A stretch of DNA of 63,164 nucleotides, filler included, from Licmophora abbreviata (Eukaryota), in assembly GCA_900291995.1 (NCBI GenBank). It is 8 parts of 8 records of this genome, joined end to end, with 100 filler letters (N's around TTAATTAATTAA, not from the genome) between each part and the next. Parts side by side here need not be neighbours in the genome. Positions count along the whole stretch, not along the records: positions 7,328 to 20,378 come from OLMU01001473.1; 7 more parts are not named here. One strand, given 5' to 3'. Below are positions 1 through 63,164 of the stretch, piece by piece (within the stretch, counting starts at the first letter, position 1; each line of letters starts with the position of its first letter). A program made the translations under genes and the position numbers. The notes beneath the pieces are model-generated. The model was not told the DNA's origin. It was given only the letters and a program-made list of their open reading frames with translations, and did no database searches.

Positions 1-2
1 TT

Positions 3-392
3 CATGCTGTTGAGCACAACCAGATTGTCTGGATATACAACATGATCAAGGCTTTTGGGCTGCTTGATTTCGGAAAAAACAGATACAACAGTCTGGAAGG
101 CTCACTTGAGAAGTGGGACCGCTCACTTTCCCGGGAGCAAAATATTGACAAGTTGGGCCGCGTGGGATGGGGTTTTGTGCCGGGGCTTCCATTTCAGCCC
201 GATATTGACTTCTCCGACGACTTTGTGAGTGTGCCTGATGCCAACAAGGAAGAGGTGTTGAAGGCAGAAAAAAGTGTTCATGAATGGTGCTCAAAGCACA
301 ACAAAGATTCGGTTTCGGTTCCTGAGGAGTGGGAGACTGCCGTCGACATGAGGCCATGGCCCGATTTCCCTGATCGCCCTCGGCGCAATTGA
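3..392 (+). CDS. 3' end of a hypothetical protein (truncated by window start)
   Basis: Frame is open from position 3 to TGA at 390-392 and is convergent with the next gene; no recognisable motif. Confidence 0.55.
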   Translation, partial: HAVEHNQIVWIYNMIKAFGLLDFGKNRYNSLEGSLEKWDRSLSREQNIDKLGRVGWGFVPGLPFQPDIDFSDDFVSVPDANKEEVLKAEKSVHEWCSKHNKDSVSVPEEWETAVDMRPWPDFPDRPRRN

Positions 393-467
393 GCAACCTC
401 TAGTTTTATAGTTGTACAGAACGTAGGATCTGCTTGGTGCTGAAGAAGACTAGGTCGTGGGCGCATC

Positions 468-3400
468 CTATGTCTCGTCATTCGCTCCCCATGGAGTATT
501 CCCTTCGAACCGCACGGCACCAGGTTGAAACTCTGTTGCAGGGCTGTCGTCGAATGGGAAGTAGTCATCCAGATCATCATCGTCATCGTCTTCATCCAGT
601 CCTTGTCGATATTTCATGAGCCACGGCATCAAAGTGAGAACGAAGATACGTCGCCAAGCAGCCCCCGCGTCACTTCCAAAGTGCTCCCCGTATTTCAAGC
701 GCATCAAGTACATCGCTGACAATCTTTCAAGGAAGGGATGCCGATGGGCATCATGCATGAGCACATCAGCGATGTAGTAGTTCGCAACCATGTCGAATCG
801 GTACCCGAAGATCTCAACGTCATCCGCCAGGAATGGGACATCCACACGACCAATCCAAAACGCAGATGCGAGTAGAATCTGCGTCAGACGTCCTAGCATG
901 ACACCGCCTCCCAAACCAATGTGCCAAGCTTCCATGGCAAGATAAGTAAAGTTTGCAGCTGCTGGCTTTCGACGATAAAGGCCTTTGAAATTCTTTGATC
1001 GAAAACACCCGGTAATCAGCATCTTCGCCCCACACGTAATAGCCACTGCGCCGGAAACGAGTATGCATATGAGGGCGACGCCAACGGCAAATCGGTTGCA
1101 CAGATGCAGCCTTCAACTTACATCCAAGTCCCCAGGCAGCAACTAAGATCATCAAATCCCGTGTCACTGGCCAAAATAGAAGAAACAAAGCCCCTGCAAA
1201 GATAATAAAGAACAGAGCTGATGAGCCGAAAAGAGCATAGATCATGTTGCCGAGATTGAAGTAACTCTGGTGTTGGAAAGACGAAGACATGTGAGATTCT
1301 ATCAGAAATGGCTGTGTCCCACGCCAGCAAGCGGGCTACGTACCAGATCTAGAGTTGAAACAAGGGCGTTAGGGAAATGGGGTAAGACTCGCACGTGCGA
1401 AAGGAGAACGATGACATCGTGGTGTGACCAACGTACCAGCAAATTCACGGAATTTGTTGAAGGATGGGTCATGCAGCGACTTGAAGAATCCGCTCCGGAA
1501 TTTTAGAGCTGTTGCAACGGTGCTCGGGTAGTACACGGAAACGAGGAGCGCCACCAGAAGCCAGGTGAGAAGTCCACCAGGATAAAATGAGTAGTATATC
1601 CTGTAACAGTTTTTAGAAGACACGTTAATGAGAATCCGGCAGCAGCCAGCGCGATTGATGTTGTTCATTTTCACTTACATCCAATCTTCAGGGATCCATG
1701 TCAAGAGGGTGTTCTCAAGCAGTCCCCCTTCTTCAATTGCGTTCGCCCGGCTCTCCTCGGCTGCCTCTGCAGCGTCCTGGGTGCCAAATATCCATACTAC
1801 AATGAGGAATGCTGTTATGACGACCTGTATCACTTGCCCTATGACCAGAACGCTCGGGCACCAAACGCCTTCTTTCTTTGCCACGTCTTGTGTCCACAGC
1901 GTACGCCACATCGTCCAGAGGAAGCCGCCGCAATCCTCTTGTTTCTCCCCGTGGAGTACGAACGTCAACATTGTCACATCAGTCGTGTTCTGCCCTCTGG
2001 CCTTTCTGTGAGCTCTGCGGTGAAGCTTGTGGGCATTTCCAATGATTGAGTTGATCTTGTGAGTTGCGGCACGCTTGACTGATGATGTTCGACGAATATC
2101 GCTTGGTAGGAAAAGGAATCTCAACAAGGCGAATCGGCGAACGAGAGATCTTGGCATGATGCTTGCAACTGCACCTCTAAGAATCTCCAAACCCACGGGC
2201 ACAGCCGAAAACAGATAGACAGTCAGAATAACTTGGTACTGCTTGCCAGACCTTTCCGCACTCCATTCGTCTGACACGTTGATGCCCACGTAATCTACAA
2301 GAAAAATCTCGATCAACGGTGCAGCGACAAGTACTCCCAACCAAACTGCGGAGAGGATGATGAATTTCGAAGATCTAGTAAACTGATGATTTCCAAGGGA
2401 GATTGGGGCTATAATGACGAGCCCCCCAGTGCTGCGAAGTGAGGAAAGCATAACAAACGGTCAGAGACAGGACCCCAAAAGTTTCCAGATGTACACTGTT
2501 CGAGACGGTACGCACCATAAGATGATTGCGAGTGCAAGCCAGTTCCAGATCGTCTCAATAAGCTTACACCCAAACTCTTCATAGCTGTTATCTGCGCTCG
2601 AAGTGCAGGACACCTTAGTTACGCTAAAATGGTTGATAAGCATCACAGCAAGAGCCGCACCCATGGTATAGAACAGAAACAGGAAGACAACCATAAAGAT
2701 AGACCGAAACTGAAGAAACAAGAGATAAGATAAGATTCGGAAAACAATCTTCTACGCAAGCGTCCCTCTGTAAGAATGCAACGGCTTACCGCGTCCGAGC
2801 CGAAGTCAATGTAAGACGCAGTGGGTTTGTAGGCCGGGATTTTCCCCATGCGAATTCCTTTCCAGTCCTTGCGGCTCTTGCTCTGGTCGTCCGAAAGGTC
2901 GAGCTCGTCGACTGAAAGCGTTGAATGAAACGAGTCGTCCGAATCTTGTCTCACAATAGTGGAGCGCCTCCGAGGAGCACTGGCAAGTGCCCAAGGACTA
3001 TCTGTTTTGTGGCCGCAGTACAGAAGCTCTTCCGGTGTCATCATAGACGCAAAATGGTTACATTCCACAGTTGAGAAACCATAGACGTCGTAAAAGGTAG
3101 ATGTAACGTCATCTTCGGATTCTGCTGGCCACAGATTAACGTCGGCTGTGAGAGCTCTCGCAAACGCCCGCTCGTCCAAGACAACCCCCTCGCCACCGGC
3201 AGCATCCATCATACTTTGGATTAAGTGTCCATCTCGAGCAGCCTCATCTTCTCCACACTTCTCCAAAAGATCTTGTATCAGCTCTTCATTTACAACCGCA
3301 TGCTTCAATTCTGGAAAGTGGCTGCGGAAAGTAAATGTCGATTTTTCGTCCTGCAATTCCGCAGCCAGGCCCATCATTCTCGACCTCGATATTGGCTTGC

Positions 3401-4226
3401 TTTCTTCCTCGAGAGCTCCCAACATGACTCTAAGAACATCAGAAATAAGAGATGCAGGCTTGGGGTGCAGCTCTTTCTTTATTGCTACAGCTCGGCGGTG
3501 AAGCACGCCTTGCCACCAAACATAAGGGATCTTGAGCACGTACCCACCCAGCTTGGCTAGTTTCCAAATGTTTCTCACAGGAGGCATCGGACACCGCGGC
3601 GCAGGCGCTTGTCGCTCCTTGAATCTCTCCTGCTCGAGTCTCCGGATAGTAGGAATTAGCAGAATCGACATGAGCTGTACCAAATCATAGCGGACCAAGT
3701 CATCGACGTTCTTGGCGATTTCTGGCTTCGGTTCGGATTTCAATACATTCCAGGATCGCCGGATGTCAACTTTCTGAGTTTGCATCTTCTTAAGTATGTT
3801 GGTAGTCTGCATTAGTGCAGCCTCGTTTTCTTCTTCGGGTGGCTCGTCCTCTTGCTTTTTTCGGTTCCTGCAACACAATCGTTTCCTCTTTGTTTCTGTC
3901 AGTTCAACATCAGGCGCTTGGCCCATTTCGACTTCCGTGTTCGCTTTCTTCTTTCGAAACACCACGAATCGACTAGCCTTCTTCTCGGTCACAGGCAGTG
4001 GTAAACGAGCCGTGCCCGCTAGACCCTTCACAATGTCAAGAGCATCGTCCTTCTCAACGACGATCCCGTACCTAGATCGCAGAAAGATGCGCACGTCAGT
4101 CGCTGAGATTGTTCCATCTTCTCGGAGCTCCTTCGCTGTCTGATGTAACGCAGATATGTATTCCAGCTCTTTCACATCTGCTGCGGGGCCCACCGAGCGT
4201 TCAAAGTAGCCAAACAAGTACTTCAT
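468..4226 (-). CDS. Large multi-pass membrane protein with STRA6-like C-terminal region (7 exons)
   Basis: Manually spliced exons 4226-2790, 2709-2516, 2431-1679, 1600-1437, 1348-1344, 1266-1122 and 1045-468 all have GT-AG junctions and stay in frame. Many hydrophobic segments; C-terminal 'GRVDVPFL...D...Y...DAHRHP' resembles the STRA6/RBP-receptor family. The family call is inference. Confidence 0.75.
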
Positions 4227-4473
4227 GGTGGGAAAACGGCGCCGGTTCTGCCATCACCATCTTCAGTTCTCTTCGTTCTCAAAAGGGCATCACTTTTCAA
4301 TTTTCACACACAGACTGGTTTTGTGCATAGAAGAGAACATATATCCCCAATCGCTGACACACCTCCAAGCGTATACACAATCAAGTGCGCGGCGTCGCGA
4401 GGTGAGCGAGAAGAGCGAGCACAAAAAGTTCCGATGAGAACCGCGAGGCGACGTCGTTCTGTTGTTCCCGACC

Positions 4474-5907
4474 ATGACAGCAGAAATGGTCGGTTCTCGA
4501 AGCCTGACGGCAAGTATCCTCTCTCTTACAGCCTCAACAGTGGTGCTGTCTGCTGCTGCTTCTTATTTTTATCGAAAACGGCGAACGAAGTGGCAAGAAA
4601 TTGAAGAATCTCGGTACGGGCATGAAGCCATCCATTCCGTCATTGCGCATTTCGAAAGCCTTCACCTCGATCCTGGAACCACAGTGGAGGAGGCCAACAA
4701 ACGACGTACGGTTAGCTACTATTTGAAGTCACGAGAGGTACATGCCAATGAGCTGGTAAGCGGCGTTGGATCCTGGCCGAAACTGGTTCAGCTGCGCCAA
4801 CAGGAGCTGGACCGTATCCTGCAGTATTATCGAGAAGGCACCAAGAGCCACCGGACAGTCGTGGCTATGTGCGATTCGACCACTGCTAGTTTGCTGCATG
4901 AAGCACGAGAAACGATCCTGGGGCCGTTTGAGTACAGCACAGATCCGTCAACGAGGGGAGTTTGGATTCCAGAACTCAACATGATCCCGAAACAAGATTT
5001 GCATACAACTATCGCCATCCCGTGGTTTTGGCATACTATGCGAGAAGGCAACCGTGAACTTTCAGAAGAATTAGCATTGCGCTTGCGGCAAACACTGCTG
5101 CTTAAGCTCCACTATCCCTTCCAAATTGAGCTGCAGAGGATTGTCCTGCTGGGAGGCAAGACCTTGGTCGCCCTTTGGAGATGTGTTGGAGAACGAGTCA
5201 CGGACGATGGGTTTACGGTGTACGATCGTCACGGGGAATCAGTGGATCCGCTCGTTCGATTGCGAGTGGAGATTGTTCGATGCTTCACAACAGAGTCACC
5301 CGACAATCGCCGGAAGTCGCTCACGTACAGAGATGTTATTCAGGAGCGGCTTCTTTCTGAAGGGGAGCAAAAAGGGGAATCGACGACAACACCCACCAAG
5401 CCAAAACTCGAACGACAGCACTCGATCGAGGCTCGGACACCAGGTGTGGGCCAGGGTGATGGATTCATTCATACCACGCTTTGTCGATTGCCGCTGGACT
5501 GTCTTAGTCAGCATGATGTGAGCTTGGACAAGGTCCACCGGCTCTGTCGAGAGGCCAGTGCGACTTTGAGTGGGCATCGGATGGTAATCTCCAAATATCG
5601 ATTGCTCGAGACGACTGGGAAAGGAGGAGAGTCGAACCCGTGTGTGGAACCCATCTTTGACGAGACGATCGAGGCGCCGACACGGTTCAACGTGGACCGT
5701 CGAGGAGGAAATGTGAATGAAGTCGTCAACTTGCACGAGCCTCGTGTTGAAACCCAGAACATGTCGAGCCGGACGATCGGTGCCGTTCGGAGCCACAAGT
5801 CGCTCGAGCCTCTTGCTGGGCTTTTTGAAGGTACAGAAGGAAGTCTGGAGGACGGTAATATTGCACCTGTGGTTGAGATCGTGGCTCCGGTACTCGTACT
5901 GCCCTAG
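4474..5907 (+). CDS. Putative 2H-phosphoesterase superfamily protein with N-terminal membrane anchor
   Basis: Intronless ORF from first ATG at 4474; N-terminal hydrophobic helix followed by RKRR; two HxT motifs (DLHTTIA near 5002, FIHTTLC near 5470). Confidence 0.7.
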   Translation: MTAEMVGSRSLTASILSLTASTVVLSAAASYFYRKRRTKWQEIEESRYGHEAIHSVIAHFESLHLDPGTTVEEANKRRTVSYYLKSREVHANELVSGVGSWPKLVQLRQQELDRILQYYREGTKSHRTVVAMCDSTTASLLHEARETILGPFEYSTDPSTRGVWIPELNMIPKQDLHTTIAIPWFWHTMREGNRELSEELALRLRQTLLLKLHYPFQIELQRIVLLGGKTLVALWRCVGERVTDDGFTVYDRHGESVDPLVRLRVEIVRCFTTESPDNRRKSLTYRDVIQERLLSEGEQKGESTTTPTKPKLERQHSIEARTPGVGQGDGFIHTTLCRLPLDCLSQHDVSLDKVHRLCREASATLSGHRMVISKYRLLETTGKGGESNPCVEPIFDETIEAPTRFNVDRRGGNVNEVVNLHEPRVETQNMSSRTIGAVRSHKSLEPLAGLFEGTEGSLEDGNIAPVVEIVAPVLVLP

Positions 5908-6012
5908 CTATACCTGATATTTAGTTCAGGATCAGCGGTATTGGGGTAGTTTGGGATCGCCTTGGCTGAGCTTGTATAAACTATCACCCTAAGACTCAGT
6001 CTACACCCATTC

Positions 6013-6863
6013 TTACGTATCTCCCGCACTGGCGGACTCTGCTTCAACCTTATCAATGATCTCCTTTGCTTCACTGGCAGTCAGAATGTGATGAAGCACC
6101 GACTTGTCGCTGTCGCGCAGCGTCATTGTGAAGAGTTCCATCTTTTCGGCCGAGGCAGCCGTCCCGTCCATGGTCTTGTTCAACACCTTTACCGCCAGGC
6201 TGAGGGCTTCCTCCACGGAAACTCCTTCCTCTTTGTACTCAGTCTTGAGCAAAGACTTTCCCGCTTGGTTGTTGGACCCGATCACCGTCGCCTTCCATCC
6301 ACTGTAGTTTCCCGAAGGATCACTCTGGTACAGTTGGAATCCATGCTGGGAATCGTATCCAGCAAAGAGAAAGGCGACTCCAAAGGGACGCAATCCTCCG
6401 TACTGTGTGTAGCTCTGCTTGTAGTTGCAGACGTGTTCCACCAGTTGCTCGACGGGAATGGGTTCCTGGTACTGATACTCGTAGCGTCCGGCGCGAAGAC
6501 GCGCTTGGTCAATGAGGATATTGGCATCGGCGGTGAGTCCTGCCACGTTACAGGCGGCGTGTCCACACAGCTTGTACGTCTTTTCTGATGTCTATGGAGC
6601 GGGTGAGATGGATGGAGAAAAGAATTGTGAGAATAAGCATATCTGGAAGCAGTATGATACAAGTATCGTATCCACACGCGTACCTTGGCTGGTGCCAAGA
6701 GGCCGCTGGTGATGCGACGCTCGCTCGCCATGACGATTCCGTCCTTGGCTAGAATTCCAATGCAAGTTCCAGCATTATTAATGGCTTCAATCGCATACTC
6801 CACTTGGTGCAAACGACCCTCTGGAGAGAAGGTCGTTGTCGATGAATCGTAGCGGCGCGCCAT
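6013..6863 (-). CDS. PSMA4: 20S proteasome subunit alpha type-3 (PSMA4/PRE9 family)
   Basis: [24 protein letters not shown] signature; intron 6683-6592 joins LLAPAK to [22 protein letters not shown] and [11 protein letters not shown] motifs. Confidence 0.95.
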
Positions 6864-7227
6864 GGTCGACAACAATGGATGAGAGAGGAATGGAACATCG
6901 CGATGTAACGAATAGAACTTTGTTGGGGATCGTGGAATACGATTATTTCTTAACAATATGAAATTTAGTATACTTACCAATACAGAAAAAGTCTATGGCA
7001 TTGCGGGAAGCCCCCCGAACGCTTGCGAAAAAAGCTCGTCTTCGTCTTTGGAGCTCGCGTCGCTGTTCTCCGTCCGTCTGTCACACCCGCCAGGACCCGC
7101 GTTGCGCGCGCTCACAGCCGCATCTTTTTCGTGAGAGTTTCGAAGAGAAACCACACGAGAACAACCGCTCTTGTTTCTTGTTTCACACTATCTTCTTGAT
7201 CCAGTCGTCTCAAAGAGCTCAAAGAGA

Positions 7228-7327
7228 NNNNNNNNNNNNNNNNNNNNNNNNNNNNNNNNNNNNNNNNNNNNTTAATTAATTAANNNNNNNNNNNNNNNNN
7301 NNNNNNNNNNNNNNNNNNNNNNNNNNN
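7228..7327. other. Artificial contig linker (N44-TTAATTAATTAA-N44)
   Basis: Identical 100-nt spacers with stops in all six frames also occur at 20379-20478, 29927-30026, 33724-33823, 34881-34980, 54856-54955 and 57737-57836. Confidence 0.98.
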
Positions 7328-8335
7328 ATGGAAGAAGATTTGTCCAACTTGACTCCCACAGAACGCGAAGCGAAGGAGGCCAAGGAACGCGGCAATGCAC
7401 TGTACAAGGAAAAGAAATTCGAAGAAGCGCTCGAGGCCTATGACGAAGCTCGTGCCGTGGATCCAACCAACATGACGTTCTTGAGCAACCAAGCAGCTGT
7501 GCTCTTTGCGCAGAAGGAATATGAACAGTGCGTCGAGCGCTGTTTGGAGGCAGTCGAGTTGGGAAAGCACAATCGAGCGCCGTTTGAGGATCGTGCCAAG
7601 GCGTACGCGCGTGCAGCGCGAGCCTACCAGAAAATGGGGAAGCTTCAGGAGGCCATTGATATGTGTCACGAGGCGCAGCTCGAGAACTATGACAAGGCTA
7701 CGCAGCGTCTTTTGAAGACACTTGAATTGGACAAGCGCAAGGCTGATGCCGCGGCGTATCAGAGTGATGAGCTGGCGGACGAAGCGAAACAGCGTGGTAA
7801 TGAGCACTTTCGAGCTCACGAATGGCCACAGGCTGTGAAGGAATACGAAGACGCCGTCAAGCGATCTCCGAAGAATGCTGCTATTCGAAACAACCTAAGT
7901 GCTGCCCTCTGCAAGATTATGGATTTCAATGGTGCAAAGCGGGAAATCGAAGTCGCTTTGGAATTGGATCCGTCATACGTGAAGGCATGGGCGCGTAAGG
8001 GAGATATCGAGATGATCATGAAGGAATATCACAAGGCGATGGAGAGTTACAAGAAGGGTTTGGCCTTGGATCCCGCGAACGCGGCATGCAAAGCGGGACT
8101 TCAAAAGGTATCCATCAGCATCAACTCGAGCACGTCGGAAGAGGACCAGATGGAGAGGGCACAGCATGCCATGGCGGATCCTGAAATTCAAGCAATACTA
8201 AACGATCCTATCACGCAGCAGGTTTTGAGGGATTTCAACGAGAACCCTCAGGCTGCACAGCAAGCCATGAGGGATGTGTCAGTACGGAACAAAATCGAGA
8301 AGCTGATTGCCTCTGGTATCGTGAAGACTGCGTAA
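7328..8335 (+). CDS. STI1: Hsp70/Hsp90 organising protein STI1/HOP (TPR2A-TPR2B-DP2; 5' part probably lost in the gap)
   Basis: KERGNALYKEKKFEEA and KQRGNEHF TPR blocks; C-terminal AMADPEIQAILNDP...KLIASGIV DP/STI1 domain. Confidence 0.92.
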   Translation: MEEDLSNLTPTEREAKEAKERGNALYKEKKFEEALEAYDEARAVDPTNMTFLSNQAAVLFAQKEYEQCVERCLEAVELGKHNRAPFEDRAKAYARAARAYQKMGKLQEAIDMCHEAQLENYDKATQRLLKTLELDKRKADAAAYQSDELADEAKQRGNEHFRAHEWPQAVKEYEDAVKRSPKNAAIRNNLSAALCKIMDFNGAKREIEVALELDPSYVKAWARKGDIEMIMKEYHKAMESYKKGLALDPANAACKAGLQKVSISINSSTSEEDQMERAQHAMADPEIQAILNDPITQQVLRDFNENPQAAQQAMRDVSVRNKIEKLIASGIVKTA

Positions 8336-8421
8336 GAAGTGTTCGCTTTAGTCTAGACTGGGGAGCTCACAGGCTGTTCGATACAAGCAAACTCTACTAG
8401 TATGATAGATCGTTTTATCCC

Positions 8422-9786
8422 TTACTCTCCTGCGATTCCACTGGCAATTCGTAGCAGTGGGGGTCCGTCTACAATCAACTCTCCAGCATTGGGGTCCTGT
8501 TCTCGAAGCCACTTGAGCAGGTCCTGGTCCGACAGCTTCTGAATATAATTGTTTGCGAGCCTGGGTACCTTGTACGTCCGAATGTTGTCGTATTTTGTCG
8601 CGGCTCGAACGGCCCAAGGAGAGTGCTTTTCGGCGCGAAAGATATAACCGATTCCCTCATGGACTGCCAAGACTGGATCAGTGCAAAAGGTCGAAGATCC
8701 ACACACCGCCACCTTCTTAGCCCGAGTGAGACGGGCGTATGCCTTGGCAGGGACTTCGTCGTGGCCATTGTGAATTGTCACCTTTGCTCTGGGAAACTCT
8801 TTCTCTAGATGCTTTACCAGATCCTCCGTGACGAGCCGAGATCTATCAATCATATTTCTCTCGTAGGCACGAACATCATGGTAGGTGAAGGGCATGGTGA
8901 CAATGGAGATTGTCGCGATTGGTCCTTTCTCTCGTTCCACATCTCGCAATAGCTGCGAGTACGCATTGTGTGGCAGTACGCCAATGCCCTCATCATGATC
9001 TCCATGAGCACTCAGGGCATCGCCAAGGCGGAGATGAATAACTGCATCATCCGGAGTGAAGGACTGACCCTGTTCTGTTCGCATTACTCGCCACATGTCT
9101 TCTCGTATCTTGTCCGAGACCATGTCGAGCCCATTTCGGCATTGCCACGATGGAGCTGGTCGGCACGTGGAACAGATGTCGGCGGCTGTATAAACCTGTC
9201 CAGTCTCTGTGTCTCGCGGAATCCTGCCCGGAACAGTTTCGTTCATCTGCAGCAGCTTGAGCATGGAAACTTGCTTTTCTGCAGCATTGACTACCAAAAC
9301 TTGTTCTGATCCTTCCTCTGGGATACCACAAGTCATTGTAAAGGGTACCCGAGCGGCATTGGCAAGGAGCATCCTGCCGTAGATCTCGCCCAGGCGATTC
9401 CCAAGCTGCGGTTCAAGACAATCCGGGAAGTGAAAGTGCAACCGCGTTATGGTTGGATCATCCGGTTCTTGATGGAGGAAGTAATCGCAAACTTTTCGAC
9501 GACCAGCGCCTAGTCGCTTTTCGAAAAGCACTCCATCCGGTAGCAGAATGATTTCATCCACCGGTTTGAGCTCTTGGGTCGATGGATCCCGGTAGTATCG
9601 CCCTATTCCCTTGGCATGCTTCAGGCCCAGCCTTCGGCCTTTAAAAGAGCTAGGGAGGGGAAGCAGGGTGACACAGACAAGAAGGAACGCCACGGCCAGC
9701 AAGGCAACGACCCGCATCGACTTCGTCATGGTCCAATTCACAAAAAGTGAGCAGAATTTGGAATTTGAATGTCTTCGCAAGGTCAT
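8422..9786 (-). CDS. Type II membrane glycosyltransferase, alpha-1,2-fucosyltransferase (GT11/NodZ)-like
   Basis: N-terminal TM anchor; QLGNRLG motif (GLGN-like), VIHLRLGD (HxRxGD GDP-sugar motif) and SSTF motif. Confidence 0.65.
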   Translation of the reverse strand: MTLRRHSNSKFCSLFVNWTMTKSMRVVALLAVAFLLVCVTLLPLPSSFKGRRLGLKHAKGIGRYYRDPSTQELKPVDEIILLPDGVLFEKRLGAGRRKVCDYFLHQEPDDPTITRLHFHFPDCLEPQLGNRLGEIYGRMLLANAARVPFTMTCGIPEEGSEQVLVVNAAEKQVSMLKLLQMNETVPGRIPRDTETGQVYTAADICSTCRPAPSWQCRNGLDMVSDKIREDMWRVMRTEQGQSFTPDDAVIHLRLGDALSAHGDHDEGIGVLPHNAYSQLLRDVEREKGPIATISIVTMPFTYHDVRAYERNMIDRSRLVTEDLVKHLEKEFPRAKVTIHNGHDEVPAKAYARLTRAKKVAVCGSSTFCTDPVLAVHEGIGYIFRAEKHSPWAVRAATKYDNIRTYKVPRLANNYIQKLSDQDLLKWLREQDPNAGELIVDGPPLLRIASGIAGE

Positions 9787-10007
9787 TCGTCGGTCAGAAT
9801 GACCCGTCTGGATGTCATCCGTCAAGCTGACGCCTCATTAATGGCGCGCCACGCACACGCCCGTTCAGTTTGCGATCCTCGAGCGGTCCCCGACCATGAT
9901 GAGCATGTTACAGATCCCGTGATCTTGGGGTCGTTCGTGAAATGACTGCCGTCCTAGAGTGCTTTTATTCCAGCAAGCTGTTCTTCTCCTATCGTATCTG
10001 CCTTCTG

Positions 10008-10670
10008 ATGATGATGCTTGGACGTGCCCGCTCTTTTGCCCTTCGAGCACCCTTCGCAACCAGACGCCGCTTCGCCCCGGTCGTTGCTCGCTCTCTCGCT
10101 TCAAAGGCTGCCAATAGCATCGACATTTTCGATGAACAAGATACACTGCCTGACTTGGACAAGGAGAGGCTTCGCGACACGATTGACCGCATTCGTAAAC
10201 TGATTGGATACGAAAAGTATGGAGTGTCTCTCTTGCTTGTAGCGGACGATGAGATGCAAGAGACGAATCTGGAGACACGTGGCATGGACAGTCCCACCGA
10301 CATTCTCTCGTTCCCCTTTCAACAAGCAGTCAAACCTGGAGAACTAGGACCGCCGGATTTTGATATTCCTGATTATTACACTTTGGGAGACATGCTGGTC
10401 GACGTACCCTATGTAATGCGACGGTGTCTGGAGGATTCTCAGGACGTGGAGCTGGAGCATTCGGACGAAGAGGATCGTGGTGTTTCGGCGGCCATGGCGA
10501 CTGTCTACGATCCAGAACTGCGAATCAACATGCTCCTCGTACACGGGGTGCTGCATCTTGTTGGATATGATCACATTGAAGACGACGACTATGAGCTGAT
10601 GGTTGCCAGGGAAGAGGAGTTGCTCAAAGAGCTAGACTTGGAAAACCATCAGTTGCAGAAACCACAATAG
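10008..10670 (+). CDS. ybeY: Endoribonuclease YbeY, probably organelle (mitochondrial) targeted
   Basis: PTDILSFP, LGD and HGVLHLVGYDH zinc motif; Arg/Ala-rich N-terminal presequence from ATG 10008. Confidence 0.92.
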   Translation: MMMLGRARSFALRAPFATRRRFAPVVARSLASKAANSIDIFDEQDTLPDLDKERLRDTIDRIRKLIGYEKYGVSLLLVADDEMQETNLETRGMDSPTDILSFPFQQAVKPGELGPPDFDIPDYYTLGDMLVDVPYVMRRCLEDSQDVELEHSDEEDRGVSAAMATVYDPELRINMLLVHGVLHLVGYDHIEDDDYELMVAREEELLKELDLENHQLQKPQ

Positions 10671-10814
10671 CGCGCGAGTCATCGTTTCTACTATTAATGG
10701 CGCTCGGAGTTCTATATTTTCCGTCGACTCGTAGTAAGAGGAGCCGACCAGTCCCAGTGATCATACCGTCGATCAAGTACCATGCATGAACGGGTGAATG
10801 AAAGATGAGTATGG

Positions 10815-12156
10815 TTACGAAACAGACATACCCCGTTGCTTTTCGGCACGAAACTTCTCCCAGTACTCCTTCTCGCGGAACGGGTCTGACTCCAGCTGCC
10901 AGTTACCCATCATACAACAGCAATCGTCCTCCACCTTGATGGAAGCGACACTGCTACGTTTGTATACGCGCTGGACACTGGGGCGGCGTTTCGTGGAGGG
11001 ACATGCAGCCACCGCAAGCTTGGCGTCCGAAGCGGCACAGGTAAACAGATTCTCCTTCATTTCCTTTAAACCTCCTTCGTCAGCCATCAGTGTGATTACG
11101 AAGCGCTTCGGCCGAAAGGTGGAAATAACGTTCTTGATAAGGGGCTTGTAGGAGACCAGCTTTTGGTTCGTTTCGAAGCTAACGTAACTTGACCCAGACT
11201 CTGGAGTGATATGGATCGTCGAGTAGGATCGGTAGAGAATCGCGTTCATCGAGTAGCCGCAGGGTTCAAACGCACGGGCGTCAATGATGGCACCGGGACA
11301 AAGTGCGTCGATGCCAGACATGATCGTCTGTGCATCCGAAATGCGTCGAATCTCGACCTCCTTCGTTTCGTCCAAGTCCGTCCTTCAAGTACGTGTTGTA
11401 ATGGAATATATCTCCCACATCCTCGTCAACATCAAACATCATAATGTTCAAGACACGATCAGTATCGACATCGGCAGCCTGGCTGCGGTGGGTCTGGTCA
11501 GCAACAAAGACGAACCAGTGATCCGAGTTGATTGGTCCTAGCGTGTAGCCGTTGCCATCAAGGCGGTCGCAAAGTCGCTTGTGACTGTACAGGTATTCCA
11601 TCTCTTGCGAAAAGGACGTATGCGGAAACGCTTGGTCGTCCGGAAAGTTGAAGTTTTTGCGCGAGTACCCTACCCAATCAATCTCCAATCCGACACGCTT
11701 TCCGAGCTCAATCAGAACGGCCATGCAGCGCAACAACGTCGTCGTCCCGCATGTCTTGAGCATGACCATGTAGGGATAGACAAAGAGAGAAGACTCACTG
11801 AGAACATAGGCATCCAAATACTGGTTTGAAATTCCTGAGAGAATCGAGCAGCTAGCGCGGCGGCAAATGCGATCCAGATCGGCGCGAGAGAGTGACCGGA
11901 GTCCGACGGGTTCGGCAGACATTGCAGCCGCAGGTTGGTCTGTGCCTCCAGTCTTGCGAAAGAATACCTCCAAGGTCTTTTCGGGCCCTTCGAACACCCC
12001 CGTATACTCGCGATCGACGTTTCCCGAGCCCTCGTCGTCTGAAAAGGGCTGCTGGGGCTGTAACGTTAAGCCACATTCATTGTCTCTCTCGTGGGTGGAG
12101 TGACTAGAAATTGAGTCAGGATCCGGGGACCCGTGACGAGGGTATTCGTCCGTCAT
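10815..12156 (-). CDS. SAMDC: S-adenosylmethionine decarboxylase proenzyme (AdoMetDC/SAMDC), split by a +1 frame change near 11375
   Basis: 5' frame from ATG 12156 has FEGPEKTLEV, YVLSESSLFV (cleavage/pyruvoyl site), LKTCGTTTLL and FPHTSF. The +1 frame has FEPCGYSMN and STIHITPE..SYVSFETN. Confidence 0.93.
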
Positions 12157-12190
12157 CAAGTCTGGTTGTATTTCGTTCGCGAGAGGGCTT

Positions 12191-12377
12191 TCAAGAAGCA
12201 CCTTCCTTGGCAGTAGGAACAGCCAAGATGATTGGAACCACGGATACAATGGTCGGAATACTCTGTAGACGCAAAGAGGTGCCAGACAATAGTATGCATC
12301 AGACTACTGGTCAAGAAGCATCACATCAAGCTAGGATTTTCTCAGAAGGAAGTCTTCTCTTCTGGACTTACGAGCAT
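12191..12377 (-). promoter_or_regulatory. Spliced AUG uORF (25 aa) in the SAMDC 5' leader
   Basis: ATG CTC|GTAAGT at 12377-12366; 109-nt intron 12371-12263 ending CTACAG; spliced ORF MLSIPTIVSVVPIILAVPTAKEGAS* with stop at 12193-12191. Confidence 0.6.
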
Positions 12378-12957
12378 ACAAGAACCGGCGGCGAAAGAGA
12401 GCTATAGTCGACGAAATCTACTACCGCAGCGCACTATTAGGAAAGAGAAATGGTCAAGCTCCAGAAGAAACACGCTGGCAATGCACTCGAAAATAGCTCA
12501 GAGGCTGGACCAGGCCTAATGACGCCGGTCTGCCGTCGTGTGATGTTTCTTTTTTGTGATGACGATGATGAGAAATGAGATTGAGACGTGCTGTGGTGCT
12601 GTGGCTTCCATGAAACGAGTGGCTGGCAGACCACTTTGATTTTTGGCGCTGGGGGGAACGGAGCGCATGCGCGCGAAAATACGCACTCCGTTCAAAACCT
12701 GATTTGCTTCTGACATTTTTTGCTAGATAAAAGCATGAAGATCTTTATCTATGATATTTATTTTTTAAATATACTTGAATAAGTCTATATATCGCATTGG
12801 CGATGAAAAATGGAGAAACACCAAAAAGAACAAAGAAGGCGTTGCCGTGAGACGGAGACCCCGCGCGCAAAACCTGACATTCCATGGGATCGCCACAACG
12901 TCCAAGCTTCATCATCAGCAGGCCTGAGTTTCGGTCGCAACAGGGATATCGATAGCC

Positions 12958-13356
12958 ATGGCAGAAGGATCAAATGCAGCGGGGCTCCCCCCGAAGCCAG
13001 AAGAACAGATCGCCTCCTTCGACGATGAGGAAGAGGATGAACAGCAGATGAACCAAGCCAAGTCATGGGATGAAGGTGGACCCAGCGACTGTGGCTACAA
13101 CGAGTCGGTACATAGTACTCTCATGTCGCTTGGAGGATCGGTTCATGGCGCGGTAGGGAAGCCTAGTGAACCCTTTCAGAACGGAATCAGCGCGATTGGA
13201 AACTGGTTCCAGGAGGCATCCTATGCGGTCCGGGACATCTTCCGCGGCGAGAAAGAAGTCCACAACGATGCCCACGAGGCCTTCAATACTCTCGTGGCTG
13301 GTGGAGCCAGCGAAGAAGACAAATCCACGGCAAATGGTCCTGTCACAGAATCTTAG
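12958..13356 (+). CDS. Small acidic hypothetical protein
   Basis: 132-aa ORF with GCCATGG start context, divergent from SAMDC; protein-like composition, no known motif. Confidence 0.7.
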   Translation: MAEGSNAAGLPPKPEEQIASFDDEEEDEQQMNQAKSWDEGGPSDCGYNESVHSTLMSLGGSVHGAVGKPSEPFQNGISAIGNWFQEASYAVRDIFRGEKEVHNDAHEAFNTLVAGGASEEDKSTANGPVTES

Positions 13357-13490
13357 AGTTACCTGCTTTGTGAATCTTTAGCGCTTTGCTCACGCCTAAC
13401 CAGAAAAGTAGAAGCTATCCTAAGAAGTTAATTTGTTCACACAAGTCTGATAAGTACATCGAACGACGAACACTCTTTCGATATCAGATA

Positions 13491-14447
13491 TCAGGCTATT
13501 TCAGGCAAGTTCGTTCCGTCAAGCGTTGCCATAGGAGCCTTGGGGCGGCTGTGCCGCACGTAGTACGTGTAGGAAAGGAAGGTGAGGGATCCTCCAATCA
13601 GCACAACAAAAAAGAGAATGCCGGGGATCTCCATCTTCTTGTACCATGGTTCCTGGTAGTACGAACGTTCTTTGCGGGCTTCAGCAGCAGCCTTGCAAAG
13701 CTTGCTATAGTCTTCATTGTATCCATCTTCACAGTAGATAGCTTCGTCGTACAGGTCTTCGCAAGGGCCGGATGAGCAGTCGACACTCATCTGTTGGATT
13801 GTTTGAAAGGTATTGTAGGAGAATTCGTCGTCGTTCTTGCTCTTGATGGAGCAGTCTTCATCGTAGTAGTAACCGATAGCAAACTTTCCATTGTCGCATG
13901 AGGGCCCGGCATAGTAGTCAATATCACCATCCTGATAGGCCCACTGGCAGCCAACGTAGGCAGTCTCGTCATTGCCGTCGTAGTTTTGCATGAGGGAGCA
14001 TTCACTGGAACAAGTGTTGCAATTAACTTGCCAGTTTTGTTCCTCCTCTTCTTCCTCTTCCTCTTCTTCGTGCTCGTCTTCACGGCACTCGTTTGAGCAA
14101 GCATAGCAATAGTACTGTACATACTCGGACATGGTCTCAAGATAGCTCTCAAGGTCAGTGAGATACTCTTGCGAATAGTCGCATTCCTCTTTTCCGTTGA
14201 CTTGACTGCAAAGGAAGAAAGACGCATATCGATCGAACTGGGAGCGGTAAGCTCCATTGTAAAAGTAAGCATTTCCATCATCGTCGTTGTCGTCAGCCAC
14301 TTTCATACGAATGCAGCTGCCAGCTTTCATCGTGTAGTACGCAAAGTTGCCTCCTGAACCATCTTCAAGTTTGCGAACCACCTCGCTGCTGAAAGAAGAG
14401 CATCTCGCTACCACCAGCGAAATTAAAAGGAGAAGAAGCCGCACCAT
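13491..14447 (-). CDS. Silicanin-like single-pass membrane protein
   Basis: Signal peptide MVRLLLLLISLVVARCSS; RKL motif; Cys/Asp/Asn/Tyr-rich luminal domain with FFLC..C..EYLTDLESYL; poly-Glu tract; C-terminal TM and short tail. Confidence 0.75.
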   Translation of the reverse strand: MVRLLLLLISLVVARCSSFSSEVVRKLEDGSGGNFAYYTMKAGSCIRMKVADDNDDDGNAYFYNGAYRSQFDRYASFFLCSQVNGKEECDYSQEYLTDLESYLETMSEYVQYYCYACSNECREDEHEEEEEEEEEEQNWQVNCNTCSSECSLMQNYDGNDETAYVGCQWAYQDGDIDYYAGPSCDNGKFAIGYYYDEDCSIKSKNDDEFSYNTFQTIQQMSVDCSSGPCEDLYDEAIYCEDGYNEDYSKLCKAAAEARKERSYYQEPWYKKMEIPGILFFVVLIGGSLTFLSYTYYVRHSRPKAPMATLDGTNLPEIA

Positions 14448-15028
14448 CGTGTTGGATAGGTTCAGCACCTTGGCGAGGGTATACGACCTTCAAAGATGAT
14501 GCCGACTGTGCCGTTAGACAGCAGCAAAGCTTCGATCTGTTCCGTCCTCCAGCGGCCTCTGGGCGGCTCCGATAAAATCAATGCAGTGAAGGATGATGAA
14601 TGTTTGAATGTTGTTCGGCGATAATATAGGTCGACATCATTGGCGCGCGCCTGTCGAGCTTGGGTATATTATATATGTAAAGCGCATTCCTCGATATCCT
14701 ATTCAGAAGTGTTGTTCCACTCTAGAATTTCATATAAATATAACTAAACATTCAATGCAGATTTTTAATTATTATTTAACTATTCAAAGCGGATGGTTTT
14801 GAAAATTATGGTCCCTGCCGTTACCCGCTTGATACTTCTACGGTGGGACGGATGGCTGGACGGACAGAAAAGTACACGACTCACTCGACTCGACTCACCC
14901 TGTGGCGATGCAACGCCTGCGCGAGATGACCGCGGCGGCACGCGCCTTGTCGATTGCATTGTTTCCTCGAGGCGCTTGACCAGCAATAGAGGTTTCCTGT
15001 TGTCCTGTTGTCATTGAATCTAGTCGCC

Positions 15029-16733
15029 ATGAACACGCCAGTACAGGTCCTGACTGCAGGAGGAGCGGCATCCGCGAAAGCCGACGGCAGCAACAAAAGG
15101 CGAAACAATTCGCGTCGTCGACGGACACGAAAGGCTAAGAACCAAACGGACGAGCAGCAGCCTGCCCAGAAGGCTGCGACATCGGATGCGCAGGGACCCG
15201 CACGGAAACCTGTGGCCCAGGATCAGTTGCCAGGCGACATTCGTGAGCTTCCGAAAGAACGGCAGAATCCTACGCCACCGCCGATGGAGGACTCGGAAGA
15301 TGTCGTGCTATTGAACTTGGAAGCAGTCGGCCACGGTACCAGCGAGCAGCGGGCGGGAGGCCCCAAAAAGGAACACGAGGAAATCCTCGTCGCTGGGGGA
15401 GCAGAGGCTTCGTGGAACACGAGTCAAGACGAAGCCAAGTTCTTAGAGCCGTCAAGCACTGCCTCTCTCGTACCGGCGTCCGCCGAACACCCGGATGGCC
15501 ACGAGCTGATCTGGCTTTTCGTTTGCTTCGTCGGCATCATGATGAGCTTTGTCTGCTATGGACTTCTGCTCGAGTACACTACGAGTGGAGGACGTCAGCT
15601 TCATGAGCTGAGCTTTCTCTTTGTCACCTCAGGGCTCTATACGCTCACAGCTGCTGCTGGTGTCTATGTACGAGATGAAGAGCCAACCAGCATTCCGCCG
15701 GCACGGTTTGCCGTCTTGGGACTCACCAGTATGGGAAGTACCTTTTGTTCTGTACGAAGTTTGCGCTACGTCATTTATCCAATCCAAGTGCTTGCCAAAA
15801 GCTGCAAGCCTGTACCTGTCATGATTATGGGAGCGCTCATGGGAAAGAAATATCCTCTGAAGAAGTATTTCAATGTGGTCTTGATCGTCGTCGGTGTGGC
15901 ATTGTTCATGGGAGGGTGAGTCTCGCTAAACCGGAACGGATCGCGTTGACCTCGTCGAAGAAAGCTCTTATCCTTTTTCTCATTGTCTGTGCCTTGATGT
16001 AGTGGCGACAAGACGAAAAAGCAGAAGGGAGATGATTCCGGCAGTGCCTCTCAAGTCATGGGGATCATCCTCTTGTTCATTTCTCTATGCTTTGACGGCG
16101 GCACGGGTGCCTACGAAGACAAGCTCATGTCTGTTCACTCAGTAGGTGTGTTCTTTCCGCTCCTTGTGCTACATTCTGCTCTTCTTCTTGTCTTTGGCGT
16201 CGCACTCAAAGAATCCTCCTTTTTTGCTGTTAGGACCGTTCTCCCTGATGTATTCCATTCAACTGGGCAAGACAATCTTGGCCGGTGTTGGACTCATCGT
16301 CTTGAATCAAGTGCACATCTTCTGGGCCATGTGCCAAGAGATGGGGTTCCTACTTGTGGCTCTCGGTCTGAGTGGAGCGCTTGGGCAGGTTTTCATTTTT
16401 GTTACCATCTCGAAGTTTGGCGCATTGACCTGCTCCATCATTGGACTTGCCCGAAAGGTCACGACGCTGGTAGCATCGATCTATTTCTATGGGCACTCGT
16501 TGAACCTTGTTCAGTTTACTGGGCTTGGGATTAGCGTAGGTGCCATGGTCTTGAACTTTTGGGGCAAAAAGGGCGGAGGCGGAGGTCACCATCATGGTCC
16601 GCCTGCCTCTGATTCGCCTCCACCCGAAGGGGAAATGGAAAAGATGCTTGACGCCTATCACGACGAAGAAGCGCGCCAAGGCGGAGACGTGGAACTGGCC
16701 CCTTCCAAGAACGAGAAGACTGCCTTCGTGTAG
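15029..16733 (+). CDS. UAA-family nucleotide-sugar transporter (SLC35B1/UTr1-like) with long N-terminal extension
   Basis: Exons 15029-15915, 16003-16145 and 16234-16733; YPIQVLAKSCKPVPVM, FDGGTGAYED and GQVFIF..ISKFGAL...RK motifs. Confidence 0.9.
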
Positions 16734-17074
16734 AGAGAGCGAGTCGATGTCAGACGTGTCAACATTCAGAGGGGTCGATCCTACGATCGCATCGCAAGAC
16801 GTATCTGTCTTTTTTGCATGCGTCGTAGAAGGGTCGACGATTGAGTTGGCATGACACAAGGCAGATCTTTTCGAGCTTCGATGAAAGCAGAAAGTGAACT
16901 CACAGTACCTGAAGAATCTAGATAGCGAAGGAATGCTAGGGAGTGTAAAAACTATTCTACAGTTGATTGATAACACCATAGTCGGGCGATATAGTAGATC
17001 GCAGCATGGCGTTCATCGCGCCAGGGCTCGCCATCTACAAGTATGTCACACCGTGAAAATTTGCAACACAATAA

Positions 17075-19900
17075 CTACGATACGCCACTTTTTAGTCTAC
17101 GATATCGTTGACAGGCCGAACGGAACCCTCTGACCACCACGTCGAAATCGTCCCTCGTCTTGCCATCAAAGCTTCCCAGAAATTCCGCCCTTGGACGTTC
17201 AGGAGCGTGCTGTAAGGCTCGAGGGAGCCACTGGTGCTTCAATATTTCTGGCATGAGCACGTTGAGCTTGAACAAAATACCCGCAATTGAACCATTGCCA
17301 CTGTCGACGCTGTAGGTGGGTAAATCACCCATGAGTGCTAGGATCAGATTTGTCACGATGGCCTGTCCTTGCTGCTGGAGGGTGCCATTCAGTTTGGCAC
17401 TGTTGCTCTTCATTCCATACGTGACCGTCGATTCCAAGAAGTTCAGCGTCCCGCGATTCGCCTCGCGGTGGTCCAGCTCCAAGCCGATGACCGCGAATTG
17501 AAACAACGCCGTGAGAAGCCCGGGACTACCTGCAAGAGGATCAGGACAATACTTCATCATGCGTCCCATCAAATAGAACATTTCTTCCACGACATCAGGA
17601 TGGGCTGTTAGTTCTGGGAGTGTACGCAAAAATGAAAAGGTCGTTTGCGCAACTGCTTCCAGCATCCCAAACAGCTTTGCCACATACTGCGGTTTCTGGC
17701 CGTACTCGGTTATGCAGATGCTCGCACCATACAAGTATGGCGACTGATGTGACTCGGCATAACTCTGCACTAGCGCCTGTAGCAGCGAGTCCAGTAGCGG
17801 AGCGTATGTGTCTGCCCCGCAGGCACGCAAGGCATGCTTGTGGAGCCGACAGACCTTTTCTGCGAGCATAATGTCTCGTGAAAATCGTTTTGTCGTGGCC
17901 TCCAAGAGCGACCAGCTCGATTTCATCACATCCATAATGGCCGCTGCCGATGATGCATTATCTCGACCGACCCGTAGGAATCGTACTAGGACAGTCAAGC
18001 GCTCCACTTCTCCAATGAGCTGTTTCGAAGTCACGTTGGGGTCAGCCAGATCGGCCGTCCATCGGGTGCCCAGTGGTTGCACTATTCGTGTAAGATACGC
18101 TGACATGGCTTCTGATGACTCTTGACCCGCCTGTTTCGATATTGTCCTGCATACTCCCTCGAATATTTCCAATTCGTCTCTCAGTGCCAGCTGTAGTGTC
18201 ACTTGCTGGTACAGATCCAGCACCGACTCTCCGAGAGCAATGTACTCACACAGCTCCTTGATGGCGATGGCAGCGGCTGTGGCACATTTCGGCTGGGACA
18301 GCCCTTGTGCCAGATACGGCAACAAGGGTTGCAGGTGCTCTGGATGCTTCGCCAGCCACGACGCATACTTCCCTACCAGTTGACTGGCTGTAAAGCGCAG
18401 AGCCAAGAACTCGGGAGGCAACTGTGGCAAGAGTGTCATGCAGCGAGGCAGCACAACAGATTCGTCGGACGAGATATAGCGATGCAAGCTCTGCAGGCAG
18501 AACAATGTCGCCTCCAAATCCTGCCAAGACTGTTCTGTTGTGAGTCGCTGGCCGACCCGGTCCAACACCATCTGTCCTCCCAACAACCGGCAACAGTCTT
18601 CCAGTGTCTCGGCGATGTAGAAGCGATGCCGATGCAAATCGTCCACCCGGTCTGTAGATAGCTGCTCCAGATTCTCAGGATATTTGATATGACTTGTCAC
18701 CAGACTATCCAACAACTGTAGCAAGTACGGGCTGTACATGTCCACCATGTCCTGTCGTGTACGCAGCGGTTCCATGCTCTCCAGCTCCATGGCAAAGCGA
18801 TACCAAAAGTGTAGTGTCATGCCAGATACATCCGTGTCCTCTACTCGGCTACTACACCACAAGATCCATTCCACCACTTGACGTGCCGTGTTCGTTTCAG
18901 ACTCCGGGTGGACAATCCAACTCAGGTATGATTCGCCCAATTCCGTCATCATACGGCAATACGCGCGGACGACATCAGGATCGTCCGACTGAAGGGCGGT
19001 TTCTAGTGGCAAGTGGAGAATCTGCGGCAGCAGCGATTGAATCAAGGAATGATTCTGCGGCATGTCACTAGGATACATGCGCAACAGTTCCACCAAGACA
19101 TCCATTGCTGGTTCGAGGACATCGGAATGTGGCACGTGCTGCCACGATTGGACCGCCTGTAGTGTCGCAGGCAATACACAAGACGAAGGCATACACAAGG
19201 CATGCGGCGGGATAGGCACATAGCGAATCCAAGAATACCAGAGTGTAAAGTTGGGTTGCTGTGAGTGCAGCTGTAGAACCATGGGAGACGATGTGATTAA
19301 GTGATCGCGCATGGCATAGCGAAGATTCTCATCTTCAAGCAGCAATCGGTCCGAAGCACACTCTTCCGGGAGCTCCTTCATGACCTGATCGATCCACGGC
19401 TGTTGAGGTTGCAATGAAAGCAAGTCTGTAACAATTGTGGACCAGGACATTTGAATGGCCAGTGCGGCGACCGCCATGGCGAGTCGCGTCGCGACGACGG
19501 GCTCCGAGGAAGACTGGGAGAGCTGTGTCATGAGAGAATCTCTGAGGGAAGGCAAGGACTCGGGTGGTAATTGTCGCACGTGTCCGCAGCGGCATTTGCT
19601 ATGCAGTGTCTGTGCAGCAAAGAAGCGAGCGCTGGCGGTTTGTTTGTCGAGCAACAGTCTATCGCAGACTTGCCATGCTACCGCAGTAGCCTGGAAACTT
19701 GTTAAGTAGCGATCCGCTAATTGTCGAGTCCAGGGCGAGTCAGGGGCCACGTTGTTAGGGGAGAAGACGGCATGGAGAGCCGATTGAATTCGTGAAAGCT
19801 CGTCCTCGACATTTTCGGAATGAGGCGGCAGCTGATGCAAGTCCTGAGCCGAAGAAAGGCCACCGGGACTAGGTGTATACTGAGCAGCAGGCGCGTGCAT
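17075..19900 (-). CDS. Transportin-SR / importin-13 family karyopherin (TNPO3/MTR10-like)
   Basis: 941-aa intronless HEAT-repeat protein; ADRYLTSFQ..AWQVC...RFFAAQTLHSK importin-beta N-terminus; HPDVVEEMF motif. Confidence 0.85.
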   Translation of the reverse strand: MHAPAAQYTPSPGGLSSAQDLHQLPPHSENVEDELSRIQSALHAVFSPNNVAPDSPWTRQLADRYLTSFQATAVAWQVCDRLLLDKQTASARFFAAQTLHSKCRCGHVRQLPPESLPSLRDSLMTQLSQSSSEPVVATRLAMAVAALAIQMSWSTIVTDLLSLQPQQPWIDQVMKELPEECASDRLLLEDENLRYAMRDHLITSSPMVLQLHSQQPNFTLWYSWIRYVPIPPHALCMPSSCVLPATLQAVQSWQHVPHSDVLEPAMDVLVELLRMYPSDMPQNHSLIQSLLPQILHLPLETALQSDDPDVVRAYCRMMTELGESYLSWIVHPESETNTARQVVEWILWCSSRVEDTDVSGMTLHFWYRFAMELESMEPLRTRQDMVDMYSPYLLQLLDSLVTSHIKYPENLEQLSTDRVDDLHRHRFYIAETLEDCCRLLGGQMVLDRVGQRLTTEQSWQDLEATLFCLQSLHRYISSDESVVLPRCMTLLPQLPPEFLALRFTASQLVGKYASWLAKHPEHLQPLLPYLAQGLSQPKCATAAAIAIKELCEYIALGESVLDLYQQVTLQLALRDELEIFEGVCRTISKQAGQESSEAMSAYLTRIVQPLGTRWTADLADPNVTSKQLIGEVERLTVLVRFLRVGRDNASSAAAIMDVMKSSWSLLEATTKRFSRDIMLAEKVCRLHKHALRACGADTYAPLLDSLLQALVQSYAESHQSPYLYGASICITEYGQKPQYVAKLFGMLEAVAQTTFSFLRTLPELTAHPDVVEEMFYLMGRMMKYCPDPLAGSPGLLTALFQFAVIGLELDHREANRGTLNFLESTVTYGMKSNSAKLNGTLQQQGQAIVTNLILALMGDLPTYSVDSGNGSIAGILFKLNVLMPEILKHQWLPRALQHAPERPRAEFLGSFDGKTRDDFDVVVRGFRSACQRYRRLKSGVS

Positions 19901-20215
19901 GCTGGAACTTCCAGCCTTTCCTCAATCTTTTTGACCCTTTTGAGCTTCACAGAGCCAAGACCGACTTTGCAGGTAGTACACGATCCAGATTTGTTTACCG
20001 CGGCGATCTACCTGTTGACAATTCCAGCGTATCTTCCATCTTCACCAACGGCAGCGAAACTGAAATGCCATTGTCATCTTTGCCCACGTTGGCCGCGCGG
20101 TTGGCCGAGAGAGAGAGTGCCGACGGACGGGAACATCCGGGTGCCATGACAGCCCATGACCCGTCCGATCTTTCCTCTCATCACAGAAGTTTGGCGTCTG
20201 TCGTCTTCATGATTG

Positions 20216-20378
20216 ATGGGCAAACAGGGCAACACAATCATGGCGACCCCATCCTCCTCGACTTGCTGCCGAGGGTGCAGCGCTTCCTTTCCCACACGCA
20301 ACGCTATCTTTCGACATCTTCGTGATACGGATGGAGCGTGTCTTTCGCCCTCCGACTACCAAGATTTTGTAGAGAATG
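20216..20378 (+). CDS. 5' fragment of a gene with a C2H2-like zinc finger, truncated by gap
   Basis: CRGCSASFPTRNAIFRHL pattern (C-x2-C-x3-F-x8-H); frame runs into the Ns. Confidence 0.45.
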
Positions 20379-20478
20379 NNNNNNNNNNNNNNNNNNNNNN
20401 NNNNNNNNNNNNNNNNNNNNNNTTAATTAATTAANNNNNNNNNNNNNNNNNNNNNNNNNNNNNNNNNNNNNNNNNNNN

Positions 20479-22124
20479 AGAAAGGGCAGCATTGCCATTT
20501 ACTTGGAACCCTGGCACGCGGACATTTTTCCTTTTTGGACTTGCGCAAGAACCACGGCAACGAATCCGATCGCGCGCGTGATTTGTTTTACGCCCTATGG
20601 ATCCCCGACTTGTTCATGGAACGCGTTCGCGACAATGGAACCTGGAGTCTCATGTGTCCCAACGAGTGCCCCGGCTTGGCGGACTGCCACGGAGAGGAAT
20701 TCAAGCGTCTCTATGAACAGTACGAGCAAGACGGCAAGGCGCGCAAGACTATCAAGGCGCAGCAACTGTGGTTTGCCGTTCTTGACTCGCAGGTGGAAAC
20801 CGGTACGCCCTACATGTTGTTCAAGGATCATTGCAACAACAAGTCGAACCAGCAGAACTTGGGAACCATCAAGTGCTCCAACTTGTGTACGGAAATTGTC
20901 GAGTATACGGCTCCAGATGAGACCGCTGTTTGCAACTTGGCCAGCATTAGTCTGTCCAAGCTGGTGACTCCTGCTACGGATTATGATGGTAACAGTGGAA
21001 GTTTCGACTTTGAGAAGCTTCGTCAGGTGGCCATGGTTGTGACTAAGAACTTGAACCGCATCATTGACCGCAACTTCTATCCAATCGAGGAAGCTCGCAG
21101 GTCCAACATGCGTCACCGTCCGATTGGCATTGGTGTACAGGGACTGGCTGACGCCTTCCAGTTGCTCAAGATCCCATTCGACTCGGAGGCGGCCAAGCAG
21201 CTCAACAAGGACATTTTCGAAACAATGTACTTTGGAGCGTGCACGGCCAGTATGGAACTGGCTGCGGTCGAGGGTCCGTACGAAACATACGAAGGCTGTC
21301 CCGCCAGTGAGGGGCGGCTCCAGTTTGATCTCTGGGGCGTCACTCCCAGCGATCGCTGGGATTGGGCTGACTTGAAGGCCAAGATTGCTGAGCACGGCAT
21401 GCGCAACTCTCTGCTGGTGGCTCCTATGCCCACCGCATCGACGGCGCAGATTCTAGGCAACAACGAAAGCACGGAACCATTCACTTCCAACATGTAAGTC
21501 TTGATGACAATCAGTTGCTGGAGACTAGCTCGCCATAGAGACAAACTCACGCGTCATTTCGCTGTTCCCAGGTACAACCGCCGCGTTTTGGCTGGCGAGT
21601 TCACTTGCGTCAACAAACACTTGTTGCGCGAGCTTACCGCCATGGGCTTCTGGACTGAATCGGTCCGCAATCGTATCATTGCCGACGGTGGTTCCGTTCA
21701 GAATGTTCCGGAGATCCCCAAAAAGATCCGCGATGTCTACAAGACTGTGTGGGAGATCCCTCAGCGTGTCATTCTCGACATGGCTGCGGAGCGCTCGCCC
21801 TACATCTGCCAGAGCCAGAGCTTAAATGTTCACATTGCCGAACCCAGCACGTCCAAGTTGACGTCCATGCACTTTTACGCGTGGAAGAAGGGTCTCAAGA
21901 CTGGCATGTACTACCTTCGTACACGACCGAAGGCTGACGCGATCCAGTTTACTGTCAACCAGGAGCAGTTGGTCGCCGATCGCATGGCAGCCGCTCAGAT
22001 CGCCGACAAGGAGAATGCATCGTCGGCCGAGAACGCGTCGCCTCCCGAACCTGTGGTTGGCAAGGGCACTGCTGGATTAGAAGTGAAGGATGAGGAGGAT
22101 GAGTGCCTCAACTGTGGAGCATAA
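20479..22124 (+). CDS. RNR1: Ribonucleoside-diphosphate reductase large subunit (5'-truncated)
   Basis: [44 protein letters not shown] and C-terminal CLNC; intron 21494-21571; 1-nt frame slip in T-runs at 20525-20536. Confidence 0.96.
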
Positions 22125-22193
22125 AAAACTCTTGTTCGACCGTAGGGGATGAGTTATGAATGTGATTGAAAAAATGACTATAGTGAAGCGAGT

Positions 22194-23872
22194 CTATTGA
22201 CTACCTGGCATAGGAAAGCTTTTAGAAAATGCTTCGACATCCTCTCGGAGCTGTCCGATATCCCTCTTGATATCGTTGTTGCTCTGCAGTATAGCGTTGA
22301 AGTCCTTGAGGAGAATCTTTTTCTTCTTTAGCGCCGCCTCGTCTCCTGCTTCCTGCTTTGCCTTGAGCTCCAACTCGGCAACATTCTGCACGTGCACAGC
22401 AAGCTGGCACCCCCTATGCAAGAATTCCGCTATTCGGTCAAAGTCGTTCTCGTCCAAACCACGTGTCGTTAGCGCTGGAGTTCCAAGTCGAACGCCACCT
22501 GGATTGATGGCTGAAGTGTCGCCCGGAATGCTGTTCTTGTTCGTTGTGATACTGGCCTGCTCGAGAACCTTTTCCAGCTTGGCACCAGTTAGTCCCCATG
22601 GACGCACGTCCCAAAGTATCAAATGATTATCCGTTCCACCGGTGGCCAAAACATGTTCCCGATCGGTGAGTCCCCGGGCGAGCGCTTTGGCGTTCGAGAT
22701 GACAGATTCCACATACGATCGAAACTCAGGAGTATCGGCTTCTTTCAGGGCCACTGCCAGCGCTCCTATTTGATGATTGTGTGGTCCACCCTGCAAGGAA
22801 GGGAAGACAGCGGCATTGATGTCGTCCATATATTGTGTTCTACCAAAGATCATTCCAGACCGTGGTCCACGCAAAGTCTTGTGCGTTGTGCTTGTGACAA
22901 CATCTGCGTACTCGAATGGACTACGCGCGCACTCCCCAGCGACTAGTCCCGATATATGGGCCATGTCCACCATGAGCAAAGCACCCACGGAGTCAGCAAT
23001 CGATCGCATGCGAGCGTAGTCCCATTCCCGTGGATAAGCCGATCCACCCGCGATGAGTAACTTGGGCAGGAACATCTTGGCGCGACGTTCCATGTCGTCG
23101 TAGTCGATCAAACCAGTCTCGGAAGACACCACGTAGGGCATACTCTCGAAATAAACGCTCGTAGCCGATACTTTCTTTCTGGCCGTCTGGAAGCCATGCG
23201 TCAAGTGACCCCCGCTCGGTAAATCGAGTCCCATGATGCGATCGTGAGGCTTCAACAGCGCCGTATAGGCAGCAAAGTTGGCTGGTGATCCCGAGTACGG
23301 TTGAACATTGACGCCCCATTCGGCTATGTCCAAGCTGTAAAGATTAAGGGCCCGTTTCATACAGAGAGCTTCAATCTGGTCTATAAATTCGTTTCCACCA
23401 TAGTACCGCTTACCGACTGTTTGGGCGTCAGATTGAAAAAGGGAGGTTGTGAGACGTATAGAACAGAAAGTGGAGGACTCTAAGCAGAGTGAGAGCGATC
23501 ACAAGATAGTATCGACTCACCTCCTCCCTCGCTGTATTTGTTGGTCAAGCAGCTCCCTAGTGCCTGTCGCACAGCTCGACTGGCAAAGTTTTCCGATGCA
23601 ATCAACTCTAGTCCATTCCGTTGTCGGTTCTCTTCGGACTGAATCATGGCGGAAATTTCAGGGTCAAATTCATGAAGGGAATCCTGCGCCGTTCCCGTCG
23701 CCTGACGCTCTGTCGCTACCATGTCGAATGATCGGTCCTTGAAAGAAGGGGGGCCGGATAAAAATGACGGTAGTCCGAAAGCCTGAGTCATTGTTGGCCG
23801 GTGCGACAGCAGCAGCAAGCATCCGACAAGGCCGAGACTACATCCGCATATTCTTCCATCAATCTTACTCAT
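22194..23872 (-). CDS. SHMT: Serine hydroxymethyltransferase, probably plastid-targeted
   Basis: [25 protein letters not shown] across intron 23520-23417; [17 protein letters not shown] and LQGGPHN; signal peptide ending TQA-FGLP. Confidence 0.95.
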
Positions 23873-24365
23873 TGCTCTTTTTCAGTGCTGATTTCACGAT
23901 GTCCTCAGAAGTTATAAGCGCCTCTTTGCCTATAGCGGTGGGCTGTACCTCTCGCCCTGTTCTCTGTTCAGTATTACCTGATACTGGTACTTAGTACTCG
24001 CCATGGATGATGGCGCGAAATGTCAGTTTTTCTGTCGTCGTTCTCTTTGATCTTTCTGTGTCATCACCGCGCGATGGCGTACTACAAGGGCCTAGTCCGA
24101 CTCCACGTGGAGTCTTCCTCGTGTTCTGTGCCTGGTACGTACGACCGCCGAGATGTGATCTCTCGCCGAGTGAGATCCAGGGGTACCCCTGGTGAGATCT
24201 CGAGATCTCTCGCCTCTCGCCTTTCATCACAACTTCAAACTGTGTAGACAGGAGACAGAGCCGAGGGTTCCCTTCGTTGTCATAGAGGTACCTGGTACTG
24301 TATCGAAAGACTTCCGTCGCTCAAGCACTCAAAAGTTTCGAGCCGTCTTCTGCTCCTTCTTCAGC

Positions 24366-24914
24366 ATGGTGTGTATTCGGATGGCAACGGTGAATGATTT
24401 GCTTCTCATGCAATACACGAACCTTTGGTGCTTGCCGGAGAACTACCAGATGAAATACTATTTCTATCACTTGCTCAGCTGGCCTCAGTTGCTCTGGGTG
24501 GCCGAAGACTGGAGTGGGGCAATCGTTGGCTACTGTCTTGCAAAAATGGAGGAGCAAGATGAAAGCAATCCTGAAAAGCCGAAGCATGGCCACATCACCT
24601 CTCTCTCTGTCCTTCGGACCCACCGGAAGCGTGGGATTGCTACACAGCTCATGAGACGATCTCAGATGGAGATGCACGAAGTATTCGATGCAGCCTATGT
24701 CAGCTTGCATGTACGCAAGAGCAACCGGGCGGCTTTTCACCTTTACAACCACACTCTCAAGTACGAGATCAGTGAGGTTGAGAAGGGGTACTATGCCGAT
24801 GGGGAGGACGCCTACGACATGCGCTTAACCTTCAACAAGACCATTGGCGACGGAGCAGAGCACGCCGAGGGTGACGCGGTCGAAGCAATGAAGAGCTTGC
24901 ATGTGAATGACTAG
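24366..24914 (+). CDS. NAA10: N-terminal acetyltransferase A catalytic subunit
   Basis: [40 protein letters not shown] and [11 protein letters not shown] motifs. Confidence 0.96.
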
Positions 24915-25081
24915 CCGGATTCCTTGAAACGCTTTCCACTTGATTCAATGAATAGGTCAAACGGTGCCTTTTTAGAGCTCTAGCTAGCAAATGCTTTATA
25001 CTGTATGTTTTATCGAAGTTTATAAACTTCTTGTGGCCGAGAAAAGGGAAGCAACGGACATGGGAAGACCTCTCGTCGTCG

Positions 25082-28000
25082 TCACTGTTGTGCGCTGGAT
25101 ACACGACGTGGTTTCTTGCGCTGGACTCGTCTCCCACCTTTTGTTTTTATGTTTTGTTTGAAACGTGTGGGGTGGCTCCTCTTTGTCGACTCACCTTCGT
25201 CACTATCGTCAGACAAAGTGCCCCTTCCGTAACGTGATCGGATCGAGGAGATCACTGAACGCCCAGATGTAATCAAATGATCATTTCCCTCCCGTCGGGC
25301 ATAATTCAAGATCAGACTACACAGCCTGGCTCGATCGCCAGCTGACTTGGCAGAACGATCAAAATCGATACGACATCCCTCCAAGACAGCCGAAAGCATC
25401 GCAGCATGGGCTTCGGCATAGTTCATATCAGTACCAGCCAAGCGAGGGTGGTACTCGAACAAGTCACTGAAAATCGCTGCTGCTGGCTCAGAAGACTCCT
25501 CGATACTGCGCGTTGAGGTCTTCTTTCCTCTGGGATGCTGATAGATCAGTCGCTTGTACTCTTCCGATCGTCTGATCATCAGCTCCACGTCAGGTAGGCA
25601 CTTCATAAAGAAAGATGGCTCGTCGAGAGAGGATCGAGCAGCGTCAATCTTGTTTAGGTACGTCAGGACCTCCAGGTGGCAAGTGGTTGCGTTCGTTACC
25701 ATGTGACGGAGCTGCAGATCTCTGGCGGCATATTCTTCGTCAAAGTCGTCGTGCGGCGATACGGCGATTTCCTCTCGATGAGATTCTCGGAGCGACTGGA
25801 TTGTAGCGTGCATTCGCCTCATAGTAGCTATCATTGTGGTAACAGATTTGGTGAGGGTGTCTGCCTCCTTCTCGAAGGCTCTAATAGTTTGACAGTAGAG
25901 AGCGAGTTCCCCCCATGAACCAGCGGCTTGTGCAAAGGCGGTGGCGTCCATGAAGAATTCAGACTCTGTTTCCTCTTCGGAGGCCATTTTGGCGAGTATC
26001 TCCTCCAGAATGTCGGTACACGACTGTGCACAGGTCTCTAGAGTTGCAACCATGTTAGTGTCTTTGTCATCGGCTCGCTGCTCCTCGATGAGTCTGCGCT
26101 GATAACCCGACCAGGCAATCATCAAAGCCAGGTACATTCTCCCATCAGGAGTCGCTTCGGGCGAAGTTCCGCTGAGCTCCTCGAGTCGATCGATACGATA
26201 TCTCACTTTTCCAGGAGCACGAGCATCTCCTGAATATGCCCATGAGGCGAGTATCGGGTGGAATGTCTGCAGTCTTACTTCCGCACCAGAATCGATTGCT
26301 CTCATAGCCCAGATCTCTGCATTCTTGACTGCTTCTTTCGTTCCAACCCTAACCCATGCTTGGATGATTGATTCGTACGTCTGAGCGTCTGGTGATACGT
26401 CACTTTCTCCTTGCATGTGAAGAAGCCACTCCTCAGCTTGTCGAGCTTCCGTCAAGAGGGTGTCCTCCGCACTGCAGCGAAACCCCTTCGCAAAGATGAC
26501 TTCATAGGCGTCCCAGGGAAGCCTGCGTGCAAACGGTCGTGAAGTGATTCCATCTACACCACTGCTCCAACGCAAGGGGGCGTTGTACACTATTGAGTCC
26601 GTTAGCATGGTTTGGTCCACATTGCTTACAGACAACGAGCGCATACGTTCGATCCACTCGAGAGCGCGGTCCTTGCAGAATGTAGACTTCTCGTCCCCAG
26701 GATTCGCCATCGAGGACAGGAGAATCAGAAAGGTTTCTCGTGAAGGCACCACCTTCAATCCGTCTCGAATTGACTCCTTTTCCAGATAAGACATGACCTC
26801 TTCACACTTCTTGTATCCAAGATCTCCACCAACATGTTGCCAAAGCATCATGGTCGCGTTGTATGTGTCAATATTGGGCAGCGGAAGCGTCCCAAGGGAA
26901 GGCTGGGATTTATCCCACAAGCTCGTTTCTTCCATGGAGCGTAAGACTTTTTCGGCCCCCCGCGCGGCTACTATCGGGTCTGAACGCGCAAGGCACCGAA
27001 GGTAGGCGTTGTACGTTTCGACATTCGGTCGTTCGTTGCACGTCCACATGAAGCGGAGAACATTGTTCGCCATATCTTCTAGATTCTGGTTCACCTTGTG
27101 GTCCTCAGAAGAGAGGTCATTTGCATTCGCCAGCGCCTTCAACATTGCGTTCCCCGCAGCGAGGGTTACAGTGACAGACGCAATGTCATGATGGAACTCT
27201 GAGTGGCGTCCTCCCGATCCTCGTTCCCCGGAAAGAAATTGCATCTGATGGTACCATGCGGACGCATCCATAACCGCGCTCTGCTTCTGTCGCGTCAGCG
27301 ACCGTTTCATTGGTGCGTGACCACTTCCTCTTGCAGACAGTCTGGCTTCAACACCCGGTTTTGAGAATGATTCTGCCCATGCTTCTAGGACCCGCTCGAG
27401 CGTTGACTTATCCTGGAATCCACAGCTCAATGAGCTTGCAGGCGCAATACTCTGTATAGTATACTCATGTTCCTCCTCATCTTCTGGAACAACGTAATGC
27501 TGAATCGAAGCCGGAGTAATCTTCAGAGGCGCCGGAGTATTCATAAGTTCCTGTTGTTCGCCAGTGCCCACTTTCGTTCCATCAGATGCTACATCCACTG
27601 GTGCCACCTCTCTAGCTCCTTCAACCCTTGTGTATCCAGCAACGTCTAAAGAGTCCGGAGCTTCCTGACAGAGCCTTGGCTCTGTTGTCCCATTTTCCTC
27701 GAAGCTAATTGCATCCAGAGCGCGTGCGGCCGCTGCGTGGAGAGCAGATTTCTCGCTTTTGTAGTAGCACCTCCCATCCATCAGGCGACGCTCCCCCCAT
27801 TGCTCCTCCATCGGATCAATTAAAGTCCCTGACTCATACAGCTTTTTGGTGACAGGGCATGTAAAGGTCGCAGTGTTCCACCCCTCCTCATCGGGATGGT
27901 CAGTAAGCCGGTAGACGTCATTGTCAAACCGAGGTATTCCGTGACGATGTAGGTAGAAGCTATGAAGGTGCCACTTCGGACTCTGCTTCCCCAACAAGAG

Positions 28001-28723
28001 CCTGTCGGTTGATGCAATCGATGGATCTTCCTCACAAAGCCTAGGCTCGGACAATCCTTTCTCTTGGAATTGTATTGAGTCCATTGCTCGTGCAGCGGCC
28101 GCATGCACAGCAGAAGTTAAATTGCGATAGTGCACCTTTGAATTCAAGACCTTCGATTCTCCCCAGCGTTCCAACGTCCTAAACGTTCCAGACTCGTACA
28201 CCTGCTGCGTCACAGGACAGGTAAACGTGGCCGTCAGCCAAGATGTTCGGCTATCATCTTTCATCCCGGAAAACTGATATGTCTGTTCGTCGAATTCGAA
28301 CTCTGGGTGGTGGTCGACATACCACCGATGAATCTCATATTTGGGAAGCTGCTTTCCAAATATGCTCCTTCGCGTCGTCTGATTTTCAGACTTTCCTGAT
28401 ACGCTGCCTCTCTTCCCCCCGGCATTCCTCTTCTTCCGTTTCCTCATTGGTGACTGTCCGACAGACCGGTGCGCCGTAGCGCTGAAGCCGTGCTCTCTCG
28501 TACCGGTACCTCTTGGTAGCAGTGACACATCGTCGAGGGCGGAATGATTCTGGGAATTTTCTACAAGGGAGGGAAGGAGCCGCTCGCTTCCGGAATCATG
28601 GCTCCACCTCACGACAGTGGCAGGCGGTCGATGATGTCTCGAAACAGCAGTGTTCTTCAACATGGACGCTCTTCCGACGGAGTCTTGTATTCGACATCGT
28701 CCGGCAATCCGCCGAGCAAACAT
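25082..28723 (-). CDS. Organelle-targeted protein with two dsRBD-like repeats and PPR-like helical repeats
   Basis: 1213-aa intronless ORF; Arg-rich presequence; duplicated ~110-aa unit (PK..H..Y...ATFTCPVT...YESG...HAAAARA.D); PPR-like PNVETYNAYL, PNIDTYNATM and PDAQTYESIIQAW. Confidence 0.8.
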   Translation of the reverse strand: MFARRIAGRCRIQDSVGRASMLKNTAVSRHHRPPATVVRWSHDSGSERLLPSLVENSQNHSALDDVSLLPRGTGTREHGFSATAHRSVGQSPMRKRKKRNAGGKRGSVSGKSENQTTRRSIFGKQLPKYEIHRWYVDHHPEFEFDEQTYQFSGMKDDSRTSWLTATFTCPVTQQVYESGTFRTLERWGESKVLNSKVHYRNLTSAVHAAAARAMDSIQFQEKGLSEPRLCEEDPSIASTDRLLLGKQSPKWHLHSFYLHRHGIPRFDNDVYRLTDHPDEEGWNTATFTCPVTKKLYESGTLIDPMEEQWGERRLMDGRCYYKSEKSALHAAAARALDAISFEENGTTEPRLCQEAPDSLDVAGYTRVEGAREVAPVDVASDGTKVGTGEQQELMNTPAPLKITPASIQHYVVPEDEEEHEYTIQSIAPASSLSCGFQDKSTLERVLEAWAESFSKPGVEARLSARGSGHAPMKRSLTRQKQSAVMDASAWYHQMQFLSGERGSGGRHSEFHHDIASVTVTLAAGNAMLKALANANDLSSEDHKVNQNLEDMANNVLRFMWTCNERPNVETYNAYLRCLARSDPIVAARGAEKVLRSMEETSLWDKSQPSLGTLPLPNIDTYNATMMLWQHVGGDLGYKKCEEVMSYLEKESIRDGLKVVPSRETFLILLSSMANPGDEKSTFCKDRALEWIERMRSLSVSNVDQTMLTDSIVYNAPLRWSSGVDGITSRPFARRLPWDAYEVIFAKGFRCSAEDTLLTEARQAEEWLLHMQGESDVSPDAQTYESIIQAWVRVGTKEAVKNAEIWAMRAIDSGAEVRLQTFHPILASWAYSGDARAPGKVRYRIDRLEELSGTSPEATPDGRMYLALMIAWSGYQRRLIEEQRADDKDTNMVATLETCAQSCTDILEEILAKMASEEETESEFFMDATAFAQAAGSWGELALYCQTIRAFEKEADTLTKSVTTMIATMRRMHATIQSLRESHREEIAVSPHDDFDEEYAARDLQLRHMVTNATTCHLEVLTYLNKIDAARSSLDEPSFFMKCLPDVELMIRRSEEYKRLIYQHPRGKKTSTRSIEESSEPAAAIFSDLFEYHPRLAGTDMNYAEAHAAMLSAVLEGCRIDFDRSAKSAGDRARLCSLILNYARREGNDHLITSGRSVISSIRSRYGRGTLSDDSDEGESTKRSHPTRFKQNIKTKGGRRVQRKKPRRVSSAQQ

Positions 28724-29461
28724 AGAGCTTCTACTTTCTTTGGATGTCGGAGCTTAGATAGAATCACATCAGATTGGCAACATGGCCAGGCATTCACAAT
28801 ATCGCCCAAAACGAGTGAACGAGGTCGTGCAGAGTGCAGAAGACTGAGTTAAAATCCTCTGATAGATGGATCCGAGATGGAGATTGTTTCCACGGCTGGG
28901 AGACGCCAAATCTGTCCCACCATCCGGTAAAGGTACGTACCGGATGAGAGTTGAGACCGGAAGCACAAGGCTTTCGCCACCGGGCAGACTGGACCGGCGT
29001 CCGGCCGGTCTGATGACGTAATCATACCTAGTATCTTGTCAAACATAATATGTTATTATACAAGACATTTGAAATAATATAAGTTATTTCTACATACTTT
29101 AAATATGCCACGTCACGCATGACACTTACAAAGCAATGCGTGCGAGATTGGATTCCAGTTCGACTCCGATGCGTGCTCCGCATGATTTCAAATTCTTGCC
29201 TTCCGTGGCTCTTCACCGCGTTTTCACCCCACTCTCATCACAACAACACCGTCGTCGACCAATGTCCTTGCAACATTATACACAATGCCAAGAACTGTTG
29301 TCAACAATGCCGCAGCTACCATTTGGTTTGCTGCCATGGGGCCTTCTAATCAGTCTGCCTCTGATCAGTTTGCTCCACAGGCGAGAATTGTCCGGGACAT
29401 GCACAATGATGTTGCTGATGGCGAGGGGAACACAAAGAAGGCCATGGACCAGTAAGTAAGA

Positions 29462-29531
29462 CTGCTCCCTATTTAAGATTGTTTTGCACCTTATTGAAGG
29501 TTGTGGTTGCACCTTATTTAAGGTTGTGGTT
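29462..29531 (+). repeat. Short tandem repeat, 23-bp unit (2 near-perfect copies plus 1 degenerate)
   Basis: TTGCACCTTATT(G/T)AAGGTTGTGG at 29484 and 29507. Confidence 0.8.
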
Positions 29532-30026
29532 TCCTGAACCTTACTTAACTCATACGTCTCCTCCATTTGCTGTCTCTTAATTAATAGACACAAACATCAG
29601 TTCTCGTCCATGTGTGACTTCCTGTATGCCTACTTGGGTGACACAAGGTGCTTGGTGGACAAGCAGAAAGCCTTCATATATTTGTTCTATTGTGCCTTCC
29701 GTCCACAAAAGAAGCGGGGAAGGGCCAAAGGAGGACACAGACTAGACCCATCTTTGATCCTGAACTATTGAGAAAGTGATTCAGAGCAATCCTCTGAATA
29801 TGTCTGACAGCCCAAATGAGACTGAGCTGCTTGACAAGAGAGAAGCAGGAGCAGGTGACACAGCAAAACTGTGCCAGTGGGATGTCATCAATCAAGCTTA
29901 TGCTTCCCTGCAAAGAATCCTTGTCCNNNNNNNNNNNNNNNNNNNNNNNNNNNNNNNNNNNNNNNNNNNNTTAATTAATTAANNNNNNNNNNNNNNNNNN
30001 NNNNNNNNNNNNNNNNNNNNNNNNNN

Positions 30027-31619
30027 GGCAGCTGGAACCTTATGGTAGGGATCCAAACCTGTTGTTTGGCTTCAAAAACGTATCAAGTATCTGAAGCTTA
30101 TGGTTCGGTTCGGTCGCAGAGAAAAAGACAGCCTACAATTCATGGAAGCGCTGGAGTCCTCTGGCAAGGTGGTGGCTGGGACTGGTATCATCAACTGCAA
30201 TATCCAATCATGATTGCATTCCCATCAGAATTTAAGGAAATTGTAGCAGACATACTCACCATCCTGGTTGGGGTTGAACCAAAAGGAATGCGCAACACAA
30301 CCCACAGGAAGACAACATACTTCAAGGAGCGCCCTAGAGGAATTTTTGGTCACACACTGGGCTATTACGGTAGGATCAAAGATCACCAGATGGGGACCAT
30401 TCACTTGCACTTTATACTGTATGGGGGCCTGCATCCAAGGGTGTTGCAGTAGTATGCGGGACAGCAGAAGATCTGTGACACTATCCCAGAGGTCCTCAAT
30501 TCTATGTACAAGGTGGAGGTCCCATGAGACAAACACTTGCCATTCCTAATCAAACCGGTTTTGACGGAGCAGCATGTTGGGGGTCTCCAAAACCTCGGCC
30601 TTTGCAACTTATTGTGAAAGATGGGGTATTTACATCCCATCCCGGTATAGAGAATGTTGATTACCAAGTGGCTGGCTGACCATCAGAACAGCCTTTACAG
30701 TTCAATGTTTCTCCACTCTCACCCTCCAGGCCGCCACTGATAATTTGGGAGCTTCCACGGCCTCAGCTAGAGGGACTCCCTGTTTGTTCTGCCACCACGG
30801 CATTGGCCACGGCAGCTACTGTGAGGAAAGGAAATCTAAGCAAATTTCATTGCTGAAGGAATCCATGGAACTTGATGAGGCAAGTACCTATGGACAAATG
30901 GTTTCTGCATTCCTTCCACAAATTGACTTCCCAGAGGGTGGATGACCTGTACAAAACCCTGTCCGAGGGGCCTCAGTGGGCGACTGGGTATATGGTGGAA
31001 TGCAGTCCTGTGCTGTCGTATTGTTGGGTCCTACCCTCAATCCTCTCAATTTGCTCATGGAGGTATCAGATTACCAAATCCGCGCTGCAAGGGACCCATG
31101 GAAGTGACCTCTGAAAATTTCACATACTGCAGGCCGTCTGCGGAGATAGAGTCGGCCATGTGGATGGTCCACAAGCTGAGTGGAAACAAGGACCAACTGC
31201 AAGCCACAGAGTCAGTTTCTGTGAAGGAGTACCAAGACGACCACCATGAACCTGAGGACGTATACCAATCCTTGAACAGGGACGACATGCTGGCGGAGAT
31301 TGTCGGTTAGATGCTCAGGTCTACAGTGACCCTACTAGTACGAATCGGAGGGCATACCTCGAGAGACAGGACATGTTGAAGTCATTGGCTCCGCCTCTGT
31401 GTACGTTGTCCACAAAGACGATTTGAAAAGGAAAGTAAGCATCCCATATGCAGAGAACTATCCATATCGTGGGAGCGAGCTGCCCGTCGAGAGTACGATA
31501 CGCGGCATTGTATCCTCCTACTACCTTTCCTTTTTTACTACTTACTCATACTTCGTACATCACTTTTACCAAGCCACACGCGTTGTCATCCCTTGGGCCC
31601 CCAGGGCCCTTTGCACTAA
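30027..31619 (+). mobile_element. Degenerate Helitron-like element (Rep/HUH fragment with candidate 3' terminus)
   Basis: GIFGHTLGYYGRIKDHQMGTIHLHFILY matches the Helitron Rep HUH motif; multiple stops and frameshifts; GGGCCC-CCA-GGGCCC hairpin at 31595-31609 followed by CTAA|T at 31616-31620. Confidence 0.6.
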
Positions 31620-32643
31620 TTCCGTCGAATGACCTTTTTCATCAACAAGCCTGCAGAGCTTTAAACTTTCAAGAGCTGTACCTGCGCATGTGATGGAAGG
31701 CAGAGCCACCAACCGTGTATGAAAAAGAACCCCTCCAAAATGGAGCAAGAAGAGCTTTTCGAGATGCTAGGCCTGGTCACATCTATTGCACAGAACGAAG
31801 ATTCACGGAGAACAACCTAGCCTGACATGTTGCTTTCGCTGTCGTGCTCTCAGCACAAGCTCGTCAGCAGCAGAATAAAGATGTTCCCCAATCAATCCCC
31901 ACCATGCAATCTTAATGAACATTTCTCACAGTCTCTAAACATTCCTCGAAGCTTGCCAATATTACAACAAACACTTTAACAAGCTACCAGCGCAGCATCT
32001 GTATCGTAGGTCCGTATTAATAATAAAATACGAGATTCAAACTGTTATTCCTACGAGATGGCGACCATAAGAGGGAAGTACGGTCCACCCGTCATAATTC
32101 TGTAACTGGTACTGATTTTCACTTACATCTTGGATGGCCGAGGACCATGATCAGTCTCGCTTCGGTCCGACCACGAGAGGCACACCAGCGAAGAAAGGCT
32201 GTACCGTGCAAGACTGGTGAGGAACCAACCATTTTCTCATCTCAGGTCAGGTCATACAAATTCATTTTGTCTAGTGACGGAAAAAATAAGATGCAAGTCC
32301 TAGTATAAGCAATGAAACTGATTACTCCACCTTCCTACCCTGTTGCTTCCTACATATTAGAGGGTGAAACTTTATGATAACTCTCTGTCCCTTGCCCACG
32401 TGGTGGTGTACTCAGAAATATTCGGGTATCGGCGGGTCCAGAATTATTCAGACTTTTGATGAACCTGCTGGTTTATTCATACTTGGTTGACACTCACAGT
32501 CAATGATCCAGAAAACCCAGCCTGAGAAAGAGCAAGAAGATGGTGAAGACACCGATGTTGATTCTGAAGCTGGAGGAGCCATGCTACGATGCAGAGGATA
32601 CTCTTATCTCTGACATGCTCCTGATTCCTCTTTCTGTTGGTGT

Positions 32644-32866
32644 TATATTATCATGAATGGTTTTTGGTGCAGGATTGGTCAAAAGCATCAAGGTCCCCAT
32701 TGAGCCCTTCCCTCACCTTCAACGCCAGTTTGCGTCATGGTGTAGCTTCATCATTTGGAAAGCAGGACCCACTGACGCAAACTGGCGTTGAAGGTGAGGG
32801 AAGGGCTTAATGGGGACCTTGATGCTTTTGACCAATCCTGCACCAAAAACCATTCATGATAATATA
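32644..32866. repeat. 94-bp inverted repeat with 35-nt spacer
   Basis: 32644-32737 is the reverse complement of 32773-32866 with one mismatch at 32702. Confidence 0.95.
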
Positions 32867-32869
32867 CCA

Positions 32870-33620
32870 GATAAGCCGCGGGACCATCTTTGGCATTGTT
32901 TTTGCTGCTTGATAAAGGTCCATCCTTGGCCAGCCACAACTTTGCTCTTCAGGATGGGAGTAGAGCTGCCTTCTGATTGTCCCAGGCATACTGGGATCCA
33001 ACCAGCATGGTGGTTGCCACCAGGTCTTTGTCAGCCATAGAATGGTCTGCTCCCCTGACAGCATGGGTCACATCTGCGGCGTCACAGATGAGATAAGCTA
33101 GTGGGATGCTTTTAGGGCTTGTGCTATGAACAGTCAAAAGGTAGGTAGTCATTTGTTCATCCAATGTAATCCAGTTCTTCATGAAGTCCAAATGGATTGG
33201 CAACACCTGGTCCTCGGAAACGTCCTGCCCCGTCACCAGGGTCAGCTGCTCCAGCCAGTGTTGGATTGCGGCTGCTAAATCCTCCAGGGGTTGCTCTTCC
33301 TCTCCACACGCATACTGGATCCACATCCTGAAAGCCTTGAGCTTCTTGATGGCCAAGTAAGGAAAGGTGGGGACTTGCTGTGGTGCATTGCGGGGTGTGA
33401 CCCTGCTGCATCCCAGGACAATCTGGCTCCATCTGCCTGATGAGCTGATTAATCTCCCCCAGAGGGGGAGAATGAAGGTTCTTAGTGCTGTCAATACCCT
33501 GCTGCTCAAGGTAGCTATGTCACTGTAAGGGGGTTAAACCCACATGGATCAAGTGCCGCTGTGAAAGCATGCCATGATATTGCAAAGTTTGCCATTGTGC
33601 GCAAAAAAAAAGTGGCCCAA
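32870..33620 (-). mobile_element. Degenerate retrotransposon gag-like remnant (possibly diatom Ty1/copia)
   Basis: Broken frame with LAIKKLKAFRMW...WITLDEQMTTYL...IPLAYLI..AWDNQK, reminiscent of diatom copia gag; strongly CpG-depleted. No RT or integrase seen. Confidence 0.45.
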
Positions 33621-33823
33621 ACTTGGGCTGTCATCCCCTTACCTTGTTGAAAATGGGCAAGCCTCGGAGTCCGACAGCTTGAAGGACTTTCCAATGGTCT
33701 TGCTCGTGTACCCATATAAACGANNNNNNNNNNNNNNNNNNNNNNNNNNNNNNNNNNNNNNNNNNNNTTAATTAATTAANNNNNNNNNNNNNNNNNNNNN
33801 NNNNNNNNNNNNNNNNNNNNNNN

Positions 33824-34880
33824 ATACCGTATCAGCATCCACACCATGAAGGTCGGCACCTCTGGTTTCATACTTTCCTGGATTTGCCCCATGGGTCTTG
33901 GTCCCCCCAATCACCCTTCTACGCTGTACTTCCTCCGTCCCATCTTTCAATGATGCTTGCGACCTTGTTCTGGGTGTTTTCAGCACCATTACCCATCCCC
34001 CCCAACCTTGGCTCCGTTTCAGGACATCCCATCTACCCTTTGGACATTGCTTCCCTTGTCCTCTTTTTGTCCTTCCTCTTCTTCCTGCATTTCTGTCAGA
34101 CCCCTTGTATGTTGGATAAGGGCCGGCGCTGGGCTCCCCTCAATGTGAAGTCCTTTAGTAAACCCAGATGGTCCAGATCACTGTCAGTAACACTCTCCAA
34201 AAGGCCGCCTTAGGTGCAGGAAGCAACAATGAGACAAACGCAAAGGGGAGAAGCAAACCCAGACAAGTGCACACCTCAACGCTCCCTGCTCCTCGCTCCT
34301 GCTACCACTGGTGGTGGCGCCAATCCTTCCGGGTCCTGGTTGAGGATAGCCAACATCTCGTCCTCACTGCACACCCAGGTCCCTGCTGGCGCCAAGTCGC
34401 AATTGTTGTCCGGAAAGGGTGCCAATACCAACTTTCGTTGGACTGCGTCTCCCACAAGGGCATACGTGGTTTTGTTCCAGGGCTCCGGTGCACCAATCAC
34501 GGTCACTGGGTAGCCCTATGAAGTACCTGGATGACTCCCACATCCTGTCCCGCTCAACCATGTTGCAGTAGCGCCAATGGCACATTGTTTCCTATGCCGC
34601 CGCTACCTTATTGGCCAGAGTCTGTGAATCGTACTTTGAGTTGTGAACCAGAACCAGAAAGTCTCCCTCAACCTCGGCATAGTCTCCGTGGTGCGGGTCA
34701 TTCGCCCCGGTCAAATAGTAATCATGATATGACCCGCCATGACCGGCGGTGGTGGAAACGCTCCAATTCCTGCACCGTGTTTGGGCTGAGCCCCCGGCGC
34801 TTGCTGGGGAGGAGGCTGCTGAAGTAGAACGGGATCCCCTGGCATTGCTCCCCAGGGCTGGACTTGGGTGGAACGGGTGG
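33824..34880 (-). pseudogene. Degenerate coding/repeat-derived fragment of unknown family
   Basis: Small isolated contig, CpG-poor, with interrupted protein-like minus-strand frames (e.g. 34276-34506). Confidence 0.3.
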
Positions 34881-35346
34881 NNNNNNNNNNNNNNNNNNNN
34901 NNNNNNNNNNNNNNNNNNNNNNNNTTAATTAATTAANNNNNNNNNNNNNNNNNNNNNNNNNNNNNNNNNNNNNNNNNNNNGCCTCACCTGGTTGACTTTC
35001 TCGAGGCCAGTTAGTGGTACCCAGGTACGAACGAGTATCGGTACTGCTATTTTGTATTTTTGTACTTTTGGCCCGACTTATTTTTCTTTTTTCTGAGTTT
35101 TGCTCTACCAGTATCGTAAGATACAAGTATGATACATACAGGACGAATTTGATATTTTTCTTCTTTTTTTGTGAGAGATGATGACCGATGATGACGTTTG
35201 TGCTGATTGAAGACCTCGAAAAGACATGACGTACGAAAGAGTACCAGCTGCACGTAGAACAAACTGCCTTCGCAACGTGCGTACGCGAGAATGCTCTTGA
35301 GCCAGCCATCACCATGAACCCTCTTCTACATTATTTTGTCATCAAG

Positions 35347-37009
35347 ATGAAGCTTGCTGCCGTTGTTATCTCGTTGTATGTCGTGTCGAGCTCGGCCTTT
35401 GCGCCGCAGCGCTTGTCGAACGGTCAGGTGAGTACGAAAAATGAGTCTAACGGGCCGCGGCAAGGCCCGGGCGATCGTAGTACGTGTATCTTTCTGATGT
35501 CTTGGGTGATTTGCGAAGATACAGTCTTCGTCCGGGCGCGATCTCACGCTTCATTGTTCTTTGATACGTCTCTAAAGTCGTGGTCCAGATTGAACGGCGC
35601 AAACCCTCCACCTTTTGGAAACTGGGGACAGCCTGCAGCTCCGGCCCCGGCACCAGCTGGACCTCCCGCCTCGTTCGGTGCCCCACCGGCTGCTGCTGTA
35701 CCCCCCGCCGCCGGTGCGTCATTTGGAGCCCCTCCCGCGGCTACCGCGCCCCCCGCCGCTGGGACGTCTCCGACCAACCCCAATCCATTCGGGGGAAAAT
35801 CCATTGAATGGGGGGGGAATGTGGACGACCCGAATGCTAAGGTAATCAGACTTCGCGATGCTCTGAACGACGCTGACACTGAACGCCGAAAGGCTGCCGA
35901 AGAGGCCGATCAGCGGGAGCGTGCTGCGGAAATCCGTCGTGAGGAGCGCCTGAAGAAGATTGCGTACATGAGAGATATGCCGGACAGCCAGCCGGCTGGG
36001 ACGGGTAAGTGTCAATGGGAACGTCAGAGCCATTCGGTACTATCCTCATTATGTGCACGTCGGACGTGCTCTCTCATCGATGTTATCGTCACGCTTGACT
36101 TTGCTTTCAGTTGACGAATTTATGTTCAAGGAGGGTGTCCAGGACCAGCTTGATAAGCTCGATCACGATCTCGTCGGACTAGTCCCTGTGAAACAGCGTG
36201 TCAAGGAGATTGCCGCTCTTCTCGTCCTTGACAAGATGCGCCGCAAACTCGGTTTCGAGACGGCGGTTCCGTCTCTTCACATGAGCTTCACAGGAGCTCC
36301 TGGCACTGGTAAGACTACTGTTGCCGTTCGTATGGGCCAGATTCTTGCGAAGATGGGTTACTGTCGTAAGGGTCACGTCGTTCTTGCGACCCGTGATGAT
36401 CTCGTCGGCCAGTACGTCGGACATACCGCCCCAAAGACGAAAGAAATGATCAAGAAGGCCATGGGAGGACTCCTCCTTGTCGATGAGGCGTACTATCTGT
36501 ACAATGCTGCCAACGATCGCGACTATGGTCAGGAGTCTATCGAAATTCTCCTGAACGTCATGGAGAACAACCAGGACGATCTTGTTGTCGCCGTTGCTGG
36601 ATACAAAGATCGAATGGACAAATTCTTCTCCTACATCCCTGGTATGATGTCGCGTATTGGAAACCATATTGACTTCCCCAACTACAGCTCCGACGAGCTT
36701 GTCAGGATTGCTGAAGTCATGGCTCGTGATTTGGAGTATGATATCGCCCCGGATGCCTTCCCGGTCTTCAAGCAGTATATCGAGAGGCGTATGGAGCTCC
36801 CTTATTTCTCGAATGCTCGTACCGTCCGTAATGCCATGGACCGTGCTCGCATGAATTCGGCTATTCGGACGTTCGAGAAGTTTGCCATTCAGGGACAGAA
36901 CGGAGGAAGATGCACCGTCGATGATCTGAAGTCAATCCAGAAAGAGGACTTCCAAGTGTTGCTGGATGATATCGTTAATGCTGATGTGAACAAGCGTATT
37001 TTCGCTTAG
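35347..37009 (+). CDS. cbbX: Nucleus-encoded, plastid-targeted red-type Rubisco activase CbbX
   Basis: SSSA-FAP bipartite presequence; introns 35428-35577 (in frame) and 36005-36110; LVGLVPVKQRVKEIAALL, HMSFTGAPGTGKTT, DLVGQYVGHTAPKTKE, DEAYYLY, RDYGQE and NARTVRNA. Confidence 0.96.
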
Positions 37010-37163
37010 TTCTGCACAGTCATCGATTCATTAGCTAGAGCGAAGAGATTGTCGTAATTTGGGGTTCACTTTCCCAGGCTGTCATGCTGTACGTTATACA
37101 ATTATGCTGCTAAGAACAGGCTGTCGTCGAAAAGAGGCAGAGTCAGTCATCTTGTAGTGTATC

Positions 37164-38255
37164 TTACATATCCCCCAGAACCCGTGAATACAGTGGGAGC
37201 TCGTCTTTCTCCTGTCTGGTCGGCGAGGCGCAGGTGGAGAGATTATTTGATACGGCTTGTACGTGTTGCTGAAGTGCTTCTTCGAAGGTTTTAAGCCTCG
37301 TTTCACTGATGTAGAGTCGGAGCTGTAAGGCCTGGACTCGCTCACTGGCGGCTTCTTGTTCGTCATTGAACGCTTTGATATGAGTTGCTCGTTCCTTCCG
37401 CAGTTGCTCGTCCTTCGCCGCTAAGTCCAACTCGAGCTGTCGCACTCTGGTTCGCAAAATAGATTTTTCCTCGAGTTGGGCGGACATCGTCTCGGGGACA
37501 AAGAGCGGACGACTGGTCCTGCACTCTTGTCTCGGGAGGAAGACCTTGTTGGAAGGCTCAGAGGATCCTTGGGGTGTTTGAGTCGGTGCCAACGATTCCT
37601 CGACAGCTGCCGCTGTACCGGTACCTTCCGGCACTCCCAAGCTTCCCTGCGCGTTTTTCTCTTCGACCAAGGCAGGTTTCTCGACTTGCTGTTTCGACTT
37701 CTTCGTTTTCACTTCTGTCCAGTCACTGGAGCTAAGCTCGTCCGCGTTTGCAATGGCGACTGGCGGTTTCATCAAATCCTCCAAGGTATCGTCGTCATCT
37801 ACTCGACTATGACAAGCGTTCTCGTGTGATTCTTGTGTAACTTGCACTGGTCTTGGTCGGGAGGTGTTCCTGGCGACCTCAGTGCTCGGCTTCGACCGGC
37901 TTTCTTCTTCCTCTCGCAAGAGTTTCTCGGCTGCGATATGTGCGGCGATAGCAAGCTCGCTCTGCCTCCGGAGCAAGTCTGCGTGGACTACGGCCTGGGC
38001 GTCCTTCCTGGGCAATAGAGTTAGGCTGAGTCGATATACTGGTGCGCTATTGTTGCATATTGTTTGCAAGTGACGAAAGAATTCCGTCTGATCCTGAGTA
38101 AAGCCTCCTTCGTTACGATCCGTGACGACGAGGCCGCAAATGTAGACAAGGCGCGATGGAATTTTGAGCGCCTGCTGCGTCTCGGTCAGCGGAATGCTTG
38201 TCTTCAGTTCTCCCAGGGCCAGTGACTCGGCAGCCTGTTTGACTGCAGGATCCAT
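37164..38255 (-). CDS. Hypothetical coiled-coil protein
   Basis: 363-aa intronless ORF with C-terminal heptad-rich helix (LRTRVRQLELDL...LQLRLYISETRL). Confidence 0.75.
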   Translation of the reverse strand: MDPAVKQAAESLALGELKTSIPLTETQQALKIPSRLVYICGLVVTDRNEGGFTQDQTEFFRHLQTICNNSAPVYRLSLTLLPRKDAQAVVHADLLRRQSELAIAAHIAAEKLLREEEESRSKPSTEVARNTSRPRPVQVTQESHENACHSRVDDDDTLEDLMKPPVAIANADELSSSDWTEVKTKKSKQQVEKPALVEEKNAQGSLGVPEGTGTAAAVEESLAPTQTPQGSSEPSNKVFLPRQECRTSRPLFVPETMSAQLEEKSILRTRVRQLELDLAAKDEQLRKERATHIKAFNDEQEAASERVQALQLRLYISETRLKTFEEALQQHVQAVSNNLSTCASPTRQEKDELPLYSRVLGDM

Positions 38256-38574
38256 CGTCTAGAGAGAGCGAGAGTGCACACGAGGAGGACGTGGCGGTGT
38301 CGAGTGTCCCCGATTCATTCGCCTTGTCGCCTTCATCGTTCATCGTCTAGGGTTCGGAATGGAAAAGTGCGCGAATGTTTCTCGCTCGCGCGCGGGAGGC
38401 GAAAAGAGAAAAGATCGATGATGGCCATTCGTCTGAGTCTCTCCCTCATGCCTGTGGTCTGCCGGTCTGATGGCCCGTGGGATCATCTTGCCTCCTCGCG
38501 CCGTTCCGCTTGACACTCTCACCGAGAAACTGCAATCCTGAAAGCGCTGCTAGTGAGGACACATTATTGAAAAA

Positions 38575-41500
38575 ATGGGGAAGAAAAGGAGGAAAAGCGA
38601 AAAGCGGAGGCGCTCGATCGAGGGAAAGAGGGCTCCCCTGACGTTGGATTCGATTGACGGCGACAGCCCCCCCGGTAGTAGCAGCAACAGTCCCCAGGGT
38701 TTAACGAAGAGTCATATCGACCCTCAACACAGAATGAGAGCATCTGTAGCAGAACGGGACGAGCCGTCTGCGCTGGGGAAGCAAACTCCTTTGCTCAAGG
38801 GGGTGCACGGTGGTGTCTGTCCTACACTCGAATTCGTCTACCCACGTTCCCACTCGCCTGCCAACCTGGTGGTGCCTTACATCTTTGATCGCCAGAAGAA
38901 AAGGCAAGAAATCAACGTAGCTATCAGCTCCCGAGAGCGCGACGACGTAATGGAGACCGCTGGTCGTGGTCGGGATGTACCGGTATCCTCGCCTCTTACC
39001 GATAAACGAAGGGCCGACGAGACAATTCTTGACATCTTGTACGGGACGATGGACAGCGAGGAGCACACTGCATCTGTGAAACCTACCACCACAAATCAGG
39101 CAGCATCTAAAAGTGCAGAGAGGCCAGAAACTCCTGAGAAAGAGAAGGGTATCTCAGTTGTCACCAAAGGTCAAGGAACTCCTGAGAACCCGGACTCTGA
39201 ACCGGGACACCTGTCCGGCTTGTCAGTGGAGGATGTAGTGCGAGACAAGCACGGATGTCGCCCTCGAGCCAACTCGACTGATTTTGAGCTCAAGCTCCCC
39301 AGGCGGGGTCTCTGTGACGAAAGATCTATCTTGGAGTGCTTCAGGTGGAAAGATGTCAATGTGCGATGTCGCCCAAGGGGTTTTTTGAATTGTGGAAACA
39401 CATGCTTCTTGAATGCGACTCTCCAATGTTTAGCATATCTTCCTCCATTTGCACAGTGCTTACTTTCTCTTCCACGCTCGAGTACAGTTGCTTCACCGAA
39501 GAGCAGTGGACAAAGAATGACACAGTTGCTGAGTGCCCTATTCCGTCAGGTTCACGGGATCGATCAGCGACACGGCCAGAGCGACGCTATTTCTCCACGG
39601 GCAATCGTAAAGGCAGTTCCGACTTTAGGAAGCGGAGGAAGCAGGAATGGATACAAGTTTAGACCTGGGCGACAAGAGGATGCGCACGAGTTCCTCGTTC
39701 ACCTCTTAGATGCACTCCACGATGGTGAATTGAAGGCAGCGGGTAGGTCTCTTTTAAGGTTTGAAATGCTTGTACCACCGAGTAGATCGAGCACACTCAA
39801 CCGAATTCCCCGTTCCCCGTCGGTATCGTCAGGAATCAATCAGGAGAGCAGAGGATGGCGAGACAAGCTGCCAATACAGAGACTGGACGAAACGACGTTC
39901 GTTCACAGGATCTTTGGTGGCTACCTGCGTAGTCAGGTTCGATGCACGAAATGTGGGCACCGGAGCAATACGTACGATCCGTTTCTTGACCTCGCGCTTG
40001 AAGTGAGCAAGAAATCATGCAACACCGTCTCAGAAGCATTCGCAGAGTTCACAAAGAGGGAGACTTTAGATTCGGAGAACCGCTGGGTTTGCTCTGGATG
40101 CCAGAAGCCAGTCCGCGCAACGAAGCAGCTTACGGTGTTCCGTGGACCGCTGGCACTCTGTGTTCAGCTCAAGCGATTCACTTTTGGAGGTGGTCTCGGC
40201 GGATTTTCCTACGGTGGCGGAGGCTTTTATGGCCTGAAAGGTGCCAGCACGATGACTGGCAGGGGATCTAAAATCACGAAACCTGTTGACTTTCCTTCGG
40301 AACTCCGCCTTCCTCTCAGCGACGGCAGAAACTGCGAGTATGGCTTGACAGGGATCGTCGTTCATGTCGGAGGAAGCTCGAGCTCTGGACATTACACTGC
40401 TTTTGTTAAAAGACCGGCTCGAAATGTCAGCAACCGTTCAGACTGGTATCGCATGGACGACTCATTCGTTGAACCCATCTCTGAGAAAGCGGTCCTGCGG
40501 CATCGAGACGCATATCTACTCTTTTACTGTCGTAAGGAAGTCAAACTGGAGTTCCCTTCGCCTCCTCCTCGCGCATCGATGAGTAGTGGCGAAGCTCGCG
40601 AGCTCGGCGCCGCTCGAGCTCGAGCAAGAGCGGATAGAAGCGCGAGAGGGGAAGAAGCAGGCACCTCAGAACTAAGTTTGACAGGTGGATCACTCTCTCC
40701 GAATCATACCAGCGAGCCGAACATGACGGAAAGGCAAACAAAGTGTTCGCAGCTACAACCAAGCACATTCATCTCGGGAGCGACCGGTGTGCGTCTGCAT
40801 AGCATCGACGATGCCAAGAAGAGCAGTTCACAGAGCCTCAGAAGAGAAGATTTCAGCCGTGATGTGCACATACCGGTGTTGGACGAGCAGCAAGCAGATA
40901 GCGTTTCGTCGTCTGAATCATCCAGCGCCTCTGACTCCAAGGACGAAGTTCGCCTGGAAGAGACTCGGCGGGCGATTGATGTCCAGCCAACGACAAGCCT
41001 GGATCAGACTTGCGTGGATACAAAGGAAAGGATACTGTCGCCCAAAACTAAGTCCAAGGAGATTCATAGGAGACGCGTTGTAGTCGACCGCGGCAGTACG
41101 ATGGGGAGGCTGGAAGTCATGATCGGCCCCAGGTACAAATCCAAGAAGGCGTGGAAACCCGCGTCAATAACGTCGTCGGAGAGAAAGGGCCAAGCGCACG
41201 ACCTCCTCGGAACCTACCAAGTCGGAACATGGGGAGATGAGGAACATGAAGACAATCAACACAGTACCACGGCGAAGACAAACGTTGACCTTCGTGAAAG
41301 TGCTCTAAAGGAAATGTCGAAAGATGAAAGAAGTCGGAAGCGCAAAATGTATTTAGATCGATGGGATGCGATGTTGGATGAAGGAAAGGTGCGCAGTTGC
41401 TTGTGGGCGAAAGTGGGCGTGGAGAAATGTGAAACGCGAGGTACTAACCCGGTTGTAATTTGTCGTTCGACAGAGAAAAAAGAATAAGAAGAAATCAAAC

Positions 41501-41668
41501 CCTATCGGCACCCCTGAGATGGCAACCCCGGAAAAGAACGCGTTCCAGCGAATACAGAGCAGTATCCAGAAAATGAACAGAGGTCGGGCCAAGGGCACCT
41601 TTCGCCGAAAAATGGATACGACTACCCGGAACAGACGGCAGAAACGAGGCGGGAGGGCGTCATTTTGA
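38575..41668 (+). CDS. Ubiquitin-specific protease, USP36/USP42-like
   Basis: GFLNCGNTCFLNATLQCL Cys box, RQEDAHEFL and GHYTAFVK His box; introns 39743-39832 and 41389-41473; C-terminal WDAMLDEGK|RKK...NAFQ typical of the USP36 group. Confidence 0.92.
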
Positions 41669-41851
41669 AGCTCGTACATCGAGACCGCAAATTCACGAAC
41701 AAACCAGCTAAACGAACTTTGTCATTTACGCGTGGGTAGGATGATCGAAATACCTTGCAACTTGACGATTCTACTGTATTGAAGGTTCGACGACTAAATA
41801 CTCCGTACATCCTAGAGCTAGTTATGACATCCACCTGCAACGACAACAAAC

Positions 41852-44800
41852 TCATGAACAAGTCAATTGAATGCGAGAAGCGAGCTCGTCCACAACACGG
41901 CTTCGTCGTTCTCGTTGCCTCTCGGGCTGCAGAACATTATCCGCGGCACCATCCTCGATTCCGTTTTCTGGTGATCCGCTGAGATTGTCGGTTAGACACG
42001 GCGCTGTCCTCTGTGACGAGCGTTCCGCAAGCACACCACCAATGTCATTGTAGCATCGATCGCACACTCGAACGGGGATTGTAAGGCCCACGCTCGGAAG
42101 AGGGGCTCGACTCTTGGCACAAGGATCACAAACAAGAGCTCCACATGAACGACAATTGTGCTTATCACGCGCCTCCTGGGCCTCGGTGTCCGAGGTACTC
42201 GCCCAGGTGAATCTGCTGGCGCAGCAAGAGCTTCGCCCCAAAGTCAACAGGACAAGCAAGTTAGTGGCATGCTAGCAACAAAAGAAACGCGAAAAAGCAA
42301 TGTTTTCATACCATGTGTGATCCTCATCAAACGCAGTCCATCTAGGAAGCCCCTCCTGAGCGTTGCGAACGCTCCTGACTTCCCGCAATGCGTCAAAGTA
42401 GGACGTGGCCAAGTGGTCAGAGAGCATATTGCCGGCCAGACTAATTCGACGTAGTTCGCGAAAAGCTCTTGGGACATAAGCCGCCTTATAGCCTCCTCGA
42501 TGCGTATAGATGTGCACAACTCTACCCGGTAGAAACATTCTTGGCAGAGGCGTCTCCTCCAGCATCACAGCAGAGGGTGATGGGGAGCACTCATCAGTCT
42601 CGAGAGCTTCCTCGCCATCTAATTCGAGGGACATCGACCTGCTTCTATTCAATGTCGACATATTCTCTCCTTGCTGATCAAATGGAACCCAGCTCTCGTC
42701 GCATAAAATATTATCTTGAGGCAAACAACCGATGCCGTTGTCTTCAAGGGGCCTCTCTTCACCTTCACTGGAGAGAGAAGTCACATCAGCCTGTTGTTCG
42801 TCGAAAGACTCCGCATCGCTCTCTATCAAGGTTTCTTCTGTATCGAAGAACTCATCACCATCGATAACGACACCTTCAGCCTTGATGTCGGCGCCGCCCA
42901 TGTAGTCGACTAGCATTGCCGGCTCGGGAAGCGAGCACGACTGATGTCGTAGAGACACACTCTCAGCGGTGGACATCGCAGTCCCGAATCTTGACGCAGT
43001 TCCGCCACCGGAGACTGACGTTGACTCGACGCTCTCGTCACAGACGAGGATCGTTTCACGGAAATCCCCAACACATTTGGAGTCGACGCTGCTCGTGTCG
43101 GTTTCTCCATACGCAGCTTCCTCCTCATCCACAGTGCTGACAAGTTTTCCTTTAACAGAGAAGAGTTTCCGTTTACCGTACTGGATCTGTTTCCGACAAT
43201 ACCGCTTGATCGATACGGCGGAATTATCGCTTAGAGTAAAGCTCTGTCGCCATCTTGGCGCCCACGCCGACCTGGCACGCTCAGTGATCGCCATGAGGTC
43301 ATTGGCCAAGTGAGCTCTGACCCATGTCTCACGAATATGCAGCAAGTGTTTTAGAAGTCCACGTATACTTGTCGGAGTCAGTCGAGGAACGACGTCGTCG
43401 TGTAGCACTACGGTCGTGACGAAAGACTTCACGTATTCCGACAATTTCGCATCGACGCAGGAGGGGGTCCCATATGCAGTCACTCTGAGGATATCGTTAT
43501 TATCGAGGTTTCTCTTTCCCATGCTTGTCTCGACGGCAGCCTGTCGAAACTCTTCTTCCAGCCCCTCGGTCTGCTCAAAGTGACGAAGAGCAAGCGCTCC
43601 TAGCAGCGTCGCCACCCCTCCTCCCAAAGAGTGTCCGGTGCACCTTATACGATATCCTTTCTGCGCCAACAGGACTAGGACGTCTATGTTTTCTCTGTAC
43701 AAATTGGCAGCAGCTCTAGCCATACCACAAACGGCTAGTCCCTGACCTTGAAAAACCGGAGTCCAATCATCGTCAAAACGACCAGCGCCAGAACTCGCAA
43801 TGTCAGATTCTGTCTCTGGAAACGGCACGGGCATCTGGCGAATGTCAGTCACGACATCGTTGATGGTCGCGGTTCCACGAACTCCGAGACAGGCAATTTT
43901 CTGCTCTTCATGCAAGAACAACGCCGAAGCTGGACGATCAGTAACCGGCCCTTCGACTCCAGGGTCCTGCTCTAAGTGTGCATACAAGAGCCTCCAACCT
44001 TGTTGGGCTGCCAGGAGCTGCATTTCTACCTCCGTTTCCACGTATATAAAATTCAGTGCAATGGGTGCATAGAAAAGTAGCGACGAAATGACCTCATCAG
44101 GGACGGAATCACAGACAGGCGTAAACGGAAGCCCCTCCCGATCAAATGTGACTGGAACGGTCTGAGAATCCGCCGGGGCAAAAAAATCGGAGACATCCGA
44201 TGACTTGGGATCAAAGATATCAGTTTCATCCAGGACCTCCGAGTTGTCGCTTACCGCGCTCTCTCGCCTCTCAAACGCCGAAGTGCTAGTGTCCACCACA
44301 GAACCGCCAGCCGGGGAGCCAATAGACGGACTTCCACCATGCGTCCACGCTGGGGATATCCGAGAAACTTCGTCCTCTTCCTTTCGAGTTTGATCAGGCT
44401 TCTTAAAAGTATGGATTTGGTGCTCTCTTTCTGGACTCATCCCACGCATCGCCCGGTGCTGTGCCAAGGCATAGAATATAGCTGCGCTTAACTCGTGAAC
44501 GCTCAATGGCCAAGCGGTCTTATTGATGCCAAGTGCCTTACACAATAAGTCTGCCGCCTCCAAGAATTCGTGTCGCAAAATCAAAGTGTACATGCCATTC
44601 AATCCATGTTTCCGCAATACTTCTACTGTTTCCACCGCCACGTGTGCCTGCGCCCCGAGTGGGATGGAGCGGGCCATGGCAATAGCAGCCTGCGTAATAC
44701 GTATGGCGGCATCCTCCACTGTATCGACCCCGGTTTCAAAGTAAGGAGTGAGGACTCCCTCGCCGTAGTCCCTGCAGCGAGCCAATCTCCACTAAATTGT

Positions 44801-45862
44801 GATGGAAAACGGTGTGAGAGATCGTACTACACAACCAAGAACAAGTCGTACTGCGGTTCCGCGTGTTCATACTCACCGCGACTCGCTCCGCTAGATTTTC
44901 CTCCAATAGCTGTCGTTTACAACAGTCGCAAACTCTTTCTGGGACATTTGGATCGTATCCCAAATGGGGGAGCCGATGAGACCAAGCAGAGTCGGTGTGG
45001 CAATAGCTGTTGCCGCAAAAGCGACAGTGGTGTCGCAAGAGCGTCGGACCAAATGGCTTGTGACAAGCATGGCAAACATCCGCCTTTCGCCACTTAGGTC
45101 TAGGGTGTGGTTGCGGAACTAATGTTCTAGCCCGATCAAAGTCGTCATCCTCTTCGTCGTCTGGATGGGCATCCAAGTTTTCTTGCTCGTCGTCACCAGC
45201 AGAACGTTCTGTTCGAAAGGAAACAGTTCTCCATTCCTGGACGAGCTGGCGGTCGACCCAACTGAGACACGAGAATCGAGGTAGAGAGGTCGGGCTGCTG
45301 GAAGGTGACATGAGCATAGTTTCCGTGGTAAAATATCCGCCAGCGTTTTGACCTAAATCGGAATACCTCCGATACCAGCGACCACGAGCATAGGAAATTC
45401 GGGCAGTATGCAAGACACGACGAAGCGACGAGGAGAGCAACTCCTGCGCAGCCGCCGGAAGGACTTTGGAAGTGTACTCTTTCCAAGAAGGAGCTCCTCT
45501 GATAACCGGCATTGGAGTGGCTTTGAGTCCTTTATAGCCGCTGCAGCAGTGTGAATGTTCATAGGCGGGCGCGTGATGGCATCCACGATCGCAGCTGGCT
45601 TCGAAATCGAGTTTTCAGCTGCATGTGAGGATTCTGGGGAAGTCGCAGCCGTAGAGTGGGGATAAGAGAGCCTGTCACGTAGGTCTGGAAACGCGTAGGC
45701 TTCGGTTGCGGATTGTTCGTCTGTGATGACCTCTTCCGACGACTCGCCGAACCATTGTGTAGGGGGAGGCAGGAGCTGATCCTCGTCTTCTCCCTCGTCT
45801 GATGGCATGCTCAACAGGGACGAATCGAGACTATCCCCCGATACTATCACCATATCAGCCAT
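41852..45862 (-). CDS. FYVE - class 3 lipase - FYVE protein
   Basis: WRKADVCHAC...RHHCRFCG FYVE; GVRGT, TGHSLGGG, DVVPRL and DH lipase motifs; second FYVE KHNCRSCG..RVCDRC. Introns 44876-44792 and 42311-42231; frame discontinuity near 45612. Confidence 0.85.
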
Positions 45863-46140
45863 TGTCCTAGTAGTTCTGCCGCAAGAAGAACAGACGTGGG
45901 TCGTCCCTTATCGCAACAAGCTTGCTGACGCTCTCAACTATTTCTCATTCTTATTTTTCGCAAGAAGTAAGAACTGGCATCAGCATCATCACGAGGGGAG
46001 CGCGACTAGAGTGTGCAAGCGTTAGAATTGATCTACGTAGCGGAACTACGCAAGATCCCGTATGTAGGGTCCAGACACAACATACGTAGACAGACGACGG
46101 ACGGACAGATCATTCGACTTCTCTTTGAAGAGATGACAGG

Positions 46141-46175
46141 CAGATTTCAGATTTCAGATTTCAGATTTCAAGATT
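46141..46175 (+). repeat. (CAGATTT)x4 microsatellite in a divergent promoter
   Basis: Direct reading of the sequence. Confidence 0.9.
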
Positions 46176-46226
46176 GGAACAAAGAGGAGAACTGTTTCAT
46201 TCTTGCATGATAGTCACTGGTACACC

Positions 46227-47710
46227 ATGATTCGAAGCAGAGCCGTGATTCAAGCTTCGACACCTCCCTTGCGACGCCGCATGCTGTCCTCGAGCAGCAA
46301 TGCGCCTGCAGTCACTAGAAATAATCATGCCTTGGTGGATCTGGTCACATCGGCCGACATTCGGGGCGAAGAAAGTCAGACCGCCATTGTCACACTGAGA
46401 CCCGGCGAAACTCTACGAGCAGAAGCAGGATCCATGTTGTACATGACTCATGGTGTGCAGATGGAGACATCCAGTGATCTCTCTTCTGGAATGAAGCGCC
46501 TCCTGACTGGACAGAACCTCTTTGTCACTGACTTTCGATACCAAGGAGACCAAGAAAGCGGGGAGGTCGCTTTGGGCACTGCTTTTCCAAGCAAGATTCT
46601 TACTTTGCATCTGCCCGACTACCCAGACGAGTCGCTCATATGCCAGAAGGGTGCATACCTAGCAAGCGATTCGTCAATTGACATAGAAATGGCTTTTACC
46701 AAGAGCTTCACCTCGGGTTTCTTCGGGGGGGAAGGGTTTGTTCTACAAAAACTTCAGGGAAACGGGGATGTCTTGGTCAAAGCAGGAGGTACGTATCGTC
46801 CAAAGGTATTGGAATCTCCGCTTCAACGTTGGACTCACACCTCAGCGACTCCTGATCGTAGGTACTGTGGTTCGCAAAGAACTTGAAGAGGGACAGGTGC
46901 TGCGTGTGTCAAGTGGAAGCCTCGTTGCTATGACATCCACCATTGAATATGATGTACAAACGATGCCAGGCTTCAAAAACGTTGTCTTTGGAGGAGAGGG
47001 CTTGTTTGTGACTACTCTTCGGGGACCTGGAACCATCTGGCTGCAAGGAATGCCACCTGATCGCATGATAAGTGAGATTGCAAGACGAGTACCGCAAGGC
47101 AGTAAGTTTCATGTACCAGTTGCCTTGCTCGAGACGGGCCGACACAAATCGTACGATGACTACCTGGTATCTCACACACCTAAATCCTCTGTTTCCAAAA
47201 GTGGGGCTTGGAATTCCTATTGGACTCGGTGGTGGGGGAGGAGCCTCAGAGGAAGGATCAGAAGTTCTCGCTGGAGAGGAAGGTGGAGCCGACGAAATGG
47301 TGGCGGCAAGCGACGCCGCCGTCGAGGCCGATCGACAAGCGACCGTAGCGTCCTCAGGTTTGGCTTCAGCCGAGTCGACCGACGCGGACTCTCCAGGAGC
47401 TCTCTTTGGGGATGCAGCTGGAGCCAGTGAGAGTGTACCTCCTTTACACGACGAACCTTCTGACTCGTCATGGGCACAAGAGGAAGCGACGTTTGCTGAT
47501 GAACCCAAGTTTGACGAAGGCTTCGGGGAAGAATCATTCTCGACCGAGGATACTTCGTTCAGCGACGATGCAAGCGGCGCGTTTCAGGATGACACAACCT
47601 TTTCTGATTTTGACGACAGCTCACTCGGCGACGCAGCGGAATCTGCACAAGACTCAGTCGGCGGCATCGTCTCGACACTGTGGGACTTGTTCACCGGAGG
47701 CGACGACTAG
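46227..47710 (+). CDS. AIM24: AIM24/TIGR00266-family mitochondrial protein with acidic C-terminal extension
   Basis: LRPGETLRAEAGSM, FFGGEGFVLQKL and FGGEGLFVTTLRGPGTIWLQ; introns 46789-46861 and 47102-47201; mitochondrial-type presequence. Confidence 0.88.
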
Positions 47711-47776
47711 AGTCTCGACAAATGGCATGTGGTTTCAAAGTTTAATTTTCTAGCGTGGCGAATTAGGAAGTGTGCT

Positions 47777-48868
47777 TTAGACAATGACAAGGCGCTTATC
47801 ATCCCAGCCGTAGAGGGCTTTGTACCGTTCAAAGAGGTTCTGCATTTCCTTTAGCAGTACTCCATGGACTTGGTTGATTTGGTCAATGGTTGGCTCGTCA
47901 CACCTCATATGACTCGTGGGGATTGACTTACCCATAATGCCGAGCACCGGGATGCGATAAGGAATTGGAAGCCCAAAACGGCCGTAGATAAAAATGGTAG
48001 CGAACCCTAGCTTGCGGGAGAGCCTTTCGAGAAGAGACTGTCCGCCAAAAGGAAGACCCTCCCCAGCCCAACACCCCAATAGCTTTGTGTTGCCAAAGAC
48101 ATAGCACGGGACAAGATCTGCTCCTGTACGGATAGCCAGTTTGATCATACCCTTTCTTTCCTTGAGAATAATGCATTCATCATCGTTGTTTGTATGAAAG
48201 ACTTCGGCCACTCCCCCGGTGGATATCCCGACTGTATGACCCCCTTGCAGCAGCTTGCTGGCGACTGCGCGAGAGGCGTCGACCACACCAATACTCCTCA
48301 AGATTTGTTTGAAGATCGGCGGCCGCAGAGCCGCGGAGCTTGCAAGTGCTCGCATGGTATATCCTACCACTTTCGGGAAGCCTATAATGCTTAGAATGTT
48401 TCCGAAAGGAAACACACCATGGGGCGGAGCAACGAGTATGCGAGCACGCTCTTCTTCGAAAGAGTCCTCCATGATGAGGCGAAAACTAAAGTATTTGATG
48501 ACCTGCGTTGCCATCCAAGAGTTCAAAGAGCTGGGAACGAAGGGTTGCGGGAGTATGATTAGAGGCAACAGAAGCGCCCCAAACACTAGAAAGGTGCCTT
48601 GGACGTTCCCCACTGCAAATCGACCCACAAGAAAGACGAGAGGGGGAATGGTGAAGATCCCATTTGGGACGCCTAGAGCCAAAAAGACCAAACAAGCCAG
48701 ATGATTCCAGAGCGTCAAGGGCTCAATCTTTCGAGTATCGTGGACAGAAATAGAAGAAAGTGGCTTTCTTGCCTCGCGTCTCAGCTTGGGGCTTCCCGTC
48801 GCAAGCTTTGTCATCTCAGATTGACTCAGCGCGCAAAAGTCAATAAACTCCGCTTTTACCGTAGACAT
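47777..48868 (-). CDS. DGAT2: Diacylglycerol acyltransferase type 2 family
   Basis: PPHGVFP (HPHG-like), GGVAE and RKGMIKLAIRTGADLVPCYVFG motifs. Confidence 0.9.
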   Translation of the reverse strand: MSTVKAEFIDFCALSQSEMTKLATGSPKLRREARKPLSSISVHDTRKIEPLTLWNHLACLVFLALGVPNGIFTIPPLVFLVGRFAVGNVQGTFLVFGALLLPLIILPQPFVPSSLNSWMATQVIKYFSFRLIMEDSFEEERARILVAPPHGVFPFGNILSIIGFPKVVGYTMRALASSAALRPPIFKQILRSIGVVDASRAVASKLLQGGHTVGISTGGVAEVFHTNNDDECIILKERKGMIKLAIRTGADLVPCYVFGNTKLLGCWAGEGLPFGGQSLLERLSRKLGFATIFIYGRFGLPIPYRIPVLGIMGKSIPTSHMRCDEPTIDQINQVHGVLLKEMQNLFERYKALYGWDDKRLVIV

Positions 48869-49224
48869 CGTGGTAAGGCGAATTATTTACGTACAGATCA
48901 ATCTGCTTTCAGTAGAGTCTCGAGGAAAGAGGATGTTTGGTCGCTACAGTATCAATCTTTGCCGGCTGATGATGGCCATCGTCGAAAGGATCACATGTAA
49001 TTTATTAATGTGTTTGTCGCACGACACCGCGCACTGTTTCAGGTTGATGTCTCTGATGGCCGACGACAAACAGACGTGTCGTGCGTGTTGAAGTTGAACG
49101 TCAACGAACGACATGCACATTCAACATCGTCTGTGATTCTATGATGTGTTGCCTGTCGTGTTGTTGAGCGTGACAATAATCATAATGTTTGCCGACAGTC
49201 GTCCACATTATAACTCAAACAACG

Positions 49225-50306
49225 ATGGAGGCCTTCAGCTTCTCCGCACCGCGTTTCACCGATGAGGACGAGGAAAGGGAACGAGCAGAGATGACGGAAA
49301 CAGAGAAAGAGGAAGTACAGAACGATTTCTATGGAACCAACGTGCTCAAAGAAGAAACGGAACAGTTGCGACAGGACTGCCTGGCCCAAATGGAGACAAT
49401 CCTACGAGATTCCGTGCCCGATTCCGACAAGGCGGCATACTTGCAGGCCTGTCGCACGTGTCCAAATCTAGTTCAGACGGAAGCAGCTCCAATTCGCTTC
49501 TTGCGCAGTGAAAACTACGATCCAGAGGTGCGTCTCTTTCCAGGTGTTGTCGGACGATGGATCGCTGGAGTACTGTAGGTCGCCTCACCATGATCCCAAA
49601 TATGCTTTTGTTGTTGCAGCGTTCCGCCCATCGACTGGTCAAGTACTGGGATGCACGCCGAAATATATTCAAAGACAATGCATTCCTGCCCATGAAGTTG
49701 ACGGAAGGAGGAGCGCTCACAGACGACGACGAGAGAGCTCTGACGTGGGGTCACACCACGATTCTCCCTGACGATCGTCATGGGCGCGTTGTTCTTTGCC
49801 ATGACCGGAGCTGCTTTCACCTCAAAGAAATGAGCCATCCTAGCGTGATTCGATCCGTTTGGTATTTGGTACATGTGGCAATGGAGGGGGAGGAGGAGCA
49901 TTGTCGGAAAGGGCTAGTTGTGGTCGTTCCCTCGCACAATACAACACCTCATCACTTTTCCAGAAAGCATATCAAACTCATGTGGTACTCATTTCGGGAG
50001 TGCTTTCCGATAAAGACGCGCGCCATTCACGCTTGCCACCCGACCCTTGTGACAGATCTAGTGTTTCCTGTGATCAAATACGTCATGGGCCGACCATTGC
50101 GACGTCGGTGGATCCGGCACTGCGGGTCGAAGGAGGAAGTGCTCAAGAATCTGATCGAATACGGACTAGAACGTGAGAATCTTCCGCAGGTGCTGGGCGG
50201 CTCCTGGGAGAAGAACCCAGTGTGGATGGAAGAAAGGAGGGAACTGGAACGGCGACTCGAAGCACAACAGACAGCTACTGCTGGTGCCTCTGCCATGGAG
50301 CACTAA
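49225..50306 (+). CDS. CRAL-TRIO (Sec14-like) domain protein
   Basis: Intron 49528-49619; RFLRSENYDPE|RSAHRLVKYW, DRHGRVV, FPIKTRAIH and LPQVLGG, typical of diatom CRAL-TRIO proteins. Confidence 0.85.
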
Positions 50307-50994
50307 TAATAAAACAGAGTCACAGATGCGAGTGCTATTGCAACTCAACTCTTCTGTCACACAATGGGGACCTGGCTATTCACCTTGTGTAGCTTTGATC
50401 GAGAGAGACAGTGAAGTACGAGTACCGGCACCGGTATGCGACAACCTAAAAACCAAAAACCAGCAAAAGATGACACGAGCCTCGAGCTCCACTATTGTTT
50501 CGTTCCAGATTCTGTATCGAAAAACGTATCGCAAGCCAGGCAACGGACAGCAATCACGTAGACTGAGTATTGCATCCTACGAGGACTCAACGGATGCTTG
50601 CTCGCTCCCTCACAAAATGGTCCACACACACTCAAAAGAAAACGGCCTGGCACCATCACAGTCACGACCGGCGGAGAGTGGACTACAGGTATCACGTTTT
50701 GGTGTGTACAGTCACTGTAGGTCTAGTCTGCTCGTATTCGGAAACGGAGCGTTCTGGTACGCTTGGCAAGAAAACGAGTAGCAAACGTCGCCTGGACACG
50801 GTTCATAGAGGAGTCTAACGGATGCGAACACCGGGAACCGGGAACGCCAATCACGCAACGAGACATCATGTGCTTTGCGAAACTCGATACCCGTGGGAAC
50901 TCATCCACTCCCACCCGTCTCTTTTTTGATTCTACAGATTGTTGATCTCTCCTACACTGCCTGTCAGCGAGAAGCATAGCCTTCATAATAATAA

Positions 50995-52503
50995 ATGCCC
51001 GCCGGAGGAACGCGGGACGATTACGGCGAGTACAGCCTTCCCAACGACATGGGAATCCATTCGCTCGAAGATTACGACGCCGTCGACCCTGACATGGAGC
51101 CCAAGGAGACTCTAGCTAGCAGCTCAGATGGCGAAGACGAAACCTTCGCGGACAGCTCACCACATGACTCTCCGACGAGGTCAACACCCCCTGAGCATTA
51201 TTCGATAGGCGAGCTCGTTTCCAAGCTGGGGAGCGACGTGGACAACCTGCATCCTGCTCTCGAACGCCGTATTCGGGATTTCCGCTTCGCACAGCGGAAA
51301 CGTAGAGAGACCTATGGAGGTGAGCGGCCTTGGGGTATTCTCGGCCTCTATGACCATCTAGCTAGCATCCGAATCGATCTCGAGTGGGCAGAGGACGCAG
51401 CTTGGCGTCGACAGCACGACGAGCCCTATTTGAGCTGGAGAGACTATGAAAAAGAGCGTCGGAAGGGACACAACCGCCCCTTCTTCACCTACCTAGTGCT
51501 TGGTGTTTGTACGATTATGCTGATTACAAGCCTTGCCGTGAACAACGGCATTGAACCTCTCAGCGTGAATCCGATGATTGGACCGTCGGCCCAGACTCTT
51601 CTAGACCTGGGCGCCAAGCAGTCGCACCTCATTGTCGTTGAAGGCCAGTGGTATAGAATTGTCAGCCCCATGGTACTTCATGCTGGAGTCGTTCACTACC
51701 TGCTCAACATGCTAGCGCTATGGTTCATTGGAGGCGCTGTGGAACAGAGCCATGGGTTTGTCAATGCTGCCATCATCTTCGTGATCTCTGCTATTGGCGG
51801 AACCATTCTGAGTGCGGTCTTTTTACCACAATACATTTCGGTCGGAGCATCAGGAGGAATCTTTGGACTGATCGGAGCTTGTATCGCGGATATCTGCCTC
51901 AATTGGAACCTCCTCTTTCTTGACGAGGAGCAGCGACTTCGACATGCCATGGTCCTCGTCTGGCTTCTCTTTGATATTTTGATCAATTGCTTGATTGGGT
52001 TGACGCCGTTTGTTGATAATTTCACTCATGTGGGAGGGATGATTTATGGATTCTTGTGCGGACTTTCCACGATTGAGCGTCTACCCGCGAAGAACTTCTT
52101 TGGACTGAAGACGGGAAATTGTGGTCGGGTGACTAGCAGCCTTGCACGGTTCGGGGGTCTCATTCTCAGTGTCGTCCTCATTATGATTTCCATAGCTGTG
52201 CTTGTGAACAGCGACGGTACCACAAGCCCATGTCATGGCTGTCGCTATGTATCCTGCGTACCCTTTCCTCCCGGGAACCCATGGTGGCATTGCGACGACT
52301 GCGATGTCAATGTCGAGGCAAATGCTCTCCAAGAGGATCCTTCAAACCCACAGCTCTTTACTGCCCTTGAGCTCACTTGTCCAAATGGAGAGATCGAGTA
52401 CATTCCACTTCCGGAAGACGATCTAACAGCTGATCCGAACGATATTCGCGGCCGACTTCCAGGATACTGTCGCTCTAACTGCGAAAGTGTCTTCAGTACG
52501 TGA
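50995..52503 (+). CDS. Rhomboid intramembrane serine protease
   Basis: NPMIGPS, WYRIVSPMVLHAGVVH, VGASGGIFG and DNFTHVGG (Ser/His dyad intact); Cys-rich C-terminus. Confidence 0.93.
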   Translation: MPAGGTRDDYGEYSLPNDMGIHSLEDYDAVDPDMEPKETLASSSDGEDETFADSSPHDSPTRSTPPEHYSIGELVSKLGSDVDNLHPALERRIRDFRFAQRKRRETYGGERPWGILGLYDHLASIRIDLEWAEDAAWRRQHDEPYLSWRDYEKERRKGHNRPFFTYLVLGVCTIMLITSLAVNNGIEPLSVNPMIGPSAQTLLDLGAKQSHLIVVEGQWYRIVSPMVLHAGVVHYLLNMLALWFIGGAVEQSHGFVNAAIIFVISAIGGTILSAVFLPQYISVGASGGIFGLIGACIADICLNWNLLFLDEEQRLRHAMVLVWLLFDILINCLIGLTPFVDNFTHVGGMIYGFLCGLSTIERLPAKNFFGLKTGNCGRVTSSLARFGGLILSVVLIMISIAVLVNSDGTTSPCHGCRYVSCVPFPPGNPWWHCDDCDVNVEANALQEDPSNPQLFTALELTCPNGEIEYIPLPEDDLTADPNDIRGRLPGYCRSNCESVFST

Positions 52504-52576
52504 CGATGTTCGAATACAACATGTAATAAGATGCACTGCGTGATGTCAACTGGTTCCTCTTTCATTTTGTGACCCA

Positions 52577-54762
52577 CTAGCTAGCGTCGTCGTCGACTTC
52601 GTCGTCGTCCCAACCGTCCATATCATCCATTTTGGCGGCCGCATCTGCCTGAAAGGCCGTCAAGCCTGACAGATCTTCCAGGTAGGAGCCACTTGTCGAC
52701 TGACAAACCTGATGCACAAATTCTACCTTGTTCTGTCGATAAGCCTCCAAAACAGCTGGAGCACACCCAGTGCAACAGGAAAAGGCAGGCACGGTAGGAG
52801 TCATCATGGTGTAGGATACCAACGAGCCTCTGATCTGGTGAGGCATAACCCCAAGAGCCGTGACAGTCTCTTCTCCTTCCGAATATGATACGGTAGGAGA
52901 GAAGGTGCTTGAAGTGGACCTCGGCGCGGGGGCCGCCTGCCTCATAGGATGGTGCAACAAAGCAATCATCAGCTCTACCACCATGCTAGAAGCGATCGGC
53001 GACAAACCAGGCCTAGTCACGGTGCATTGCTGGTCCAGCGTGCGATTCTTCATGGAGTTTTCGGGGGCCACAACGTCGTTGCAGAAATAGCAACCTAGCC
53101 TATTCTCTCCAGAGGCTGCGCCATGTCTCATAACAAGCCAGCTGTCTAGACCCAATGCAGCATTCAAAAGTACCTTGCCATGGGCAGCCGCCATGACTGT
53201 CGGGAGCCACCGGGACTCACGTGTGTCCGTCAGAAGAAAAACGACATCACATTCTTTCACTAGCGTGTCTAGAGCGGGTACCGTTTCATTCAGCGACTCG
53301 AGAGTTTCGGCATGCCCGGGCATGGGAATCGACAAGACAATCCCCTCACTCTCGACGTCAGCAGCAATGGTCCGAAGGGCTTCTGCAGCCGCAACTGCCT
53401 TTGGTCGCCCACCCCCCGCTTTATCCTTTTCCGCATCCTTACAATCCTGCAAAGTAAACAAAGACTGTCGCACCGGGTTGGAGTAGCTGACTTGGCCGTA
53501 GTCGACAAGCTTGATATGTCTGATACCCCATCCCAGCAGAACTCTCGCGACACTGCATCCCAACGTTCCTGCCCCGATCAACAGCACCTTCAAGTCCTGC
53601 AGGGTATCCAGCTGGAGCTCGGGAAGCATTCGCCTACAGGCGGTTAGTCAAGGTATCAATGGAGATAGTTAGCAAGGCAACAAAAATCATGGAAGTAATC
53701 GTAATTGCAGGTCCGACTGTCAGGTACTCACCACTTCATTAGCTTCAGATTCAAGTCAGCAGCCTGAATAGCCAAATGACGCGAGTCTAGAAGGGGACGC
53801 AGATGAACCCAGCGAGGGCCTGGCTTGGATCGCGCATTCAACTCCCAACCCACAGCCTTGTAAGTCTTTTCGTTGTCCCATTCGTACTCCTGGGCAAGAG
53901 GAACCTGAACGTGAAGGACAAGGCTGCGATCATCGATGACTTCCTCAGGTACATCGTGCGTCGCCGGCACTCTACGAAGTCTCCTCGGACGATAGCTCAA
54001 AATGCGGACAGTCGTGCCCTCCATTCCCAAGTGGAGTGACAAGTACGCTACCAGATTGCGCATCGGCCAGCCCATCGTACAACCACTAGCCGCATCGCTG
54101 ATGGAGGGATCGACGAATCCGAACAGAACGTCCTCCGTATTATCCAGTTGACTATGGGCACTCTGCGACAGTTCTTTCACACGACTTTCACTGTCCACCA
54201 GAAAGTACGGAGGACACGAATTTGAAACGACACGAAAGTCCCGGAGCTCCTTGACTAGTCTCTCTTGATTCACATTCTTCGCGCCGGCGAGAGACTCATG
54301 CCGGACAGCCTGTATTGAACTACCCGACCGAAGCATCATGGCTGGGACTGCAAACCAGTACAGCACTTTATGGTTCTTGAGATCGGCATAGGTCAAGAGC
54401 AGGAACGATGAATACACAGCATCTGTCGACCCCAAGAATTTGTGACAGAATACCTGCTGCAGCAAAGCGTTCTTGTCCTCCTTCTGGAAGGCCTCCAGCG
54501 TATTGTATCCAATCAAAGATCCCTTTAGCGCAACGCAATTGTTCGCAATGTTGGGAGACGTACCAAGCGAGGATTCCAACAATTGCAGGCGTGGTGTTCC
54601 GACAGTGTACGAAGCAGCAAGGTCGAGCGGAGCTTCTGAGAGCTGAATAGTATCGAGTTTCTCCTGGCAATATTTGACCCAGAACGACGAATCGACCGTC
54701 GACGAGAGGGGGACAAACTTGACGACCCATGGCGTCTCCTTCTCTTCGATAGCGGCAGACAT
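52577..54762 (-). CDS. ATG7: Autophagy E1-like enzyme ATG7
   Basis: DLNLKLMKW|RMLP across intron 53731-53634; GAGTLGC, VSYSNPVRQSLF, DTRESRWLP and TLDQQCTVTRPG. Confidence 0.96.
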
Positions 54763-55212
54763 GACCAAAGAAGAGAGCAACAGCGACAACGAAGTCTCAA
54801 CGGCGGGATGATTGAACGGTGAAAAAGAAAAAAGTGAAGACATCAGAATCTGGAANNNNNNNNNNNNNNNNNNNNNNNNNNNNNNNNNNNNNNNNNNNNT
54901 TAATTAATTAANNNNNNNNNNNNNNNNNNNNNNNNNNNNNNNNNNNNNNNNNNNNAAGTGAAGACATCAGAATCTGGAAATCCGTCTGTCTGCGACACGG
55001 AAAGGGGATCGTTTTCCGGAGCTCAGACCTCTAAGATTGTGGGCTATGAGCCAAAACTCTCGAGCAATGACAACCGCACAGCCCGAACTCACTTTGAAGT
55101 TGCTGGTCGGCGCGCTGCTCGTCAATCGTCAGCATTGACCATTGACCTCTTGCTGATGAAGCTTGCTCTCCGCACACCTGTTTCAGTACCTGCACTAGCC
55201 TAGCAACGAACC

Positions 55213-55761
55213 ATGACTTCCCACCCCGACACGAAGATCGACTGCTCCAAGGTCTACGTCAAGAGGTCTTCCTTCTCGAACGAGGAGACCGGAGACTTTG
55301 ACGGATCGTTCGCTGCCGTTGCCATCAAGGAAGGTGCGTCAATGCAGGAGCGCACAGTAGCAACTTGTCGTGTTTTTTGTTGTCCACAGTGGCCGGAGAC
55401 GTTCTCACCTGCGTGGCACCCTCTCTATTTCTCTTCCCACATAGGTGACCTCATTGAGAAGGGTGTCATGCGTCGCCTTCCGGAAGGATTCGACGGAAAC
55501 ACCTGTCCTTACATTTTCACTTGGAGCGAGAAGCGGCCCTGCACCACGTGGGGCATGGGATCCGGATGCGCCCCCTTTTACAATACATGCAAAGAGGGAA
55601 CTGCCAACACCCGAATGGTTCGCTACTTCGACGAGGATCGCTTCGAAATTTTTGCCACCCGGGATATTGCAGCAGATGAAGAGCTGCTTCACACTTACAT
55701 CTCGTTGAAATGGCGCGAGTGCTTCTCGGATCTCAACAAGATTGTACACGAAGAGAAGTAA
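55213..55761 (+). CDS. Small stand-alone SET-domain protein
   Basis: FAAVAIKEG|DLIE after removing the 111-nt intron 55334-55444; FATRDIAADEELLHTY SET C-terminal motif. Confidence 0.8.
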   Translation: MTSHPDTKIDCSKVYVKRSSFSNEETGDFDGSFAAVAIKEGASMQERTVATCRVFCCPQWPETFSPAWHPLYFSSHIGDLIEKGVMRRLPEGFDGNTCPYIFTWSEKRPCTTWGMGSGCAPFYNTCKEGTANTRMVRYFDEDRFEIFATRDIAADEELLHTYISLKWRECFSDLNKIVHEEK

Positions 55762-56028
55762 TTCGGGATTGAAGTCGAGGGAGCGCTCCCCAAGAGTCGT
55801 GTAAGCCATGTTGCGTACCTCGCCTTGGATCCCAGTTGTTGGCGAACGTGGCCATGTACGCTGGAAAGCGAGCTTGCCTGACCATGCTACAGCATAGATA
55901 GCAACGTGATGACAGGAGTAGATTTCCATTGGTAGGTTATTTTTTATAGGTGTAGTTAGTGAAAGAGCGTAATATCTGATGAAACTGAGTACATAAATGC
56001 CCACTGCAGTAATCCCCTCTTACAAGGC

Positions 56029-58158
56029 TTACAGCATGGCAGGCATCTTTTGGAAGGGAAGCTTCTCGCGGTTTCGGTCCTCGCCGAGAATAGCATAATC
56101 AACAGTCTTGGATCCGAACTGTACAAGCATCATCTGAAATTCTTCTGCAGAGACGACCTCCTGATCAATGAGGACCTTGGCCAGGTGGTCAAGCAATGGT
56201 CGGTTGTCTTCGAGGATCTTCTTGGCGACCAAGTAGCTGTTGTTGACAAGACGTTCGACTTCGCCGTCGACGTTCTTCATGAGCCGACCACCCCACTGAG
56301 TAGGGCGTCGCATCATCATACGACCCATGAAGGGGCCTCCGCCGCTTGGTTCACTAAGGGCAACACGACCAACCTTGTCGCTCATGCCCCATTCCTTGAC
56401 CATGCGCTTGGCGATGTTAGCCACCTGTTGAATGTCGTTCGAGGCACCGGTCGTGACCATGTCCTCTCCGTAGATGATTTCCTCGGCGAGACGTCCCCCG
56501 AGAGCAACGGCGAGCTGAGATTCGAGGTACTGACGGCTGTACATACCCGATTCCAATCGGGACTCTTGAGGAGCAAAGAAGGTCAATCCTCCCGCACCGT
56601 TGGAGCGAGGAATGATGGAGATCTTCTGCACTTGATCGTAGTCAGGGACAAGGGCGCCAACGATAGCGTGTCCAGCCTCATGGAAGGCAACCAGTTCCTT
56701 TTGCTTAGCAACCTGGTTGCCTCCTTTCTTCTCAAGACCGACCATGACTCTGTCGACGGCTCCATCAATCTGTTCCCAGCCGATCGTACCCTTACCCTGG
56801 CGGGCAGCCGAAATAGCAGCTTCATTCATGAGATTCTCAAGCTGAGCACCCGAGAATCCAGGTGTACGACGAGAGATTGCTTCGAGATCCACATCTGGCT
56901 CGAGCGGCTTGCCACGGGAGTGCACACCAAGGATGCGGGTGCGGCCCTTGAAGTCAGGCAAGTCAACAGTGACCTTACGGTCGAAGCGTCCCGGGCGGAG
57001 AAGGGCCTGGTCCAAAATGTCGACGCGATTCGTAGCAGCAATGGTGATGATTCCAGGGTTTCCGTCGAATCCATCCATCTCGACCAGGATTTGGTTGACA
57101 GTCTGCTCACGTTCGTCGTTGCCACCGGCGAAGCCAGCACCGCGCTGACGTCCGACTGCATCGATCTCATCAATGAAAATGATACAAGGAGCGTTCTTCT
57201 TGGCCTGCGAGAAAATATCACGCACACGGGAAGCTCCAACACCAACAAACATCTCAACAAACTCGGAACCCGAGATGCTGATGAAGGGCACACCGGCCTC
57301 ACCGGCGACGGCCTTGGCGAGGAGAGTCTTTCCCGTACCGGGAGGGCCGTCAAGAATGACGCCACGAGGAATTTGACATCCGTTCTTGGTGTAGGCTTCA
57401 GGCTGCTTCAAGAAGTCGACGACTTCGGCAAGCTCCAACTTGGCACCATCGCATCCAGCAACGTCATCAAAAGTGACGCCCGTATCAGGAACCATCTGAA
57501 TCCTGAAAGTTGAGAAAGAGAGGGACGGGGCCGACGTGAGTAGATGTCCTTCTGTCTGTTCAGACATTCGACTACATTGCAGGCAATTCAAGATGACTTA
57601 CTGTGCCTTGGACTTTCCGAATCCCATTGGATTTCCGGGTCCACCCATACCGCCACCGCCCATGCCACCAGCTCCACCCCTACGGCTCAAAAAGAAGAGT
57701 CCGGCAAAGAGGGCAGCCGGGAAGATGAGACTCTGGNNNNNNNNNNNNNNNNNNNNNNNNNNNNNNNNNNNNNNNNNNNNTTAATTAATTAANNNNNNNN
57801 NNNNNNNNNNNNNNNNNNNNNNNNNNNNNNNNNNNNGTGAACCGTCGACGTCAACTCCAAGCAACTGGGATCCGTCGGCACTGAAGGTGACCTTCTCGAT
57901 CTTGTCGCCATTGACGAGTCTGAGGAAGTCGGAGTAGCGAACTTCAGAGGGTTGTCCGTAGGAGTTCTGCTGGATCACGGGAAGATTGCTACTGGAGCCT
58001 CCAGCTTCCGGAGCGGGAGGCATGTCCACGGCCATGGACATGAGTCTGGCACCTGACTTGTGCTGAGTTCGCTGAGCATTGAGCGGTGTGTGGGGAGCGA
58101 AACCGACGGCCTTGTCGGTCAATAGAAGAGCTGTGACTACGGCTAGGGAGAACTTCAT
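56029..58158 (-). CDS. ftsH: Nucleus-encoded plastid FtsH AAA+ metalloprotease (spans a contig gap)
   Basis: AVG-FAP presequence; [31 protein letters not shown] and HEAGH; intron 57601-57503; gap 57737-57836. Confidence 0.96.
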
Positions 58159-58781
58159 TGTGTATCGTGGTCCTGAGAGTGTATGTTATGAGGGGCACAG
58201 TCGACTGTTTCGATGAGCCAGGATCGATGATGAAGTGTTTGTCATGCCGAACAGCTCATCAGAACAGACCAAGATTTCGATTCGGATCTGTGTGAGCAAG
58301 AAAAAGCACGTAGAGCCTACATTGCACTGGTACTGAACGATTGATGACGTGTGTGGGTTGTGGGTGGCGCCGACTTGAGCTCATCCTGCGCTCCGTCTAT
58401 GACTGACTCATCGACCTCGTGGAGCTCGAGCGTCTGTTGACTTGGAACTGGCTGACTGTGTGATGACCGTGGTTGCCAACACCACGGTGCAACGACAGGC
58501 TACAGATCCAGTTATGCTAGCGTTCGACCCCGCTCATCTTGCTCCTCAGTAATGAGAAGACTGGCAAGTCAAATGCCGCCTTCAGCTATGTAATCAAAAT
58601 CAAATATTTGCTCTCTCTACTCTACCGGTAGCTAGAGAGACAAGCAATGCCGACATTGTCAACCATTCTGACAGCTACTACTAGTAGTCTTCCAATATGG
58701 TCACCGGCGCTACACTGCATTTAGCGCAACACGAGAAAGAGACTTCATGGACGTTTATCTTAAAAACATAGCGCCCAGCGA

Positions 58782-60257
58782 TCAATCACCTTTCTTGCCC
58801 TTTGATGGACTTTTAGAGTTGCTGGCTTTCTTCATCTTAGCTTGCACGGTTTCACTTACGAATTGGGCCAATCCGAGCAGGATCAAAACTGGAAGGAACA
58901 CGCATAACTTATCGAAATACGCGCCGCCTTGCTCCGTACCGAACTTGTCAATCATCATGTCGTGGACTGATACGACGATCCCGGGTAGCTTCCCTCCAAA
59001 TGGTGTTGCTACTAGGGGCAGCACGATCCGCCGGCTATGTGAGGGGGGTGTCGCAAAGACATACTTTCGCGCGACATATACAGGCCCATCCACTGTTGGT
59101 GGTAGAAAAGCGTAAAGAGTTGACATGTCCAGGTGATGTTGTTCGTTCGTATTGTGATGAACAATCGCCATTCCCTTACGCGGAATCACCTTGACAGGTT
59201 CGCTACAAGAAGGATACACAATTGGACTACCCTCCTCATTCAAGAAGATAGTGATGGTCGCCATGGCATCAAAAGATGGGTGGGTGTCGAAATGAGGATT
59301 CCAATACGAGCCCTTTTCCAGTCGATCAATCACAAAGTCGCTGAAATGAGCTGCTGGAAAACCAGTCACCTGCTCGATTCGTTCTTCAATCTGCTTTCCG
59401 GCATGGGATTGAAGAGCACCTTTCCATAGGACTGTTCGATCAATCTTGTGGAGCTTGTCAGTTTCAGAAGACAACAGCAACAGATTGTCCTTCTCGACCG
59501 GTTCCATCTTGTTTGCTGCCGATGCAACAAGACCATCACATTCCTCTTCCGTCAAAAGATTGTGAATCAAGTAAAGTGTCGGATCCACCGGCTCGACATC
59601 TTCGAAGAATGGACGATCTCCACCAGCGTAGAGGCGAACACGCTCTGGCATGCCGTGATTCACAATTTCGTCTGGAGTCATCTCCGGTGTCACCGTGGCC
59701 GTGGTCAAGACGTTTGCGGAGTTCAAGGATATCATAACCACTGGAATATCTACTTGTTCAGCATAGTCTTCATCTCCGTCATCGACTTCAAGTCGATATA
59801 TGTCGTCCGGATGCTTTTCATCAATGTTGACAACGAGCAGGGCTGCCGCCCCACTGGCTTTGGCAATCTTGGCCATGGTGAGACCTGATAGCTTTCCCGT
59901 GTTCGTCATGACTACCATATTGCCATCGACATCGTCGGCATTGTCTAGTTTGTCCACTTTTCCGCTAGCTTCATCGTCACCTTTCGTCTCAGCAACACCA
60001 TTGAGCGGGTTCGCGAGAACGGGCTGACATTCGACTTCAAGCAGTGCTGCCTGGGAAGTCTGGGGACCAAAGAAAGCCACCGAGGCATCAAGAGCCGAGA
60101 TAATAGCCGAATGACCCCATTCAAGTACAGCCGCTTCCTCGGCTGTCCTCCGCGGAAACTCACGGTATGAAAGATCCTCCAAAGATTTCGCACCATCGGC
60201 AGCCGGTACGCAAAGTGCTACGAGGAGGAAGAACCCAGGAAACCGGATCCAAACCAT
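58782..60257 (-). CDS. PA-domain + prolyl-4-hydroxylase-like type I membrane protein
   Basis: Signal peptide; AFFGP...AKIAKASGAAALLVVN...IPVVMIS PA domain; HNLLTEEECD, IEERI and HFD P4H-like core; C-terminal TM and KKGD di-lysine-type tail. Confidence 0.85.
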   Translation of the reverse strand: MVWIRFPGFFLLVALCVPAADGAKSLEDLSYREFPRRTAEEAAVLEWGHSAIISALDASVAFFGPQTSQAALLEVECQPVLANPLNGVAETKGDDEASGKVDKLDNADDVDGNMVVMTNTGKLSGLTMAKIAKASGAAALLVVNIDEKHPDDIYRLEVDDGDEDYAEQVDIPVVMISLNSANVLTTATVTPEMTPDEIVNHGMPERVRLYAGGDRPFFEDVEPVDPTLYLIHNLLTEEECDGLVASAANKMEPVEKDNLLLLSSETDKLHKIDRTVLWKGALQSHAGKQIEERIEQVTGFPAAHFSDFVIDRLEKGSYWNPHFDTHPSFDAMATITIFLNEEGSPIVYPSCSEPVKVIPRKGMAIVHHNTNEQHHLDMSTLYAFLPPTVDGPVYVARKYVFATPPSHSRRIVLPLVATPFGGKLPGIVVSVHDMMIDKFGTEQGGAYFDKLCVFLPVLILLGLAQFVSETVQAKMKKASNSKSPSKGKKGD

Positions 60258-60563
60258 GTCTATAGAAGTCACGGAGGCCAACAAGCACCGGTAGAAATCT
60301 ACAGCACGGCGGGTGATGTTGTGGTATCTCTTCAACGAAAAGATGACATGTGTTGGACGATTTTGTTGCGGTCGCGCCCAAGCAAGCTTTTCGGTTCAAC
60401 GTGGAGGCCAAACAACAGACGAAAGTATTGATTCGAAGTAGTCAAACGATGACGCACCTACCACAACTTTGTCACCGTGCAACAGCCGTTCAGGGATGCC
60501 TTCATAAGCTCACAATTTGAACACATCAGCCAGACACAGATCAAAGATCTCCTACCGGTACCC

Positions 60564-61236
60564 ATGAAGTCGATTGTTGCGATCCTCCTCGCCACTATGG
60601 CGGTTTCCGTGTCAGCCTTTACGTCCACATTCACTCCTTTGAATGCTAGTCCAGCTTTCGCGTTGTCTCGATCTGCGCTTTCCATGCAGGCGGAACGCAC
60701 GTATATCATGGTGGGGCTCGTCAAACAGATTCCATTTGGATGCGATCCTGCACACTGTGACTCACGCGTTTTCTCAACTGTCGTTTGCTCACTACTGCTC
60801 TTCGTAGATCAAGCCAGATGGTGTCCAGCGAGGATTAGTGGGAAATATTGTGTCGCGATTTGAAACGAAAGGCTACAAGCTTTCGGGCATGAAGACTCGC
60901 TTGGCGACCACTGAAATCCTCGACGAACATTACAAGGACCTGGTTGACAAACCTTTCTTTCCCAAGCTTCGCGAGTATATGCTGAGTGGTCCAGTCTGTT
61001 GCATGATCTGGGAGGGCAAAGAAGCGGTCTCGACAGGTCGTAAGATGCTCGGTGCCACGAATCCGCTGGAGAGTGCGCCTGGAACGATACGTGGGGACTT
61101 CTGCATTGAAGTGGGACGCAACATTTGCCACGGATCAGATAGTGTTGAGAATGCTGAACGTGAAATTGGACTGTGGTTTGAGGAGTCGGAGGTGCTGGAC
61201 TGGGAGTCCCACTCGAAAGACTGGATCTACGAGTAA
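60564..61236 (+). CDS. NDK: Nucleoside diphosphate kinase, plastid-targeted
   Basis: VSA-FTS presequence; [15 protein letters not shown] across intron 60711-60807; PGTIRGDF and RNICHGSDS. Confidence 0.96.
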
Positions 61237-61308
61237 GCAACATTCTAGCTAGCGAGGAACCGAATTTGATATTGCTATGATACTATCAAAGGCATTCACG
61301 TTGACAAT

Positions 61309-62993
61309 CTACAGTTCCATGTAGGTTTCATCCTGGCTATGATTTCCTTGTCCTTCGACTGGGCCTTGTCTGCCCACACACTCGTATGAGTGGACAAGTC
61401 GCTTCCGTGTAGCTGAGAACCCCATGTTGGGGAGCACATCCGCCTGTAACATGAAGAAATTAAATTTCAAGAGTTTTCGGCCAGGGGCTTTGTCTACATG
61501 GTTTTCACGATCCCATTCCTGACAGAGATAACCCCAAAGAGCGTCTCCGTCTTCCCCATCGAGACCAGCCAGGTACGGAAAAGAGCGCCATCGACCTGGG
61601 CGCGAAGTCGACGTGCACGGTGCTCCTGCACCGGGCATATCCCAATTTACGCCATCGGTCTTGCTCCACACGTCGACCACGGATCCATCAGCCAGTCGCC
61701 CAGGGGCAATTTCCCACGTTACATACCTGTTAAAAGGAAGCCAGCATGAGCATCAACACTAGCGATACCCACAAGGTGGCAACATTTGGACATGGACTCA
61801 CTCTTCCGCGCCCACAAAGACATTCCAGCGGTTGTGGAGCAAAGTACTCCATATATGTTTGGTACTCTGATCACACTCCTCACTCATCGCTTCCAACCAA
61901 ATGCAGCCTCCAACAAGGAATAGCAACAACAGATACGAGATCCAAGACCGAATCCTACTCCAACCCGTCCAGGCTACCCTATTGCCGACGACAGGCACAG
62001 CAGCCTGCCTGGACGGAAGAAATAGAGCCCAAGGGCAGCACGCCACCAAGCTAAGCAACGTCGTATTCCGCAGTGTCAACGCGATTCCAATGTGAAGAGA
62101 GCAGATAAGACCCACAGTGGTGGCGACCAGAGCCTCATTTCCGAGGAAGTTGCCGAGCAGTGCCACAGGCGCGGACAGAAGTTCCACATACACCACTACT
62201 GGGGTGAGAAGGCGCAATCCTTCGGGACCAAGGAGTGCGTACATATATCGCGCCCCTATTGTGTGTCGTGCATAAGTGTCTAGGGCCGGAAGTGGGTCAG
62301 CGCCGTACGTCCAGCCGCCCAATGGGTCCATGAGCTTTCCACCGCCCGCGTCCAGGTATGTCCATAGGACCTGCAGTTTGATAACCGCCGTAGCAAGAGA
62401 AACAACCAGTCGTTCCCGATCGCCTGATGACTTGTACGGAACCACACTCCAGCATCGATCCAGTGGCAAGAAAATGGAGTAGAAGAGTAGGTAATGAAAG
62501 TAGCGGTCCAGTATAAAATTCAGCCAAGTGTTTCGAAGCGTCAAGCTCAAGTACAGAAACCAAGAAACGAACGCCATGACTCGACTGTAGTATCCAACGG
62601 TAAAAAGAGCTGCAAATATGACTTGCATGGATAAGAGAATCTGTTGGAACAACAAGTCCCCTGAGAGACAGTGAACACAAACCGCTTTGTAGAGAGCATC
62701 GACCTTTGGCAACAAGAGCCGTAGGGGAAGGGTCCTATCGCAACCAAGAGTACGAAGAACATGTCAACGTGAGCAGGCAGCGATCTTGCAATATTCGAGT
62801 TGGTACTTGTATGTCTGGCGAGTGCTACTGACCCTTCGTCTGAATAGTACGGCTGTAGGAATCGAAATCTCAGAAACAACTCGGAAAGGAGCAATAGACC
62901 GAGAGCTATCCGGAAAGCAGCCAACGCTCTAGTGCTGCATCCCAGAAGAGGCTTCCATCCTTTCACCACCTCTTCTTTGTCGGAGTTCGTCAT
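61309..62993 (-). CDS. HTTM-domain (vitamin K-dependent carboxylase-like) membrane protein
   Basis: Exons 62993-62833, 62734-61802 and 61726-61309; [28 protein letters not shown] and W.VF motifs. Confidence 0.8.
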
Positions 62994-63164
62994 TGGGGGT
63001 ACAGGTAAATGAGCAGAGGACCGAAGATGCGAAGGCACATCGTGATTACACAACTTGCAACTTTCATCGAAGGTCAAAAGCACAGGACAAGCAAGCCGAG
63101 ACGAAAGCGGCGGGAAAGCGGATGCCGGTGTCAAACTTCTCTAATCGTTGGTTACCCAACAAAT

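What the first reader, a model, noticed from the sequence alone, without database searches (positions are those of the whole stretch)
12156..12417. Spliced SAMDC 5' leader with two overlapping uORFs, one ending in a UGAUG stop/start overlap
Seen: a canonical leader intron (GTAAGT 12371 to CTACAG 12263). After splicing, an AUG uORF reads MLSIPTIVSVVPIILAVPTAKEGAS*. A second frame with no AUG is open from AUU at 12417 and reads ISSTIALFRRRFLYAQYSDHCIRGSNHLGCSYCQGRCFLKALSRTKYNQT*. It is Cys/His-rich, and its UGA (12158-12156) shares its A with the SAMDC AUG. Known: SAMDC mRNAs are repressed by polyamine-sensing uORFs (mammalian MAGDIS; plant overlapping tiny/small uORFs with leader introns), and antizyme-inhibitor mRNAs use AUU-initiated uORFs. 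Neither peptide resembles those, so this may be an independently evolved diatom polyamine sensor.
Basis: partly seen in the sequence, partly recalled or inferred. Interest (0 to 1): 0.72.

Follow-up and report, generated by a model that had tools for sequence, protein, structure and literature searches.

The report
Known diatom SAMDC leader-peptide uORF
The short spliced reading frame ahead of this diatom's polyamine-synthesis gene is real, but it belongs to a diatom family already in print, probably a polyamine-sensitive brake on translation, and the proposed second reading frame looks like a chance by-product.

Summary
The sequence is as described. The 25-codon AUG uORF is not new: Ivanov, Atkins and Michael (PMC2811004, Suppl. 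Fig. 2) list its Phaeodactylum counterpart, 14 of 25 residues identical by my count. A profile of 25 homologues finds the AUG frame at E 6e-8 and neither other frame; changes fall on its third codon positions. The intron after codon 2 recurs in 8 of 28 homologues. The AUU frame is unsupported: weak context, stop overlapping the main AUG in 0 of 28 homologues, Cys/His arising from the uORF's Val/Ala/Ile codons. Best reading: a leaky, peptide-dependent brake that stalls at termination when polyamines are high (inferred, untested). Small additions: 27 homologues all end Ser-stop, 24 followed by CA (2 of 43 main stops), but only 18 have the reportedly invariant proline. This copy ends Ala-Ser, has A at +4 and scores lowest of 28. 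The coding frameshift at 11377 is probably an assembly error. The scan reported this family before on other diatom DNA.

The parts
12372..12377 (-). uORF exon 1: AUG plus one codon, in a weak start context (U at -3, C at +4)
   Evidence: homologues have U at -3 in 21 of 28 and C at +4 in 25 of 28
12263..12371 (-). 109-nt GT-AG leader intron, phase 0 after uORF codon 2
   Evidence: same position in 8 of 28 assembled homologues; the intron-free homologue L002 aligns to the spliced uORF without gaps, 16 of 25 residues identical. Not shown by RNA
12191..12262 (-). uORF exon 2: hydrophobic core (VVPIILAVP), Ala-Lys, tail ending Ala-Ser-UGA
   Evidence: profile of 25 homologues, E 5.9e-8; counterpart in PMC2811004 Suppl. 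Fig. 2
12181..12199 (-). Termination region of the uORF; family consensus Pro-Ser(UCC)-stop-CA-N-CC-Y, here Ala-Ser(UCU)-UGA-AA-G-CCC-U
   Evidence: lowest score of 28; letters matched by contigs of runs X1 and X2
12157..12190 (-). 34-nt spacer between uORF stop and SAMDC AUG
   Evidence: spacers of 22-259 nt in all three phases among 28 homologues
10815..12156 (-). SAMDC/AdoMetDC coding sequence, main AUG in weak context (U at -3); split into two frames at about 11377 in this assembly
   Evidence: PF01536 positions 3-201 and 210-304; only PF01536 locus found in G000; a contig of run X2 lacks one base at 11377
12156..12417 (-).

Best explanation
The leader carries one conserved-peptide uORF, the diatom AdoMetDC uORF family. 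Shown: the spliced AUG frame is under protein-level selection, has a conserved weak start context, and in the family ends in Ser-stop with a conserved 3' context. Inferred from the plant, mammalian and yeast cases: at low polyamine most scanning ribosomes pass the weak uORF AUG, or terminate quickly, and reach the SAMDC AUG; at high polyamine, ribosomes that translate the peptide stall at its stop codon, block scanning and cut SAMDC synthesis, a negative feedback. The intron is an ordinary one that must be removed to build the peptide. The AUU frame and the UGAUG overlap are by-products. This copy has a drifted tail and may be a weaker brake than its relatives.
For: Published counterpart in P. 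tricornutum and T. pseudonana (PMC2811004). Profile hit on the AUG frame only, E 5.9e-8 among 2190 sequences. Differences to 25 homologues by codon position 0.41/0.32/0.59. Family-like uORF in 27 of the 45 closest SAMDC loci (25 of the 27 built the profile). uORF AUG has U at -3 in 21 of 28, main AUG has A in 22 of 28. All 27 end in Ser, none uses UAA, 26 have C at +4, against 11 of 43 main-ORF stops. Polyamine-dependent stalling at PS* and MAGDIS uORF stops is stated in passages of PMC10855120.
Against: No translation, stalling or polyamine response was measured in any diatom here, and the 2010 review gives the diatom uORFs as sequences only. This copy lacks the penultimate Pro and has A at +4 (0 of 27 homologues), so the motif that carries the analogy is altered. 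18 of the 45 closest loci gave no clear hit; many are cut short, but L007 and L026 have 1112 and 768 nt upstream of their first in-frame AUG. The main AUG here is itself in weak context, unlike most homologues.
Confidence: 0.8

Rival explanations
1. One reading: a second uORF starts at AUU 12417 (or another near-cognate codon) and its UGAUG couples termination to re-initiation at SAMDC, perhaps replacing a decayed stall tail in this lineage.
For: The frame is open for 50 codons and overlaps the main AUG. The same frame is open across the uORF in 17 of 28 homologues, against 9-10 expected from synonymous recoding. This copy has the weakest tail of the family and a weak main AUG.
Against: Stop overlaps the main AUG in 0 of 28 homologues, including the closest, L002. 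The AUU has U at -3 and +4 and is simply the first codon after two stops. No shared near-cognate start in that frame among homologues, and it closes within 3 codons of the uORF AUG in 6 of 28. Junctions that would make stops are not significantly rarer than in SAMDC coding regions (21 of 87 against 351 of 1083, Fisher p 0.12). Cys, His and LGC appear in that frame of homologues as a shifted reading of the Leu-Ala-Val and Ile codons.
Confidence: 0.05
2. The uORF is orthologous but in this species has lost polyamine-dependent stalling and acts only as a constant leaky damper.
For: Substitutions cluster in the last four codons and at +4, the best conserved part of the family; lowest score of 28. 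The Ala codon is matched by contigs of two other studies.
Against: The core, Ala-Lys, terminal Ser, UGA and the CCCU at +7 to +10 are kept. 9 of 27 homologues also lack the Pro, one ending Ala-Ser (L046). The score (5.7) is close to the next lowest (7.5, 8.2).
Confidence: 0.12
3. Antizyme-like recoding: a +1 shift at UCU-UGA, or readthrough, carries ribosomes from the uORF into SAMDC, or a non-AUG start gives an N-terminally extended enzyme.
For: UCC-UGA resembles the antizyme shift site (recalled). In this window the +1 frame runs without a stop into SAMDC, as in L002 and L042.
Against: Fusion is possible by +1 in 3 of 29, by -1 in 3 of 29 and by readthrough in 0 of 29 leaders. The +1 frame is open across the uORF in 8 of 28, about 10 expected. 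Polyamine-stimulated shifting would be positive feedback.
Confidence: 0.03

Closest known systems
Diatom AdoMetDC uORFs of Phaeodactylum tricornutum and Thalassiosira pseudonana (Ivanov, Atkins, Michael, NAR 38:353, PMC2811004, Suppl. Fig. 2)
   Same: Single AUG uORF of 25-29 codons, same hydrophobic core and Ala-Lys, terminal Ser, short spacer to the main AUG; 14 of 25 residues identical to the Phaeodactylum peptide (my count by eye).
   Different: Ends Ala-Ser rather than Pro-Ser; spacer 34 nt against 56 and 86. The review does not mention the intron (0 occurrences of 'intron' in the main text) and its figure gives no bases after the stop.
Plant AdoMetDC tiny/small uORF pair (Pfam PF08132 for the small uORF)
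   Same: Conserved-peptide uORF ending in (Pro)-Ser before the same enzyme; probably the same stall-at-stop logic.
   Different: No tiny uORF, half the length, no sequence match.
Mammalian AMD1 MAGDIS uORF; yeast HOL1 MLLLPS* uORF
   Same: Ser-stop ending and polyamine-dependent slow termination (PMC10855120 passages).
   Different: Six-residue peptides; MAGDIS starts 14 nt from the cap, whereas 11 homologous contigs I checked here carry 90-250 nt before the uORF AUG.
AZIN1/ODC upstream conserved coding regions with AUU starts
   Same: Only the codon AUU.
   Different: There the AUU is conserved, in good context, and the peptide has Pro-Pro near its end; none of this holds for the window's AUU frame.

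Membership tests
Diatom AdoMetDC conserved uORF (PMC2811004) | AUG uORF of about 25-30 codons upstream of AdoMetDC | tested here: met
   25 codons, 34 nt upstream of a PF01536 gene
Diatom AdoMetDC conserved uORF (PMC2811004) | Peptide similarity to the diatom uORFs | tested here: met
   E 5.9e-8 against a profile of 25 homologues; 14 of 25 identical to the printed Phaeodactylum peptide (by eye)
Diatom AdoMetDC conserved uORF (PMC2811004) | Host gene is a diatom SAMDC | tested here: met
   Falls in a 37-row clade (100/97) with Phaeodactylum, Fistulifera, Nitzschia, Cylindrotheca and Coscinodiscus proteins (L029 and L037 dropped for introns)
Pro-Ser-stop uORFs (review's generalisation; AZIN1, HOL1, plant small uORF) | Penultimate proline | tested here: not met
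   Ala here. 9 of 27 homologues also lack it, so it does not define the diatom family; the window is not filed as a PS* uORF
Diatom AdoMetDC conserved uORF (PMC2811004) | Polyamine-dependent repression by ribosome stalling | not testable with these tools
   Needs ribosome profiling or reporters; I found no such test for a diatom in searches
Plant tiny/small uORF pair | 2-3 codon tiny uORF overlapping a 48-55 codon small uORF (PF08132) | tested here: not met
   The only AUG within 200 nt upstream of the main AUG in the spliced leader is 12377; no Pfam match at E 10 for exon 2 or three homologous peptides
AZIN1/ODC uCC | Conserved near-cognate start in good context | tested here: not met
   AUU context U at -3 and +4; no shared start among 28 homologues
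AZIN1/ODC uCC | Pro-Pro near the C terminus, often Pro-Ser end | tested here: not met
   The AUU frame contains no proline
Antizyme +1 frameshift | ORF1 stop joined to the main ORF in the +1 frame across orthologues | tested here: not met
   3 of 29

The most novel reading that the evidence does not exclude
The stall signal of stramenopile AdoMetDC uORFs is not Pro-Ser but Ser(UCC)-UGA/UAG followed by an mRNA element CA-N-CC-Y lying in the ribosome's entry channel, with the penultimate residue free (Pro, Ile, Phe, Val, Asp, Tyr, Ala). Chrysophyte-like SAMDC leaders reach an Asp-Ile-Ser-stop ending, the same as mammalian MAGDIS, independently. This window is a natural weak allele of that signal.
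Probability: 0.3. Interest if true: 0.5.

Novelty: new member of a known kind. Interest (0 to 1): 0.2.

Why it matters
As found, little: another member of a uORF family printed in 2010 and already met by this scan. The useful residue is comparative. The conserved bases after the stop and the non-invariant proline say which features to mutate to learn how polyamines slow termination, and diatoms, which use long-chain polyamines in silica walls (recalled), have no tested translational control of this enzyme that I could find.

Tried and rejected
Sequencing runs: no RNA holder listed. One run guessed to be RNA (X4) gave a single contig, 11967-12220, which stops short of the splice junction; no joints were listed. 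So splicing and the start site are not shown by reads. Antizyme-like frameshift, readthrough and N-terminal extension: rejected. Rfam on 10700-13000: two matches far below gathering score. The family's stop-context pattern in G000: 10 matches against 13 for the control, nothing enriched; those loci were not examined further. Viral contigs (1 locus) and genome contigs (75 loci, titled as prokaryotic) were not used. My first motif scan required a C after the stop and broke off at L070; I repeated the search with a profile lacking the tail over all 80 loci to remove that bias. Literature searches returned nothing on stramenopile DIS endings or on the bases after these stops, judged from listings only.

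Full report
Observation. All coordinates hold. On the minus strand a 109-nt GT-AG intron (12371-12263) splits an AUG uORF after its second codon. Spliced, the uORF has 25 codons and stops at 12193-12191, 34 nt before the SAMDC AUG. The frame from AUU 12417 is open for 50 codons and its UGA overlaps the main AUG. The SAMDC frame is also open across the spliced leader, so all three frames are open. The gene matches PF01536, is the only such locus found in G000 (the assembly has 7734 contigs and may be incomplete), and groups with named diatom proteins.

The AUG uORF is known. The review PMC2811004 (I read the abstract, parts 1-3 of 4 of the main section, and part 1 of 2 of supplement 1) says AdoMetDC uORFs occur in diatoms and always have a penultimate proline outside vertebrates and sea squirt. 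Its Suppl. Fig. 2 prints a 26-residue Phaeodactylum peptide with the core VVPIVLAVP and the end AKSYPS. With one gap, I count 14 of 25 identities to the window's peptide. An earlier report of this scan reached the same family and paper on another diatom; my reading was formed before I saw it.

Which frame is selected. A scan of metagenome contigs with a SAMDC alignment kept the best 80 of 567 confirmed loci. From these I assembled 28 homologous uORFs by hand. A profile from 25 of them (L030, L043, L044 left out as short or different) scores the window's AUG frame at E 5.9e-8 among 2190 sequences and reports neither other frame. Differences between the window and these 25 fall at codon positions 1/2/3 at rates 0.41/0.32/0.59; amino-acid identity is 0.44 in the AUG frame, 0.28 in +1 and 0.31 in +2. 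A tail-less profile run over 1403 segments from the 80 loci hit 27 loci at E below 1e-4, all among the 45 closest; 25 of the 27 had built it, L041 and L046 were new. Of the 18 misses, L019 and L030 are weak family-like hits, L043 and L044 have another peptide, and 14 gave nothing; many of those contigs are short, but L007 and L026 are not. The loci are related to each other, so these counts are not independent events.

The intron. Eight of the 28 (L011, L017, L024, L029, L030, L032, L036, L042) have a donor straight after uORF codon 2, as here (acceptors of L030 and L032 chosen by eye). The other 20 are contiguous. L002, the closest locus, aligns to the spliced uORF without a gap. This supports splicing by comparison; I have no RNA evidence.

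The AUU frame. Its stop overlaps the main AUG in 0 of 28 homologues. The AUU has U at -3 and +4, whereas the AZIN1 AUU is described as conserved and in Kozak context. No near-cognate start is shared, and the frame closes within three codons of the uORF AUG in 6 of 28. Its Cys/His content recurs in homologues as the shifted reading of hydrophobic codons. A junction test against SAMDC coding regions was not significant (21 of 87 against 351 of 1083, p 0.12), so I put the excess down to dinucleotide avoidance and relatedness, without having proved it.

How it probably works. The uORF AUG is in weak context in the family (U at -3 in 21 of 28) and the main AUG usually strong (A in 22 of 28), which fits leaky scanning. 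All 27 profile hits end in Ser (UCC 24, UCU 3), stop at UGA (22) or UAG (5), and are followed by C in 26 and A at +5 in 24; at 43 main-ORF stops of the 45 closest loci, C follows in 11, CA in 2, and UAA is used in 13. Selection thus acts on the termination site. Passages of PMC10855120 state that high polyamines inhibit termination at the PS* uORFs of AZIN1 and HOL1 and at MAGDIS; the primary papers I saw only as citations. I infer the same negative feedback here. No step of that mechanism was measured.

What differs here. The proline is present in only 18 of 27 homologues, so it is not invariant in this set. The window has Ala, UCU and A at +4 (0 of 27) and scores lowest of 28 in a leave-one-out comparison, 5.7 against 7.5-30.4. 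Contigs from runs of two studies match the window over this tail with no differences, at low depth. It may be a weaker brake. Spacer phase is free, so frameshift or readthrough fusion to SAMDC is rejected (3, 3 and 0 of 29).

Coding frameshift. The SAMDC ORF changes frame near 11377. A contig of run X2 lacks one base there, and the loose end of an X5 contig reads on as if it did too (my reading of the loose end; depths 2-3). Most full-length homologues are single 410-447 residue proteins. An assembly error is the likeliest cause; a null allele in this genome is not excluded.

Literature limits. Searches cover open-access papers only. PMC9648851, PMC13578316 and PMC13582744 were seen as passages and add nothing on diatom uORFs. 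That the bases after the stop, the intron position and the DIS endings are not in print rests on these searches alone; part 2 of the review's supplement was not read.

Verdict. Real uORF, known family, second uORF unsupported. Interest 0.2.

Noticed in passing
window 11377 (SAMDC coding region, minus strand): The reading frame breaks here; contigs of two other runs appear to lack one base at this place. Probably an assembly error.
   Followed up: partly
L047:174, L048:174, L050:745, L051:1284, L055:205, L059:305, L061:192 (stop codons): SAMDC leaders outside the diatom clade carry frames ending Asp-Ile-Ser-stop followed by CA, the same ending as mammalian MAGDIS. The SAMDC of L055 clusters at 90% with a Dinobryon (chrysophyte) protein. 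Picked by hand after a scan that required C at +4; not all have a located AUG.
   Followed up: partly
L053:206, L054:1284, L057:1437, L062:1436; L063:195, L066:1131, L067:1290, L076:167: Further distant SAMDC leaders end in Ile/Val-Ala-stop-CA or Gly/Ala-Ile-Ser-stop-C; L076, on a very long branch, has the diatom consensus after its stop. Organisms not identified.
   Followed up: partly
L019:141-236: A family-like uORF whose tail has changed to end in Tyr-Gln-stop, still followed by CAG.
   Followed up: no
L008:1183-1358, L018:865-1010, L037:1126-1357 (approximate): These genomic loci lack the intron inside the uORF but seem to have one between the uORF stop and the main AUG.
   Followed up: no
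L030:712-914: A shortened 18-codon version of the uORF that keeps the intron after codon 2 and the Pro-Ser-UGA-CA end.
   Followed up: no
window 12958-13356 (+): A divergent 132-codon acidic ORF without a Pfam match; the A+T-rich stretch 12600-12800 between it and SAMDC is the likely shared promoter region (inference).
   Followed up: no
L084-L157: Eukaryote-type SAMDC relatives at about 27-39% identity in bacterial genomes, many of them Bdellovibrionota and Myxococcota.
   Followed up: no
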